Source: Iphione sp. A-MEVVRFRX5
Taxonomy: Eukaryota
Direction of reading: 5' to 3'
NCBI GenBank assembly: GCA_976226885.1
Contig: OZ320319.1
Coordinates: 33,666,001 to 33,730,000 of the forward strand
DNA length: 64,000 bases
Below are positions 1 to 64,000 of this stretch, piece by piece. A program made the position numbers and the translations under genes. Below the pieces are notes generated by a model. The model was not told the origin of the DNA. It did not search any database and saw only the letters and a list, made by a program, of their open reading frames with translations. The stretch's first letter is position 1; the number at the start of each line of letters is the position of its first letter.

Positions 1-800
1 AAAGCACCAGTGACGAATGGGGGCCTAGCCCAAACTTGGTCAATGTGCCAGCAACTAGAGTCGGCCCAGCTGCATGGGCCCAAGCAGGATTGTCAATGAC
101 TCGAATGCTTCCAAGCCACATCATCCTGGCAGGTAGCATCCCTGGACAGGAACCTCACCTTCAGGACCCACATCACAAGGTTTATGAAAGGGGTGCACCA
201 AATGTAGCCACTAGATTAATCCAAATCAAACAATTAAAACTCAAGAAGGTCTGCGATGTTAACCCAGCCTTCAAGAAATTGGCCATGTGGGGTGAAGCTC
301 ATACCCTTGACCTGGAGGCCCTCACCAAGCTCTTGGCCTCTGGGCAGAGGGTGCAGATCCTGCACTTTGACCTAGACACTTGCACCATCTGGGTTTTCAG
401 GTACCTGAAACATTTCAGAGACACTTTTGACTATCCCACCTTGACATTTAAGCCATTCAAGGATAGGATGGTGTGCATCTACGAGTACATGTATCTGGTA
501 ACTTATATGACTGCCACGACACCCCTGACCACAAGGACCCATTGTTCGTGGGATATTCCCACAAGACACCAGTCATTGGAACAACACTAGCCAAGTACAC
601 AAAAGAGATCCACAAGGCATGTGGCCTTGACACGCACAAATTCACTGCCCACAGTTTGCATGCAGCATCAACCAGCAAGGTGCTGCAGATGGGTCTGCCA
701 CTAGACACCATCCTCAAAGCAGGAGGATGGGCACAGGCCTCAGACAATCAGCCAGTTCTCCCTGAGGCTGATCCAGCAGGCAGTTATGTCTAGCTGCATC
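1..800 (+). pseudogene. Decayed tyrosine recombinase of a DIRS/Ngaro-type retrotransposon
   Basis: Overlapping frameshifted ORFs 36-590 and 473-793 carry YR-like segments: LTKLLASGQRVQILH, LFVGYSHKTPV, KACGLDTHKFTAHSLHAASTSKVLQMGLPLDTILKAGGW. The HSxR arginine is replaced by H and the frame breaks before the catalytic Tyr region. Confidence 0.75.
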
Positions 801-1138
801 ATCCTTGACAGTGTATAGACAACATGAACTGTACATATGATCAGTAGACCTAGTAACCCCTAGAGGTGTAGCTTGGAGTTCGGTGCTTCACATGCCTATA
901 CAATTTTCTAAATTGCTTGCTTGTCATGTTTTAAGAAATAAAGGCCACTTGCCCAAATGTTTTTCTTAATTTCAGACTCTGTGTGCCCCTTAATTGAAGA
1001 AGAAGGACTTTGCTCCCAAATCTCCATGCCTTCGGGCATCAAGTCTGGGTGCCATGATACTGGTGCAGTACACAAATTATCCATTGGATGGCGTCATTGA
1101 CCATGTGAATAATACAGTAATTAAATGGGTTTACGCTG

Positions 1139-1349
1139 TTTGATTAGAATTTATCTAGTAGGAATAGTGATGTCATACCAAGGACCCACCCTGGGGAAAC
1201 TCTTAGCCACATTCGTTTAGGCCTTGTATCCCTTCCTCACCCATGGGATCCAGTATCCTAGTACCATATATGGCAAATAATCACTAGATTGCAGACGGCC
1301 CATTCCTTGGTATGATGTCACTATTCCCATTAAATCAATCCTAATCAAA
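1139..1349. repeat. Imperfect inverted repeat downstream of the YR remnant
   Basis: GGAATAGTGATGTCATACCAAGG (1161-1183) is 21/23 complementary to 1305-1327. TTTGATTAG near 1139 is complementary to CTAATCAAA at 1341-1349. Confidence 0.6.
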
Positions 1350-1409
1350 TGAATTCATTTCTATATCAGTAGTTGAAATATGGCGATATAATGTTTTTGG
1401 ACAGGATTG

Positions 1410-1790
1410 TACCAGGGAAGCTATAGGGTTAAGAATAGGGGATGGTATTGCAGCCTACATATGTCAGGGCTTTAGGGTGGAGGTACTTGGTGAAGGTTTG
1501 TGTTCTGATACAGATGGCCACATATTTACTCTGCGAGGTAAGCCTGGAATGAGGAAAAGGCAGTATTTCACTGCTATATATATAGAAGACCGACTGGAAA
1601 CATTAGTAGGTTTGTAGATAACCTAGAGGACTACAAAGACTACAAAATATGATGGCAGGGTGGTGACCATTCTAGGTGACATGAATGTGGACTAGCAACG
1701 GGGATCAGGGACAAAAGATAAATGGATCAGGATGGTCCCTGTTTCAAATCTACGCAGCTGACGAGGTCCCACATAGATCAGAGAGAGTCC
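1410..1790 (+). pseudogene. Degraded APE-endonuclease fragment of a LINE (CR1/L2-like)
   Basis: Pieces in shifting frames read GDGIAAYI, YIYRRPTGNISRFVDNLE and TILGDMNVD, matching the GGGVA.Y, YRPP and GD.N motifs in the right order. Stops and frameshifts are present. Confidence 0.5.
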
Positions 1791-3377
1791 AACCAAGGTA
1801 CGACCAAGGGTGACAAGTTGGGAGGAAGGGTACTCTTTGTGCTGTAGACACCTCTGAATGTGTGGCTTGCATCAAAGGGACTAGAACTGAGGTACTTAGC
1901 TTTGAATTCTAGCGTATATCCAGGTTAACATGTAAAGATATCCCTACAGTCCAGAGGAAACTGCATTAGTATTGTAGTTTGTGAGTTAAATAAAGCACTA
2001 TGATTCTCAGTCTTGGTTTCAAGTCTCTTTATTGGCCTCATAACACCCATATATATAGCATAACCATGGTCACATGACTAACAACAGGTGTGACCAGTCA
2101 GAATCAAGTCATATCACATATTTGCTACATTGTTACCAATTAACTACAGTATGGAATGTTTTAGCTAAATTGTATCAGACCAATAATACTCTAAACCAAG
2201 AAGACTACCCTAAACTGAGCAACTAAGCCTAGAATTGTAGTTAAAGATGACTGGAAATGGTAAGTATTAATTTTTCATAATATGAAAATAATTTTGATTA
2301 GAAATCGTGAGGTCTATTTTTTCAAAGATGAAAATGGAGAGTTCAGAGGATGTGTTCAGGAAAGTTAGGGATGTTGTAGTTCTACTAACTGTAGTCTGTT
2401 GTTTAAACAATCGAAAATATGATAATGAGTAGACTTGCATAACACACAGCCACTGACACTCTGATGTTTAGATTAGGTCATGAAGGTTTACCACAAAGAG
2501 GCATTATATTCTGCCAAATATCTTCCATAGCAGTTTTCAATCAATGTGTGCCATTTTGTTTGGGATAAAAAGGTGCAAGCATGGAGTGTGGATTCAAATA
2601 CACTACACTCCACAAGCATGACGCATTTCTGAGGTATTACGCACAGGGATGGAGTGAACGTATTTTCGTGGTTTTTGATAGAAGCGGTAAAGATCTAAGC
2701 CATTATAAAGCTTATAGCTATAATTACCTACACAGTGTCTATCACAGATGACAGAAATAGGGCTGATAAATAGCAATTAATAATATACAAACATTTGATA
2801 TAAATTTTACAGTATCCTATTAGCCCTCCGCCGGACAACCCTGAGTACCATTACAACATACTCTTTACAAGTTCTTTTTCTGACCTTGCCTCGAAATTAC
2901 GTTCGTGGGATCTCTATTACGACATCATAAAAGGTAAATAATGACAACATTGTAACTGGATACTTTTTATTGTGACAGTGGGTCAACTGACATTGTTTCT
3001 TCATTAATATCTTTGCTTTGTCAGTCACCCGGCCTACATATATTTTGCTAGGAACATTTCCAATGAATTAAGAAGTGGGTGTGGGAACCTTTATGATTGG
3101 ACAGAATATCCACTCTCTTAGTTCCTCTACGGCAATTTCCATGTAATGGAAAGTCAGTTTGGAAAATGGCCAATATTAGTAAAAATAGATGTGATAATAA
3201 TTCAGGAACATTCTAAAAAAATATTCTTAATCATCACGCGTATAAATGGTCTGAGTCTTCGAAAGCGTATGCCTCTATAGTTGAAATTACAGTAGTTCTA
3301 ATCAGTCAAAGGAGCTCAAAGTTCGCATCAAACAATTGTTCCGAATTGAAGCAGGAAGGGGGAAAAGGCAGACACAC

Positions 3378-3443
3378 GTCAGTGCAGTGGTGAAGTACTG
3401 GTTCTCAAAGCTAGGGTTGACAGTTCGATTACCTGTCTCGACA
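3378..3443 (+). other. Degenerate tRNA-like/SINE head
   Basis: A-box-like TGCAGTGG and B-box-like GTTCGATTAC at tRNA-like spacing; the cloverleaf stems do not pair. Confidence 0.3.
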
Positions 3444-6400
3444 GACTATAAGGGATTGGTAGTCTGTCGTCTTTAATCCTGGCTCTCAAAATCTAAGCCA
3501 TGGCCTTCTCGGGGTAGATCCGTTTGCAATTGATACCTCTGAGCCATACACAGCGATCTGTGGAAAAATTTGGTATGGATAAATAACGTATACTTCCATA
3601 GGTACTGCATATGAAACCAATGTAATGTATGTGTTAAAACACGATGAAATACCATAATAAGCGTAGCTTTCCAAAACATTTGTTTTGCGGACGGCATTAC
3701 TTGAATCTTTCCTGTCAGGAAATATTATATTATATACGTTATTTTACGTGTATTATATACCATTTAAAAGAGAGGCATTTTTTATTTGCAATTCCATTAC
3801 AAGATAAAGGATCATTTTGACGGCTGTCAGGGTCTCATAGAATTTAGAGCTGTAGTCCTGAATTTTGTTATTGATGATTCATTTTTATATTTAGCACTCT
3901 TGAGCTGCACAATCAGATGGAAGCCTAATTTTTCTTTTGTAAGCTGAATCTCCTCGTCATGATTGATATACCTATCCCCAAAGTGTATACGTTGTATGCA
4001 GTCCACTCATAAAAAGACTACCGCATTTTCCATATATTTTCACATGGCGCCATACGCAAAAGGTACTTCATTGTCAAATGTGTGTTCCAACTCAAATGTC
4101 TGGAGCCATTGTGCCAACAAGTAAACCAATCAGATTAAGATATTTAGTCTGTTGAACTAGAATTGTGTACCAAAACTGCTAATATAAGTAACAGGAGAAA
4201 TATAACTTTTAACGAGTATTAAATCTGATTAATACGCGTTTTTACTCAACTAAACACATGCATCAAGCCTTGGTAGATTTGCTCGTCTAAATGGCCCAAT
4301 TTAGGGTGCAGTCCCAGTCGCGGATGTAATTATTTATACATATAAAATAGACATAGGTTTTCGTGCAGAATTACTACGCTGCACTGATAAGATGGAGATC
4401 GATTTATTACGAGTGAGGACAAAAGGTTTATAATTTTATATTTCATTAACCACCTTCTAGTCTGTATTCTGTTGTTACCATGTTTGTGGCACAAAGCCAA
4501 CACCACAGCGTCAGGTTTGATATCAGCCTTTTTTCTTCTTTAGCAACTAGTACAGCAAGTCAGCAATTGAGCAGCAACAGGAAGGTGAGTCCGACCAGAG
4601 TGTTGGTTCAACTCTCTTAAATACTCTACTTGCCAACAGTGACAACGCAGTTACCTCGCGTCAAACGGAAATAGTCATTAATTACATATCAACTTCACAA
4701 TAGGTCATTATGACTAAGATATCATGACGTCACAAGCACCCGGCATCTAGGGCCTTGTAAGGGCTCACTGATAACATCTTCATTGTTCACACAGTGACTC
4801 AACATGAAATACAATGGCTTTACACAGTTTTATAGGACTAGTTTGGCATAGCATTGATATGAAGAACATGAGTACTTGTTAGACAAAAAATTTGTTTTTA
4901 TGACTTACAGTACTTCGTAGTAGGGCTTTACTTCAAGTATTTCTATCTGTACACTATACAATAACAACACATCATCACCTTTATCCGGACTGTGTTACAT
5001 GTTCATCATAATTATTAAGATAACTGGCAGTTATCAGCATGAAATATACATCTTACCCTCTCGTCGCCAGGAATTTATCAAGGGTCTGATGCTTTCACAT
5101 TGCAAATCCTATATGAGAGTCATAATGGATTAGAGATACCTAGGAGAGTTCTTTTGGAGGAACTGCTATTTAAATGTTTAGTGAGCTCTTCCATATATAT
5201 ATGCTCTTCCTGATGGTTGTCTCTTGATATGGACGGGACAAAAAAATAAAGGAGGAACACGAGTTTTTGTATAGCTTATGAAAGTTAGGTAGGGAATGAC
5301 CTAGTCTCATGTATTGTGCAGGTGTGAAGTCTACTTTTACCTTTGATGAGGTGAACATTTTGTCAAATGGCCAAAATTTACATAATTATGTAACATACGC
5401 AATGTGCATAATAGACTGAGCTTTGATGGGATGCACATCCTTCTTTGAAACCATGGCAGTCCATTTCTAACATCTTTCGCAGTAACCCCTTCTTTTACAG
5501 GTCTTCAATGAGGAGATTTCAGCCCTCACTTGGCTGCTTGTGCGCTATTCCGTTGGACAATTATCCAAAATATGGGGATCCCCTCTTGGAGGTGAATTCT
5601 GAGTGGACCTTTTGTAAAGGAAACAATTAAGCAAATATTTGGTCCGCTGTGGGCATTTGGCTCCTACCTGGAGGTACTCACCAACTGAGGTTTTATTTAA
5701 TGTAAATCATTAAGATATCGCAGAACGTGAAACGTTAACAGATTTTCTCATTTTTTTCCTCCTCATTGATGACCTTGCAGTGAATAAATATCAGCAATGA
5801 TATCGAAACTAACCACATGCATATCACTAATACGGGCGTAAACGCTAGCAATCAATTAATCGCCAGCGCCTTGGAAGATGACGAATAGCCTAGAAACAGC
5901 GATTTCTCAAAATATATTGGCATTTGACAGCTCCACAATTCTTGGACATACCAAGCATATTATGAATGTTAATTAATTTGAAATTCTGCATGAAGCGAAG
6001 AGGTCCACACGCTATGCTTACATGGTTTCGTATGCTGAAGATCAGAATCAGCCATCCCTTTAGGACAAAGCACATGTTAAATAGAGACAAAATGCCTCCC
6101 GTCTACACTCTTTGTCCTGCAAGTTACAGACTTTCGTGAAGTCAACTGGGATCGACTGAGTTTTGCTATTGATCACCAAGAACATTTATCCTATCGTATT
6201 TTTGTACGAACTTTAACTGGTCTAGTTTTGTGAAGATTGTTGGTATATATTTTCACCAACGGATATAAGCATGCACAAAATCAACTCAAAGGTAACGACC
6301 AGACGACCTGATGCGACTGAATCAAATGGAAGTGAAGATTAATGATATAGTACATGGAAAAACCGTTCATAATATTGTGGCAATATTACAAACAAGGGGT

Positions 6401-9400
6401 AATTTCACTTGTTATAACGGAAAAGAATGCAGATACATGAACTGTACTTCATAATGATATTGTGACTCATTTACGACTTGTTCACGAAACCGAAAGCCTG
6501 TTATGATAAGTTCAAAAGACAGGAACCATGTAAACGTGTAACAGTCCGAACAAGAATGTTGGCACATTTTTAACTGAGACATGTAGCCGTAGTTTATTAT
6601 ATACACAATCGATTTTCCCACTTTTACATGGATATTGACGGGATAGCTCTGTACGTCTTGACGGAGAGGCAATAAAGATATTTGAATTTGAATTTGAAAA
6701 TTTGAACTTACATATGAGTTCATTCCGGTAACTCTGACCAACTTGAGCGCGATCTTCCAGATGTGAACAACAGGCATTCTGTATTACATCTTAGAAGACA
6801 AATATTTGTTAAAAGGATTTGAGCCTTCACTTATGAAGCCTGGTTTATTAGTTGTTCTCATTTTCAGTTGAAGGCCGTTTGTTTTTATTTCTGCCTAGGG
6901 ACACATCACCCAGGGTTGCCCTCTGCATTCCCTATAAAAGTAATTCCCATTAAGTTAGATCACGTGGCCTTGCGGTAGTACCTGCCAGTCTCTGAGCTGA
7001 CATGTCAGTTGTCGACTATACACAGCCACAAACACCAAAGTGCCATAGTGACACGCAGTGACACAGTGTGACACGGTGAGACAGAGTATGACAAATTAAC
7101 AATAAAAACACCTACCTATTTTTCAGGCCTAATTATGGGGAAATAATAGAAAGACATGCTGACGGAAAAAACTGAAGCACCTATATTTTCACAGAAAAAA
7201 AGAAAAGAAAAAAAGTAAAAATGACAAAATAAAGGGGAAAAGGCTTAATTTGTTATCAGTTATAAATTCAAAAAGAACAAAAATTTTCGAGCCAGTCCTA
7301 TTTTTAAAGACATTTCTTGCTACAAAAGTTGGTCTCCAACGATCGTAGCCTTGAATATACTTATTCAAAATGTAAGGTGAGGGCGACTGCTACTCTGTGA
7401 AGTGTCATGTGTCCGACGCAAGATCATATTGCACCTTGTTCGTGAACAAGAGGTAATAATGATGAAAAAAGTAGCCAAGCTCCAACGTGTATGATATGAA
7501 AGAGTCCGTATTTCGAGTTACCAGTCCGTCAGAGTTCTCCTTGGCACCCATTGCCATATGGGTGTATTTCTTCGTGTGTCTTTATATCTCATGTTTTATG
7601 CTATAAATATATTAGTCCTTGGCATAAAATCTTTTTTGATCATCCACTTATAATTTTTATGGAGAAAATACATTCTAGGGTCAGGGGAGGTAGCCATGCC
7701 TATGAGATTATGTTTAACAATAGACCAACATCCCGCCATTATGCGTGAAGGCCGGAGATCGTATGGTTTGTTATGTCCTCCGGTTCATCTTTTCCTCAGT
7801 TTGCACCTGTCTATAAAAGGCTTGGCGTCATTTCTTTTCACCTATAAGAGACAAATAGGCCTAACTACAAGGTCTACCTTCTTCGTGATTGAGGGTTCTT
7901 AAGGTTCTTTTAATGGACACATTTTAGCACAAGCCATAATTATCTTATTGGTAGTCTCCATTCTGTACAGCCGAGAATATCTTTCTTCCATTAAGAAATA
8001 TACATCATGTTCTTTACTGTATCTCGAACACGGTCGACCAATTTGAGTTCCATGTTAATTTTAGATGCAATCTGACAAGATGTAGGACGTTTTATAGAAG
8101 TTGTCGTGAATGTAATGGACATTCCACAAAGACGCCCTTAACAGTATTATTGCAGCTGGTTACTGATTTATTCGACATACAAATAGGTATTAAATTTGAC
8201 CTTAAATATAAGATCGAAATTTTAAAAAAGATATATTACTTGGATTTATCTTGCACAGAAACCAGTCTAAGCCCATGTCCAAGAGGTTACGGGAAATGTC
8301 CAGTTTTGTAATGAAATATTTCATGCATTTAGGCCCGTTGAATATGCCTCTAGGAGATTTCTGATGGATTTTGCATTTAAAGATGATAAGAAATTTTATA
8401 TGGCAAAGTAAAGGAACCGCCATCGATCACATGTATGTGTGTACACTGTGCGATATCAAAACCTGCAAAGCCCCATTTTTTCTTTCATGATTTAGGGGAA
8501 AATTATTTGCATAGGATGAAGAAAGAAAGGAGCCAATAACCATACCCAAGGAGCGTCTTGAAGCAGGCCTATGACTACAGACGTATTTAGCATGCATGTT
8601 GCCGGGTGTAAGGAATAGAATAGAATCAATAAAACATATCCATATCATTCTATTTAAACGCACATTTCTGTGTCCTATTAAGGTCTTAACTTAAATGATG
8701 ACCGTAACACAGGCGTGGGACTATATTAGTCTGAACCTTGTTATGAGGACACTTGCCCTGCTGCTTCACACAAGTACCAACACACGTGCAATGTTTCGAT
8801 GTCAGTGCCGAATGCTGATGTTCACATTCAACAGACAGAATGTCCAACAGCAAAAGCTCTTTGCAACAGCCAAAGCGGCTGTCTCAGCACCTCTTGGATA
8901 CCCTAGTCACAGCTGGGTGCTCATGCAGCACATTGATGAAGGCCGGCAGACAGGCACCTCTAACATATCAGTGACTGAACGGGCACATATCCAATTATAT
9001 GCTACATATGTATATATGTGTGTTTCTCTCGCTTTAATTGCACGTCATATTTACAAAATGTAGGTATAGGATCTGGACATAAATATACCTGTATAAGGGT
9101 TTTACCCTCATACCTACTATATATCATATGAATGTGTGTACGTGTATACGGGTATACGTTTTATCCATTGCTGCACAAATATTCAGACTGTCATTTTATA
9201 CAGTATCTAAAAAGGCACCATAAAGGGACATTTTCAAGTCTTAAACAACCAATTTTATGGAACAAATCTGAAATCAATATAATAGTAACCTTGAAGCCGT
9301 ACAATAATCAAAATATTAATCAAGACATGGGAATTAAGGGAATGACGTGATTCTGTGATGGAGGATAACTGTCGGTCGGTTCAGTGGTGAGTTTAATATC

Positions 9401-12400
9401 CTTCTCATTGTTTTGAAACGTTCCATTTTCCGCCGTCTTTTTTCATTATTTCCGTGTCTCTTATAAGATATTTATGGAGATGTATTATATGATACAATTT
9501 ATTTCGATTTTACAAGTACTTGGAGACAGAAGCTCTCCAATATCATTGGTTTTGCTGTAATAGGAAAAGACACCGGACTTATGGCTTCGGCATTGCCATC
9601 CGTCGACGTAGTTTCAGTAGAGGTACATTAAGTTTTTATGTGTCCGTTCTCTTTCTCATATTAATCACAACAAATATGAATATAACGTCCGATTCATGTG
9701 TCGCCCCAAATCGTCTTTTGTTTGTATTTTACTTGCAGGTTTTCCCTATTCATTCTTTACATGTACATTGGAATAATCTCGCTCAGGCAGCAAATTGTTA
9801 ATCGTCAGTATTTTTTCAAATGCTTGATATGAAATTAGAAACAAAGGTAGCTTAAAACTGGAAAAAGACATAATGCGTTCTTCTCAGCATGAAGCTGTAA
9901 CGTTAGGCGTCTGGTCAGTTCCATAGAGGGGCTTCGCTACTATTTTATGCTTAGACGCAGGACCTGTATAGTGGAGACAAATATTCACCATTGCATGCAT
10001 GTGGAAACAGGACACACATATTTCGAAATTGCGGTAGCAAATGTAGTTATTAAATATCATTCTTCCGATCGTTTCGTCTCACATTATTTACTATTCATAT
10101 TTGAGGAAAGCCGTTCTATTGCATTGTCTTAATATCATCTGGTAGACTTATGCCTTTTCAATAGATAACATACTGCGACACTGCCACATGAAGTAAAAAT
10201 AAAGATCTTATTTCTATTCTAGACCATTTTAGGAAGTTTCCATAAACTGAACTTCGCAGCCTGCCTTTTAGCGACGTGACAAATATCGTCATGAAAAGGT
10301 TAATTGACCTGAAGCTTAGAAAGCCTTCTAAGATTAGGCAGCTCTACCACACAAGCAGACAATACTTTGTCCTCTCTTTGAAATGCTCCTTACTCTCAAC
10401 TAGGTTAAAATCAGGAGAAACGTTCGTGGAAACTGAACTTTGGTTGGAACAGAATTGACGTGAATGTTTTATGTATGCCTTCTTTTAATAGATTAAAAAG
10501 CCACAAGATTCCCACGTCATTGTTTTTATTTTCCCCATCGTCATCCATACAAGAAGGTATAAAGATAGCATTTAGAGATCCTTTTCTAGAAAGGACCGCC
10601 TAATTAAGATCTACTGAAAATCGTACTTTGCTATATTACAACTGACAGCGAGTTTTTTTTTTATCTCCTTGAGAAGTACGTTTATTGCGCTGACACACAA
10701 CATTTGATATCACATTACTTATGCCAATGATGTCAAAAAGGGGCTTCCTTGAGTTTTCCCTATGTATAAATAACCAGCTTTTATCTTATCTTAATATGAT
10801 TTTTAATATTGTGAATTTTCAGTTTAATTATTGTCAGATTTAGATTCAGATACTACAATAATAATTGGCAGAGAGAGAATAACATTAAGATGTGTGTAGG
10901 GAGAGGTCGGATTAAACCGGTTTTTATACAGAGCAAGAAATTCTTTAAAGTGCAAGCAACAGAAAACCTTTACCTGCAAGTGACCGCCTCAAATAATAAT
11001 CCCAGTGGTAAACGTCTTAACAAGGAAGTAGGAAAGCAATGTTGGTAACCATCATCACATTTGTTATAGCTCATAACAAAACCTTCGAATATCGGGGAGA
11101 CCGCCTATCGTCTTCCAAGTTGTCAGTTTCTCCACTTCTTAAGAAAAATACCTGCGAAAAATATCGCCAATCCAATCTCTCTTTTTGGCACCAATTGCAC
11201 TTCGCTCGAGCACATTTGGCATTTCACTAACGCTAAAATCCATGTACAGCCTCCTAACACCTGATGGGCGTGATCAAAAGATAAATCGCCAACATATGAA
11301 CACAAATATGCAACAATATCCCGCCATATATATCGAGATACACAATAGACAACAGCTATCTTCACTTGGGATGGACGGGACTAGACCACATCGACAAATT
11401 CACAGAGTGTACTGCGTTCCCTTCCTGTCTACATGACAGGTTAGTTATACGTTGAACAATGATCCCATTGTAATGATGTGTGTGTGGCGTCCTCTTCATT
11501 TTGACCAACAGAATGAAAGCCAGCTGTAAGGCTTGATCATTGCAACTCATGCAGTGTCTAATAACGCTGTATACTACTACCATCATATGCATCAAGACGG
11601 TGATGAATACCGCATGATTCTGTCACTGTGGACATTCAAGAACATTTCATATATCAGTACATCATTTTCACGATAAATATAATATCACCCTTCTGACGAA
11701 ATATCACGCATTGCTTTGGTCACTCAACTACCTTTGCAACTATAATCTATTTGTTGATCATGTTAATGGCAAATTGGGTAGTATTGTTCCTATCATGTAT
11801 TACCTGATGTGTATTTACAGAGCAGCAGAAATGTCCGTCAGTAACAACTGGGAGAAATACTCGAACGTGTTCTCAGTCTGTATTATCTCTAAGAGGATGA
11901 ACTTTAAATCAGACAACAATTTAATTAAACAACGAAAGAGAAGGCCGACGACTGGAACACTTGTCAAATCTGTATATTTTGTCGGTAGATATTCTTAGTG
12001 TCATTACTGACCCAACTTTCAGAATATGAACATTAATATCACTGAAGTACTACTTGAAGTTATTTTGGATATGCACAGATGTGTACATTTATTTGTATTT
12101 ACACATGAAAAGTCCTATGGAATAAACTGACAAATCTTGATCCAGCCGTGTTCTGAAATGTTATGATGAATAATTTTCTTGATATGCATATGAACACCAG
12201 AAAACAATGCACTTTGCACACATGCTATTATACTGATAAATTAACACCAATATGTATTGCTAGCATTAAACCAATTACCACGTTTATAGGTTCCTAATAC
12301 TTTTTAAACACTTAACTGGTGTTTATAAAAACGATAAATTGTTTGATGTCTAGGAACAAAGGTTATATAGATGCTAAACTCCCCCTTGTTGAAAGTGTAA

Positions 12401-13185
12401 GCAATTGACCATTCGTATTCCCTATAAACAAATTAAGATATTAATGGCCAATACATTTTTGCCGGGCACTAAATCATTTGTCAGTGGTTACTGTGAAATC
12501 ATATATACTGTCTCGGTGAGTCTTTCAGTTGTTTTATTGAGTGGCACCTTTCTAGAAAGATTCGAAATGAAATATATCTATCGTGGGTTGGAATTATGAT
12601 CACAAAATCACCAGTATTTGATCCTACTGTAAACATGAATAATAAATAATTTCTCATATCAGTCACCATTAGGAAATCCCTCATCCCGAAGCTTTGTAAA
12701 GACACATACATTATATCTGACCTCAATCCAAAAACACTTCATCGACACTCATCGTCCTCTCCTTAAAACCAGGAAGAACATATATATATATATATTTGTT
12801 GCAGGTGATCCTTTTTTGTGTGTGCACAGTCACGTAGAAAAATAGCTTCAACAATTTTCGACTATCCTTGATAATTCCAACGTTCGTATTTACAATAGAG
12901 ACGAGCAGTTCATGTTCACCACTCCTTGACCTTACGGGATGCTTCTACAAAGTCCAAGTGTTGGACTTGATAAAATGAACATGTTCACAACATCTAACCA
13001 GCTAATACTTGCGTCACGTAATTCACATGTTCAACACCATGTACAGTCAATGATCACTACAGGATTGCACCCCGTTGTAGCAGGTGGTCGAAGACCCTCC
13101 ACCACGAAGGGTCACCATTAACGTTAGCGAGACCAGCCTGGGCACGGCTGACTCCTAGCAATGGTCACCTCGCCTGTCAACCCGC

Positions 13186-14337
13186 TCAGTCACTTAGGCT
13201 GGAAATGCCGGTGAGGAAGTTCGTGTCGCTGTGCATGATGCCGCGGCACCGGTGGCAGCACAGGATGCGCGTGAAGGCGCGCCGGAAGGTTCGGTTGAAG
13301 AAATAGTAGAGGAAAGGGTTGATGGTCGAGTTGATGTAGCCAAGCCAGAGCACCATCTGCCAGGCGGTGAAAGGGATGCGGTAACCGATGATCGGGTCAA
13401 TGACGTTGAAGATGAAGAAAGGACACCAGCAGGTCGAGTAGGTGCCCATGATGATGGAGAGCGTCTTGGCCGCTTTCCGTTCGTGTCGCATGCTCTTCTC
13501 GCGCTTCTGCTCGCCCAGGGTGGTCATCTCCAGGCTGCGGATGCGCATGGCCTGCCGTGTGGCCTCCTGATAGATGCGCACGTTGACCATGAGCATGAAG
13601 AGAGTCGGCACGTAGAAGATGACCAGCGAGCCGATGAGAGCGAACGGGATGTTGACCAGGAACATGCACGCCTTGCCGTCGGGCGGCGTGTGGCATTTGA
13701 TGACGTCGTCGATGCCGATCTCGTTCCAGCCGTTGAAGATGGGGATCCAGGAGATGAAGACGGGAATGGTCCAGCAGCAGAAGATGAGAACAAACACCGT
13801 GCGCCGCGTCATGATTTGGTGGTAAAAGAACGGGCAGCAGATGGCGATGTAGCGATCCATGGCTAGGCAAGACAGGTGCAGGATCGACGTCGACGTCATC
13901 ATGACGTCGAGACAAGACGCCAGCTTGCAGACGATGCTGCCCAGCTCCCAGTGTAGGTTGACGTGTAGGTTGTAAATGCCGAACGGCATAACGAGCAGCG
14001 CCACGAAGATGTCCGCCACGGCCAGCGACAAGATAAAATAGTTAGTGAGCGTGCGCATCTGGCGGAACATGGACACTGAGCAGATTACGACAGAGTTGCC
14101 GAAGACGGTTAACAGTACAATGAGGCTCAGCACAAACACAATGGCCGACGATTCCCCAGGGGAGTAGTTTATGGGCGGCCCGCTGGCGGCCGCGTTGACT
14201 GCGCCGGACGAGTCTACCGACGCCGGGCAGGGAGCGCTTCCGTTGGCCACCACTTCGTCGGCGGCTGCGCTCGGTTTGTGGATGAGCGTATGACCCATGG
14301 CGGCTGCAACGACAGCTGCAGATTCTTTATAGCTCAT
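13186..14337 (-). CDS. HTR4: Class A aminergic GPCR, 5-HT4 serotonin receptor-like (383 aa, single coding exon)
   Basis: Seven hydrophobic segments, TM1 GN, TM2 LAVAD, TM3 Asp (CLDVMMTS), DRY, CWCPFF and NSTINPFLY. ECL2-TM5 (GWNEIGIDD...CMFLVNIPFA) and TM6-7 (KAAKTLSIIMG...DPIIGY...LWLGYINS...FRRAF..ILCC) closely follow vertebrate 5-HT4 as I recall it. Confidence 0.9.
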   Translation of the reverse strand: MSYKESAAVVAAAMGHTLIHKPSAAADEVVANGSAPCPASVDSSGAVNAAASGPPINYSPGESSAIVFVLSLIVLLTVFGNSVVICSVSMFRQMRTLTNYFILSLAVADIFVALLVMPFGIYNLHVNLHWELGSIVCKLASCLDVMMTSTSILHLSCLAMDRYIAICCPFFYHQIMTRRTVFVLIFCCWTIPVFISWIPIFNGWNEIGIDDVIKCHTPPDGKACMFLVNIPFALIGSLVIFYVPTLFMLMVNVRIYQEATRQAMRIRSLEMTTLGEQKREKSMRHERKAAKTLSIIMGTYSTCWCPFFIFNVIDPIIGYRIPFTAWQMVLWLGYINSTINPFLYYFFNRTFRRAFTRILCCHRCRGIMHSDTNFLTGISSLSD

Positions 14338-17300
14338 TGGAGCGAACGCGGAATGTCTGGAAATCGTTTGGTACCTGCGGGTATAGAACGAGAGAGTTCA
14401 TTTAACCAACTTAACCCTTCAAAGGTTTGTGACGCTAGGGAAGTCATATACTATTACCGCAGCTAAATGGCTAAAGGTCACATTTGGGATTATTCTTCTT
14501 TGAATTGAAAGTGCCCTAGCACATATGTGAAATCCTTGGACATTAGGCACTCAAGGCTCTCTCAGCACGTATCATTCCACAAAGGAATTGCCGGTCAATT
14601 AATATTTAATGCTTCGATTGAAGAAGAAAAGAATGATTGCTTTGGGGCTTTAAAGTTATACCGAAGAAAAGACAACTAAACCCCTCCGCATATAGACAAT
14701 CCATGCTTTGATCTGCAAATCCTACTCTTTCTGGAGCTAGAGCTGAGAACCAGTAAAGCAGATCAAATAATCTATTCTGTTCCCATGAGTTGCCTTGAAA
14801 CCGACTGGGACAATGTTGTTTACTCATTCCGTCTCTGAGCCGCTCACTTTATGGAGAAATATGTCTCGTTGGTAAAAATAACCTCTCGTTACGTCCAGTA
14901 GAGAACATCTCTCATTTCCATGTCTCTGAGCTATCCCGATCGATATCGCCTTTAACCTCTGAGGAGCATTTGCTCATTTGGGCATGCATTACAGTATGTC
15001 GTCACGCTCAAATTCAATTGTGTTTGTCTAGCCTTTAACTATTTTAATGATTTAAGAGCCTCTTTCTTGGCAGGAGACCTTTTGTATTGATACGAATACA
15101 GCCATGTGAGCTCGCACGGAAGCATGGATTAGGTATTTACGTACGGCCTGCAGCTCACAATTTACACCAGCCACTTTTTTTTATCTAAGACGGACGATGC
15201 CCACCTATAGCCTTTTCATCCGAAAAAAGCTATACATTCATATTCTGTTTCTCGAACTATAGAGATTATTTCTTCCGTTCTCAATCTTTTAAAGGACAAG
15301 AACCTTTGGTGAGCTATTCAGCAGGATGAGGTTGTGCACCTTGGTGTGCCGGTACCTGCAGCTCTGGGGGAGACGATTTTAGAACAAGCTCTCTATATTT
15401 AGGAGTTAATCTACAGACATAACAGTGTCTAAAACATTTTGGAATTTGAGGAAACGTGTCTTGTTCTTGATAGTTGAGCGAACAGTGTATTGATGTTAAG
15501 TATCTAAACTTTGACCCTTACACCTTTTCACCACTTTGTGTGTCCCTCCCGCCCCTTTCATTCGCGGAAAATATTTGACGTTAGGAAAGTCGCCGTGACT
15601 CTTAATGTCCTTACCGTGCTGTGTAGAAATCGTTGTAATAGCGACAGTCACCCGTCCGTAGTCCTTATCAAGTGGCTACTCCTGTGCACCGATTCTTCAA
15701 TGCGGTCGGCCAAAGTCTTGACTTAAGGAGTCGCGTGCTCCATCTCGCCAGCAGGCTTTGCGATCTGACTGCTTCTCTGTATCAGGATCCTGCGGGCGCC
15801 AATGCCACTCGCCGACTGCGGCTTGCACGCAGCGCTCCTAGTAGGCGGCATTTTGGCGCGTCGGCAACCAAAGTGTGCGCTCCCTATGGCGCCCCACCAA
15901 TCGTTCAGCCTTGCCGCTGCTGTTGCTGCTGCTACCAAAGCTGGCTTGTTCGCCTTTCTTGCCGCCAACAGCGCCAGCAAACCCCCGCCCGCCTTCCGCC
16001 AGCTCAACGGTCGCCACTTATGTAGCCGTTCCCGACAGATCCCAACTAGCACTCAGTGCTGGCAAGCTCACGCCGGACTCCAATTCGTCTCGTATGCAGC
16101 TGTCTGTGCACTCCTGTATGTTGCATTTCTGTACCTGTAATTAATATGATTTAAAAAATAAAACTCTTTGAAAGACGGACATCTGGCTACTGGTCTCTTG
16201 ATACTCATGATAAATGTTTCAAATGAGCAAGTGATGTGCAGCCCATACCTGGAATTGAAAGTTCTTTTTGTTCAAAGTTTCAAGGTCCGTAAGAGTTCCC
16301 GGTATTATAATGTGGTATCTTTATATTCAAGAAAGTTTTGATTAGATGACGTTCATCGTCTATGTGGTATCAATATCCGATACATACTGTTGTCAATTAA
16401 AGTTTGTTATTTGAGATATAAAATAATGTATCTATCCTTCAAAAGAATCTTTATTATTCTGTATTTTAGTTTTATATGTGTGGTCCTTTTCGACAGTTCT
16501 CTTGTTCGCAATTTCTCACGCAGAAATACACGCGTGTAGGGAATTAGTTTATGTTTACTGTTAATCTCCCGGAAGAGGTGAATCATAGTGACCTGAGAGA
16601 AAGATGTTCAGCTAATTGGGTTCACCTGCTGTAGACACCAGTCAACTGCATGGACTCCCTGAAAGAAGAATAAAAAAAGTGGATTGACATCTTGTTGAAG
16701 AAATCTTTTCACCGTTTCTATATCCGAAACAATTCTACGGTATGCCAAGCTCCTGTTCTTAAGCTACTGAGATAGTCATGGCATATTTTCTAATCCTTAC
16801 ATTTCACCGGATCAACGGGAAAGGTTTCACGTATACTTTTTTCATCAGCCCAATACCTTCGGGCCCAACTAATTTTCTTCGCTAAAACAATACATCACTC
16901 CGGAGATTATTTCTCATTCCGGAAAAATTTATGAATGGCATATTGTTCCTTTAAATGAAACAATTTATCAATAAGACAATAGACCTACATATCAAGTGAC
17001 AGCGACAAACTATCAGGAAAATCCTTTATTAAAGCCACACACCTATTTTCAGTTATTCGCCCTTTAGATGCCATTTCATGAAGGACTAACGATAAAACGA
17101 CAATCTTAAACTTGATTTACATATCACACAAATATAGAAAAAAGAGAGTGTAGTCAGTCAAATACACATTATAGCTTAGCTGAGTTATACTAATTATAGG
17201 TACACTTCAACACAAAAATAGAATAATCTTCTGGTTCCTTTACATATTCTGCCGAATATACCACATTGGGATCGTATCGGTTCTTACAAGGCTGCAAGTA

Positions 17301-19460
17301 CATAGGTGTATAAATAGACATTTAGTACCTAGAATCGACTGCTGTCACTGATAGCAGGTGTGTGCCTTTGCCGTGTTCAATGGGTAAGGCATAGTGCACC
17401 TGACATCCAGCAGATTCAGACCTTGCTGAGATTCGAGTGCCAACACTAGGCCAATTGAAAGCTTTGAAGTGAAACGCAGGTATCTGGAATTGCAATCGTC
17501 ATTATGGTATTCTGATATTTTTCTTTTTACCTTTTTGTCTGAGATGATCTATTTTTGGATATGTATTCACATCGAGTGTTGGAAAGATCGATTACTGTGA
17601 CACTTGAAAGAGATAACTACCAAGGGATCTGTAGAGTTACGCAGAGAAAGTAATGTTTTCGATACCATGTTCAAAATGAAAAGGAAGATAAACATTTGCT
17701 TTCCGAATGAGCAATCAGTCCAAAATGCTCATATAGTATATGTTTCCAGAATACATACAAAAAGTTACGCAGAAACAACAATATATAAACGTGTCCGTGC
17801 TCTCCACGGTCGATGGATATCCTACTTCCACCGGTAAAAGCAAGCGTATGGGCGGGGGTATATGAGATAGGATAAGGGACACAGCCCCAGACACTCATCT
17901 TTAACACATGCACATCATGAATTTATCAGGTCTGACAACTTCAGCGATACAAGTTTTGGTTACAGTTTCTTTTTCGCAAGACTAAGGTCATTCCCCACTT
18001 TATTACCATAGTGGATGAAGGAAGACCTATACTATAATAAAACAGTATGTCTTACTTAAATGAGGGGGGCAGGAAAGCAAAAGCAAATCACGCAATGTGA
18101 TTATGTAGTAGCAGATGTAATGTGAAGCCACCCTCACTTCTTGTATCATGTACCATATACCAACTACTGAGGGTTGACACCGGCGAGGTGAATCCGATAC
18201 AGCTTTCAAGTGATTTGTCAATTATATAAGGAATTGTCTCATAGATCTAAGAGCCTGATCAGTCAGTAGAGGGGATATTTGAAATATTTGAATTATATGG
18301 TAGGCTTGAAAAATAAACTCCGTGATAAATATATATAATATATTTTGTGCGAAAAACAGCTAAGTTAGGATAAATTTCCAAAGAGACAGATCTATATTTC
18401 AATTGGCTCGGGCCAGGCTGACATCATGAAGTGATTTATTTTCATGTTTATGGAGCGGATCGATGGATGAGAAGTATATAATATTTTGTTTGCCTGAGGC
18501 ATTACCCACTTAATACCTAGCATTGGAATACTAGGAATTTCTGGATGTCAACAGATTTCGACGAAGCCCACAAGGACATTACAAAAGAGGTTGATCTGGG
18601 AAAAGATGTCGTCACTGAATTATAAACTTAATTTGTCCGATCAAGATAATTTTTACAACTCTATCCAAGTATGAGGTCTGCCTTGAAGCTGGATCACAGA
18701 CAAGGAAACAAAAAGCTTCTCAAGTCATTACAGAGATAGAGACCGACCCATTGCTTATTTCAGCAGTTGCCGTTGAGTGTGACCATATGTAGAACTTACA
18801 AGCAAAATGCTCTCTCAACCACAAGTTACTGATTTGTAAAACTTTTGTTCCCTTCATGTATTTCAGGTTTTGAGGAAGCCAAACTTCTCCAAACCAAAAG
18901 TTGCCAGACGAATATGCCTACAAAAGGTCCAATGTGTTGCAAACAGAAAAACAGCAACCTAAATTAATCGAATGCAGAATTCTAAAATCTGCCTGCCCAA
19001 ATTCCCTATTTTGAAAAAATTGATATCCTTTCTAAAAAAATTTCCTGGATGCACTTGACGTAAACTGAAGGAAATTAATTGCTGAGGGTCTAGGACTCAA
19101 CGCGAGGCGGCAAATATAATCACCAGTGACGACGAAAAGACGTGGGATAGTGGAGTCATCAATGATTATTCAGGCAAAGGCTTATCATATGGCGTGAATA
19201 TCTATAACTTGTGAACTATTTGGTTTAGGGCGAAGGATGGGCATCTGCAGCTCAGTGGCAAGGTATTTATCACCTACCAGAGGTGTTTGGCAAAGACAGT
19301 AAAGTGCTCAATCCAATTTACTTCGAAGCTATGTTTGGTACGACACCAAGGTAAGCCTGGACACCTGATATATAGTCTAATTCTTCTAAAGCATCTGAAT
19401 CATAAATCATACAACCCACTTTTATGGCAGACCAATGACAGGTTTGTTCGGGAAAGTACC

Positions 19461-19466
19461 ATTTAC
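19461..19466. repeat. Left 6-bp target-site duplication ATTTAC
   Basis: ATTTAC directly precedes AGTAGTGTATG (19467) and recurs directly after ...CACTACT (43237). Confidence 0.95.
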
Positions 19467-19557
19467 AGTAGTGTATGAAGGTAACTGCCCTAGACCCCCT
19501 TTAGTGCAAAAAGGTTATTTGGGTGCAAACCACTTGAGTTTCCCTGAACCACTTGAG
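19467..19557 (+). repeat. Left terminal inverted repeat
   Basis: The first 49 nt are the exact reverse complement of 43189-43237, and 71 nt match with 3 mismatches. It then continues GTTTCCCTGAACCACTTGAG, matching the right end after a 63-bp offset. Confidence 0.93.
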
Positions 19558-19582
19558 TTTCCATTTTCAACTTGACCTACAT

Positions 19583-19695
19583 AGATAAGGAGATAGATCA
19601 CGTCATGATAAGGGTTGTCCCTACTTATAGATAAGAGAGATCACGTCATGATAAGAACAGTGCGCTACTTGACTTTTCAAATGATAAGAGATAAG
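19583..19695 (+). promoter_or_regulatory. Subterminal cluster of GATA and CRE/ATF-like motifs
   Basis: Six WGATAAG copies, plus the direct repeat AGATCACGTCATGATAAG at 19595-19612 and 19638-19655. Confidence 0.5.
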
Positions 19696-19714
19696 AGCGC
19701 GCGCGCGCGAACCC

Positions 19715-19716
<2 letters not shown>

Positions 19717-19768
<52 letters not shown>
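19717..19768 (+). repeat. (GA)26 microsatellite inside the Polinton left end
   Basis: Uninterrupted GA run following a (GC)n stretch. Confidence 0.95.
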
Positions 19769-19773
<5 letters not shown>

Positions 19774-20967
19774 TCTGCTGTGTGTGGAGGGGGCCTTATT
19801 CTTTGTTTAATTTTCGAGCCCTTTTGCAGAGCTCTCCAAAAATTCCTGAATCCGGAAATGAATGGCTAAGAAAGAAAGGACTTACCTTGGTAAGGAAATC
19901 CATAACTTTCATCGAGGATATCTTGCGATACGACTCGTAGCTTGCGAAGATTGACACTTATGTGTAGAAATTAGTTGACATCAGTGGGTGTCTTTATGAT
20001 GGAGCAAGTACAAATGATAGATTATATGATTGAAGTTGAATGGAATTGATTTCAGATAGTACAGCGGCTTGGTTAATGAAGATAATAGGCTAATTTCATC
20101 CTGCTTATCATAGGGTCAAAGCTTTTAGATGGATGATGTTACGCGTATAGTAATTACAAGTCTGATTTTTCTTGACTTATGAGGATGGAGCGCTGTCAAG
20201 GCGTAATGCGGGATGCAGAGGAACTAACCCGAGAAATAATTGGTAGAAGAAATTGATCTTAACACATGCGAAGGTCTTTGCATTTATCAACATCCTGTTT
20301 TATGTAACTATATTTTATTTGTTTGATTGTTGGATCCCTAAAAGGGATCCAGCCAAAAATTATTATTCCTGAGTTGGCAGCAGCTCTCGTCGAGATGTCA
20401 CCATTTATTAAAACGGTACTCATCCACTTAAGCGAGCTTGATATTGAAACTAATGATGCGTAAATGGTGTTTCCTTCGGGTGTTTGTTGACATGTTGACT
20501 CTAATGATAAAACTTAGGACTTTGCTCCATGAAAACTATCCGCTGTTCTTACAGTCGAGTGAAATGATCCATTGTAATCTCAGGATGTGTGTAATAAAGA
20601 TGACTTAAAGCTATGTTTCGAGTAGATACATGAAGAATCTCGTCCGACGTAAATAGAACATCAGACGCCATCTTTTGTGAAAGAAAAACAATGCAGATGC
20701 CCTCTGGTGAGAATGAGATAGTTCTCGTGGCTTGGACTTTTGTTTCTTTTATATGTATGTCTAAATTGAAATGTACTCTTCTGTGTAATACTGTATCACT
20801 GATCATGTTGATGATAATGAAAAAAATAAAAGAAGTTGCTCTTCGAATAAATGTTGAGCGGAAGAATTATTAGTCTCCCAGAATGCAATCCATTCGGTCC
20901 CATATTGCGTCTTTGATTGCTATACACGGTACATTACTTGTTCACATTAACCAAAAAACCACTGAGA

Positions 20968-21714
20968 ATGCTTGAAGAAGAATCAACTACCCCCTCGTTT
21001 GATTTAGATGACCATTATTTTGTATCCGCCCTCGATACCAAAAGACATGGGATTAAGAATAGACCGTTTATCTATCTCCGTCACAAAGAAGAGCTTATTC
21101 CAGATATTCCGATGAGATTGGAAGATGTTTTTGATGAAGACTGCTCGTCTGTCAACATCAACCCCCTCGTTGCTCCCCAAGGTGATGACATGTCGGCTCA
21201 GTTCGAAGCACTATCCCATAGATTGATGGACATTTGTCGTCTGTTTTCATATAGTATCCGATTAGTCCGGGAATCACTATTTAAAAATGAACTTTCCCTC
21301 CTGAATATCTCAGCCTTACGTCTCGTGGAGGACATGTGGAATGACACGGTTGAAAAGTCTCGGTCAACCCATTCCGGATTAGAAAGAGGTCTGAGTGTTA
21401 TGGATATAGTGGAAAAGAATATCGAATCCCTGAACATCCCTACAGAATTGAAAGCAGTGATAAAAGAGAATATTTGCAGGAAACGACTGAACCACTTTAA
21501 GTATTGCTTCATAGACGTTGCATTCAGGATGACATGGAATGTGAAATACGAGGAAGAAATTAATGAAAAATTGAAATCAGGTATGGTAGCATTTGCAATA
21601 TGCAGGTTATTCATTTCGTGTAAGTGCGTGTTCCGACCTGTTTGCTTGCAGTGTTATGTGTTCAAACAAGTTGTAACTTGTTCGATAGATAAAACGGTTC
21701 GTCTTCAGATATGA
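20968..21714 (+). CDS. Polinton accessory protein A, unknown function, possible BC-box/Cul-box-like motifs
   Basis: ORF 20917-21714 with first ATG at 20968. A donor GTAAGT at 21620 and acceptor TTTCAG at 21876 would end the protein LFISY* instead of the unspliced tail. Confidence 0.65.
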   Translation: MLEEESTTPSFDLDDHYFVSALDTKRHGIKNRPFIYLRHKEELIPDIPMRLEDVFDEDCSSVNINPLVAPQGDDMSAQFEALSHRLMDICRLFSYSIRLVRESLFKNELSLLNISALRLVEDMWNDTVEKSRSTHSGLERGLSVMDIVEKNIESLNIPTELKAVIKENICRKRLNHFKYCFIDVAFRMTWNVKYEEEINEKLKSGMVAFAICRLFISCKCVFRPVCLQCYVFKQVVTCSIDKTVRLQI

Positions 21715-21965
21715 TAAAGCTGACGTCAGATAGTTATCAAGGGTTCATTAGATAAGATAACAATTGTGTGCGTGTATACAAGTAGATGATAACGAAATAG
21801 ACGTGTTCAGACTTGTTAAGTTTATCAGCTGAAATAAGAAACCCTGAAACAAAGTTTTATTTTGGGTTTGTTTCAGATTAGGTGGGATGAGTGCTTACGT
21901 CATAGCACAGTGTATATAAGATACCTTACAGAGACGTCGTGGGTTCATTCGGCAGCTCTGCAGAC

Positions 21966-23135
21966 ATGGAGACCATATCCGAGCGAGTTCGTGTATGCGA
22001 TGGAGGAGTGCATCTCCATCTGGAAATTCGTAGAATAGGGAAAGCGACTCGTCATCTATCAGTCCGACGCGAGGTCTTTGACACTGCCGGCAATGGATGG
22101 GAGACTCTTCTTTGTGGTCACGTTCTCACTGTTCAACCTGAAGAAAAGACCTACCACATTGAGCTTGCTGACTTTGCCAGCAGGACATATGTGTGCTTTG
22201 AACGGATCGACGAAGCAGCACAAAGAATAAAGTAAGTCTCTTTTCCTCAAATATATTAACTCTTTAACCATAAAGTTGGTTTGTGAACTCCCTGCTTAAC
22301 AATTTTTATATATAAATGTCTGTCATTCAATCCATTCCGATTTTGTAATTGAATGTTTCCATGTAATAAAAAAAAATCGAATATTATATCCATGTGTATT
22401 GTCTCTTTTTCCCCCAGCTACGACTGCTTCAATCTCCTGATCTACGAAGTCGAAGGAATATTGGATTATATGAAGAGGAATCCAATAGACTCGAGCAATT
22501 CATTCCTTGCTCTGGCCGAACGAGAGCGTGAGCGGACCAAGAAGGATGTTGGTTTTCCTTTGCTAAGGAGAACATACAATATGGTGAGACCAAAAGCAGA
22601 TGGCAGCCAATTCACCCGTCGGGCCGAGAACATCTTCATCAATCAGCTGATCTGTGAAGACACCGCCCAAAAAGAACTCATCGACGGGGAGAATATCGAG
22701 TACGTTCCCTTTCCTGCCAATACCATTTCAATGCATGAAGTCATCCAGAAGACGTATGTGTTTCTTCTTGCCACCGAATATCACAACTTGTTGAAAGCAA
22801 GAGGACTTGCCGACCTGGAGACTGATGATGGAGGCTCGCCCTGTCGTATCCCTGAGCATGCCCGTTCTGATGTGATGCATGCCGCCCACATCCGCATCAG
22901 CTTCCAATGACTAGTGGAGACCAGCCAGATGATGATCAATCTTCTGGAGTTGAGTAACGAGGTGAACCATTCACCTCCTACGATTGAATGCTTGAGAGAC
23001 TTCAATGAGAAAGACCATGCTAGTAAAGTCGATCGCATTCTCTGTGGACGTGTCATTAAGAATGGGGAGCTTGACACAGAGCACTACCACATGTATCATT
23101 TCGAGTACGAGTTTTGCTTGTTGGCTCAGATATGA
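21966..23135 (+). CDS. Polinton accessory protein B, two exons (21966-22231, 22418-22910), with possible readthrough to 23135
   Basis: TATA GTATATAAGA at 21912 and ATG in context GACATGG. The intron 22232-22417 (GTAAGT...CTTTTTCCCCCAG) joins ORFs 21939-22235 and 22353-22910 in frame, giving 252 aa. The same frame continues past TGA to 23135 (327 aa). Confidence 0.75.
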
Positions 23136-23587
23136 TAACCTTTTTTTTGTTTGATGCAGCCCGTTAAAGAAAATCTTAGTAATACTTAAATTTGTTTTGC
23201 TATGAGAAGTATGTATTATTATTAGAAGTAGAAGTAATAGCAATATGTTCTAGTTGACATATGTAAATCTATTGATTACATTGAGATTTGTCCATCCCGT
23301 ATAATAGAGTACTAAGACTTTGGTATATAATAAAGGGAAATCACATCATGTAACAATAGGATATGGTAATAAAAAAAATCTTTTTATTAAAACCGAACTG
23401 GTCACCTTTTTCTTTTTTACTTAAAAAAACACCAACTCAATCACGACTACAGTGTCCATCACATTCACTTCTAGAATACAGATGGAAATATGAAGTAATC
23501 ATCACCCGTTTGGTATAGTATAATTACATGATAGCAAACATGAATACTGTTACTACAGTCAAAGTGTCACTGAAAAGAAAAAAAAAA

Positions 23588-23946
23588 ACATAGCCGACAC
23601 TTAATCATCTCCTTCCTGTGTAGTATAATACGTGTCGCTATAACATCTTTAAATAGATCATATTCTCCAAAAAACGTATACAAAATGAAATGATCTATTA
23701 CATACTATAAAAAAAAATCATCACCTGGATGTAGTTTCTTGTATTTGGTTATATATATATATATAGAGAGAGAACATAGACGACATATAATCAGCACCTG
23801 CCTGTGTAGTAAAATCTTTGCCGCTATAACATCCTTAAATAGATCATCATATCCAACAAAGTACAAAATATGATGTTATCTAATATATAATATACCAAAC
23901 CATCACCTGGATGTAGTTTTCTTTCTGTGTTTTGATATATATATAT
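23588..23946. repeat. Diverged tandem duplication, period about 182-186 bp
   Basis: GCTATAACATC(T/C)TTAAATAGATCAT at 23637 and 23823; CATCACCTGGATGTAGTTT at 23719 and 23901; a partial third copy AATCAGCACCTG near 24021. Confidence 0.8.
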
Positions 23947-24431
23947 GTATGTATCTTTCAATAAAAGCGAACGGTTCAACCGGAATATAAGATATAAGCA
24001 TGCATTAAGAACGAGTTACTAATCAGCACCTGTGGTTTGTAAATATTTCTTCATCATACCATACTATTATATATGCATGTATATAAGTAAACTTATCTCA
24101 CTTTGTTTCATATATCGGGATACAATGCTAGACTAGAAAAATTTTTGCTTTCATATATCTTTCTTTTTTCTATAATAAAATGATCTGTTCCCTCTATTTA
24201 TCTCACGTCCTAAAATGACGTACCAAACTTGGTCATAAAATAGTGTTCAGATCTTTTTTTTTTTGAGGTCGTTCGTATCACACAGTACTAGTGTACAATC
24301 ATAAAAAATAATATAAAAAAAAAACACAATTACTTTCTGTCAAGTAACAAATGTATAACTTCCTCCGAGTAAATATACATGATGAGAGCCTCCAACTTTT
24401 TCTATTTTTTTTCTAAAGCAGCTCAGCTCTG

Positions 24432-24640
24432 ATAGTCGGCAGCATTTTAAAAAAAAAACGTGTTTCTCACACCAAGGCCTACTTCTTCTGGAATATGCAT
24501 ATTAACATCGATACTGGGCAGTATTTGAAAATGTGTTTCTCAGTCCAAGCTGTACATGTTCTTGAATGATAGACGACATTTAAAAAAAAAATGTTTTATA
24601 GAAAGTATTGTCTCACGCCAAGTGATAGATCTTCATTCAC
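24432..24640. repeat. Three diverged units with a 73-bp period
   Basis: TCTCAnnCCAAG at 24465, 24538 and 24611, each preceded by an ATTT-(A)n segment. Confidence 0.6.
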
Positions 24641-24715
24641 ATCCTGTTGTTCTTGGTTCACAATGGAGGAGCCTTCATATTCCACTGCAACCATCGTCAA
24701 TGCCACGTTACCGAG

Positions 24716-34158: not shown

Positions 34159-37100
34159 TCATAACTCCATCTCTCTCGCGCGTTCTCTGTCACGAAGCTC
34201 CTCCCACAGCTGCCCTAGACGATTCTCTCCCCTGAATTCCGAGGGTGAGGATATCTTAGCAAGAGCCGGCGTCATTCCCACCCCCCAGAAACGATCCGAG
34301 TCGGCAAAGACTATACGTCGATCGTGATCCAGTTCTCTCTTCGCTTCCGCCACCCTGTTCAATTTCAGTGTCAGAACTTGTCTCATCGTGTCCTCTCTCC
34401 CGATATGTCTCCACCTTTCACTCAGATCCACAAAGTCGGCATAGGCTCTCATTTCTGTGTGATCTCGAGTGAGATGAATGGCTCTGGCTTCTTCTTCCGC
34501 ATTGTGAAATCTAGCCAATTCGTAAAGGAACATGTGCTCTGAGGAGATGAACCCTAGCCCCATATCGCAAACGTAATGCGGACCGAGTACGTCTCTTGTC
34601 CCGACACCGAATACGTAATTGTCGACGTCGTCACTCCACGGACACAGGGTGATGGAGAGGGGGGTGGTGTGTATGCCATCATCGTGAACCACTCGTTTGG
34701 CATAGAAATACGAGAATCCCGTCCTTTCCTGCTTGTAGGTGAAGACGGTGTCGTCGACGGCGCGCATCCCCATATTGACTCCAATGCGTGACTTTTGGGT
34801 GCTGAGAACCGAGCGGTAGATTTCCATGAGTTGGACGAGACGAGATTTGGAAATGCCTTTACAGCTCAGCTTGTAGTTGTCTGTAGACGTCTCCAGAATG
34901 TAGGTTTTGCTGTTGAGGGCAACGATCCCTTCTCCTCGAGCCTCCTCTTTCATGATGCCTGGTACCCGTCTGTCGTACGTCTGGTGCTGTGGACAGCACT
35001 CGCGCATGAACCAGACGGGCTTGGTAGAATCACTGCAATTGCCTAACACTTCGTCCAGATAGAGTTTTCTCTTCTCCTCGGACATGGCTTCGGGTAGATT
35101 GGAGGACGACAGAGCTAGATAGGCACTGTCCGTGTCCATGGTAACGTATTCGAAATGGTCCCTGTCGATCAGTTTATCGATGCAATCGTAATAGAAACCC
35201 AACATCGTTAATTTGGCATATTGAAGGATGAAGAAACCCAAATAGATCGGAAGGTCTAGGACGATGCGGGGCTTGGCTGCTTGGATTTCGTAGAATCCTT
35301 TGTACTCCACCATCTTCCTGAAAGAAGGAGAGTTGACAGCTAACGATGCCTCGCACTTGTCGGAGAAATAATTGATGGCAGTCTGCTTCTCCTTCTGCAT
35401 GATGATGCCACCATATGCAGAATTACCCAGGAGTTTCATGGTGTCTGCTATGACTGCCATGTCGGGGTTGGCATCGCCTCGTCTACGGGCTGCCGTGATT
35501 TCTTGTTCAAAGTCACTGAAACAGGTGGACGAGTTGAATTCGATCACCTGGTAGACGTTAGTCACCCTCAATCCATGCTCCAGGTACCATTTCAGGAGTG
35601 GGGTGGCGATGAGGGTTTTCTTAGCCCTCATTGCCCCTACCAAAAGCTGACGAGGACGTTCCGACAACTCGAACTGAGCCACGTGTCTTTGCATGTGTGA
35701 ACCGATATCACAGGTACGAACGCTAGCTTTGCCAAAGAGAGGGGACATCTCTTCGAAATAACTCCATGGCGGGAGACTCTTCTCTTTTCCCTCACTCCAG
35801 GCTTCTGGAACTTCTATGTCCACTTCGACTGCTCCGAAAAGGTCACCTTTTTCTACAGCTCTAAGGATTTCCTGCCCACTTATCTTACCATATCGAACTC
35901 TGGAGAACGGGGGGAGAAGAATGTCTCTGGCTATGCTCTGCAATTCCTCTTTGCCGTCCATGATTTTTCTGAAAGAACACTCTGTCATCGTGACTACCCT
36001 ATAGTCCATCCACTCCAGAAAAGTTTTCTTCTGTTCCGTTCTCTTCTGTCGCTTTCTTCTGTCCTGTTCGTTCATTTTCCCCTTCATGCAACGATGACCG
36101 TGAAAGAAGCAACCGTTGAATTCGAATACCGTGCCACGGCTTGGGTTGTTTCCTTTCCCAGCAGTAGAGGGAGACATGAATCCGTCGACCTGATACGGTC
36201 CGATGCGTAACTCACCTCCGTCTCGGTTCTTGGCGTGATGAATGGTTTTCTTCCTTCTTCGCGACTCCCATTCCAACCACACGAACATGGTCTGGTACGT
36301 AGAGAATTTCTCGACCACAAAGCCATACTCCTGCCTTCGTCGTGTGAAGTTGCCCATCGGCATCTCTTTGGCTATGGCCGAGAGATATAGACTGTTGGCA
36401 TCGAGTCCCAGAATGGACTTGCAGGGTGACAATCCATCTCGAATGAGAGTCTTGTCCTTCTCGTGATATCTGGTGAAGACGATGGCTGGACCACCCACCA
36501 GATTACTCTTGAAGGTCTTGTATATATCTTCCTGAGAACCATTGAACAAGGGAAACACGGTTCCCTTAGAGGAGGCAGACTGGAACAGCATTCGTCGAGC
36601 CATGCCCGGAGCAGATACGGATATTTTGAACAAGTCGAAACCCCGCTGGAAATAGAAAGCCTGCAACTTTTCCACTGCCTCGACGAACGGGAGCACGTCT
36701 AGGTTGTTATAATAAATCAGAAGGTCTGCCAGACACTGCATGTTCTCTTTCCTCCATACTTCTTGGAGGCTTTCGTAATCAGCGATGGAAATGTTACTTC
36801 CTTTCAAGCTAGAGTAGAATGCCTCGTGTGGAGGAAGCTCTGTCTCCTTCAACTTCTCGGGGCAGTCAAGGTACTCGTAGCAGAAGAAACTCTTTTCTTG
36901 AGAAGCACCGTACGCCTTAAGAAAGCGAGCATAGGACACACCAGGCGACAGATACTGACATATGTCCAGGAACTTGAAGCGTACAGTGGAAATGGAGATG
37001 TACGTGTTCTCTCGCTTGATCACAAATGAACCTGGTTCGTCCACCTGGAGGGCTCTCAAGAGTTCCCCCTTCAGTAAGTTCAGGTCGTAGCGGGCAGAAT

Positions 37101-39641
37101 TGAAACCCAAGACGGGTAGCGAACTCATGTAGGCATAGAACCTACCTTGTATTTTTTCTACCGTCTTCTTATACTTCAGGGCAGGGTGGGTCCGATCCCC
37201 CTCCTGGCGCTGACCACCTCTGTCATCTTCATCATCGGCATCATCATCATCGTTAGCACCACCAGCAGCATTGGCAGCATCATCGTTGCCGGCAGCATCC
37301 GCATCATCGTCGACATTCTCTTCGTCCTCACGATGCAAGACGAAATCGACCAGTTCGTCGTCTTCGACGACATGATCTTGAACGGGTGCATCTCCCAACT
37401 GTCTCGTTATTTTGTCGTTTGTCTCCTGCAGTAGTTCCTCCAGTTGACTGACCACGTCGCCCCATTTTCGTTTTGCTCTCTCTAGAGCTTCTTCCTGAAT
37501 AGATTCCAGGTATTCGAGCATCTGATTAACTAGCGTTTTCATGTCTTCGTGTAGGAAACACTGAGGATTTGTGAAACCAGGTACGTTGCTGCACACGGAG
37601 ACTGAGATGGTCTCGTGTCGATGAATCCACGTCACACTAGGGGTGTCTCTTTCTCCATCGAGTCTTCTGAGAATAGCCTCACAGTCAAATACGGCGAAAT
37701 CTTCATAAGTCCGTTCCTCAGGGGAAACGACTATTCCCAGTCCTTCCAGATCATCGAATATGGTGGAAGGACTGTTGTAGTATCCCCCTCGGTACACATA
37801 ACGTGTTCTCAGGGGACATACTTTGGAGTGCCTCGCAAAGTGATGTCTCTTGCCGAAACATCGTCGACAGAGACGGCACTGAAACTTCTTGGCGTATGTC
37901 TCGAAGTCATTGACATAAGAGAGGTGACCTGCATGAAGGTTAAGGTGCATAATGTCAGGAAAACGAGAGAAAGGTTTCCTAATGACGGATATGCTTCCAT
38001 TCATCTTCAATTCGTATACATAGATGCCGACTTGGAAACATTCCTCAAAGAGAGTCAAGTCGCGCAGGTCCACACCCCTAGATTTACTGGGGTCGGGAGG
38101 TAGTGTGCGGTTTCCTAGACTTGATTGGAACTGACGCCATGACAAATAGTACTCTTTCACGGCTCCTTCTACGTCGTTTTCTTGATGGTGTACTGCGAGA
38201 CACCTAAAGGCGCAAAGAGCATCGTTATGATCATCTAATGAAGTGATACATCGTTTATTTCGCACAAACTCGGGAAGGAAACCTCGACCCATCAGATACG
38301 TGGTGCGCGTAATGAAAAATACGACATTGGTTATCATGGCTACCTGCCACTTAGTGTCTGGTCGGTTCCGGGTGAAGTAATTCTCCGGGTCCACTGCCCT
38401 TATGGTGTCCATTACCTCAGACAGGTCACTTGCCCGGGAAACCACTATGGGTTCGTTAAATACCATACTGTTACTATAGGGGATGAAATAACGATATTCA
38501 CCCGTCTGAACATTACGCAATATCATACCGAACGACATATTCACCTTGAAGGTATGGTCTTCTCTTTCGAAAATGGTCTCCAAGAATTGGTGAAGTTCCT
38601 GGGGACCACGTGACAGATCGTTGGTGGGGAAATTGTAATCGGTGGTGATTTCTCTATCTGTATGGTGGGCCAGGATGTGGCGCTGATTGGCTCTATATAC
38701 CCTTTCCAGTTCTGGCTCTATGGTCTCCCCTTCCCTGTTGCACCAGGGTGGATGCTGATTGTTCTCGCTTGGGGTCTTGTCCCTTTTTCTTTTTTTACTT
38801 TTGTCCTTCTTTCCTCGCTCACCATCCTTCCACGGTTCGACCTGGAGGGGTATACCCTCTTCATGGAGTGTGGTTCCATTCCCTCCGCCCCCGTGTTGGA
38901 TTCCTCGATGTAGATACAACTCGCGCTTATTCTCGAACGAATCTCCACATTTTCTACATCGCCATTCTAATCGGTGTGAGTGACTTAGAAGATGCCTTCG
39001 CATAAGTGAAGCTTTCTTAAAAGACCGGGTACACTTAGAGCACTTGTATTGCTGACAGCTTTCTTTGTGTCGCCTGGCATTGCCTTGACGCTTAAATTTC
39101 TTCAAGCACTTCTCACATTGCCTTTGTTTTACAACCTGTATTTAAAAAACAATCGAAGTAAGTTATCTTCATGGTACTTTGTTTTCTTATAGGAACTTCA
39201 TACGACGAGTATATGACAAAAAACAGATTGCAGTATGCTGGCTCGCAGTAAACAGGTAAGGAAACACAAATACACAGGTTTTTTACTTACTTCTTCTATC
39301 TCGTCAGATGAGGGTGATGATGACAGGGAATATAGACTCTGCATTTCTTCTCTTGGAAGTACTCTCACCAATCCTTCTTCTGGCTGTTTATTTTTCACAT
39401 AGAGAGAGAGAGAGAGACAGAACAAAATAGGATAACTGACTGCATCCAAACATGCACACACTCTCACGCGTATGGAAATTGATACATTTTCTATCATTAT
39501 TTCAGTCGAACAGCTCATTCAACTCACTGGTCGGCGACTTGGCCCCGGAATAGACTCATATCGGACAGATGCTACATCGGACGACACTGCAACTGATGCT
39601 GGAGGAGAAGTTGTGGTTGTTCTTGCTGGTGGTGGTGCTGC

Positions 39642-39673
<32 letters not shown>

Positions 39674-40210
39674 AATGTTGGGTGATTTCATCAGCCGTAC
39701 GATCATCTTGAGAAGTCTATACAAGGAATACATGTACATGATGTGATGCACAAATCCAAAGATTAGAAAACTCAGTTCTACTAAACCATACCAAAGAAAA
39801 AAAAAAAAAAAAAAAACTTTACTTACGTCTTGATCAGTCTTCGAATGAAAACTAACATCCTGTTTGCTTGGTGTGAAGACATTATCCGAGGAATGAGATT
39901 GCTGGGTTTGTGAAGGCATGGATGTTGGTAGCAATAAATTATTCAATAGATCCACCTGCAATGATTTGTGAATTATATAAATGTATATACAGTATAGTAA
40001 TCAATTGTTAAATTATCCATTAGTACAGTAGAACGTTTTTTGGGGACTTACCTCACTACTGTTCAAATGATTGCTTCTTAATTCATTTTGTCTCTCCAAT
40101 ACGATGGGATTATTCATCAATCCCTTCGCTGCAGCCCATGAGATGAGTTCCTCCTCGGATGAGAAAGAAGCTACAAGTCTCCTCAATAGGTCAACTGCAG
40201 CTTGAGCCAT
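34159..40210 (-). CDS. POLB: Protein-primed DNA polymerase B polyprotein, five exons (40210-40052, 39955-39827, 39716-39528, 39383-39291, 39135-34159), about 1848 aa
   Basis: ExoI VFDCE, ExoII FNSARYD, ExoIII YNNLDV; Pol motifs DANSLY, KLLGNSAYG and MDTDS. All four introns are GT(A/G)AGT...AG and phase 0. Also three N-terminal zinc fingers, an OTU-like Cys/His pair, a Vsr-like insert and a NADAR-like C-terminus. An in-frame ATG at 40222 would give 1852 aa. Confidence 0.92.
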
Positions 40211-40246
40211 GGTGGAGAACATTAAGTTAGCTATTGATAGTACACC

Positions 40247-40252
40247 TTTATA
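40247..40252 (-). promoter_or_regulatory. TATA box of the spliced PolB gene
   Basis: Minus-strand GTATATAAAG, about 37 nt before ACCATGG at 40210. Confidence 0.6.
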
Positions 40253-40562
40253 TACCTAGCCTGTATCATGAATATGTTAATAATAATGCTGACATCACTG
40301 TCACATAATGTGATCACATGTCCGTGATGTGGTGCAATAATTGAAAAGAAAAAAGGTCAAATTGAAATGCTAAATGTTTATTCGATGATTGTGATCAGAT
40401 TCATGAATAAGAGTTACATATTTAAAATAAACAAAAAATTCATTAAAGGAATTAATGGTTCATTTACTATCTTCCAAAAACAACCTAAAAAATATATCCC
40501 AGGTCGCTTCAAGGGCAAATACAGTCGAGGACGAGGATAATCTCTGAGATGTCTCAATATGT

Positions 40563-41647
40563 TTAGTTACAGTGGCAGGCAGCGCTATCATCCTTTGTCT
40601 GTCAAAAAAGAAATATAAAAAAAATAATTTCATTATTGCTTTCAAATTTGTCACTGAAGATTATCATAATTCAACAACAAAGAAATTAATATAATACACT
40701 AATTTCTCTTCTAGTCGTTGCATTTTTTTTATATTCATTTAACATCTTACCTTGTCTTTTTTCTTCTCATTCTCTCTCTCCAATTTGTCAATAACTCGAT
40801 CCACTTGTGCCTCTGTCATCCCATACCAGTCGCAGTAGTTTTGGGATTGTCCTTCCTGACCGAAGTTCTTCACCTGACCTTGGTTGTTTTTTAGAATGTT
40901 TTCACTTAGAAAAACCTTCAATGTCGAAGGGAGAGGGAGCCGTTGGATCTTTTCGTGGGTCCTTTTCTTCAGGTTGGAGTCTTCCACCAGACGAACCAGA
41001 TGAGAAGGGGAAAATACAGAATGATCATTGATTTCATCATCATCATCATCATCATCGGCATCTCTAACATCTCCTTCCATCAGATTCGCATCACCATTCC
41101 TATTAGTTTCTTGGATAACTGCTACGAAATCACCCATTTGTTCATATATGGCATGTTCATCGGTATCTTCGAGCACACCGTCTTCGTTTTCGATCATAAA
41201 CTCGATGGTGGGTTTGGATAGACTGTGCCATATGCTTCCTACGACTGCATTACCCGCTTGAGTTAGTAAACTGAGTTTGCCGTCAAACAGGATGCTCCTC
41301 AAAGCAAGCATGCTGGACTTGAACAGACGATACACCTCCAATGGACGACGTTTCAGTTCATATATCTCGTCAGTAATCACCATTGCATGATCAGAAAGAT
41401 CCATCACACATAAAGCACAGAGAGAATCACCCCGTTTCACCACTTGACGTCCCATTGGGGCGGGTCCGAGTATGTCCTTCATATGTACTTCGTTCTTTTC
41501 CCAATTCCAGTAATAGTCACTCATGTATAATACTACTGGACGATGTACTTCGTTCTTTTCGTGAATATATAGTTCAGGAAAATGCCGATTCCCATGCAGA
41601 TGTGGATCATAAGAACGAATTATGTATTTGCCAGCTATATCCATCAT
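40563..41647 (-). CDS. Polinton accessory SOCS-box protein (41647-40751, probable second exon 40598-40563)
   Basis: 302-aa ORF containing FSPSHLVRL...KIQRLPLPSTLKVFL after an acidic tract. Donor AAG/GTAAGA at 40750 and acceptor TTTTTTGACAG at 40599 would replace VRC* with TKDDSAACHCN*. Confidence 0.75.
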
Positions 41648-42426
41648 GTTTTAACAAAGGGGGTGAAGCTTCTGCGTCTAGTCCGGACTGAGGTTCAATA
41701 ACAAATGTAATGCTCCCAGAAAGATAGAGCTAGGGTTATATGATAACCCGAAACAGATTATAACAACCAAAAAAAAATTAAGTGTTATGTATGGACATTC
41801 TCAACCTTCGCTTAGTATTCTTCTGGGTATCATTGGTCTCAAGTATCTTTCAGTAAGGGTTTCAGGAAATGCATCCTTACATTCATCCAAACCAATTCAA
41901 ATCATTCCACACGATCAGGACAAAAGAAGCAAGGACTATATCTAGTGTAATATCTTCATCCCAGCGGTATGTACAGATAATGTAATCACTTGTAAACGTG
42001 TTCAGACATTTCAGTCAAGGACTTTATCAGTAATATCAAAATACAATAGTGTGAACTCTTCATATCGCCTCACCATCGTCAACGATAGGATAATGTGACG
42101 TCAGTTGCAAGGGAAATTTCTTTATCTAAAGATGGCTTAGAGCCTTTATCTTTTCTATAATAACCATATCCCATATGGTTTATATGTATTGTGAATCCAT
42201 TACATCCACCGCACACATACGCCATCTAGTGTAAAACCCAAGGTCGCGCGTCAGACGCTATAAAATGTCATCAGACGCCATCTGGATGAGCTCTCCCGAC
42301 TTGCATTTTTGCAAACTCTAAAAATCAAATAAAGACTTACCTAGTCGTCTCTTTTCCACACAACAAAGTTCATAGTGACTAGCATTCAGATACAATTATT
42401 TGAACTGACTCGCATCAACATAAATT

Positions 42427-42528
42427 AAAATGGTCACCGACACTAATTACAAACTCGTCCGCATACTTGGGGAATCGAACCGGGTATCTCTCGTTTCTCC
42501 AACCTATGCTTAATGAGAGTTTCTATAG
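42427..42528 (-). ncRNA. Candidate Pol III-type structured RNA, copy 1
   Basis: Perfect B box GGTTCGATTCC (42481-42471), A-box-like AGCATAGGTTGG, nested stems AAACTC/GAGTTT and GCATA/TATGC, ending GACCATTTT. Confidence 0.5.
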
Positions 42529-42725
42529 TGTCAGGACGATACGTCAGACGTTAACAACTGATGTCATGCACATTGGAGCCGGACAGACGTTTTTTCAGAC
42601 CCGAAATCGAGAATGAAACATTAACAGGTCATTCTTGAACACAGAACATTGCTCAGTCAAGGTGATATGAAGAAAGACTTATTTAAACTGCTTCAATTCC
42701 ACCTATAACACATATAAAATTGGAC

Positions 42726-42821
42726 AAAATGGTCGCACCCACTACACTGACTCTTCACACTCGGGAATCGATCCATCTTTCCAGTGGTTCGGTCGGCGAG
42801 TGCTGTAAGAGAGTCATTATA
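42726..42821 (-). ncRNA. Candidate Pol III-type structured RNA, copy 2
   Basis: B box GGATCGATTCC (42774-42764), stems GACTCT/AGAGTC and CACTCG/CGAGTG, ending GACCATTTT; homologous to copy 1. Confidence 0.45.
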
Positions 42822-42953
42822 ATGGGAGGACCTAATGATGTCCTTCAAATGGTATTGTCAATGCTTCCGCGCTCAAGGACATCGATGGGAAGCGCTTTCA
42901 TTCATACATATGCTTAACACTGATCGTGTCTAGAGTCGCTCCAACTTCAGGGC

Positions 42954-43080
42954 GCGGGAAATTTGAAATTATATCTTATCTCTACCTACTTATCTTTCAT
43001 AAGGGCGGGAAATTTGAAATGATATCTTATCTCAAGTAGAGGATCCATGCGCGGGAAATTTGAAATAATCTCTCTTATCT
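42954..43080. promoter_or_regulatory. Three E2F/CDE-CHR composite motifs interleaved with GATA motifs
   Basis: GCGGGAAATTTGAA at 42954, 43005 and 43051; CTTATCT at 42975, 42989, 43026 and 43074. Confidence 0.6.
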
Positions 43081-43083
43081 TTT

Positions 43084-43237
43084 CTCAAGTGGTTCAAGGA
43101 AACTCAAGTGGTTTATGACGATCTCAAGTACCTCTGTACTGACTTGACCTTCTCGAAAATCGAACTTCAAGTGGTTTGCACTCAGATGACCTTTTTGCAC
43201 TAAAGGGGGTCTAGGGCAGTTACCTTCATACACTACT
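43084..43237 (-). repeat. Right terminal inverted repeat
   Basis: Reverse complement of the left terminus; carries three TCAAGTGGTT copies (43085, 43104, 43167). Confidence 0.93.
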
Positions 43238-43243
43238 ATTTAC
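43238..43243. repeat. Right 6-bp target-site duplication ATTTAC
   Basis: Identical to 19461-19466. Confidence 0.95.
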
Positions 43244-46200
43244 TATGCAGCCAGTGGTGACAACATGCATTGAATATGCATATAAGCAAGTCTGATCATG
43301 GGAGGAAGATATATAACCAGCCACTGTGGGAAAGCTACATATTACACCTATCTCTATGAGACCGAATCAGATGACGAAGACCTAGCAACAAGGAGTGTTG
43401 GCTATTCGTGCATATTAATTACCATCCCAACAAAACTGATAACCCGCCATCATTGTCATCTTCCCTGATGAAGTGTCTTAGTTGATCAGAATCAATGCGG
43501 ACAGAAATTTACCATGCATTTTTCTTAGAAAAATAAACACATTTAAAAAAGGGCTTCTCCTTTCAAAAGAATAGAAACAATTATCTCGATATTCCTAGAA
43601 TAGATCAGACTAAAGATTATATATGCACATAGTAGGGCTCTATATCTGTTTGTCTCTACGTCTTGTTGCGGGAAGTTTGCCCCCTTTGTTCCTCTCTACA
43701 TTTTTTTCCTGATAGCTGACAAGTACGTAATCCTTACGTGTATTTTAAAGATTACAAACACCACTGCAAGTGCCATAGTCCACAGTCCCACACCAGTATT
43801 CTTTTTTTCTAGTGGAAGGTGGTGAGATGAGGATGACGCACCACTCAGTGCTCCTCCATAATCATTCCCCTGTAAGAAAGTTGACCATCAAGAAGCACCT
43901 GATTTATCTAGGGTTAACCGCTCAGCACAGATAAAAGGATAACAAGTGGATCATGTCAGTCTGTAGGCCTGGTATAAAGAAGGAGGAGAAGAAAGAGGAG
44001 GGGCTTCAGAGGGCCCCTGATCCTTCTATGACATTATCACATTATGTAGGAGCTGCCTGGAACACAAGTACATGAACTTGTGCTATTTCTATCATTGTGC
44101 TTTGTTAGTGTTGTAGTTGTTGTATATCCCTCATAATCATCATGCACACGTGGTGTGAACTCTTTCCATGTTTTCGAACCTATTTGAACAATTCTGTTCG
44201 AAACGCTATGCTTTCGATTCCATTGTATAGGTATTTTTTTATTTTTGTAGGCATGTATTCGATAATTGTATCACTACGGATCATTGGCTGTAAACAATTA
44301 ACAAATGAATTGACTCAATTACTTCAGTGGAGTGTAACATTTTCACCGAGGCCATCTCTATGTGACAGAAACGGTGGAGCCCACTATTCTCTTTCCATGC
44401 CTCTCCCTTTACAATACTTACGATTGCTCTTGCAACGTAATTGTAGCCTTTCTGTTTCCATTACAGTCTACCCTCATTATCCGACACTGAGTGGTGGCAT
44501 GCATTTTAGTCAGTTACATGCATTTGGATATTGTTGGTTAGTGAATTATCACATTAAAGTAAAAGTACATGGTGTTAATCTAAATAATGTCCCAATTATG
44601 TCGGTTATGGAGTTGTCCGTTAATGAGGGTAGACTGTATTTGTATCCTGCTCACATATATATGTATGATGATACATAGATTAAAGCCTAAATATAGAAGG
44701 CAAATAACCGCCCAACCACTACGATAATAGTTCACATCTTCACCGTTAAAGTCCATCGTATGTTTGGCTCACCTCATAAGGAAATGCCTTCGCTATCCAC
44801 GCCGGCCTGTAATTTTATAAACACGCGTGTACATGTATGCATATGCAAACTATTTTTATCACATGTAGACAGGAAAGAAAACAGATTCCATGAAACAAAA
44901 TCTGTTTAGCCTTTGCCATCCATCAAAAGCCCAGCGTTCGTGGGTGTTATTGCAGGGTAAAAGAACACCTGCCGACAACCTGAACGGCTTCACTGATCAT
45001 TCCGATGACGTTGCAACGCTGCTGTGCGTTGGCGGAGGGCGAAACAGTGAGCCGGCAAGGAAAGGCACATCTTTAGCCAGTTGTGGGAGGGACATCAAAT
45101 ATGCCATATAACGAGCAGGGAGACAGCGACCGCGTCTTTTCCTTTTCATCACAGGGATGGTTTGAGCTTGGCGGTTTACTGTTTCAAGATAATACCTTCA
45201 TCCGAAATGCATGTCCAAAGAAAGAATAAAAAGGCAGTAGAACCGGGACATATTTTACGATCTGGCATTGTTGTATAAATAAGGAAGAAGAAAACACGTT
45301 CGAAATCGTAGCGTTACACAACACCTCTGTGTTCACCATATTTCGGATTAGGATTTACATCTCAAGAGGACCATTGCATATATAATACGAATTTAGTTCC
45401 CCCACTGCGACTAAGGCGTACGAGGAGGGCCCAGTTGAAATATTTGTGACCTTGAAATATGGGCGATTATATCGACGATTAACTTGAAAGCAACCTGAAA
45501 CCTTCCCCTCTGTAGCACTAGGCTATAACGAAAACCACCTGATAGGGGTTAAATATTAAACGAGTGATACAGAGTGGCATGTATGAATAATTTCTGAACC
45601 TGCAGTCTATAGCTTGAGATCGATAAACAGAAAATACACTGCAAGTAGCCTTTGCGCAGTATATAAGAGATCGCTGAAATCTCTACAATGACATAATGGT
45701 AGTACACTGGTAATATAATGAATAACCAGTAACACAGGATGTCCTGTGATACGCGCATTACCATCTAACAGAAACTCAGCCTGAAGCTATCTCTATTCGA
45801 ATGTGAAGAATATATATTGAGTCTTAGTGACCATTACGCACCCGACAAAGACAGTGACAGAAATTTGCCATTGATGCCCGAGTGCCCTATATCAGAAACT
45901 CACTTGTCGGAAAACCAAACCTATTATATTTGTTTTTCAGACAAAAAATAGACAGTCTCTCAAACCATACAGACAAAGTGGACGCCGTTTTTTGGAAAAG
46001 GGTGCATATCAACTTATTTCGTGCAGTTTACCTGGAATAAGGTAAACACAAATAATCATGATCAAACGCGACTTTGGTGATAGTAAACTATGTCACAATA
46101 CTTGGGGAATTAGGTTATTTGGGGATCATATTGGTAGGGTTGATTCCACGTCTGGATTAAGGGCGGCGAATGACGTTGTAAAGATGATTATGTCAAAATT

Positions 46201-49200
46201 ATGTGTTTAACATAAAGGAGTTTAAGTCAAATGTCGAGAATACCCAACTGGGAGGAAAAACAAGGTACTGAAGATTCTGAAAGGGTGATTATTTTGAAAG
46301 TATCTAAATCTAGACAAGTAAATTTGTTCAGGTATGAATACATGTATATTTATAGTCTCTGCTTTCAACTCTTCTGTAACACGATTTGGTTAGAGAGAGA
46401 TTTGGGGACTACTGTCTCTACTGTCAATAATGAGGATTGGCCTAAATGGAGGATGTCCGTGTTGCTGTACATTTCGTTAGCAAATAATTCAGATCAAGTT
46501 TTACCTGTCTTTACCGTTCTGTCCTTAGCTGTAAAATCATACGTGAGTATGTAAAAATTCCTAATGAGTCGTACGAAAACCTCATGGGAAAACAGTAATA
46601 ATGAGAGCAATGAAGCTTCACAATAAACTCATTCTGCTCGATCTGTAAAAATGAATCCACGTCAAACACTATAATTGGCAAGGATTTCTTCATTACTCAG
46701 TGGAATTGCGCGCTTATTGCTCAGGTAATACATGCAATTAATTATTGCAGATGACCGGACAAGCCACAGAGGTATTACTTAGAGATTGCACCTTTAGGTA
46801 GCTGTTTATGTCACTCGTAGCCTCGCCCCGAAAGCTATCGGACGTACATTGAAATAGCCACCTCCCACCAAACAATATGTTTGAAATAATCAGAGTGTCA
46901 CATAGCTTATGGGTTATTACGTGATATGCTTGACAAAAACCTACAATATTCAGAGAACGTATTGCTTTGTTCATCAATTAAATTATTTGGATTTGATGAT
47001 TTGTATGTCATCAGAAACGTGTATGTCGAGTAACATTACACGATAATATCCCTTTTTTGTAAAATCAAGCGCTTCAGTGGCCTGGTTACAAAATTAATAA
47101 TATTTGAATGATTTAATAGTTACCCTCAAGAATACTTTTCTACTGATTCAGCTCAACCGGCAGGCACTTTTTAGAATATGCTAGTAGTCTGAAATTAGTG
47201 TAATGACAATAATGATGCTATGAGGAAAAGGAGGTGTATTTTTCATAAACAGATGACCAGACAATAACCAATATGTATAACTTCATTATAATGACCAGTA
47301 ATGATAGAAAAATAATGACCAGTCTTCATTGGTGCAGTTTTCTTGCTCTGCAGACACAGCAGTGGATGGCAGCCATAAAACTGTTTTTCATAAACAGTTT
47401 TTGATAGTCCTCTATTGCAGGCCTATGATCGATAGATTTCTACAAATTTCTTCACTTTACCATTGTCTCTTTAGTATATGGTCTGATTCTGAATGATGAC
47501 CAACAGTATTTTTGCAAAGATTTAGAATTCGACCATTGCAGTTAACTAAACTAAAGCATAGCACTCACAATTTCCTGCAAACATAATTAACATATGTTCA
47601 TAGCATTTCAAGTATCAGATAAGTTATGTGACTTCATCATGATTTGAGGCTTATTGCTGACGATATCAACGTTGCTTAGTTGAAAACCTATACGTACATT
47701 GGTTTTCTTATACTTTAATTTATCCTGTGCATGGTGTCCAGATGAGCTTCTTGTGTTGGATATCTCGATAAGATTTTATGAATAAGTTATCATATATTCT
47801 TTGTCAATGATGAAAAGGCGTTTGTTGGTTCATTCTATGATTCATACGGAATGGAAGAATTTAATCCCGCCGCCTTCGGCAAACATGCTTGCCAGTTTAA
47901 CTTTTGCCAGTTGTGTGTCAACTAGGTGATGAGTATTGACTGCAACGTTTGGTTCACCAATTCCATCTATAAATAAAGCGAGATAAGGTCTTGAAATTGA
48001 TGCTTCTCTAGCTGTGTGTTACCGAAGACTCCTCAAAAATCACACTGTATACATCAAATTCATATGTGATTGACACGGTCGACATATGGCAGACTAAATC
48101 AGAAGAAACCTGTAAGTATAATCATTGTGCGAGACCTTGTGCCCTAAAGGTTAAAGTGACAAGGCAGTCATGGGCTATTGTGGGTGAGAAAGGTGAGAAT
48201 CGCGAGTGTATACGATTCAGGTTCGAACATCCACCAGGGAAAGGCAGAACAACATAGAGAAACGAAGCGCGGTGATTTCAATGATACGATGAACTGCACT
48301 TAGAATGCCACACGGTGTATAATATACTAGTATGCAATATTTTCACAAACCTTTCCACATAGAGACAAAAAGAATTCAAAATGGCCGCCATGCTTTGGAC
48401 GGGAACATCGCATACTGCCAGCGAGACATCCAGATATTCAAGAACTTTCATGAAGCCAAAACATTTGTGTAATTTACGCTATAAGAAAGATGACGCTAAC
48501 AGACAGAAATGGTCTGACAACCCCTCGCACCTACATTCATTATAATCAGACAGAATATATATAACTTCTAAAATGAAAATTAAAAAAAAACGAACATCTT
48601 CGTCTTAGCTTCTTCTACAGGGAAGGTATACGAAGTACCTGATCATTATTCGGTCATATTTTGGGAGTATGATGTTTTTTTTGGCGGGGGGAAGGCAATC
48701 CTGGCAGTGAAGTAATGAAATTAGTTTATACTTTTTAAGCACTACTAACTGGAAAGTAAGTTGCAGGTTCCCTGAATTTTTTCCTACTATATTTATGAAA
48801 TACTCAAGGCTCTGCAGGCAGGAGGCGCACCTTACTCTCGTACGGTGGCTCGTCACTGACTACTGCTCCAGGGTTATTATAACACCAAGCCCCTCACAAC
48901 CAAAGGGCACGTCGGGAGGAACTCAGCCTTAGCAGCCTCTTTCTCAGGTTCTAATCACCAGATTGGTAACCAAGCCTAACTAATTCTAAGCGAACATGTC
49001 CGACAGGATGTTTAAATAAAAACGTCCTGAAGGTTTCCCTTTTGGCTCGTGGAAGTAATCTTTTACTCACAAATAATGTATTCGAGTGATGTTCGAAATG
49101 CAAAAAAGAGAGAACTATTGTTCTATTCATACTTGCACCATCATGTAAAGCATAGTCATGAATCGGTTAATTTCTAGAATGAATAGAATTAGTATGACTG

Positions 49201-52200
49201 ACAGGACCATCAGGGGTACTGCGGGGGACAGATGCAGCAAGATATCCCTGACCTGGTAGAGGCTTGCTTTTCTGAAGTATTTTGGTACCCAGCATGCATG
49301 TCACGCATTCGGATTCTAGCTCCGAGCCCGCAAGCTGTGACAACAAGCTTTAGGCCCCTCGTTGTTGTCACGGACCAGTGGGGCCGAAAAAAACTGGCTA
49401 TTCTTAGGGCTAAAATCCATCAACTGGATGCGACTTCCGTGCGGAGTGACGTGTAGCGGATGATGCATCGGCAGTAGCTTCAGCCATGTGATTGGTTGTG
49501 TATCCTCCTACAAGCGAGGCGGGCAAATCGAGGATGGGCCAGTTGAGAGCTCCTCTCATTGGCTATAGTGTGCTTGACATCACTAGAAAGATCCATTAGT
49601 CATCAGCCAGAAGTTAGTGTCGGGTTCCCTCGTGGGCAAACTGACTATATTAAATGAGCCATTTGTAGAGGGCAAACTCAGACATGTAGACGTTTAAGCT
49701 AAATATTCGTTGGTAGGCCAATTTAACAACAACCGTAGGCTTGGTCCGAAGGGCTAGTCTATGGCACTTCTCAGGAATAACATGACCCTGTTATCGGGGA
49801 TTGATGAATGAAAATTAGCTGGCTATGTCACGTACCTGGTTCAATTTTACTTTTTCAACCATGAGCACCTTTTTAGAAACACATGAACATTGAACAATGT
49901 TTGATCACCTCCACAAAATGATTATAATCGGGCGAAAATTGTGGACCGATTGACAAAAGGTTGATAAGTGCTCAGTGGATCTTCGCATTGACCTCAAACC
50001 CCCTACATGAAGTTTGTATATCAAACCCCAAAATAAGATGTACTTTACAAGTAAACAGCACCACTTTGCAGGGAACTGGGCACACCAGCTGCTGTGCAGT
50101 GGGTACCACCTTTGAGAGCGATACAGGAAGCATCGCATGCCGAACTGAGCTGTAAGCAATCATCAGCAAACGACCCCTATCGCTGTCCATCAGGTGTTTC
50201 TCTACCGCCTAAAATCGCGTAGGCGATCGATCTAGTTAAGCCGATCTATGGAGTCGGGATAAATTGGTTAGCTGCATGAATTAGACGTATGAGTTGTATC
50301 ATATATTCGACAAGGATCCGGGCATGTCTGCCTAAAGGGCCAGGCAGGCTTACTTCCTGCACTGAACTGCAGGGCACTCTTGGCTTCTTGTTCCCCTCTT
50401 GGAGGAGGATTTATGTATTCTCCGCGACATGATAACGACCCTCATTCGACAGGGAACTTACACCACTTCTATAGCACTCCAGACCTCACCGCCACAAACA
50501 TCACGTGACAAAGAATCCTTCGCACCAACGTGAGACCAATATCAAAAAGCTGTGGCGTTTTGATCACGTGGTACCGTTGGGCATTGCCACCGCCTGTCCT
50601 CCCACCTACGTACAACTGACCCATTCCTCATGGTCTCATTTGCACGACTATAGTCAGTGTATAAGATTTGATTATCAACAGTTCCGGCCAACAGCAAGTC
50701 TTAGCATAGGGTAGGAAAAAGCAGCAGACATATTCAAATCTGCCCCTGCACGCTCGGCCCCGAAAACAATAAGTAGGGAGGATCCACGTGAAATTATAGA
50801 TACCAGTCATCGATAAATATTAATATACATTTGATGGATTCATTACGAGCATATACAATATTTAAAAAATGTCCGATACGCAATATATGTACTCAAACTG
50901 GGAAGATATGGCTAGAATTATACTGGTCTATCAGGGCACTAATGAGTTGTGAGTGCGGGGCAGTGGTGAAAGGTTCTATCGACTTCAAGGCGGAGCCTTC
51001 ACTAACTAGACAGTCTAGACTGGCACCTTGTCAACACGGGAAGGACGCCGTAGGCCCGGAACCTACCGTGACGACCGTCCTCCACAGAGAACCCCGAGTG
51101 TCACCGGAAGCCAGCTTATTGGAGCACCCCGTACGCATGTTCGGCAATTGGAGACCGCTGGGAAAGAAAAAAAGAGAAATCTTCCTTTTCAAGACCCAGG
51201 CTTTCATTGCCAGAAAGTTCTTTCACACGTTGAAAGGTAGGAACTCAGTTCCTGCCCAAAATCATCTTCACAGCAAATAAGCCACCTAGGTGAAAGTTGC
51301 TTGGGACAGAGACATTTTTTAACCAAGAAATTTGTTATCTTTCAGTAAGAAATGCCTCACTCAGCAAAGTTAAAGCTTAAATACATGCTGACTCTGGACA
51401 AGCAGTTTAATATAAAGGCAGAAAGACAAACGAGATTTGTGAGATCATATTTCGTGTAATTTGTTAACGAAAGCTACATTATTTAAGACAACAAAAATGC
51501 ATAGAGTGAGGATAGCAGGATCCAATAACATGATGTGTAAACCAAGGACCAGCCTGAGACAATCGTTCTGCTTATGTTGGCTTGAGTATGACGTCCACCG
51601 TTTCTATTCAAAATATAGGAAATAGATTATGCCCCAATACGTAAGAAAGGAGCTACAATCCGTGAAATGTTTGATTACGTACATCTCTCGGCATGTGCCG
51701 GGTAAATGAACCTGAAGAAAAACAGCACGGCTCATATTTTGGTCGACGGCGGATAAATATAGAAAGAGGGAACATTATCAGACTCCTACGTAGCATGAAT
51801 ACTAATCCTTTAATGGACATCCATTTCAGTCCTTTACAGGGGGTGTCCTATATTGAGTTGGCTACCTCATTCTGTTATCTCACCTGCCTAACCATCTACT
51901 ATGATTGGATCGGCTCTCTGGGTGAAACAACAACAATTTTTTTTTCATTTAACAGGTTAGATTTGAAATTAACAGGGCACGTCAATTAGATCCGAGAGAT
52001 CATTTGGAAAAGGTGGCCATAAATGATCTAGTTACCATCAACCTGTCATTAGCCCCTCCTTTGAAAAGCACGCGAAAGGTCAGGCGATGTCCTGAAAATA
52101 AACCTCCGCCAAGACCACAGCGAAAGTAGCGCTGCTAAAATTTATTGCCTAGACATTCCTGGGAGTGTCGTTATCACATGCGCACAGATGTTATCAACCA

Positions 52201-55200
52201 CAGCCAGAGAACCGAACGTAAGCCTGAAAGGTATCTGTAGAGTCGTGTTGTGCCAGGATAATTAATTCAATACCAGGTGCAATATTGGTATTCACCGGTT
52301 TCAATGCATTTTCAAGTATTGAAATACCAATCGTTGAGGTAAGTGAATTGTCGTGTGAGCGAATTCGTGGCTATCGACCATTAAGTACAATTCTTACCCT
52401 CGTGCTGGAGGGCCTCGGTTGGCGTTTTTCGATTACATTTGTTCGGGGCTCACATGAAGGCAACACAATTACCTGAAAGGTAAATGAACCAAACGGCGCA
52501 GTTATTTCTCAATCAGTCCTAATCTTCATTCTATTTTGAGACGTGACGTAAATTCTAAAGGGACCCTGGTTTCTTTTAGTAACTGTCAATAGGGGTAAAA
52601 CAACTAAGGAACCACCGCAAAAAGGTTGAAAATAAGAATGATAAAAATGAATGTTCTTGTAGTGTTGCACACAAAGTAAGAGATAATTGGTGTTTCATTT
52701 CAGCAACAGAGTAAATTTATCGGCGACTTCAACAGACTGCCCTATCGATTGCCAAAAGGCAGGAGCATTAATACGACATCGTGAATCGAGTCCTAGAGAG
52801 CATTACAGATGATTGCGCTTCACTTCATTCCAAAATGCACATTGTAATCTAAATTTCTTCGCGAGTTCATACACCTCAAAATTTCACAGTTAAGATAATG
52901 CAGGTTTAGCACGATTCATCGAATTTCGTTTGTGCTTAAAATGAGAGAACCCAAATGTCCATGTCTCAAATTCAAATTTGGACGTTTAGTTCATGCAAAT
53001 ACCTGCTCTGTAATGTGAAAGCTATCTTCTTTTTATGCATGTGAAGCTTTCGGTTAACTCACATCTTTTTACTGAAGATATCTCCTTTCAAAATGTACCT
53101 CACTTTTCACAGGTGGGCATTATTGTTTAGTTTTCTGATTAAATTGATAACATTGTTTATCACATCGGAAGAACCGGATTAATTGAACAACCTACAGTTC
53201 AGGCCTATGAGAAAACCTTAGTCACTCACAAAGTACATTGATTTGCAGCAGTGCATCTCGCCCCATAAATTCATCTTGGGACAAATTTTGCTGATCTAGG
53301 CATTACGAAACTGCTTAACAACAATGCATCATAATTGATACTGTCTAGTGATTTTAAATGGTTGTATCTTTGCAGGCACAAATCTGTTTACCACCTAAAA
53401 ACTGATCCTGGATAATATGACTTTTTCGCTTGTATGAAAAGAATTACCTCCCAATAAACCAATGAAGAAATGAATCTTCTGTATGTGAAGGTGTGACAGA
53501 GAAACCAGTAAATAGGTGGCGAAAGATATTCTCCATGCAATGCACCATATCATTGCTATTCAACAGGCGTATTTAGAATATGATAGCCGAAGGAAACGAA
53601 GCTATACACTATCGGAAGCACCGTTAAGTCCTTTGACAGTTATGTAATTACTAATATACATTCGGGCTACTAATTTGTCTTCAAATACTGCGAATTTCAG
53701 CGTCACTTCACCTGGAAATCCTAAATATTTCAAATTTAAACTTTACAATCTCATTTGTGGGACTTTTGATCTGCCCCAAGGAGGAAATTTGACTCCAGAA
53801 CCTTGGGGCCATGGAATCCAATCATCCTTTCACACCATTGACTGAGTAAGCGTTTTGCTTTTTCGCAAGAAAATAATTAAAATAAGGAATTGACTACATT
53901 TTTGTTCTCATCACTGTCTTCGCAGCAGTGTAGACACAGGTTTTAACGTTTTAACATAAATCATTAAAATATGAGAGATTTTCGCCGAAAATGAGACCAA
54001 CACGGTAATTGTATTAAAAGTAATAAAGTTGAACATTTACATTGATTCGTTCGTTAGTCATTAAATCATGTGATGTTTATGACTGTATCTAACTTTCATC
54101 AGTGAGACTTTGCCTATAGTAGTCCTTTAAGGACCCAGACTGTTCATACTATACATACGTTACCCTAATGGGTCCTAATTCTTCCTTTACTGTGCTTGGC
54201 TTATTTGACCCTCCCATATTTGTTTCCCTTTCTCGTTCGATTCTCCATGAAAACCTCTGTAAGTAATATAGAGATATTAGAATAAAATACATGGAATTCA
54301 ATTCAGTTCAAAGTAGTGCAGCCTATATCCCCCAAAATACCATCGTATAAAAACTAGACTCCTGGCATCGAATACCACAAAATGAGAGCACCCTGCTTTT
54401 ACATGGAAGCCAAAAATATCATATATAAGTGCCTGGGGCTATAGCGGCAATAGCGGCCAAATGTGATGTGACAGGGAAGGGGGTTTAAAACTGAATGGCG
54501 AACGGGAGACAACAGCGTCAGCTAACAGGGGCTTTTGGCATCTGGCGCTAGCAGAGGCGTCTGGGTGTTAGGCTTAGCCACGAGCTCAGACCCCGCGGGC
54601 CGTTGACAGGTTCACAGTCAGGGCTGATTTTCACTAACACCTCCCAGCCATCGGCAGATGCCAGAGGTCGAGCGGCTTAATAGCAAAGCGTCGTCCAACG
54701 CCACTGAAGCCACGCTGGTCCGATCACGGGGCTGCCTGATGTCGGTTCAAAAAAGTCCGGACTAACGTCCGGAGCCATTGTGTCCCCAGCTTCAGGCCCG
54801 CCAAGCTCTGTACTCCCATCGCCCTCTCCCCGGGCCTCGATGCTTCAGGCTATTTCGTGGGCGTAGTGGATGGCCAGAGGACTCGGCCCATAATGGTGTC
54901 CTCTGATAGTGTGTCGGGTTATTTGGGAGATAACAGCATGCATGGAAATCCTATTTTTTTTTCTTGACGGCCTCAGTGTCTCCCGCAGTCAAAGCCTGTG
55001 ATTGGCACTGATACATGATTACCCACCTGTAACCATGGTTTGGTAACTGCATGGACTAGTACAAAACTGGTGTAACGGATTAAGGCCTTCCTTGAGGAAA
55101 TATGTTGGTAGTTTTTTTAATGTGGACTGTACTATATTAATTGGTAGTGTAAGTCAGAACCTTGAGAAGCGCTTTCAATAACATAAGTGTACAATAGCTT

Positions 55201-58200
55201 AGATAGGATTAAACCTGTTGAATCAGTAAATTCTGTATTCACTGATGATGCAAATCATTGGTGCATCGGATTAGGAATTGAGAATTGGGAATTGGGAATA
55301 ATCAACTATATATAAACCCAGTTAGCCTAATCCTATCCATCTTTCTCCGCTTACATGTCATTTTTTGCTCAGTCTCTTCTATTGTTCTAATTGTACTTAT
55401 TACTTTAAAATTTTATCTACACAATATTTCATCCTTTATTATATTCATATCTACTATACAATTTTTGATAGTCTATAAAGATATAAATGAACCTATTTGA
55501 TATATAATTAAATGTTTGCAGATGGGACCTACGCTGCACTTTTCATATGTAATGAAGATAATAGAATGCATTCTGTTATGAAAATGCTGGTATATGGACC
55601 TCATCCAATGTTACAGTTCCATTACAGTTCGGTTACATTATGGTTGCTAGCTAATTTCAAATAAAGGTCTGGAAAGCTGTCATGAAGTAGATCGTAACAC
55701 GACAAGAGATGTTTTAAGTTTGAACCGGTGAACCATTCTTGTCTGCCAAGTGTAGCTCATCACATCTTAAGGTTTGTTTATCCAGACATCCTAACTGAAT
55801 CGAAATTCTGCTAGAGAAAACTCCCAGGTACATATGCTCATTTATATTTGAATGGTTGTTCAAAGAAAGAAAATCTCCTAGATTTGTCTATTCAAACACA
55901 GGCAACAGATATCATATCACGATGGCGACCATTATGTGAAGGCCGATGAGGACCATATATTTGTCTCTGTGAAGCCACCGTCAGCACTAGCTTTTTTCGT
56001 CAATGACAGGTAAGTGGGGTTTAGAGATAGTTAACCTACTCATTTGTCGGCGTGATTCCTCAGCTTGCGTTAGTGATGTTGGTGATGACCATAACGACAG
56101 GTGAGGAAAGTGAACTTCTTCCTGAAGTCTTTTAGGCCTGGTTTCAGTTCCCTTTGAGGTAAACCGTGGCATCTTATGTCAACAATCGACCCGTCAGTGT
56201 ACGTAATGGGGAGCTTCTTCTCGGCTAAGTGTACATTCCTCTTTTCTGTTCGTTGACCTTTGGCAACAATTCCTTCGTGGTTTTGCCTATATAAGAGGTT
56301 AGCTGTCATCTCTAGCGGACAATGCAGGTGTTCCCCCGTGGCTTGCTATTTGCAGCCATCTTAGACAAGGTGTCTATAAATACACGGGTGCTGCGTGCTC
56401 TGACTAACCACCACAACAAATAACACGGCAAAAAATCAACATGGACTGTCCCTGGAAGGTAAATGGCCATATGCTGAATATTTGCTGCCAGTTGCCGCAA
56501 AAGTGAAGCCAAGAATGGACAAATTAATTTGAGAAACAAGCCAGAAGCCATATTTCATGTGGTAGTGGGAGATGTGTGAGGATTACTACCAGCTGGCGTT
56601 TTGGGTGAAAGACAATAACACTGACACTTCGTCATCATTGTCAGTTTTCTATGTCTGTCGAGCGCAGAATATTCTGATGAAGCTCTGTATTTATTGTTGA
56701 TATGGGAGAATGTGGACTCACTCGATGGCAACCACGTCCTATGTCTTTGATAATAGCTCAGGATACGAAACTGGAAGTCCATTTCGTCTATATAACAACC
56801 AGTGAGAATCAGACCAGGAACGGGAAAATCGTTTTCGGAAGTGTATACAGAATGTACAGAAACGACGTCTTATGAACATAATAAGAACTTAAGGATAAAT
56901 GTTGTCTAAAGAGAGATATATCACCCTGCGGTGTCCTTGTCATTGGGCATAATCTTTTTCATGATGGGTGGAATGTCTGTCCGAATCGATAGATGCGCTT
57001 CATGTTGGGCGTCTGCAGGCATAGGAGCAAGGTCGCAGAATTCCTGGGCTCCCCGCCTTGTCGGAGAACACCTTATTCCCTTTTATCAAATATATCTATT
57101 CTCTACCTGTGCGACCAGGGTTGAAAGGTCTGGCAGCAATATAGAAGGCGCCGCCGTCTCTGACCTGAAATCACTGCATGAAAGATTAACACGTGTCAGC
57201 CTGCCAGGGGCTATAATATTGTGTAACTAGCCGCGGATCCAACGCAAGTCATCACTAGCTTGATTTGTAATGAGGACTGAGACATTCTTAATTGCATCCG
57301 TCGTAACGTGTTACATCTAGAGATGAAACCAGCTAGTGATAAAGACAATTTGGAGATACAGCTCGCGTATACAGCCGGCATACAGATCGTCTCAGCTAGA
57401 ATTACAGTAGACATTTGTAGATAATGCCTCTTAAATCGCATCATGTTGAGAGTAATTTAGAGTGATGATCAAACACTGTAGGGGGCCTACATTTAATACA
57501 TTCCAAAATAATAGTTACCTGAACGTGTGCAAGTTTTGAGCAAAGTATAGTATCATTTGACAAAAGATGCTAGCAAGAGAAAATCAATCGCAACGCTCAG
57601 CTGTAACGTTGAACAAGGCACGGCCAATCAATAGCTTTGAGTCCGTGTCTTTGATCACGCGCTCATAATTCCTGTGATATAAAGAGCACGGCAAGACTGC
57701 AAATTCAAGAGGAATGACGCTTCATGAAAATATGCGATGGTGCTCTCATTACTCAGTATTCAGTTCCACTTCTTGGACTGCCGACTATTCCGTACTCATA
57801 ATTTTTTGCTTCCTTTTCAATATTTCGTAGCTTCGCCTTCGCTTGTAAGAAGTAATTTGGAATATAACCCGCAAGATACGTATACATCATTTGGGAATTA
57901 CCTATTAAATATGAATGCGTGGAAGACGGCTAGAGTTTCTGCAGCCTGAACTCACCCTGCCTCTAGGATCTCTATTGGTCTAATTAAAATATTATCGCAC
58001 AGTGTCTTTAAAGGAGACGCTGCTCGTCTAGACAGCTTCATTTGTGTCAAGAAAAAAATACTGATTTTTCTCGCAACAGTGATTCCCGTTGACTAAGCAA
58101 TGCCACCCTCTGGGGTATTTCTCTACTCCCAGTGTCGGCGGAAGGGAGAGAAAGTGAGAGGGCGTGTCTACCACGCGGGTGCCGGGAGATTGCGCCCTTC

Positions 58201-58803
58201 GGCAAATACTAACTCAGACAGGCGCTCGGGGCGCCCGGCGGCGCGATCCGACGTGCTCCCCGCCCGATGGTTGCAGGCAGCAACGACTCTGGAGGGCGCT
58301 GAACGCCAGGTTATCAGAAGCAAGGAAGTGGACCTCGTCTGTGAAAGGAAATTCTCAACTGCTACGCCGATGGTGCGCGCCATCGGCGCATTCGGTGCTT
58401 CGTTCTTTCTTCTATTGACGCCGGTGAGGATCATCTCTATAGATTACAGTGCTAGGGGTACTTGTACGTTGACCTCCTCCCCAATGATCATATTCTCATG
58501 TGTTGATATTCTATGCTTGGCCAGAAATAAAGCACACATCCCAGGCGAATCAATCACCATTGATCATTTTTTCCGATATCTTCTTTATATCCAATTACAC
58601 ATGGATTATATTGAGTAAAACAAAGTAAAGCTTTTATTTAGGTTTTATTTACCAGCCAGTCTCATTTGTTGCTTTCATTCCAATTCCTTTAAGGGAGTGT
58701 TTCGTTTTGTAACCACAAATGCACACCGTTTATAAAATAAACCTTTGGAATAAATGATTCTCAAAAAGAAAATGAGGTTTTAGATTTACTTAACAGAGCA
58801 TAG

Positions 58804-58978
58804 NNNNNNNNNNNNNNNNNNNNNNNNNNNNNNNNNNNNNNNNNNNNNNNNNNNNNNNNNNNNNNNNNNNNNNNNNNNNNNNNNNNNNNNNNNNNNNNNN
58901 NNNNNNNNNNNNNNNNNNNNNNNNNNNNNNNNNNNNNNNNNNNNNNNNNNNNNNNNNNNNNNNNNNNNNNNNNNNNNN
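58804..58978. other. Assembly gap (175 N)
   Basis: Run of N characters. Confidence 1.
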
Positions 58979-61499
58979 CCACTCCTGTTCGCTATAATGA
59001 TGTCCACTAAAATGTAAATGACTTTCGCACGAAATTTCGTCGCTCGTGTTACCTAGAGTCACCATCTAATCATCTGCCCTTGCTCGCCAGAGTACGGGAG
59101 GTGCCGCCTTCAAACGCTTGCCTGAGCCCGACAGGTAAACGCAATGAATCTCGCGCCCGTGGAAGTGTGGACTTGTTACTCGAATTGGCTGTCATGAGCC
59201 GAGTCATGCCAACGCTCTGCGCTGCATCGCCGGCGGTCTCCTCCTCGCGGACACGCTCAACCCTTCATTGGCTACTGATCATCTGGCCGTGGGGAGGTAA
59301 TGGCGCTCCTTCTAGCGCCAGGCCTTGACCGCCTATCCCCCAGAGATGGGGTGGCCACAGAGGTGGCCGATTAAGGTCACGTGGTAATTAGTGGCCAGCT
59401 ATAGCTACCCCTTTCATGGACAACAGCCGCCTGAGGAACCTCATCCTTGTATTATAGCGCCAACCCTCTATCAAATTGGCGACCGGTCGAAACTCGTTTC
59501 CGTAAATTTCATTTATATCAATTTCGGATATAAACGGATACGCCGATGTGCTGGGGGTACCTTGAATTTAAACATCTTAAATCGAGTCTCGTTTCCCAAA
59601 GCAATTTTCTTCCATGTGATTAATCATTTTAGAGTTAGCAGAAAGACCCCGACAAGTCTCTATAGCATGGGATGCATATGTGCAAGGTGAATGCAGGGCC
59701 GAGAAACCAATGGAATAACATCTAGGAGAGGATGGGTGTTTTGCCGACCCTTTGCCTCCTCGAGAAAGGATGTAGAGGTCTTCCGATTGCTATGAGTCGT
59801 AGATCTAACTTGATGCCCACGGTGTGGCGACCAGTAGGCCGACTTCCTGCTCCGATATCCTCCGCGTCGACAGGAGAGCGGCGACGGTACAAAGACGGCG
59901 GTCGAAATGTCACGTGAGTTCCGGGAGCTGCCACCTTGGCCACCCTTCCTTTGGATTGCTCTGCAAATGTCAATCGTTCCATTTGCAGGCTGATGCAGGA
60001 GAGGCGCACACAATGCCCCCGTAGTCATTTGCGGATGGCCACGCCATCTAGGAGTCGGCACGTCACCAGCCATCCACCTCCCACCCCGTCCTCAGAAGTG
60101 ACAGCCTCAAAAATATAATAATATCAATGGCAGCATATGAAACCACGCGCCAGAAGGGAGTGACGCTTGGCGTAGCTTCATGCAGACTTTCTAAGTGGAC
60201 CTCTGAGACCCTTGCAAATTTCATTCTGTAGACTCATTATTCTTCTGATAGAGGATGAAATCCGAGCATCGAAGAGTTCCTATTTAATTTCCCTACGGTA
60301 AAAGGTGCGGTTAGGGGGCTTCGTTCCCACCTGAGGTTTATCTGAAACGGACATTACTCGAAGACTTCACCGCAAGCGTGATCGGACACATATATCAAGA
60401 CGCTCTGTCGTAAATCGGACGAACATTATCACCGCCGTTTTTTAACACTGGCAGCTTGATCGAGAAATACTGTGATCAGCAAAGCAGCGCGAAGAAGACC
60501 GCCTCAAAAATGCTTACACACGTCAGTGTGGCGTAATGTCGTACGACGTAGAATCGAAAGTTAACATTCATTCGCAAATTGCCAATTGAACATATCGCTA
60601 TGTTCATGCGCACCACATCCGATCAAAATTAAGCTGCTTGGTTGAGCGAGGCTGTCTCTATTCAAACCGATGTAAGTTATCCCATTATGTCCGTGTTTGA
60701 ACGACTATTTTTTATACATGCCGTGCCTCACTCTAATGATTGAAATTATCACAGGAACACTGTTCTATGTCGAATGTGTCACTATATATTAATTCAAAAT
60801 TAATAGAAGAAATTGTTTTAAGAAGTGCATGATTATAATGAATATGTCATTATAATGGAGGCCATTATAACGATGCCTAATTGCATTCCCTTTCGCAATG
60901 CAATGGAAACATCTGCGTAATATTCTCTAGGGTGTCAGGTGGCTTTCTGACATCCACTGTTAGCTGTGCTGCACATGGATTACAAAAACATTTGACACCC
61001 ATTGCTTCACCTTCGTTTGGCCTGTATGCAGAAATAACCCTAAAAATAAAGCCTGGCATTTCTACTTAAGGTTGTCACCAAATGACTTGTAAGACACTTG
61101 TCAGTAAGACTTAAAAATATTCTTCTGGTAACACATTGTAGGTAGTTTTTTCATTTTTCTTGTTGAATTGTTAATGGATCCTGAAGATCAAAGTATGTTT
61201 CCACTCCTGAAACTGCCCCTTTTACTGTCAAGAACTTATATCATATGAAAGCTGAGGACCACAGGAAGAAAATACTGAATTGTCTGAGTCTCTAGCTGTA
61301 TTCATTCCTGAGAAATTCACAAAACAATACAGAAGTAAAAATCAGGGTCGGTCTGGTGAACAGAAATACAGGTGTTTTTACTAGGCTTAAATCAAAGTAT
61401 CAAATGGTTACAATTGCACTTTTCTGCTGCCTCCCATCAGAACTCATTGTCACATAAAAGTCACTCTCTCATGTAGTGGGGATTTCTTGGATTGAGGGA

Positions 61500-61900
61500 A
61501 TCACTAAACGAAGAAGGCTCAACAACAGTGTCTTTGGTATGCCAATTCTCATGCCTTTTTACTTTACTCAGAGCAACTCATGAAAAGCATGTTTAATATC
61601 GACGAATGCATAAACAATACCACCTGACCACAAATTTGCAGGAAAAACCATTTGATTCTAAGGCACGTCATCAATAGGCAACTCAAAATACTCTGGATTA
61701 TATAGCAACTTCTTCTGTACCAAGATAAAATATTTGTATACGTTTTCTAGTTTCAAATCAGTTTGGGGTACAATCATTTTGTAAATATTCATAGTTATTT
61801 TAGCTCTCACAAGAGAAACGAGTTCAAGTTCAACATGTTTGTAATTTAAGCCACATCGAGATATCATGTTGCTAATGGTCAAATGATACCATAGCCTTCG
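61500..61900 (-). pseudogene. Possible degraded LINE reverse-transcriptase fragment
   Basis: Minus-strand frame with stops reads NQMVF...VYAFVDIKHAFHELL..KGMRIGIPKTLL, resembling the F.D..KAFD and GI.G.LL segments of RT. Confidence 0.3.
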
Positions 61901-64000
61901 CTGTTTTTATTGCAATAGCAGTGAACGTTATTGGGTAAAGGAAGAGGCAATTGCTTCAGTGCTAGGTTTCTGTTTGTTATTCAATGGTTTCTTTTTGTAG
62001 CATGCTTGCGACTCCTTAATGTTACTGCATGGTGCGTTTCCCTCACTTCAGATGAACAAATATAATTCATGGCTCACAGAAAATGTTAATTTAGTCCTTG
62101 GCCAAGAGGTGACCATGATAAAGAGACATATTACACATACATATGCCCGTTAATCGCATCACCGGAGGAATATATAGACCATCATCCTTCCCACGCATCT
62201 CTTAATCCGGCATCTCCCAGCCCACCACTAAACCCCAGCTGCTCTCGAACATTAATCATCTTTATTCTAATCATGGAGCGAATTCCCCTGAGATCAGGTT
62301 GTCTCTACACCAAAGCACAAAGAGACGCTGGTCGCCCCCTAATGGATATTCTGCAAAATACAGGCTTGTCTGATTTTTCCTTTCCCTGCTATTGGAATCT
62401 ACCATGGAAGGAATCTCCTCTACGAACGAGAGGTTCATATAGATGTGATGCCTCCTAATTGTACTGAGAGCATCTCATTCAGGGATAATACATTATGCTA
62501 GAAGCAGGACGCTCCCCACGACGGCTCCGTAAGACAGGAGGGTGTTAGGAAATCCGAACGAAATATGACATTAAGGTGGTACAGTTAAAGTGCAATGTAT
62601 ATTTTAGGGTCCGCACATCAAACGGCATTTCACTGATCTATACTGTAACATACGGAAGATAGAGCTGTGCATCCGTAAGGCCATGTTGCGTCTTTGAAGC
62701 AGCCTCTACATCATTTATAATGAGCTATCTGCACCTTTCTGCTGGAGGAGTGGCCCTGACAATGGAGGCTGACGCTATCAGACAGACCGGCCTCGGGATA
62801 ATAGCACTGATACAGGGTAGTCTGCAGTGTTCAGTCTGTCGCTATAGTAACGATCTATCTGGTCTGTCCTTACGCTTTCTGGAATAATTGCACAAAAAAT
62901 TCAGTGGTCTTTCATTGATCGCTGGTATTCTCCTTTCAGTCTTCCTTAAGAGCTGTATATTGCGGTTGAAACCCAACCAGGTTTGATCTTAAGTGGATAT
63001 TCAAGAACTTGAGCCGTAGTCTAGGTAAATAACTATGAATTCTAATGATAAAATTGAAGGGAGAACGGACATAACAAATGGATATAAAGTGCAATCATGA
63101 GGATAGTAATAAGTAATTATATTACTTACAGAAGAGGACCTGGAGGCTGTAATTACCTGCTGCTTACAATTCCCGAGTATTTTGTAACTCTCAATGAACA
63201 GTTCGAAATGCTTTCACCAGAGTCAAAGAAAACGCACGTCCTCTTTTCTAATGCGAAGAGGTTGGGGCACGGCCTGGGCGACTTAAGAAGGTTCTTCTAT
63301 GCGGTTGAGGGAAGCCTTGCTTCCGGGTAATTACTGTGTCAAGAGTGCTTTGATTGCCAGCCAATCTACAAGTGGAAAAAGTAAACTGGTGAAGAATACG
63401 AGCCAAATAGCTTTATTCTTCTGTAAGTCCATTAAAGATAGAATTTCTTCCTGAAACCGTATAAGGAATTACTATTTGAATAGTAATTTCCCCCTTGATG
63501 ACAGAATGAATTAATGGTATGTGATTTGAATGCATTTCAAAATGAACTTGGCTTTTCTGTTGTTTTTGTTTTTAAAATTGGAAGACAATGATCATTTCTT
63601 GATCGGACAACGTTCTGACAACTATTTGAAGTTTAATTCTCATTAATTATATTTTTAATTATGTATATAATTAATCACAGTAAAACGTTACTGATTAAAA
63701 CAACCAGGCAAACAAAACAATTCTATCTTTTACGAATTGCTCAGAAGGTAATTACTACTGACGTTTGTCGGACGGCTTCGCACTTAATTATTATCGACGA
63801 GACGGAGATTAAAGTTCCTCCTACACATCCCCACACTACTGTGAAAATGAAGACAAAATATCATGTTGTCCTGCAACAGCAATATCCTGCTGTTGCTAGA
63901 GACAGCACACATATTTTGGTCAGTGACTGATGTAAATCTCCTTACCCCAAGATGCATCTAGGTAACTTTTATTTTGAAACCGTAGGTCCTAACACACAAA

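What the first reader, a model, noticed from the sequence alone, without database searches (positions are those of the whole stretch)
19461..43243. Apparently intact, recently inserted 23.8-kb endogenous polintovirus with a large accessory gene set
The TSD is perfect, the first 49 terminal bases are perfectly inverted, and all replication, integration and virion genes have open frames with catalytic residues present. Besides the core block, about 9 kb of the left arm and 4 kb of the right arm carry spliced accessory genes and candidate ncRNAs that look directed at the host. The element could be reactivatable.
Basis: partly seen in the sequence, partly recalled or inferred. Interest (0 to 1): 0.75.

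Follow-up and report, generated by a model that had tools for sequence, protein, structure and literature searches.

The report
Intact endogenous polintovirus in animal genome
A 23.8-kb virus-like transposon (Polinton/Maverick type) sits in an animal chromosome with all of its hallmark replication, integration and capsid genes unbroken; this is a well-known kind of element, and its most unusual feature is a DNA-repair-like NADAR domain fused to its polymerase.

Summary
An element of 23,771 bp (19467-43237) is bounded by a perfect 6-bp duplication (ATTTAC) and by ends that are perfectly inverted for 49 nt.

Nine co-directional, tightly packed ORFs lie inside:
- a P-loop ATPase
- an rve + chromodomain integrase
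- a single-jelly-roll penton
- a double-jelly-roll major capsid protein
- an adenain/S273R-type protease
- three small orphan ORFs

I found no stop or frameshift, and the polymerase catalytic columns are intact. This is an endogenous polintovirus in an animal genome. The closest polymerase relatives are at most 55% identical, and the named ones come from bivalves and starfish.

A recent insertion is plausible. There are no nonsense changes in 8,955 nt, which implies less than about 0.7% neutral divergence, and CpG is not depleted. Copy number, polymorphism and expression could not be tested.

The accessory claims are only partly supported:
- two type-I membrane mucin-like proteins
- an inward-facing pair of paralogues at the two ends, one with a sub-threshold SOCS-box hint
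- otherwise orphan ORFs
- no Rfam hit and no excess RNA structure
- one credible splice candidate, 5' of the polymerase

Verdict: a new member of a known kind. The NADAR-polymerase fusion is the most interesting by-product.

The parts
19461..19466 (.). Left copy of the 6-bp target-site duplication (ATTTAC)
19467..43237 (.). Whole element, 23,771 bp
   Evidence: TSD and TIR bounds. GC is 0.44-0.52 in the core and 0.37-0.40 in the arms.
19467..19542 (+). Left terminal inverted repeat. It is perfect for 49 nt (19467-19515) and 93% over 76 nt.
19528..19655 (+). Left sub-terminal repeats: two tandem copies of a 19-nt unit that also occurs inverted at the right end, and two copies of a 17-22-nt unit found only on the left
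20917..21714 (+). L265, an orphan ORF in the left arm that points inward. It is a distant paralogue of R302.
   Evidence: BLASTP 21% identity over 140 aa, E 5e-8. No Pfam hit.
21939..22235 (+). 98-aa ORF, unverified
   Evidence: no Pfam hit
22353..22910 (+). 185-aa orphan ORF, unverified
23587..23950 (.). 186-bp tandem duplication (2 copies, 78% identical) inside an ORF-poor, AT-rich stretch at about 22.9-25.0 kb
25036..25548 (-). 170-codon Pro-rich ORF without an ATG start. It may be an exon or may be non-coding.
25825..26997 (-). TM390, a predicted type-I membrane protein: N-terminal hydrophobic signal-like segment, Cys cluster, Ser/Thr-rich stalk, one C-proximal transmembrane segment and a short tail
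   Evidence: Sequence; hydropathy; no Pfam or PDB hit
27667..28656 (+). TM329, a second predicted type-I membrane protein with the same architecture and a stalk up to 70% Ser/Thr. It is transcribed divergently from TM390.
   Evidence: no significant similarity to TM390; no Pfam or PDB hit
28898..29395 (-). Cysteine protease of the adenain / ASFV S273R type (165 aa)
   Evidence: PDB 6lj9 S273R E 3.4e-7, with the His and Cys regions aligned; adenain E about 0.09. Peptidase_C5 E 0.0027, below the cut-off.
29376..30716 (-). Major capsid protein, double jelly-roll (446 aa)
   Evidence: 7 relatives, best 51% identity. AF2 pLDDT 72, pTM 0.76. Foldseek hits: Sputnik MCP E 2.5e-13, PBCV-1, iridovirus and mavirus MCPs.
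30700..31029 (-). 109-aa very basic protein (34 K+R against 6 D+E). Inferred to be a core or DNA-condensing protein.
   Evidence: no family hit
31044..31436 (-). Penton (minor capsid) protein, a compact single jelly-roll (130 aa)
   Evidence: 141 representative clusters, nearly all 120-145 aa. AF2 pLDDT 93.8. BFVD top hit is a Drosophila-associated adintovirus 2 protein, E 2.8e-7, TM 0.72. PDB best TM is 0.62, to a 167-residue PBCV-1 capsid chain.
31475..32632 (-). Integrase: rve core plus C-terminal chromodomain (385 aa)
   Evidence: PF00665 E 1.4e-8 and PF00385 E 8.4e-9, both above cut-off. PDB hits to CBX7 chromodomains and foamy-virus integrase cores. The acidic triad candidates are D81/D83, D161 and E195.
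32605..33102 (-). 165-aa Pro-rich basic orphan ORF that contains a perfect (GCG)16 repeat
33093..33419 (-). 108-aa basic orphan ORF
33483..34118 (-). P-loop ATPase (211 aa). Inferred to be a packaging ATPase of the A32/FtsK type.
   Evidence: Walker A at residue 21 and Walker B at residue 89. Pox_A32 E 0.0076 and RNA_helicase E 0.0016 are both below cut-off. PDB search was uninformative.
34159..39344 (-). Polymerase gene as one part: a long open frame plus a candidate short 5' exon. Domains: C2H2 fingers 38875-39117, exonuclease and polymerase motifs 34900-37686, NADAR 34186-34566.
   Evidence: 774 relatives, best 55% identity. Invariant Exo I-III, A, B, C and KxY columns. PF03175 hits 10 of 20 aligned relatives, zf-C2H2 18 of 20, NADAR 8 of 20. 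NADAR E 7e-12 in the window protein itself. Splice signals seen by eye only; the exons were not joined.
40739..41647 (-). R302, an orphan ORF in the right arm that points inward. It is a paralogue of L265 and gives a sub-threshold SOCS-box (Cul-box part) match.
43162..43237 (-). Right terminal inverted repeat
43238..43243 (.). Right copy of the target-site duplication (ATTTAC)

Best explanation
This is a full-length integrated polintovirus (Polinton/Maverick, order Orthopolintovirales, close to the proposed Adintoviridae) in the chromosome of an animal.

Shown:
- The rve-type integrase footprint is present: a 6-bp target duplication flanking inverted ends.
- The conserved module is complete and unbroken: protein-primed family-B polymerase, P-loop ATPase, integrase, penton, double-jelly-roll capsid protein and adenain-like maturation protease.

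Inferred from what is established for the family:
- The polymerase copies the linear genome from its inverted ends.
- The capsid proteins, ATPase and protease build and mature an icosahedral particle.
- The integrase, whose chromodomain would tether it to chromatin, inserts the genome into host DNA.

Inferred from this sequence:
- The insertion is young. There is no nonsense or frameshift in 8,955 nt of hallmark coding sequence, CpG is undepleted relative to the flanks, and the 49-nt ends are perfect.
- The arms carry lineage-specific genes whose products are mostly orphans. They include two type-I membrane, mucin-like proteins and one old paralogue pair facing inward from both ends.
- The NADAR domain on the polymerase most likely removes ADP-ribose from guanine bases in template DNA.
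For: Ends: TSD and TIR.

Polymerase: 774 relatives. Exo I-III and motifs A, B, C and KxY are invariant. PF03175 hits 10 of 20 aligned relatives. Single-frame alignments run over about 5 kb.

Capsid protein: AF2 model with Foldseek hits to virophage and giant-virus MCPs, E down to 2.5e-13.

Penton: a family of proteins of about 130 aa; a confident beta-sandwich model; best viral match is an adintovirus protein, E 2.8e-7.

Integrase: rve and Chromo both above Pfam cut-offs.

Protease: S273R E 3.4e-7.

Gene packing: nine co-directional ORFs with spacers of at most 63 nt.

Age proxies: 4.5% of possible single substitutions in the six hallmark ORFs would be nonsense and none is present. CpG o/e is 0.91 in the core against 0.72-0.78 in the flanks.

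Animal host: an intronless aminergic GPCR lies 5 kb to the left.

Family definition: size 13-25 kb and TSD 5-8 bp match PMC10748475.
Against: - The window's own polymerase does not reach PF03175 even at E<=1. Membership rests on relatives and on motif columns.
- ATPase family assignment is sub-threshold.
- The polymerase frame lacks an ATG before its conserved zinc fingers, so expression of the full protein depends on an unverified 5' splice.
- The TIR is short. It is perfect for 49 nt and then decays quickly, against the 100-1,500 bp usual for the family.
- No second copy, empty site, transcript or sister genome was examined, so 'recent' and 'active' are untested.
- The host species is unknown.
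Confidence: 0.88

Rival explanations
1. The outer arms (about 19.5-25 kb and 39.3-43.2 kb) are not a host-directed accessory module. They are mostly non-coding, regulatory, decayed or captured DNA with a few genuine lineage-specific genes.
For: - The arms have GC 0.37-0.39 and CpG o/e 0.75-0.83, close to the host flanks (0.40-0.41 and 0.72-0.78) and unlike the core (0.495 and 0.91).
- The stretch at 22.9-25.0 kb is ORF-poor and holds a 186-bp duplication and A/T runs.
- Every arm ORF is an orphan in Pfam and PDB.
- There are no Rfam or tRNA hits and no excess of RNA structure.
- No LxCxE 'Oncoid' motif is present.
Against: - L265 and R302 are significantly similar paralogues kept as open frames at both ends (E 5e-8). 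This argues for real, selected genes.
- TM390 and TM329 have complete signal/stalk/transmembrane architectures.
- No repeat is shared between the arms and the host flanks, and no nested transposon was found.
Confidence: 0.35
2. This is an old, fixed insertion whose genes are kept open because the host has co-opted them (domestication). It is not a young, autonomous element.
For: Nothing here excludes fixation, because no population or cross-species data were available. The TIRs are similar but imperfect beyond 49 nt.
Against: - Co-option rarely preserves every hallmark gene together with perfect termini and a perfect TSD. All six hallmark genes and three small interleaved ORFs are open.
- CpG is undepleted relative to the flanks.
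Confidence: 0.07
3. This is an assembly artefact: a free viral genome, or a contaminant, wrongly joined to host sequence.
For: None specific. The window has one N run, at 58804-58978, but it lies 15 kb away from the element.
Against: A perfect 6-bp duplication flanks the exact ends of the inverted repeats on both sides, with host-like sequence continuing in both directions. This is the signature of integration, not of mis-joining.
Confidence: 0.02

Closest known systems
Polintons/Mavericks (Orthopolintovirales) of marine invertebrates
   Same: - Gene set: pPolB, rve integrase, ATPase, adenain-like protease and major and minor jelly-roll capsid proteins.
- 6-bp TSD, TIRs and a size within 13-25 kb (PMC10748475).
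- The ZnF-pPolB(-NADAR) architecture is shared by many relatives. The named ones come from Pinctada, Solemya, Tegillarca, Mytilus, Asterias and Patiria.
- Such elements make up as much as 16% of some bivalve genome assemblies (bioRxiv 10.1101/2025.04.19.649669).
   Different: - Best identity found is only 55% for the polymerase, 51% for the capsid protein and 43% for the penton.
- The TIR is shorter than usual.
- The arm genes have no detectable relatives in Pfam or PDB.
Adintoviruses (proposed Adintoviridae; PMC8502044)
   Same: - Animal-associated, with PolB, integrase, adenain, ATPase, hexon-like and penton-like genes.
- The penton model's best viral structural match is a protein of Drosophila-associated adintovirus 2.
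- Accessory genes sit upstream of PolB.
   Different: - No PLA2X, GasderminX, cupiennin, Bcl2 or IAP family hit in Pfam scans.
- No LxCxE 'Oncoid' motif.
- The adintovirus paper does not mention NADAR.
Mavirus, Sputnik and other virophages
   Same: Double-jelly-roll capsid fold (Sputnik 3j26 is the top hit; mavirus 6g44/6g45 are also hit), plus rve integrase and protein-primed PolB in mavirus.
   Different: Sequence identity is 11-14% only. Virophages infect protists together with giant viruses, whereas this element lies in an animal chromosome.
Nematode Mavericks carrying cargo and a fusogen (bioRxiv 10.1101/2022.07.12.499685)
   Same: A polintovirus core plus added membrane-protein and cargo genes.
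   Different: The two membrane proteins here are short mucin-like type-I proteins with no detectable similarity to any known fusogen. No similarity was found in Pfam or PDB.
NADAR guanine de-ADP-ribosylases, such as the DarT1-NADAR antitoxins (PMC11543638, PMC11125620)
   Same: The Pfam NADAR domain scores above its cut-off (46.3 bits against 35.1).
   Different: Here it is the C-terminal domain of a viral polymerase rather than a stand-alone antitoxin. Catalytic residues and activity were not tested. No PDB NADAR was reached by a single-sequence search.

Membership tests
Polinton/Maverick (Orthopolintovirales) | [quoted passage not shown] | tested here: met
   774 relatives. 10 of 20 aligned relatives hit PF03175. 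Exo I-III, A, B, C and KxY columns are invariant, including in the window protein. The window protein alone does not reach PF03175.
Polinton/Maverick (Orthopolintovirales) | Retrovirus-like (rve) integrase | tested here: met
   PF00665 at 35.4 bits against a cut-off of 32.6, plus a chromodomain at 35.7 against 25.1. PDB integrase cores are also hit.
Polinton/Maverick (Orthopolintovirales) | Double-jelly-roll major capsid protein | tested here: met
   AF2 pTM 0.76. Foldseek probability 1.00 to the Sputnik, PBCV-1 and mavirus MCPs.
Polinton/Maverick (Orthopolintovirales) | Single-jelly-roll penton protein | tested here: met
   pLDDT 93.8, all-beta model. BFVD adintovirus protein E 2.8e-7, TM 0.72. 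PDB matches are not significant by E-value, and the best TM of 0.62 is to a 167-residue PBCV-1 capsid chain that I could not confirm to be the penton.
Polinton/Maverick (Orthopolintovirales) | A32/FtsK-type packaging ATPase | tested here: inconclusive
   Walker A and B motifs are present. Pox_A32 scores 16.2 bits against a cut-off of 22.8. PDB search was uninformative.
Polinton/Maverick (Orthopolintovirales) | Adenain-like (Ulp1-type) cysteine protease | tested here: met
   ASFV S273R E 3.4e-7 with the His and Cys regions aligned. Peptidase_C5 is sub-threshold.
Polinton/Maverick (Orthopolintovirales) | TIRs, a 5-8-bp TSD and a length of 13-25 kb | tested here: met
   6-bp TSD and 23,771 bp. 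The TIR is 49 nt perfect and 76 nt at 93%, which is shorter than the usual 100-1,500 bp.
Adintoviridae (proposed) | Virion accessory genes PLA2X or GasderminX/cupiennin, and 'Oncoid' genes with LxCxE upstream of PolB | tested here: not met
   No Pfam hit to such families. No LxCxE in any accessory ORF. Only Pfam-level sensitivity was used, so distant homologues could have been missed.
Adintoviridae (proposed) | Animal host | tested here: met
   The flanking host gene is a rhodopsin-family aminergic GPCR (7tm_1 E 1.8e-62; 5-HT4 receptor E 4.4e-82). The species is unknown.
NADAR superfamily | NADAR domain profile match | tested here: met
   PF08719 E 7e-12, at 46.3 bits against a cut-off of 35.1, over residues 1514-1640.
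NADAR superfamily | Catalytic residues for guanine-ADP-ribose hydrolysis | not tested
   No PDB NADAR was reached by single-sequence search. Only 4 of 154 columns are invariant among 9 C-terminal domains, one of which is DUF4326.
SOCS-box proteins | BC box plus Cul box matching PF07525 | tested here: not met
   R302 scores 16.9 bits against a cut-off of 23.5, E 0.0078, and matches only profile positions 15-38. This is a hint, not membership.

The most novel reading that the evidence does not exclude
The NADAR domain welded to the polymerase is a viral counter-defence: it strips ADP-ribose from guanines that host (or rival) DNA ADP-ribosyltransferases place on the replicating viral genome. If so, a sizeable share of the 'metazoan NADARs' whose role is called unclear in the literature would in fact be polintovirus genes. 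Basis:
- 27 of the 120 best polymerase relatives listed carry PF08719.
- PMC11125620 lists metazoan NADARs in arthropods, nematodes, molluscs, echinoderms, sponges, cnidarians and amphioxus, phyla that (from my own knowledge) are rich in Polintons.
- No paper in the searchable library links NADAR to Polintons or Mavericks.
- That guanine-specific DNA ADP-ribosyltransferases exist in clams and butterflies comes from my own knowledge, except for pierisin, which PMC11125620 mentions.
Probability: 0.25. Interest if true: 0.6.

Novelty: new member of a known kind. Interest (0 to 1): 0.35.

Why it matters
Endogenous polintoviruses are very common in invertebrate genomes, so another one is not surprising. 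Copies in which every hallmark gene, both ends and the target duplication are intact are the useful ones. They give a clean reference for the gene content of a lineage whose nearest relatives found here are only about 50% identical. This copy also shows which non-core genes travel with the virus: two membrane mucin-like proteins and an end-located paralogue family. The polymerase-NADAR fusion points to DNA ADP-ribosylation as a possible axis of conflict between animals and these viruses. It also offers a simple explanation for part of the puzzling distribution of NADAR domains in animals.

Tried and rejected
- Pfam, PHROGs and PDB sequence searches of all accessory ORFs found nothing above threshold.
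- The word search with the 130-aa ORF was blank. I therefore spent the single large search on it.
- The exact-sequence look-up of seven window proteins found none in the collection, so it gave neither the host nor a copy number.
- A nested transposon in the left arm was rejected: no repeat is shared with the flanks, and no internal TIR/TSD pair was found.
- A long diverged TIR covering the arms was rejected at DNA level. Only one protein pair is similar between the arms.
- Similarity between TM390 and TM329 was rejected: BLASTP E>1.
- ncRNAs: Rfam gave 0 and tRNA search gave 0. Windows with z<-2.5 make up 5.4% of the arms against 6.0% of the flanks. The two most extreme windows fell to z -3.3 and -2.3 with 200 shuffles.
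- 'Oncoid' LxCxE motif: absent.
- A Vsr-like insert in the polymerase: 4 of 20 relatives hit weakly, and the window protein does not (E 0.27).
- Searches failed on term format. One search timed out and was repeated in a smaller form.

Full report
**Observation.** The hexamer ATTTAC lies at 19461-19466 and again at 43238-43243. Between the two copies, the sequence starting at 19467 is the exact reverse complement of the sequence ending at 43237 for 49 nt. The repeat finder extends the arms to 76 nt at 93%, and a local alignment traces similarity with indels to about 180 nt. The element is 23,771 bp long.

Both ends carry a sub-terminal 14-19-nt motif. It has two perfect tandem copies on the left and one perfect plus one degenerate copy, inverted, on the right. 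A second 17-nt motif is repeated twice on the left only.

G+C rises from 0.37-0.40 in the outer arms to 0.44-0.52 between about 26 and 40 kb. The window has one N run, at 58804-58978, far outside the element. I left it untouched.

**The conserved block.** Nine ORFs run co-directionally on the minus strand from 39105 down to 28898. Their spacers are at most 63 nt, or they overlap by 10-28 nt. This is virus-style packing.

*Polymerase.* The 1,648-codon frame at 34159-39105 has 774 relatives at E<=1e-3 in the word-indexed search. The best is 55% identical. The named relatives come from bivalves (Pinctada, Solemya, Tegillarca, Mytilus) and starfish (Asterias, Patiria).
- Among 20 aligned sequences, 10 hit PF03175 (organellar/viral PolB), 18 hit zf-C2H2 and 8 hit NADAR.
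- In that alignment the following columns are invariant, including in the window protein: D474/E476; N669, Y673 and D674; Y799 and D803; D902 and Y907; K1224, N1228, Y1231 and G1232; D1324-T1325-D1326; K1400 and Y1402.
- I label these columns Exo I-III, motifs A, B and C, and KxY. The labels come from my general knowledge of family-B polymerases. The columns themselves come from the alignment.
- tblastn of the relatives gives single-frame alignments across 34120-39141, so there is no frameshift or stop.
- The window protein alone does not reach PF03175, even at E<=1. Its only direct polymerase hit is a weak PHROGs match.
- Its own Pfam hits are C2H2 fingers at the N-terminus and NADAR at residues 1514-1640 (E 7e-12, above the cut-off).

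*Capsid protein.* The 446-aa ORF (29376-30716) has only seven relatives in the word search, the best 51% identical. The AF2 model has pLDDT 72 and pTM 0.76. It matches the major capsid proteins of Sputnik (E 2.5e-13), PBCV-1, an iridovirus, faustovirus and mavirus. It is therefore a double-jelly-roll capsid protein.

*Penton.* The 130-aa ORF (31044-31436) was blank in Pfam and in the word search, so I spent the one large search on it.
- It found 141 representative clusters, almost all 120-145 aa long, the best 43% identical. The ORF is therefore full length for its family.
- The model from a 72-sequence alignment is a confident all-beta sandwich, with pLDDT 93.8.
- Its best viral match is a 161-aa protein of Drosophila-associated adintovirus 2 (E 2.8e-7, TM 0.72). 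Next come 160-200-aa phycodnavirus proteins.
- In the PDB nothing is significant by E-value. The best TM score, 0.62, is to a 167-residue chain of the PBCV-1 capsid.
- The PBCV-1 penton is described as a compact eight-stranded jelly roll (PMC6344570). I could not confirm that the matched chain is that protein.

*Integrase.* The ORF at 31475-32632 passes the Pfam cut-offs for rve and Chromo. It also hits CBX chromodomains and foamy-virus integrase cores in the PDB. The acidic triad candidates are D81/D83, D161 and E195.

*Protease.* The ORF at 28898-29395 matches the ASFV S273R protease (E 3.4e-7), with the His and Cys regions aligned, and matches adenain weakly.

*ATPase.* The ORF at 33483-34118 has Walker A and B motifs. 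Its family hits are only sub-threshold (Pox_A32 E 0.0076). Calling it the packaging ATPase is an inference from its motifs, size and position.

*Small ORFs.* Three small ORFs are interleaved with these genes. One is very basic, with 34 K+R in 109 aa, and I infer that it is a core protein. The other two are basic or Pro-rich orphans.

*Breaks.* Among the hallmark genes I count 0 stops, 0 frameshifts and 0 insertions.

**The polymerase start.** The long frame has no ATG ahead of the zinc fingers, yet 18 of 20 relatives keep those fingers. Directly upstream, the minus strand shows a textbook acceptor (a pyrimidine run followed by AG) in phase with the frame. About 155 nt further upstream lies a textbook donor that follows an 18-codon stretch opening with ATG.

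I read this as a probable short 5' exon. No tool predicted the intron and no relative could be shown to share it, so it stays an inference. The 18-codon piece is below the 20-residue minimum of the search tools, so it was not searched on its own either. The positions of these splice signals are in my notebook.

**The arms.** I can defend three things in them.

1. *Two membrane proteins.* TM390 (25825-26997, minus strand) and TM329 (27667-28656, plus strand) are transcribed divergently.
   - Each has an N-terminal hydrophobic, signal-like segment, a Cys cluster, a Ser/Thr-rich stalk (up to 40% and 70% Ser/Thr in 40-residue windows), one C-proximal transmembrane segment and a short tail.
   - They have no significant similarity to each other or to anything in Pfam or the PDB.
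   - The Cys cluster reminded me of an LRR N-terminal cap. That is a resemblance by eye, not a test.
2. *A paralogue pair.* L265 (20917-21714, plus strand) and R302 (40739-41647, minus strand) are distant paralogues, 21% identical over 140 aa at E 5e-8. Both point inward from the ends. Two open, diverged copies argue for real genes that have been resident in the lineage for a long time. R302 gives a sub-threshold match to the Cul-box half of the SOCS box (E 0.0078, 16.9 bits against a cut-off of 23.5). This is a hint of cullin-ligase hijacking and nothing more.
3. *The rest is weak.* There are a few orphan ORFs and an ORF-poor, AT-rich stretch with a 186-bp duplication. The arms' G+C and CpG values are close to those of the host flanks.

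Other tests of the arms were negative:
- No repeat is shared with the flanks, and no nested element was found.
- Rfam (gathering thresholds) and the tRNA search found nothing in the whole window.
- In a folding scan, 5.4% of arm windows had z<-2.5, against 6.0% of flank windows.
- The two most extreme windows dropped to z -3.3 and -2.3 with 200 shuffles. The first is an AU-rich hairpin just 3' of the R302 stop.
- No accessory ORF has the LxCxE motif that defines adintovirus 'Oncoid' genes (PMC8502044).

**Age.** The perfect TSD and 49-nt ends amount to 55 paired positions without a difference. That bounds divergence between the two ends only to below about 5% (my calculation).

The open frames say more. 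In the six hallmark ORFs (8,955 nt, each counted on its own), 4.5% of all possible single substitutions would create a stop, and none is present. With equal substitution rates and no selection after insertion, zero events implies less than about 0.7% divergence at 95% confidence. The bound is lower still if frameshifting indels are counted. This is an inference.

CpG o/e is 0.91 in the core against 0.72-0.78 in the flanks. That fits a short residence in a CpG-depleting genome.

The quick decay of TIR identity after 49 nt is better explained by naturally short, asymmetric ends than by age. Age-related decay of that size would not have spared 9 kb of ORFs.

**Host.** Five kilobases to the left lies an intronless rhodopsin-family GPCR (13186-14337, minus strand). 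Its best solved relative is the human 5-HT4 receptor (E 4.4e-82). The host is therefore an animal. The window is not human-like: humans have no such intact element, and nothing in the window suggested human sequence. The species could not be determined.

**Comparison with what is known.** Size, TSD, TIRs and gene set fit the Polinton/Maverick definition: 13-25 kb, TSD of 5-8 bp, and pPolB, integrase, capsid genes, ATPase and protease (PMC10748475). Elements of this kind make up as much as 16% of some bivalve genome assemblies (bioRxiv 10.1101/2025.04.19.649669).

It resembles adintoviruses in host kingdom and in its penton, but the adintovirus hallmark accessory genes were not detected (PMC8502044). 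Nematode Mavericks show that polintoviruses can pick up membrane proteins and cargo (bioRxiv 10.1101/2022.07.12.499685). The membrane proteins here are unrelated to any known fusogen as far as I could test.

**By-product.** NADAR enzymes remove ADP-ribose from guanine in DNA, and their role in animals is called unclear (PMC11543638, PMC11125620).
- Here NADAR is the C-terminal domain of the viral polymerase.
- 27 of the 120 best relatives listed carry it as well.
- One aligned relative has DUF4326 in that position instead.
- No paper in the searchable library links NADAR with Polintons or Mavericks.

- I did not fetch the DNA of related elements by any route (look-up of encoding contigs, the search for related loci, collection scans with the DNA search, accessions). 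I left out cluster look-ups of the relatives' proteins for the same reason, since I could not tell whether they are barred. As a result, copy number, synteny in relatives and sharing of the intron were not examined.
The consensus lines that the alignment tools printed were not used.

- two short motifs copied from the window's own sequence;
- the LxCxE pattern quoted from PMC8502044;
- a generic C2H2 spacing pattern.

The family motif names used as labels come from my general knowledge.

**Verdict.** The reading as an intact polintovirus is supported. 'Recent' is plausible but unproven. The accessory and ncRNA claims are largely unsupported. Activity cannot be judged from sequence. This is a new member of a known kind.

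Noticed in passing
window 34186-34566 (-): A NADAR domain is fused to the C-terminus of the protein-primed polymerase. 27 of the 120 best relatives listed also carry PF08719, and one aligned relative has DUF4326 in that place. No paper in the searchable library links NADAR with Polintons or Mavericks.
   Followed up: partly
window 13186-14337 (-): A host gene: an intronless 383-aa rhodopsin-family aminergic GPCR whose best solved relative is the human 5-HT4 receptor (E 4.4e-82). Its exact sequence is not in the protein collection.
   Followed up: partly
window 32844-32892: A perfect (GCG)16 microsatellite inside the 165-aa ORF, which encodes a long proline run on the minus strand.
   Followed up: no
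window 40645-40764 (-): An AU-rich hairpin immediately 3' of the R302 stop codon (z -3.3 with 200 shuffles). A donor-like sequence overlaps the last codons of R302, so the gene might continue into a downstream exon.
   Followed up: partly
window 19694-19773: A (GC)n(GA)n microsatellite just inside the left end, about 230 nt from the terminus.
   Followed up: no
window 26998-27666: A 670-bp spacer between the divergently oriented membrane-protein genes TM390 and TM329. It is a likely shared promoter region.
   Followed up: no
window 37546-38658 (-), polymerase residues about 189-516: A conserved region between the zinc fingers and the exonuclease domain, with invariant Cys/His columns (C298, C302, C410, C413, H426, C430) and no Pfam match. 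It may be a further metal-binding or priming domain.
   Followed up: partly
   Followed up: no

What the first reader, a model, noticed from the sequence alone, without database searches (positions are those of the whole stretch)
34159..34630. NADAR-like domain fused to the C-terminus of the viral DNA polymerase
After the polymerase ends, the last ~155 aa read LGPHY...FISSEHMFLY..A.F...A..I...W...M..VL..K...IVFADSDRFWGVG...FRGENRLGQLWEELR. This follows the NADAR/YbiA pattern (SxEH, W..M, DxxWGxG, GxNxLG..L..R). Established: NADAR enzymes are N-glycosidases, and DarT1-associated and phage NADARs remove ADP-ribose from guanine in DNA; guanine ADP-ribosylating toxins (pierisin, clam CARP-1) exist in animals. 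Inference: the polymerase carries its own eraser for a host DNA ADP-ribosylation defence, acting on displaced ssDNA during strand-displacement replication. The SEH Glu and DxxWG Asp are kept, but the usual EAS Glu is Phe, so activity may be altered or binding-only.
Basis: partly seen in the sequence, partly recalled or inferred. Interest (0 to 1): 0.9.

Follow-up and report, generated by a model that had tools for sequence, protein, structure and literature searches.

The report
Degenerate NADAR domain on Maverick polymerase
The DNA polymerase of an intact virus-like transposon (Maverick/Polinton) in an animal genome really does end in a NADAR-fold domain, and a whole clade of such polymerases in marine invertebrates shares it, but this copy lacks two of the three residues known to be needed to remove ADP-ribose from DNA.

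Summary
The last 159 residues (window 34162-34638, minus strand) of an uninterrupted 1648-aa ORF are a NADAR domain. Pfam PF08719 scores 46-51 bits against a cut-off of 35.1. The AlphaFold2 model has pLDDT 96, and its best PDB matches are the Phytophthora NADAR-ADP-ribose complex and E. coli YbiA (TM about 0.75).

The rest of the ORF is a protein-primed B-family polymerase. It lies in a 23.8-kb Maverick/Polinton with 76-nt terminal inverted repeats, a perfect 6-bp target-site duplication, an rve-chromo integrase, an A32-like ATPase and an adenain-like protease.

The fusion is not unique. Of the 120 closest polymerase relatives, 42 carry a NADAR or shortened NADAR tail and 70 stop exactly where the polymerase ends. 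NADAR presence is clustered on the polymerase tree. The named relatives come from bivalves, abalone, sea cucumbers and a starfish.

The "eraser" reading is only partly supported. Of the three residues shown by mutagenesis to matter, this copy keeps the first Glu, but the Lys is Leu and the last-strand Glu is Phe. Only 3 of 65 fused domains keep all three, against 70 of 111 free NADAR domains, while the fold-defining residues stay conserved.

My best reading is an inherited, active-site-eroded NADAR module that binds a ligand or plays a structural role. I found no paper describing the fusion.

The parts
34162..34638 (-). NADAR-fold domain (residues 1490-1648 of the polymerase ORF). E43-equivalent, D130-equivalent and W133-equivalent are kept. 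The K50-equivalent is Leu and the E125-equivalent is Phe.
   Evidence: Pfam PF08719 at 46-51 bits; AF2 pLDDT 96; Foldseek 8bau and 2b3w at TM about 0.75; column counts
34159..34161 (-). Stop codon of the polymerase-NADAR ORF
34639..39105 (-). Protein-primed B-family DNA polymerase part (residues 1-1489). It has N-terminal C2H2 zinc fingers, an acidic low-complexity stretch, and exonuclease and polymerase motifs. The start codon was not resolved: the ORF list begins at a TTG under table 11.
   Evidence: Translation; end-to-end relatives at 30-55% identity, several of which hit PF03175 DNA_pol_B_2; the top three Foldseek hits of the C-terminal-half model are phi29 polymerase, which is weak evidence
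19467..43237 (.). Whole Maverick/Polinton-like element, 23,771 bp. GC is higher in its gene-dense part (about 26-40 kb, roughly 44-52%) than in most of the surrounding sequence.
   Evidence: Inverted repeat I1, alignment of the ends, GC profile
19467..19542 (+). Left terminal inverted repeat (76 nt, 93% complementary to the right arm)
43162..43237 (-). Right terminal inverted repeat
19461..19466 (+). Left copy of the 6-bp target-site duplication ATTTAC
43238..43243 (+). Right copy of the 6-bp target-site duplication ATTTAC
33483..34118 (-). Putative A32/FtsK-like packaging ATPase (all Pfam hits are weak and below cut-off)
31475..32632 (-). rve integrase with a C-terminal chromodomain
   Evidence: PF00665 at 35.4 bits and PF00385 at 35.7 bits, both above cut-off
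28898..29395 (-). Putative adenain-like cysteine protease (Peptidase_C5, 17.9 bits, below cut-off)

Best explanation
The C-terminal 159 residues are a genuine NADAR-fold domain. It was acquired once or a few times by a lineage of Maverick/Polinton protein-primed polymerases of marine invertebrates, and it has been inherited together with the polymerase ever since. A linker of only about six residues joins it to the end of the polymerase. In this copy and in its whole subclade the fold and part of the ADP-ribose phosphate-binding cleft are kept (E34, W76, R81, D115, W118). Two of the three residues shown to be needed for guanine-ADP-ribose hydrolysis are gone (Lys to Leu, last-strand Glu to Phe). 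I therefore think it most likely works as a non-catalytic or strongly re-tooled module that rides on the replicase. It could bind an ADP-ribose-like or nucleotide ligand, or a partner, or simply brace the polymerase C-terminus. I do not think it is a canonical DNA de-ADP-ribosylase here. Shown: fold, fusion, boundary, clade distribution and residue pattern. Inferred: loss of canonical catalysis, a binding or structural role, and an ancestral active enzyme that belonged to the NAD+/ADP-ribose host-virus conflict.
For: Fold and family.

In-frame fusion shared by relatives: about 50 cluster representatives align through both the polymerase and the NADAR domain. 42 of the 120 nearest polymerases have a NADAR or shortened NADAR tail by profile.

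Inheritance with the polymerase: NADAR presence needs 6 parsimony changes on the polymerase tree, against a mean of 34 and a minimum of 26 in 500 shuffles.

Active-site erosion is specific. At 8 ligand or catalytic columns the top-residue share is 0.49 in fused domains and 0.78 in free ones, while the overall shares are 0.39 and 0.42. W76, K92, G121, G137, N139 and G142 stay at 86% or more.

The E43, K50 and E125 equivalents are all present in 3 of 65 fused domains against 70 of 111 free ones.

In the window's own subclade (four nearest relatives) the E125-equivalent is Phe or Tyr in 5 of 5 and the E43-equivalent is Glu in 5 of 5. The state is therefore ancestral to the subclade and is not decay after insertion.

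A sister clade carries an about 125-aa shortened derivative (hhalign 98.3%), which fits progressive loss of enzyme features.

The need for these residues comes from mutagenesis in PMC11543638.

Ancestral link to ADP-ribose biology: four fused members, all known only from incomplete polymerase fragments, keep an acid or His at the E125-equivalent. One sister polymerase carries DUF4326 in the same slot, and DUF4326 and NADAR occur together in one free protein (PMC9503650).
Against: No activity or binding was measured. NADAR subfamilies are known to move the last-strand catalytic residue (Asp two positions away in DarT1-associated NADARs, His in phage NADARs; PMC11543638, PMC11125620), so a re-tooled active site cannot be excluded. 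D113 lies close to the lost Glu in this copy. Residues at the former catalytic columns are conserved within subclades (for example His plus Val in one, Glu plus Phe/Tyr in the window's), which could reflect subclade-specific chemistry rather than loss. I could not inspect model coordinates, so the state of the pocket is not known. The domain evolves faster than the polymerase core (30-42% against 51-55% identity to the nearest four relatives). That could also mean an arms-race interface.
Confidence: 0.5

Rival explanations
1. One reading: the domain is an active glycohydrolase that removes ADP-ribose from guanine in the element's DNA during replication, and so counters a host DNA ADP-ribosylating defence.
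For: True NADAR fold, closest to the ADP-ribose-bound P. nicotianae enzyme. E34, W76, R81, D115 and W118 are kept. The domain is tethered to a DNA polymerase. Guanine-N2 DNA ADP-ribosylation is documented in clams (PMC11209040), and relatives of this polymerase sit in bivalve genomes. Four fused members keep an acid or His at the last-strand position, and three of them keep all three residues. NADARs from different subfamilies all hydrolyse guanine-ADPr in vitro (PMC11125620).
Against: The K50-equivalent is Leu and the E125-equivalent is Phe in this copy. The corresponding mutants of E. coli C7 NADAR lose efficient hydrolysis or rescue (PMC11543638). 62 of 64 fused domains lack the last-strand Glu. 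The otherwise conserved N-terminal Ser-Asn positions are also changed. No ART gene was seen among ORFs of 100 aa or more in the element.
Confidence: 0.15
2. The domain is an N-glycosidase with a different substrate or a re-tooled active site. It might act on free ADP-ribose derivatives, NAD-derived signals or damaged nucleotides near the replication fork.
For: NADARs also cleave riboflavin-pathway N-glycosides and are predicted to process low-molecular-weight ADPr derivatives (PMC9503650). There is a weak TIGR02464 match. Alternative residues are conserved within subclades at the former catalytic columns. DUF4326 occupies the same slot in P0155; it is predicted to process ribose-linked phosphates and is also fused to family-A polymerases, once together with a uracil-DNA glycosylase domain.
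Against: No single alternative acid or base is conserved across the fused clade. The phosphate-binding Lys is lost in this copy.
Confidence: 0.2
3. The domain is a functionless remnant that merely survives as part of the polymerase ORF.
For: Active-site erosion. Faster divergence than the polymerase core. Shortened derivatives in a sister clade. 70 of 120 relatives manage without any tail.
Against: The frame stays open and the fold-defining residues are kept at 86-97% across polymerases that have diverged to about 40% identity in the core. The AF2 model is very confident. Overall column conservation equals that of free NADARs.
Confidence: 0.12
4. The fusion is an artefact: a separate downstream gene or a host exon joined to the polymerase by chance or by ORF calling.
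For: None beyond the general caution that ORFs were called with a bacterial table.
Against: The frame is continuous, with a linker of only about six residues. The same architecture occurs in dozens of independent relatives. NADAR-less relatives stop exactly at the junction.
Confidence: 0.02

Closest known systems
YbiA-type stand-alone NADARs (P. nicotianae NADAR, PDB 8bau; E. coli YbiA, PDB 2b3w)
   Same: Same fold with no N-terminal extension (TM about 0.75). It shares the first Glu, the Trp and Arg of the phosphate cleft, the Asp-x-x-Trp-Gly motif and the Gly-x-Asn-x-x-Gly motif.
   Different: It is fused to a polymerase. The Lys (K50) and the family-defining last-strand Glu (E125) are replaced by Leu and Phe. 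The loop before the central Trp is two residues shorter.
DarT1-associated NADAR antitoxins (BC4488 family, G. lovleyi NADAR, PDB 8bat) and phage gp30.3-type NADARs
   Same: Same superfamily. Phage NADARs are the best BFVD matches (TM about 0.8).
   Different: Poor structural match to 8bat (TMq 0.42, E 8.2). No adjacent ART toxin gene. No Asp or His at the last-strand position in this copy.
NADAR domains embedded in replicase polyproteins of invertebrate RNA viruses (shrimp nidoviruses, bivalve/annelid picorna-like viruses; Iyer et al. 2022, PMC9503650)
   Same: A NADAR domain travels on the same polypeptide as the viral replicase in viruses of marine invertebrates. These domains appear among the BFVD matches.
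   Different: Those are RNA viruses with RdRp polyproteins. Here the carrier is a protein-primed DNA polymerase of a dsDNA Maverick/Polinton. That survey does not mention Polintons.
Maverick/Polinton (polintovirus, adintovirus-like) protein-primed polymerases without a tail
   Same: Polymerase core 39-48% identical. The same zinc-finger N-terminus occurs in many, and the element type is the same.
   Different: 70 of the 120 nearest relatives end at the polymerase C-terminus. One (P0155) carries DUF4326 instead of NADAR.
Multi-NADAR cellular proteins of animals (C. elegans SNA-3; Haliotis rufescens LOC124129589 with seven NADAR domains)
   Same: They show that animal NADAR domains occur in large proteins. 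For SNA-3 the role appears to be outside ADP-ribose removal (PMC11125620). The abalone protein is the top-scoring hit of the window's domain.
   Different: These are cellular genes, not linked to a polymerase. The best single-domain identity is only about 28%.

Membership tests
NADAR superfamily (Pfam PF08719) | Profile match above the curated gathering score | tested here: met
   46.3 and 51.1 bits against a cut-off of 35.1; profile positions 32-161 of 163
NADAR superfamily (Pfam PF08719) | [quoted passage not shown] | tested here: met
   AF2 pLDDT 96; Foldseek 8bau TMq 0.76 and 2b3w TMq 0.75, both prob 1.00
NADAR superfamily (catalytically competent members) | First catalytic Glu (E43 in P. 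nicotianae, E88 in E. coli C7) | tested here: met
   E34 of the domain; Glu in 102 of 111 free and 23 of 64 fused domains
NADAR superfamily (catalytically competent members) | Phosphate-coordinating Lys (K50 / K95) | tested here: not met
   Leu at domain position 41; Lys in 82 of 111 free and 26 of 64 fused domains; requirement from PMC11543638
YbiA subfamily of NADAR | Glu in the last beta-strand (E125). It is Asp in BC4488 NADARs and His in phage NADARs. | tested here: not met
   Phe at domain position 111; Glu in 94 of 111 free and 2 of 64 fused domains
NADAR superfamily | Asp-x-x-Trp-Gly and Gly-x-Asn-x-x-Gly motifs | tested here: met
   D115, W118, G119, G137, N139 and G142 are present
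NADAR superfamily | N-glycosidase / ADP-ribosyl-guanine hydrolase activity | not testable with these tools
   No biochemical data exist. The judgement on activity rests only on the residue pattern.
DarT1-NADAR toxin-antitoxin module | Adjacent DarT-type ADP-ribosyltransferase gene and an N-terminal fold extension | tested here: not met
   No ART family among Pfam hits of 17 ORFs in and around the element; 8bat TMq only 0.42
Maverick/Polinton element | Protein-primed B-family polymerase | tested here: met
   Exonuclease and polymerase motifs are visible in the translation (motif knowledge is my own). End-to-end relatives hit PF03175. The window protein itself has no direct PF03175 or PDB sequence hit. 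The Foldseek top hits are phi29 polymerase, but only weakly.
Maverick/Polinton element | Retroviral-type (rve) integrase | tested here: met
   PF00665 at 35.4 bits plus a chromodomain at 35.7 bits
Maverick/Polinton element | Terminal inverted repeats and a 5-6 bp target-site duplication | tested here: met
   76-nt arms at 93%; ATTTAC on both sides
Maverick/Polinton element | Packaging ATPase, adenain-like protease, double and single jelly-roll capsid genes | tested here: inconclusive
   The ATPase and protease have only sub-threshold Pfam hits. The capsid candidates (446-aa and 390-aa ORFs) have no hits and were not modelled.

The most novel reading that the evidence does not exclude
A lineage of Maverick/Polinton viruses of molluscs and echinoderms has placed NAD+/ADP-ribose-network domains (NADAR, and in one relative DUF4326) on the C-terminus of its replicative polymerase. 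At least the members that keep the full catalytic set would strip base-linked ADP-ribose from DNA at the replication fork. That would be a counter-measure to the pierisin/CARP-type DNA ADP-ribosyltransferases of these animals. The eroded versions, such as this one, would be later binding-only derivatives. It would be the first sign that DNA ADP-ribosylation acts as antiviral or anti-transposon immunity in animals.
Probability: 0.25. Interest if true: 0.85.

Novelty: new variant of a known kind. Interest (0 to 1): 0.55.

Why it matters
NADAR enzymes are the only known erasers of guanine ADP-ribosylation in DNA. Viral NADARs are known from phages, giant viruses and invertebrate RNA-virus polyproteins. 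Finding the domain welded to the replicative polymerase of dsDNA virus-like transposons gives a concrete handle on an open question: whether base ADP-ribosylation of DNA is used as defence in animals. The hosts are marine invertebrates, and bivalves among them are known to make guanine-specific DNA ADP-ribosyltransferases. The clade also offers a natural series, from a full catalytic set, through eroded forms, to shortened forms and to absence. That series can be read by sequence and structure alone to ask what a polymerase gains from such a module. For this particular copy the practical message is caution, because its residues argue against canonical activity.

Tried and rejected
1. Single-sequence phmmer of the last 180 aa against PDB sequences found nothing relevant. 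Only the profile of A2 and the fold search found the NADAR structures.

2. The word-indexed search restricted to residues 1480-1648 among long proteins returned nothing. This was a sensitivity limit, not absence: the index-free search found the fused relatives.

3. phmmer of the polymerase core against the PDB found no hit. The window protein has no direct PF03175 hit either. Polymerase identity therefore rests on motifs, on relatives and on weak phi29 fold hits.

4. I asked whether DUF4326 is a divergent NADAR. hhalign gave probability 0.2, so I rejected the idea.

5. I asked whether other polymerases of this family carry DUF4326. Only P0155 was found. P0274 carries DUF4326 but is unrelated to the window polymerase. 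The 'swappable slot' idea therefore rests on a single relative.

6. The two small ORFs upstream of the polymerase are not homologous to the N-termini of relatives. The start of the gene stays unresolved.

7. Literature searches pairing NADAR, DUF1768 or YbiA with Polinton, Maverick or adintovirus found no paper that holds both a domain term and an element term. The 'NADAR' hits were author names.

8. I did not look up or fetch DNA of related elements or of the window's own source contig, because they are virus-like elements of animals. The host species and dN/dS are therefore not determined.

9. I had no access to model coordinates, so I made no pocket or electrostatics analysis.
Full report
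WHAT IS THERE

Window 34159..39105 on the minus strand is one uninterrupted reading frame of 1648 codons plus a stop.

Pfam places a NADAR domain (PF08719) at residues 1514-1640. It scores 46.3 bits on the whole protein and 51.1 bits (E 2.4e-13) on the last 180 residues, against a curated cut-off of 35.1. NCBIfam's riboflavin-fusion NADAR model TIGR02464 gives 40 bits, which is below its cut-off.

I modelled residues 1490-1648 with an alignment of 60 relatives. The AlphaFold2 model has mean pLDDT 96 and pTM 0.89. Foldseek against the PDB finds exactly two significant matches:
- 8bau, the Phytophthora nicotianae NADAR bound to ADP-ribose (TMq 0.76);
- 2b3w, E. coli YbiA (TMq 0.75).

The DarT1-associated Geobacter NADAR (8bat) matches poorly (TMq 0.42, E 8.2). 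A profile of the same alignment hits the same two chains at E 2.9e-34 and 7.7e-27. Against predicted viral structures, the best matches are NADARs of phages and giant viruses, and NADAR domains inside replicase polyproteins of shrimp nidoviruses and other invertebrate RNA viruses.

WHERE THE DOMAIN STARTS, AND WHAT IT IS FUSED TO

Seventy of the 120 nearest polymerase relatives end within a few residues of window residue 1485-1490. The polymerase proper therefore ends there, and the NADAR domain is residues about 1490-1648 (window 34162-34638). The first NADAR strand begins only about six residues later.

The upstream part shows the exonuclease and polymerase motifs of protein-primed B-family polymerases in the translation (the motif knowledge is my own). 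It has no direct Pfam or PDB sequence hit. However, it aligns end to end at 30-55% identity with proteins that do hit PF03175 DNA_pol_B_2.

An AF2 model of residues 1100-1648 has pLDDT 88.8 and pTM 0.67, with lower confidence at the junction. Its three best PDB hits are phi29 DNA polymerase, but these are weak (best E 0.08).

The start codon of the gene is unresolved. The listed ORF begins at a TTG under the bacterial table, and the two small upstream ORFs are not homologous to the N-termini of relatives.

THE SURROUNDINGS

The gene sits in a 23,771-bp element at 19467-43237. The element has these features:
- It is bounded by 76-nt inverted repeats that are 93% complementary.
- It is flanked by a perfect 6-bp duplication, ATTTAC.
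- On the same strand lie an rve integrase with a chromodomain, both above Pfam cut-offs.
- On the same strand lie an A32-like ATPase and an adenain-like protease, both below cut-off.
- It contains several ORFs with no hits.
- The gene-dense part is richer in GC than most of the flanking sequence.

This is a Maverick/Polinton-type virus-like element. I saw no stops or frameshifts in the genes I examined. Outside the element there is an intronless rhodopsin-family GPCR gene (211.6 bits), so the host is an animal.

I did not try to identify the host by looking up the contig, because that would have fetched a provirus-like element of an animal. The named relatives of the polymerase come from bivalves (Pinctada, Tegillarca, Solemya, Argopecten, Pecten), an abalone, sea cucumbers and a starfish.

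THE FUSION IS A CLADE TRAIT

An index-free search of 1.84 billion cluster representatives with the last 180 residues found 244 proteins at E<=0.001. About 50 of the best 150 align with the window protein through both the polymerase and the NADAR domain. Seven of these are full-length proteins of 1532-1806 aa.

The 120 best polymerase-core relatives divide as follows:
- 26 have a NADAR tail detectable by single-sequence phmmer.
- 42 have one by a profile built from the hits. The profile was used for detection only.
- 70 have no tail.
- One (P0155) has DUF4326 at that position, at 70.6 bits.
- The remaining few have other or unassigned tails.

The four nearest relatives (51-55% identity in the core) all carry NADAR.

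On a neighbour-joining tree of the polymerase core, NADAR presence needs 6 parsimony changes. In 500 shuffles the mean was 34 and the minimum 26. A neighbouring clade has tails of about 125 aa that align with the fused NADAR profile at 98.3% hhalign probability, so these are shortened derivatives.

IS IT LIKELY TO BE ACTIVE?

Schuller et al. 2023 (PMC11543638) showed by structure and mutagenesis that E43, K50 and E125 of the P. nicotianae enzyme matter for guanine-ADP-ribose hydrolysis and for rescue from DarT1. These correspond to E88, K95 and D171 of E. coli C7 NADAR. K50, R79, W89, R93, W133 and D130 hold the pyrophosphate.

I mapped these residues through the HMMER alignment to 8bau (chain numbering is the paper's numbering plus two) and through a MAFFT alignment of 176 domains. 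The result for the window domain, with counts of domains keeping the canonical residue, is:

| P. nicotianae residue | Window domain | Free NADAR domains (of 111) | Fused NADAR domains (of 64) |
|---|---|---|---|
| E43 | E34 (kept) | 102 | 23 |
| K50 | L41 (lost) | 82 | 26 |
| E125 | F111 (lost) | 94 | 2 |
| W89 | W76 (kept) | 109 | 58 |
| R93 | R81 (kept) | 32 | 30 |
| D130 | D115 (kept) | 85 | 41 |
| W133 | W118 (kept) | 107 | 41 |

All three catalytic residues are present in 70 of 111 free domains and in 3 of 65 fused ones (the 64 relatives plus the window's own domain).

The loss is specific to the active site:
- The mean top-residue share over all columns is 0.39 in fused domains and 0.42 in free ones.
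- At eight ligand or catalytic columns it is 0.49 in fused domains and 0.78 in free ones.
- W76, K92, G121, G137, N139 and G142 stay at 86% or more in the fused set.

In the window's own subclade the last-strand position is Phe or Tyr in 5 of 5, and the first Glu is kept in 5 of 5. The state is therefore inherited and is not post-insertion decay.

The domain diverges faster than the polymerase core: 30-42% against 51-55% identity to the nearest four relatives. Four fused members, known only from incomplete polymerase fragments, keep Glu or His at the last-strand position.

CONTEXT FROM THE LITERATURE

- NADARs from several subfamilies hydrolyse guanine-ADP-ribose in vitro but differ in what they rescue in cells. 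NADARs occur in molluscs, echinoderms and other invertebrates (PMC11125620).
- Iyer et al. 2022 (PMC9503650) record NADAR domains in phages, giant viruses and replicase polyproteins of invertebrate RNA viruses. They describe DUF4326 as a rhodanese-phosphatase-type domain often fused to NADAR, Macro and SLOG, and they predict that it processes ribose-linked phosphates. They do not mention Polintons.
- I confirmed one free protein with both DUF4326 and NADAR (P0110). I also found DUF4326 on two family-A polymerases, one of which also has a uracil-DNA glycosylase domain.
- Guanine-N2 DNA ADP-ribosylating activity has been found in six edible clams (CARP-1; PMC11209040).
- No paper in the searchable library pairs NADAR, DUF1768 or YbiA with Polinton, Maverick or adintovirus.
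- The precomputed Pfam labels of the public proteins already show PF08719 on these polymerases. The architecture is therefore visible in databases, but I found no description of it.

INTERPRETATION

I rank the explanations as follows:
- About 0.5: an inherited NADAR-fold module whose canonical active site has been eroded. It acts as a binding or structural appendage of the polymerase.
- About 0.2: a re-tooled glycosidase that acts on another substrate.
- About 0.12: a functionless remnant.
- About 0.02: an artefact.

The clade-level idea is that the domain entered these elements as part of the ADP-ribose conflict with invertebrate hosts. The DUF4326 alternative and the few members that retain the last-strand residue make this plausible. 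It rests on thin evidence: one DUF4326 relative, and four members known only from incomplete polymerase fragments.

LIMITS AND SLIPS

- No related element DNA was fetched, so there is no nucleotide-level selection test and no host identification.
- The tree is a quick neighbour-joining tree.
- Only the best 120 of 638 polymerase relatives and the best 150 of 244 NADAR hits were examined.
- Two small slips in my reasoning. I glanced at the consensus line that the alignment tool printed when checking the spacing of the Lys. I also wrote out short NADAR and polymerase motif patterns from memory.

Noticed in passing
P0155 (relative of the window polymerase, 46% identity in the core), residues 1489-1569: A sister polymerase carries DUF4326 (PF14216, 70.6 bits) exactly where the window protein carries NADAR. 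DUF4326 and NADAR co-occur in the free protein P0110. DUF4326 is also fused to two family-A DNA polymerases (P0272, P0273), one of which also has a uracil-DNA glycosylase domain.
   Followed up: partly
window 35866-36228 (-), inside the polymerase between the polymerase motifs: An insert of about 120 residues gives a weak match to the end of the Vsr mismatch endonuclease profile (PF03852, E 0.16, 12.3 bits). JGI names one relative (P0180) as a very-short-patch repair endonuclease. This may be a nuclease-like insertion in this polymerase family.
   Followed up: partly
window 13186-14337 (-): An intronless 383-aa rhodopsin-family GPCR gene (PF00001, 211.6 bits) lies in a GC-richer patch about 5 kb from the element. 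It shows that the host is an animal.
   Followed up: partly
window 19528-19575, the following about 200 bases, and the mirror region inside the right end: Short subterminal direct repeats lie just inside both terminal inverted repeats: a 19-nt unit in 2.5 copies, plus a repeated motif of about 26 nt visible in the end alignment. They may be binding sites for the integrase or the replication machinery.
   Followed up: no
P0001 (Haliotis rufescens LOC124129589, 4240 aa): This abalone cellular protein has seven NADAR domains (841.6 bits summed). It is the top-scoring hit of the window's NADAR domain, so molluscs have large multi-NADAR proteins of unknown role.
   Followed up: partly
window 40739-41647 (-), inside the element: A 302-aa ORF has a weak SOCS-box match (E 0.0078, below cut-off). 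If real, it would be a host-like ubiquitin-ligase adaptor motif in a cargo gene of the element.
   Followed up: no
window 23587-23950: A 186-nt tandem duplication (2 copies, 78% matches) lies in the ORF-poor left part of the element.
   Followed up: no
window 37224-37309 (-), polymerase residues about 600-630: An acidic low-complexity stretch (Asp/Ala/Gly-rich, 18-nt repeat) separates the N-terminal zinc-finger region from the polymerase core.
   Followed up: no

Follow-up and report, generated by a model that had tools for sequence, protein, structure and literature searches.

The closest described systems to the element analysed here are Polintons (Mavericks) and adintoviruses, which, in the accessible text of PMC8097293 and PMC8502044, likewise have AGTAGT-ended repeats, a 6-bp target duplication, an rve integrase with a chromodomain and a PolB bearing an OTU domain, together with an ATPase and a protease for which the element has candidate genes. 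PMC8097293 (accessible text) describes the genes of intact vertebrate elements as intronless and regards a short N-terminal fragment set apart by a long 'intron' as a potential false positive; Polinton genes are generally annotated as unspliced open reading frames (ORFs). The Polinton polymerase pPolB has been assigned the order terminal protein (TP)–vOTU–PolB in 10.1101/2024.03.18.585575, the accessible part of which contains no occurrence of 'intron', 'splic' or 'zinc'. In dinoflagellates, maverick-polinton-like elements contain introner-derived introns, mostly described as recent post-integration insertions (PMC11957031, accessible text).

Here, we describe a 23.8-kb Polinton/Maverick at positions 19467–43237 of a 64,000-nt stretch of the Iphione sp. 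A-MEVVRFRX5 genome (the window), in which the polB gene very likely starts with four small spliced exons. Unlike the vertebrate Mavericks of PMC8097293, as its accessible text presents them, this lineage is predicted to have three to four conserved polB introns, spliced accessory genes and one gene that encloses the core module. As in dinoflagellates, introns lie inside polinton-like elements; in contrast to those insertions, a spliced leader is common to about 21 families in this genome, with exon-1 peptides down to 37% identical. Our overall reading, which we judge likely, is that polB is routinely spliced to encode a PolB of 1848 aa and that intron 4 is kept for an antisense exon that ends a membrane protein encoded 10.3 kb away. 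Among nuclear DNA viruses, the adenovirus E2B pTP/Pol mRNAs and baculovirus ie0 are similar in that an upstream exon encodes the first residues of a replication or early protein, the adenoviral leader giving only a few codons; here the leader would comprise 190 aa in four exons and interlock with an antisense gene.

The predicted antisense nesting of the core genes is, to judge from the sequence, what is new here, and it bears on what keeps integrated Polintons silent or lets them become active. Spliced polB was not seen in the accessible parts of PMC8502044, PMC10748475, PMC12220804 and PMC11071296. In the literature searched, outside Repbase, Kapitonov and Jurka 2006 and the supplements of papers such as PMC8502044, no account of splicing in a Polinton polB leader was found, and no paper on antisense nesting in Polintons.

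A Polinton/Maverick in the Iphione genome

The length of the element falls within the 12.7–24.6 kb reported for Polintons/Mavericks and adintoviruses (PMC8097293 and PMC8502044, accessible text), and its terminal inverted repeats of 76 nt each, with (AGT)2 ends and a 6-bp target-site duplication (Table 1), agree with the structural definition of a Polinton/Maverick in the accessible text of PMC8097293. Exonuclease and polymerase motifs, a weak phrog_1907 match and a TP–vOTU N terminus identify a family B polymerase of the protein-primed type. As in adintoviruses, PolB has an N-terminal OTU domain in the predicted structure; PF03175 (pfam03175), which is matched by the PolB of Alpha adintoviruses, the Beta type being divergent, is absent from the Pfam matches of the window. 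Intronless core genes, a trait that is descriptive for vertebrate elements and lies outside the structural definition, are not found, four introns being predicted in polB. The order of the ATPase and protease genes is kept across families. The probable capsid gene, the candidate for the double jelly-roll major capsid protein of Polintons, adjoins the protease gene and encodes 446 aa, 54–97% identical among families with a full-length match; profile searches and a PDB sequence search returned no match to it.

Table 1 Features of the element, in window coordinates
Feature	Position	Strand	Remarks
Left terminal inverted repeat, AGTAGT end	19467..19542	.	6-bp target duplication ATTTAC outside
Membrane-protein gene exon 1	27667..28641	+	phase-0 donor GTGAGT
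Membrane-protein gene exon 2	28816..28902	+	29 aa, open end at phase-0 donor GTATGA overlapping protease stop
Adenain-like protease gene	28898..29395	-	PF00770 E 0.0028, under curated cut-off
Predicted intron, 10,290 nt, core genes in antisense (inferred)	28903..39192	+	
Probable major capsid protein gene	29376..30716	-	size, position, conservation
rve integrase with chromodomain	31475..32632	-	Pfam, both domains over curated cut-off
A32-like packaging ATPase gene	33483..34118	-	Pfam E 0.0077, under curated cut-off
polB exon 5	34159..39135	-	three zinc fingers, basic stretch, TP-like domain, vOTU, exonuclease/polymerase, NADAR
polB intron 4	39136..39290	-	phase 0; contains antisense micro-exon
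Antisense micro-exon	39193..39255	+	acceptor, ELHTTSI, stop 39214-39216, donor GTAAGG at 39256
polB exon 4	39291..39383	-	31 aa, SLYSL motif
polB intron 3	39384..39527	-	phase 0, weak acceptor; candidate opposite-strand acceptor inside (exon start 39506)
polB exon 3	39528..39716	-	63 aa, low complexity, PGPS motif at end
polB intron 2	39717..39826	-	phase 0; lost by in-frame deletion in sister subfamily
polB exon 2	39827..39955	-	43 aa; pN < pS
polB intron 1	39956..40051	-	phase 0
polB exon 1, coding part	40052..40210	-	53 aa, predicted three-helix domain
polB TATA box	40247..40254	-	TATA-like word <=70 nt from ATG in 14/19 representatives
Right terminal inverted repeat	43162..43237	.	93% complementary to left copy

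A probable spliced leader for polB

The long minus-strand frame at 39141–34159, in which Pfam recognizes a C2H2 finger near the start and NADAR at the end, has no early ATG, as the initial annotation pointed out: exon 5 reaches its first Met only at residue 45, within the second zinc finger. The four introns proposed upstream lie where they had been placed, with lengths of 96, 110, 144 and 155 nt, donors GTAAGT, GTAAGT, GTGAGT and GTAAGT, and acceptors CAG, TAG, CAG and CAG. Their removal joins exons of 159, 129, 189 and 93 nt in frame and without a stop into 190 codons, all in phase 0, back to ACCATGG at 40213–40207 below the TATA box TATATAAA at 40254–40247. Exon 5 adds 1658 aa to a predicted PolB polyprotein of 1848 aa. 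One element of the original proposal fails, namely that the last acceptor completes zinc finger 1; this C2HC finger (residues 7–27) lies entirely within exon 5 and was simply missed by an ATG-based call.

A genome search returned many copies of the element, from which 30 loci were taken and 5 removed as overlaps. Conservation of the splice sites among siblings, named at the outset as a check, holds for all eight sites in 16/16 near siblings. Intron lengths in these copies vary freely and exon lengths shift by multiples of 3, except in one damaged copy, the changes in exon 3 counting for little because they are located in a trinucleotide repeat. Distant families are stronger evidence for the predicted splicing than near siblings. 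Four phase-0 introns occur at matching places in two families with 66% exon-1 peptide identity, and the exon-1 peptide was matched in 150/150 scored candidates (342 were found in the genome) at 37–100% identity. Among 45 divergent loci examined, every one closes exon 1 with Glu and then GT, and 43 have PolB 451–1335 nt downstream of exon 1, one of the misses being a wrong flank examined.

A phase-free search for exon chains recovered a chain in 44/54 loci from 21 families, with 139/140 introns in phase 0. The real chain beat all 20 shuffles in 19/21 representatives, and at least three introns were chained in 4/420 shuffles; this control is uninformative on phase, as the end introns are fixed and 45/55 shuffled donors were also in phase 0. 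Exon 4 was passed over in the window, because the intron-3 acceptor scores poorly, and in the subfamily of the window as well; the call of this exon is based on homology with families in which the search did pick it. Substitution patterns point to coding sequence, with pS of 0.55–0.95 against pN of 0.15–0.44 for exon 1 (17 distant pairs) and pN about half of pS for exon 2 (two pairs). The ATG and peptide of exon 1 are conserved, whereas the first Met of the last exon wanders between residues 1 and 198 across 19 representatives, and an annotation built on ORFs would, as had been argued, miss the spliced 190-aa leader of PolB. GT–AG ends, consensus donors, frame preservation and conservation are what is expected of U2-type introns, and we hold routine splicing of polB to be highly probable.

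The PolB tree separates two clades, with interior support in clade 1 too weak for counting losses of intron 2. In a sister subfamily (L020–L023 and L026) this intron is gone through an in-frame deletion that removed about 11 codons and fused exons 2 and 3.

The leader and the N terminus of PolB

Splicing would give PolB an N terminus of 190 aa, which includes a domain unmatched in Pfam. Exon 1 is modelled as three helices (pLDDT 90). A structure search gave nothing clear for this fold (best Z 5.8, among helical bundles), Foldseek, run on viral and PDB libraries, gave none at E <= 0.001, and no Pfam family was significant. A profile of exon 1 run against 1.84 billion representatives matched 62 proteins, most with two or three tandem copies of the domain and often with CxxC pairs following; P0019 and P0049 among them are repeat artefacts. 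In two matches, P0020 and P0031, a single predicted protein joins the exon-1 domain to zinc finger and TP regions that are 31–32% identical to exon 5 (E 3e-95 and 3e-39, respectively), the homology of P0020 extending through the vOTU. Their DNA was not recovered, so that their status as single open frames depends on the database gene call: metagenome contigs gave no locus for P0020, viral contigs none for polB, and the ESM Atlas no usable match for the P0020 repeats. The likeness of the P0015 N terminus to exon 1 (E 0.11) was too weak to retain.

These matches bear on whether exon 1 could be a separate small gene, with the leader never spliced to polB and polB starting at an internal Met. Many of the database proteins with the exon-1 domain are indeed short and without PolB, and a word search for longer proteins with an exon-1 alignment, a weak search by the tool's own note, found none; yet exon 1 always ends in Glu followed by GT, with an unconserved read-through of 2–117 aa, the internal Met is not conserved and the domain is fused to the N terminus of PolB in P0020 and P0031. 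We regard such a separate gene as very improbable.

Several other matches have arrangements of their own. In P0027 and P0054 the exon-1 domain stands ahead of an endonuclease/exonuclease/phosphatase domain, which suggests its capture by retroelements. P0030, a 75-aa protein from another assembly, has MAQA at its start and a match that closes with EEV; this repeats the pattern of Glu then GT read-through and hints at the same intron in another genome. P0010, an annotated mollusc PolB homologue, has 11 AGPS motifs among its zinc fingers, mostly in a 12-residue tandem repeat.

Exons 2–4 are variable and rich in Ser, Thr, Pro and acidic residues. The motifs [PA]G[PST]S and S[VLI]YS[LI] occur in 12/19 and 11/19 representatives, respectively, as counted over three frames with no null. 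The PGPS of the leader resembles the motif bound by the USP7 TRAF pocket, P/A/E-x-x-S in a flexible region with AGPS and PGPS among the examples (PMC6203733, accessible text), a likeness that we offer as a lead only.

For residues 126–425 of exon 5 (model pLDDT 67), the top 20 rows of a structure search are OTU proteases (best Z 9.4, rmsd 4.2, 113 aligned). The first domain of the model weakly matches Rev1 residues 621–738 (Z 4.3, rmsd 3.6, 94 aligned), presumably the little-finger/PAD region. As modelled, the N-terminal region of exon 5 fits the TP–vOTU layout of 10.1101/2024.03.18.585575 (accessible text), with a TP-like alpha/beta domain followed by a vOTU fold and its Cys and His motifs; it differs by a predicted spliced three-helix domain, a flexible linker and three zinc fingers ahead of the TP, and by NADAR after the polymerase.

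Intron 4 contains a probable conserved antisense exon

The initial annotation saw a possible replication switch in the retention of intron 4 and noted that uniform phase 0 would let any exon be skipped; on this reading, regulated retention or skipping would yield short or variant proteins, kept by selection, that switch replication off or on. Parts of its basis stand: retention of intron 4 does bring an in-frame stop after 30 aa, and the uniform phase 0 is real, so that skipping would keep the frame. The acceptor of intron 3 is weak, exon 4 escaped the chain search both in the window and across its subfamily, and GC replaces GT at donor 3 in one sibling. Neither a selected short protein nor the skipping itself is borne out, however. 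The read-through of intron 4 varies from 2 to 39 aa with no common sequence in 18 representatives (a 19th, with 60 aa, has a 'last intron' that includes a skipped exon), AATAAA occurs in the last intron of only 2/19 representatives, and the sister subfamily has simply lost intron 2. Uniform phase says little on regulated skipping, as the families share ancestry and free observations are limited to the middle introns. Without a conserved read-through or polyadenylation word the switch is unsupported, and the conserved sequence inside intron 4 is accounted for by an exon on the opposite strand; we consider regulated retention or skipping quite improbable.

This opposite-strand exon takes the form of a motif shared by last introns, namely an acceptor, seven codons and a stop on the strand opposite polB. 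Scanning for an acceptor with 4–14 aa ending in [ST]x[VIL]-stop detected it in 20/22 family representatives, in 0/22 sense strands and in 167/2200 shuffles. With a looser pattern, a tail is found in all 17 clade-1 representatives, one with an extra Cys and one with six residues. The 15 seven-residue tails of clade 1, rows that were selected by the motif pattern, use 8 codons for Ser/Thr at P-2, all 4 Thr codons at P-3 and all 4 codons for the terminal Val, and stop with TGA (7), TAA (7) or TAG (1). This variety of synonymous codons and the use of all three stops point to selection on the peptide, on the strand opposite polB, and we hold it to be highly probable that the micro-exon is coding. 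The extra terminal Cys, in the family of L031 and L032, breaks the motif. In clade 2, a 14-aa tail overlaps sense exon 3 and ends in ES[ST]V in 5/6 loci among those listed, L071 being a variant.

The micro-exon stop lies 39 nt ahead of the strong donor at 39256, within the distance usually spared by nonsense-mediated decay. A further antisense acceptor is found 10–60 nt inside the penultimate polB intron in 11/15 clade-1 representatives, as against 0/15 inside intron 1, so that the mature antisense RNA would probably overlap donor 3 and exon 3. All evidence for the antisense nesting comes from one genome. The ELHTTSI end fits a putative class I PDZ-binding motif, defined in the accessible text of 10.1101/2022.12.31.522388 as C-terminal X-S/T-X-hydrophobic and present there in viral proteins such as HPV16 E6. 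Unlike the E6 tail, the motif here would be a micro-exon of its own inside the intron of another gene.

A membrane-protein gene and a predicted 10.3-kb intron

The likely partner of the micro-exon is the plus-strand gene at 27667–28902, which appears to encode a type I membrane protein. By eye, its exon 1 specifies a hydrophobic N terminus, a Cys-rich head, a Thr/Ser-rich stalk, a hydrophobic segment and a basic stop-transfer; searches with the head found no homologue or family. Among 20 downstream loci taken, 18 had a protease match, and exon 2 has the same open phase-0 GT end in 16 of these (14 by script, 2 by eye), with other sequence in 2. Read-through past the exon-2 donor looks conserved in two clade-2 loci, which makes the exon end less certain. 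The span from this donor to the micro-exon measures about 9.8–10.8 kb in 14 other loci.

By a crude splice model, the acceptor of the micro-exon ranks 8th of the 604 AGs in the span, and the seven that outscore it leave room for another route, in which polB splicing is real and the micro-exon coding, but the latter is reached through intermediate exons or from another plus-strand transcript, with no single 10.3-kb intron. One of these competitors, at 30227, is partly conserved, with AG in 8/9 families and at least 3 bits in 6/9; none keeps its AG in all 9. Antisense AATAAA words within the span, one in the window and 0–10 in 14 other loci, could end the membrane-gene transcript early. A chance PDZ-like tail, unshared, is present within the span in 9/14 other loci. 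On the other side, the second exon of the membrane gene lacks a conserved stop and its donor is in the phase required by the micro-exon, and a PDZ-type end is suited to the tail of a membrane protein. We find the indirect route rather unlikely and a direct join of the membrane gene to the micro-exon, as the sequence suggests it, quite likely.

Two copies, L078 (of the L032 family) and the L022 locus, are internally deleted, with the integrase, capsid and protease genes absent; they appear to place the membrane gene close to polB, with the micro-exon still present. Minus-strand AATAAA words at 28729 and 28801, downstream of the protease gene, fall within the first intron of the plus-strand membrane gene and so form a further interlock.

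A model of interlocked strands

We propose that the host spliceosome would routinely remove the four introns to give the 1848-aa polyprotein, in which the leader would supply a three-helix domain and a flexible linker with host-binding motifs. Should the vOTU cleave at its own boundary with the TP, a cut that has been proposed for Polintons, the terminal protein at the ends of the genome would retain the leader and zinc fingers. On the plus strand, a transcript from 27667 would run in antisense over the protease, capsid, integrase, ATPase and polB genes, spanning them with a single intron, gain its PDZ-binding-type tail in intron 4 and then probably run to the acceptor just inside intron 3, its untranslated end overlapping polB exon 3. 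The polB and membrane-gene transcripts would thus be convergent and complementary, and any on/off control of polB would come from their overlap, not from a selected short PolB isoform.

The two strands of the element being interlocked in this way, one transcript is predicted to be antisense over all core genes. If this is true, the membrane protein could be made only by a transcript that crosses every core gene backwards and overlaps the spliced leader of polB. The conserved seven-codon exon on its opposite strand is the likely reason for the persistence of intron 4, and it may explain why at least the last polB intron survives in a compact virus-like genome. More speculatively, a lineage of animal Polintons may nest its whole replication and virion module antisense in one 10-kb intron of a membrane-protein gene, with the overlap acting as a latency switch that separates quiet integration from replication, an idea that we regard as unlikely. 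The model specifies two exact sets of junctions, four on the minus strand and that from 28902 to 39193 on the plus strand. It also carries a warning that Polinton proteomes built from ORFs may be truncated at both ends.

Accessory genes, repeats and surroundings

An accessory plus-strand gene (21966–22231 and 22418 onward) has a 186-nt phase-2 intron, likewise in L029, so the introns of the element are not all in phase 0. The gene upstream of polB (41647–40751, minus strand) has a phase-0 GT shortly before its stop and a weak SOCS-box match; a strong acceptor at 40598 would add 11 aa to it. A second membrane-type gene (26997–25036, minus strand), with hydrophobic ends and a Ser/Thr-rich middle, diverges from the first, is kept across families and appears to be spliced to a Pro-rich exon. 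The left accessory region contains two copies of a unit of about 185 nt (23587–23946). Near the right terminal repeat, a 29-nt repeat is present three times (42954–43079), each copy starting with GCGGGAAATTTGAAAT, which we take to resemble an E2F site joined to a CHR element; these repeats may link the element to the cell cycle. A host reading frame of the rhodopsin-family GPCR type lies at 13186–14397 on the minus strand, 5 kb left of the insertion.
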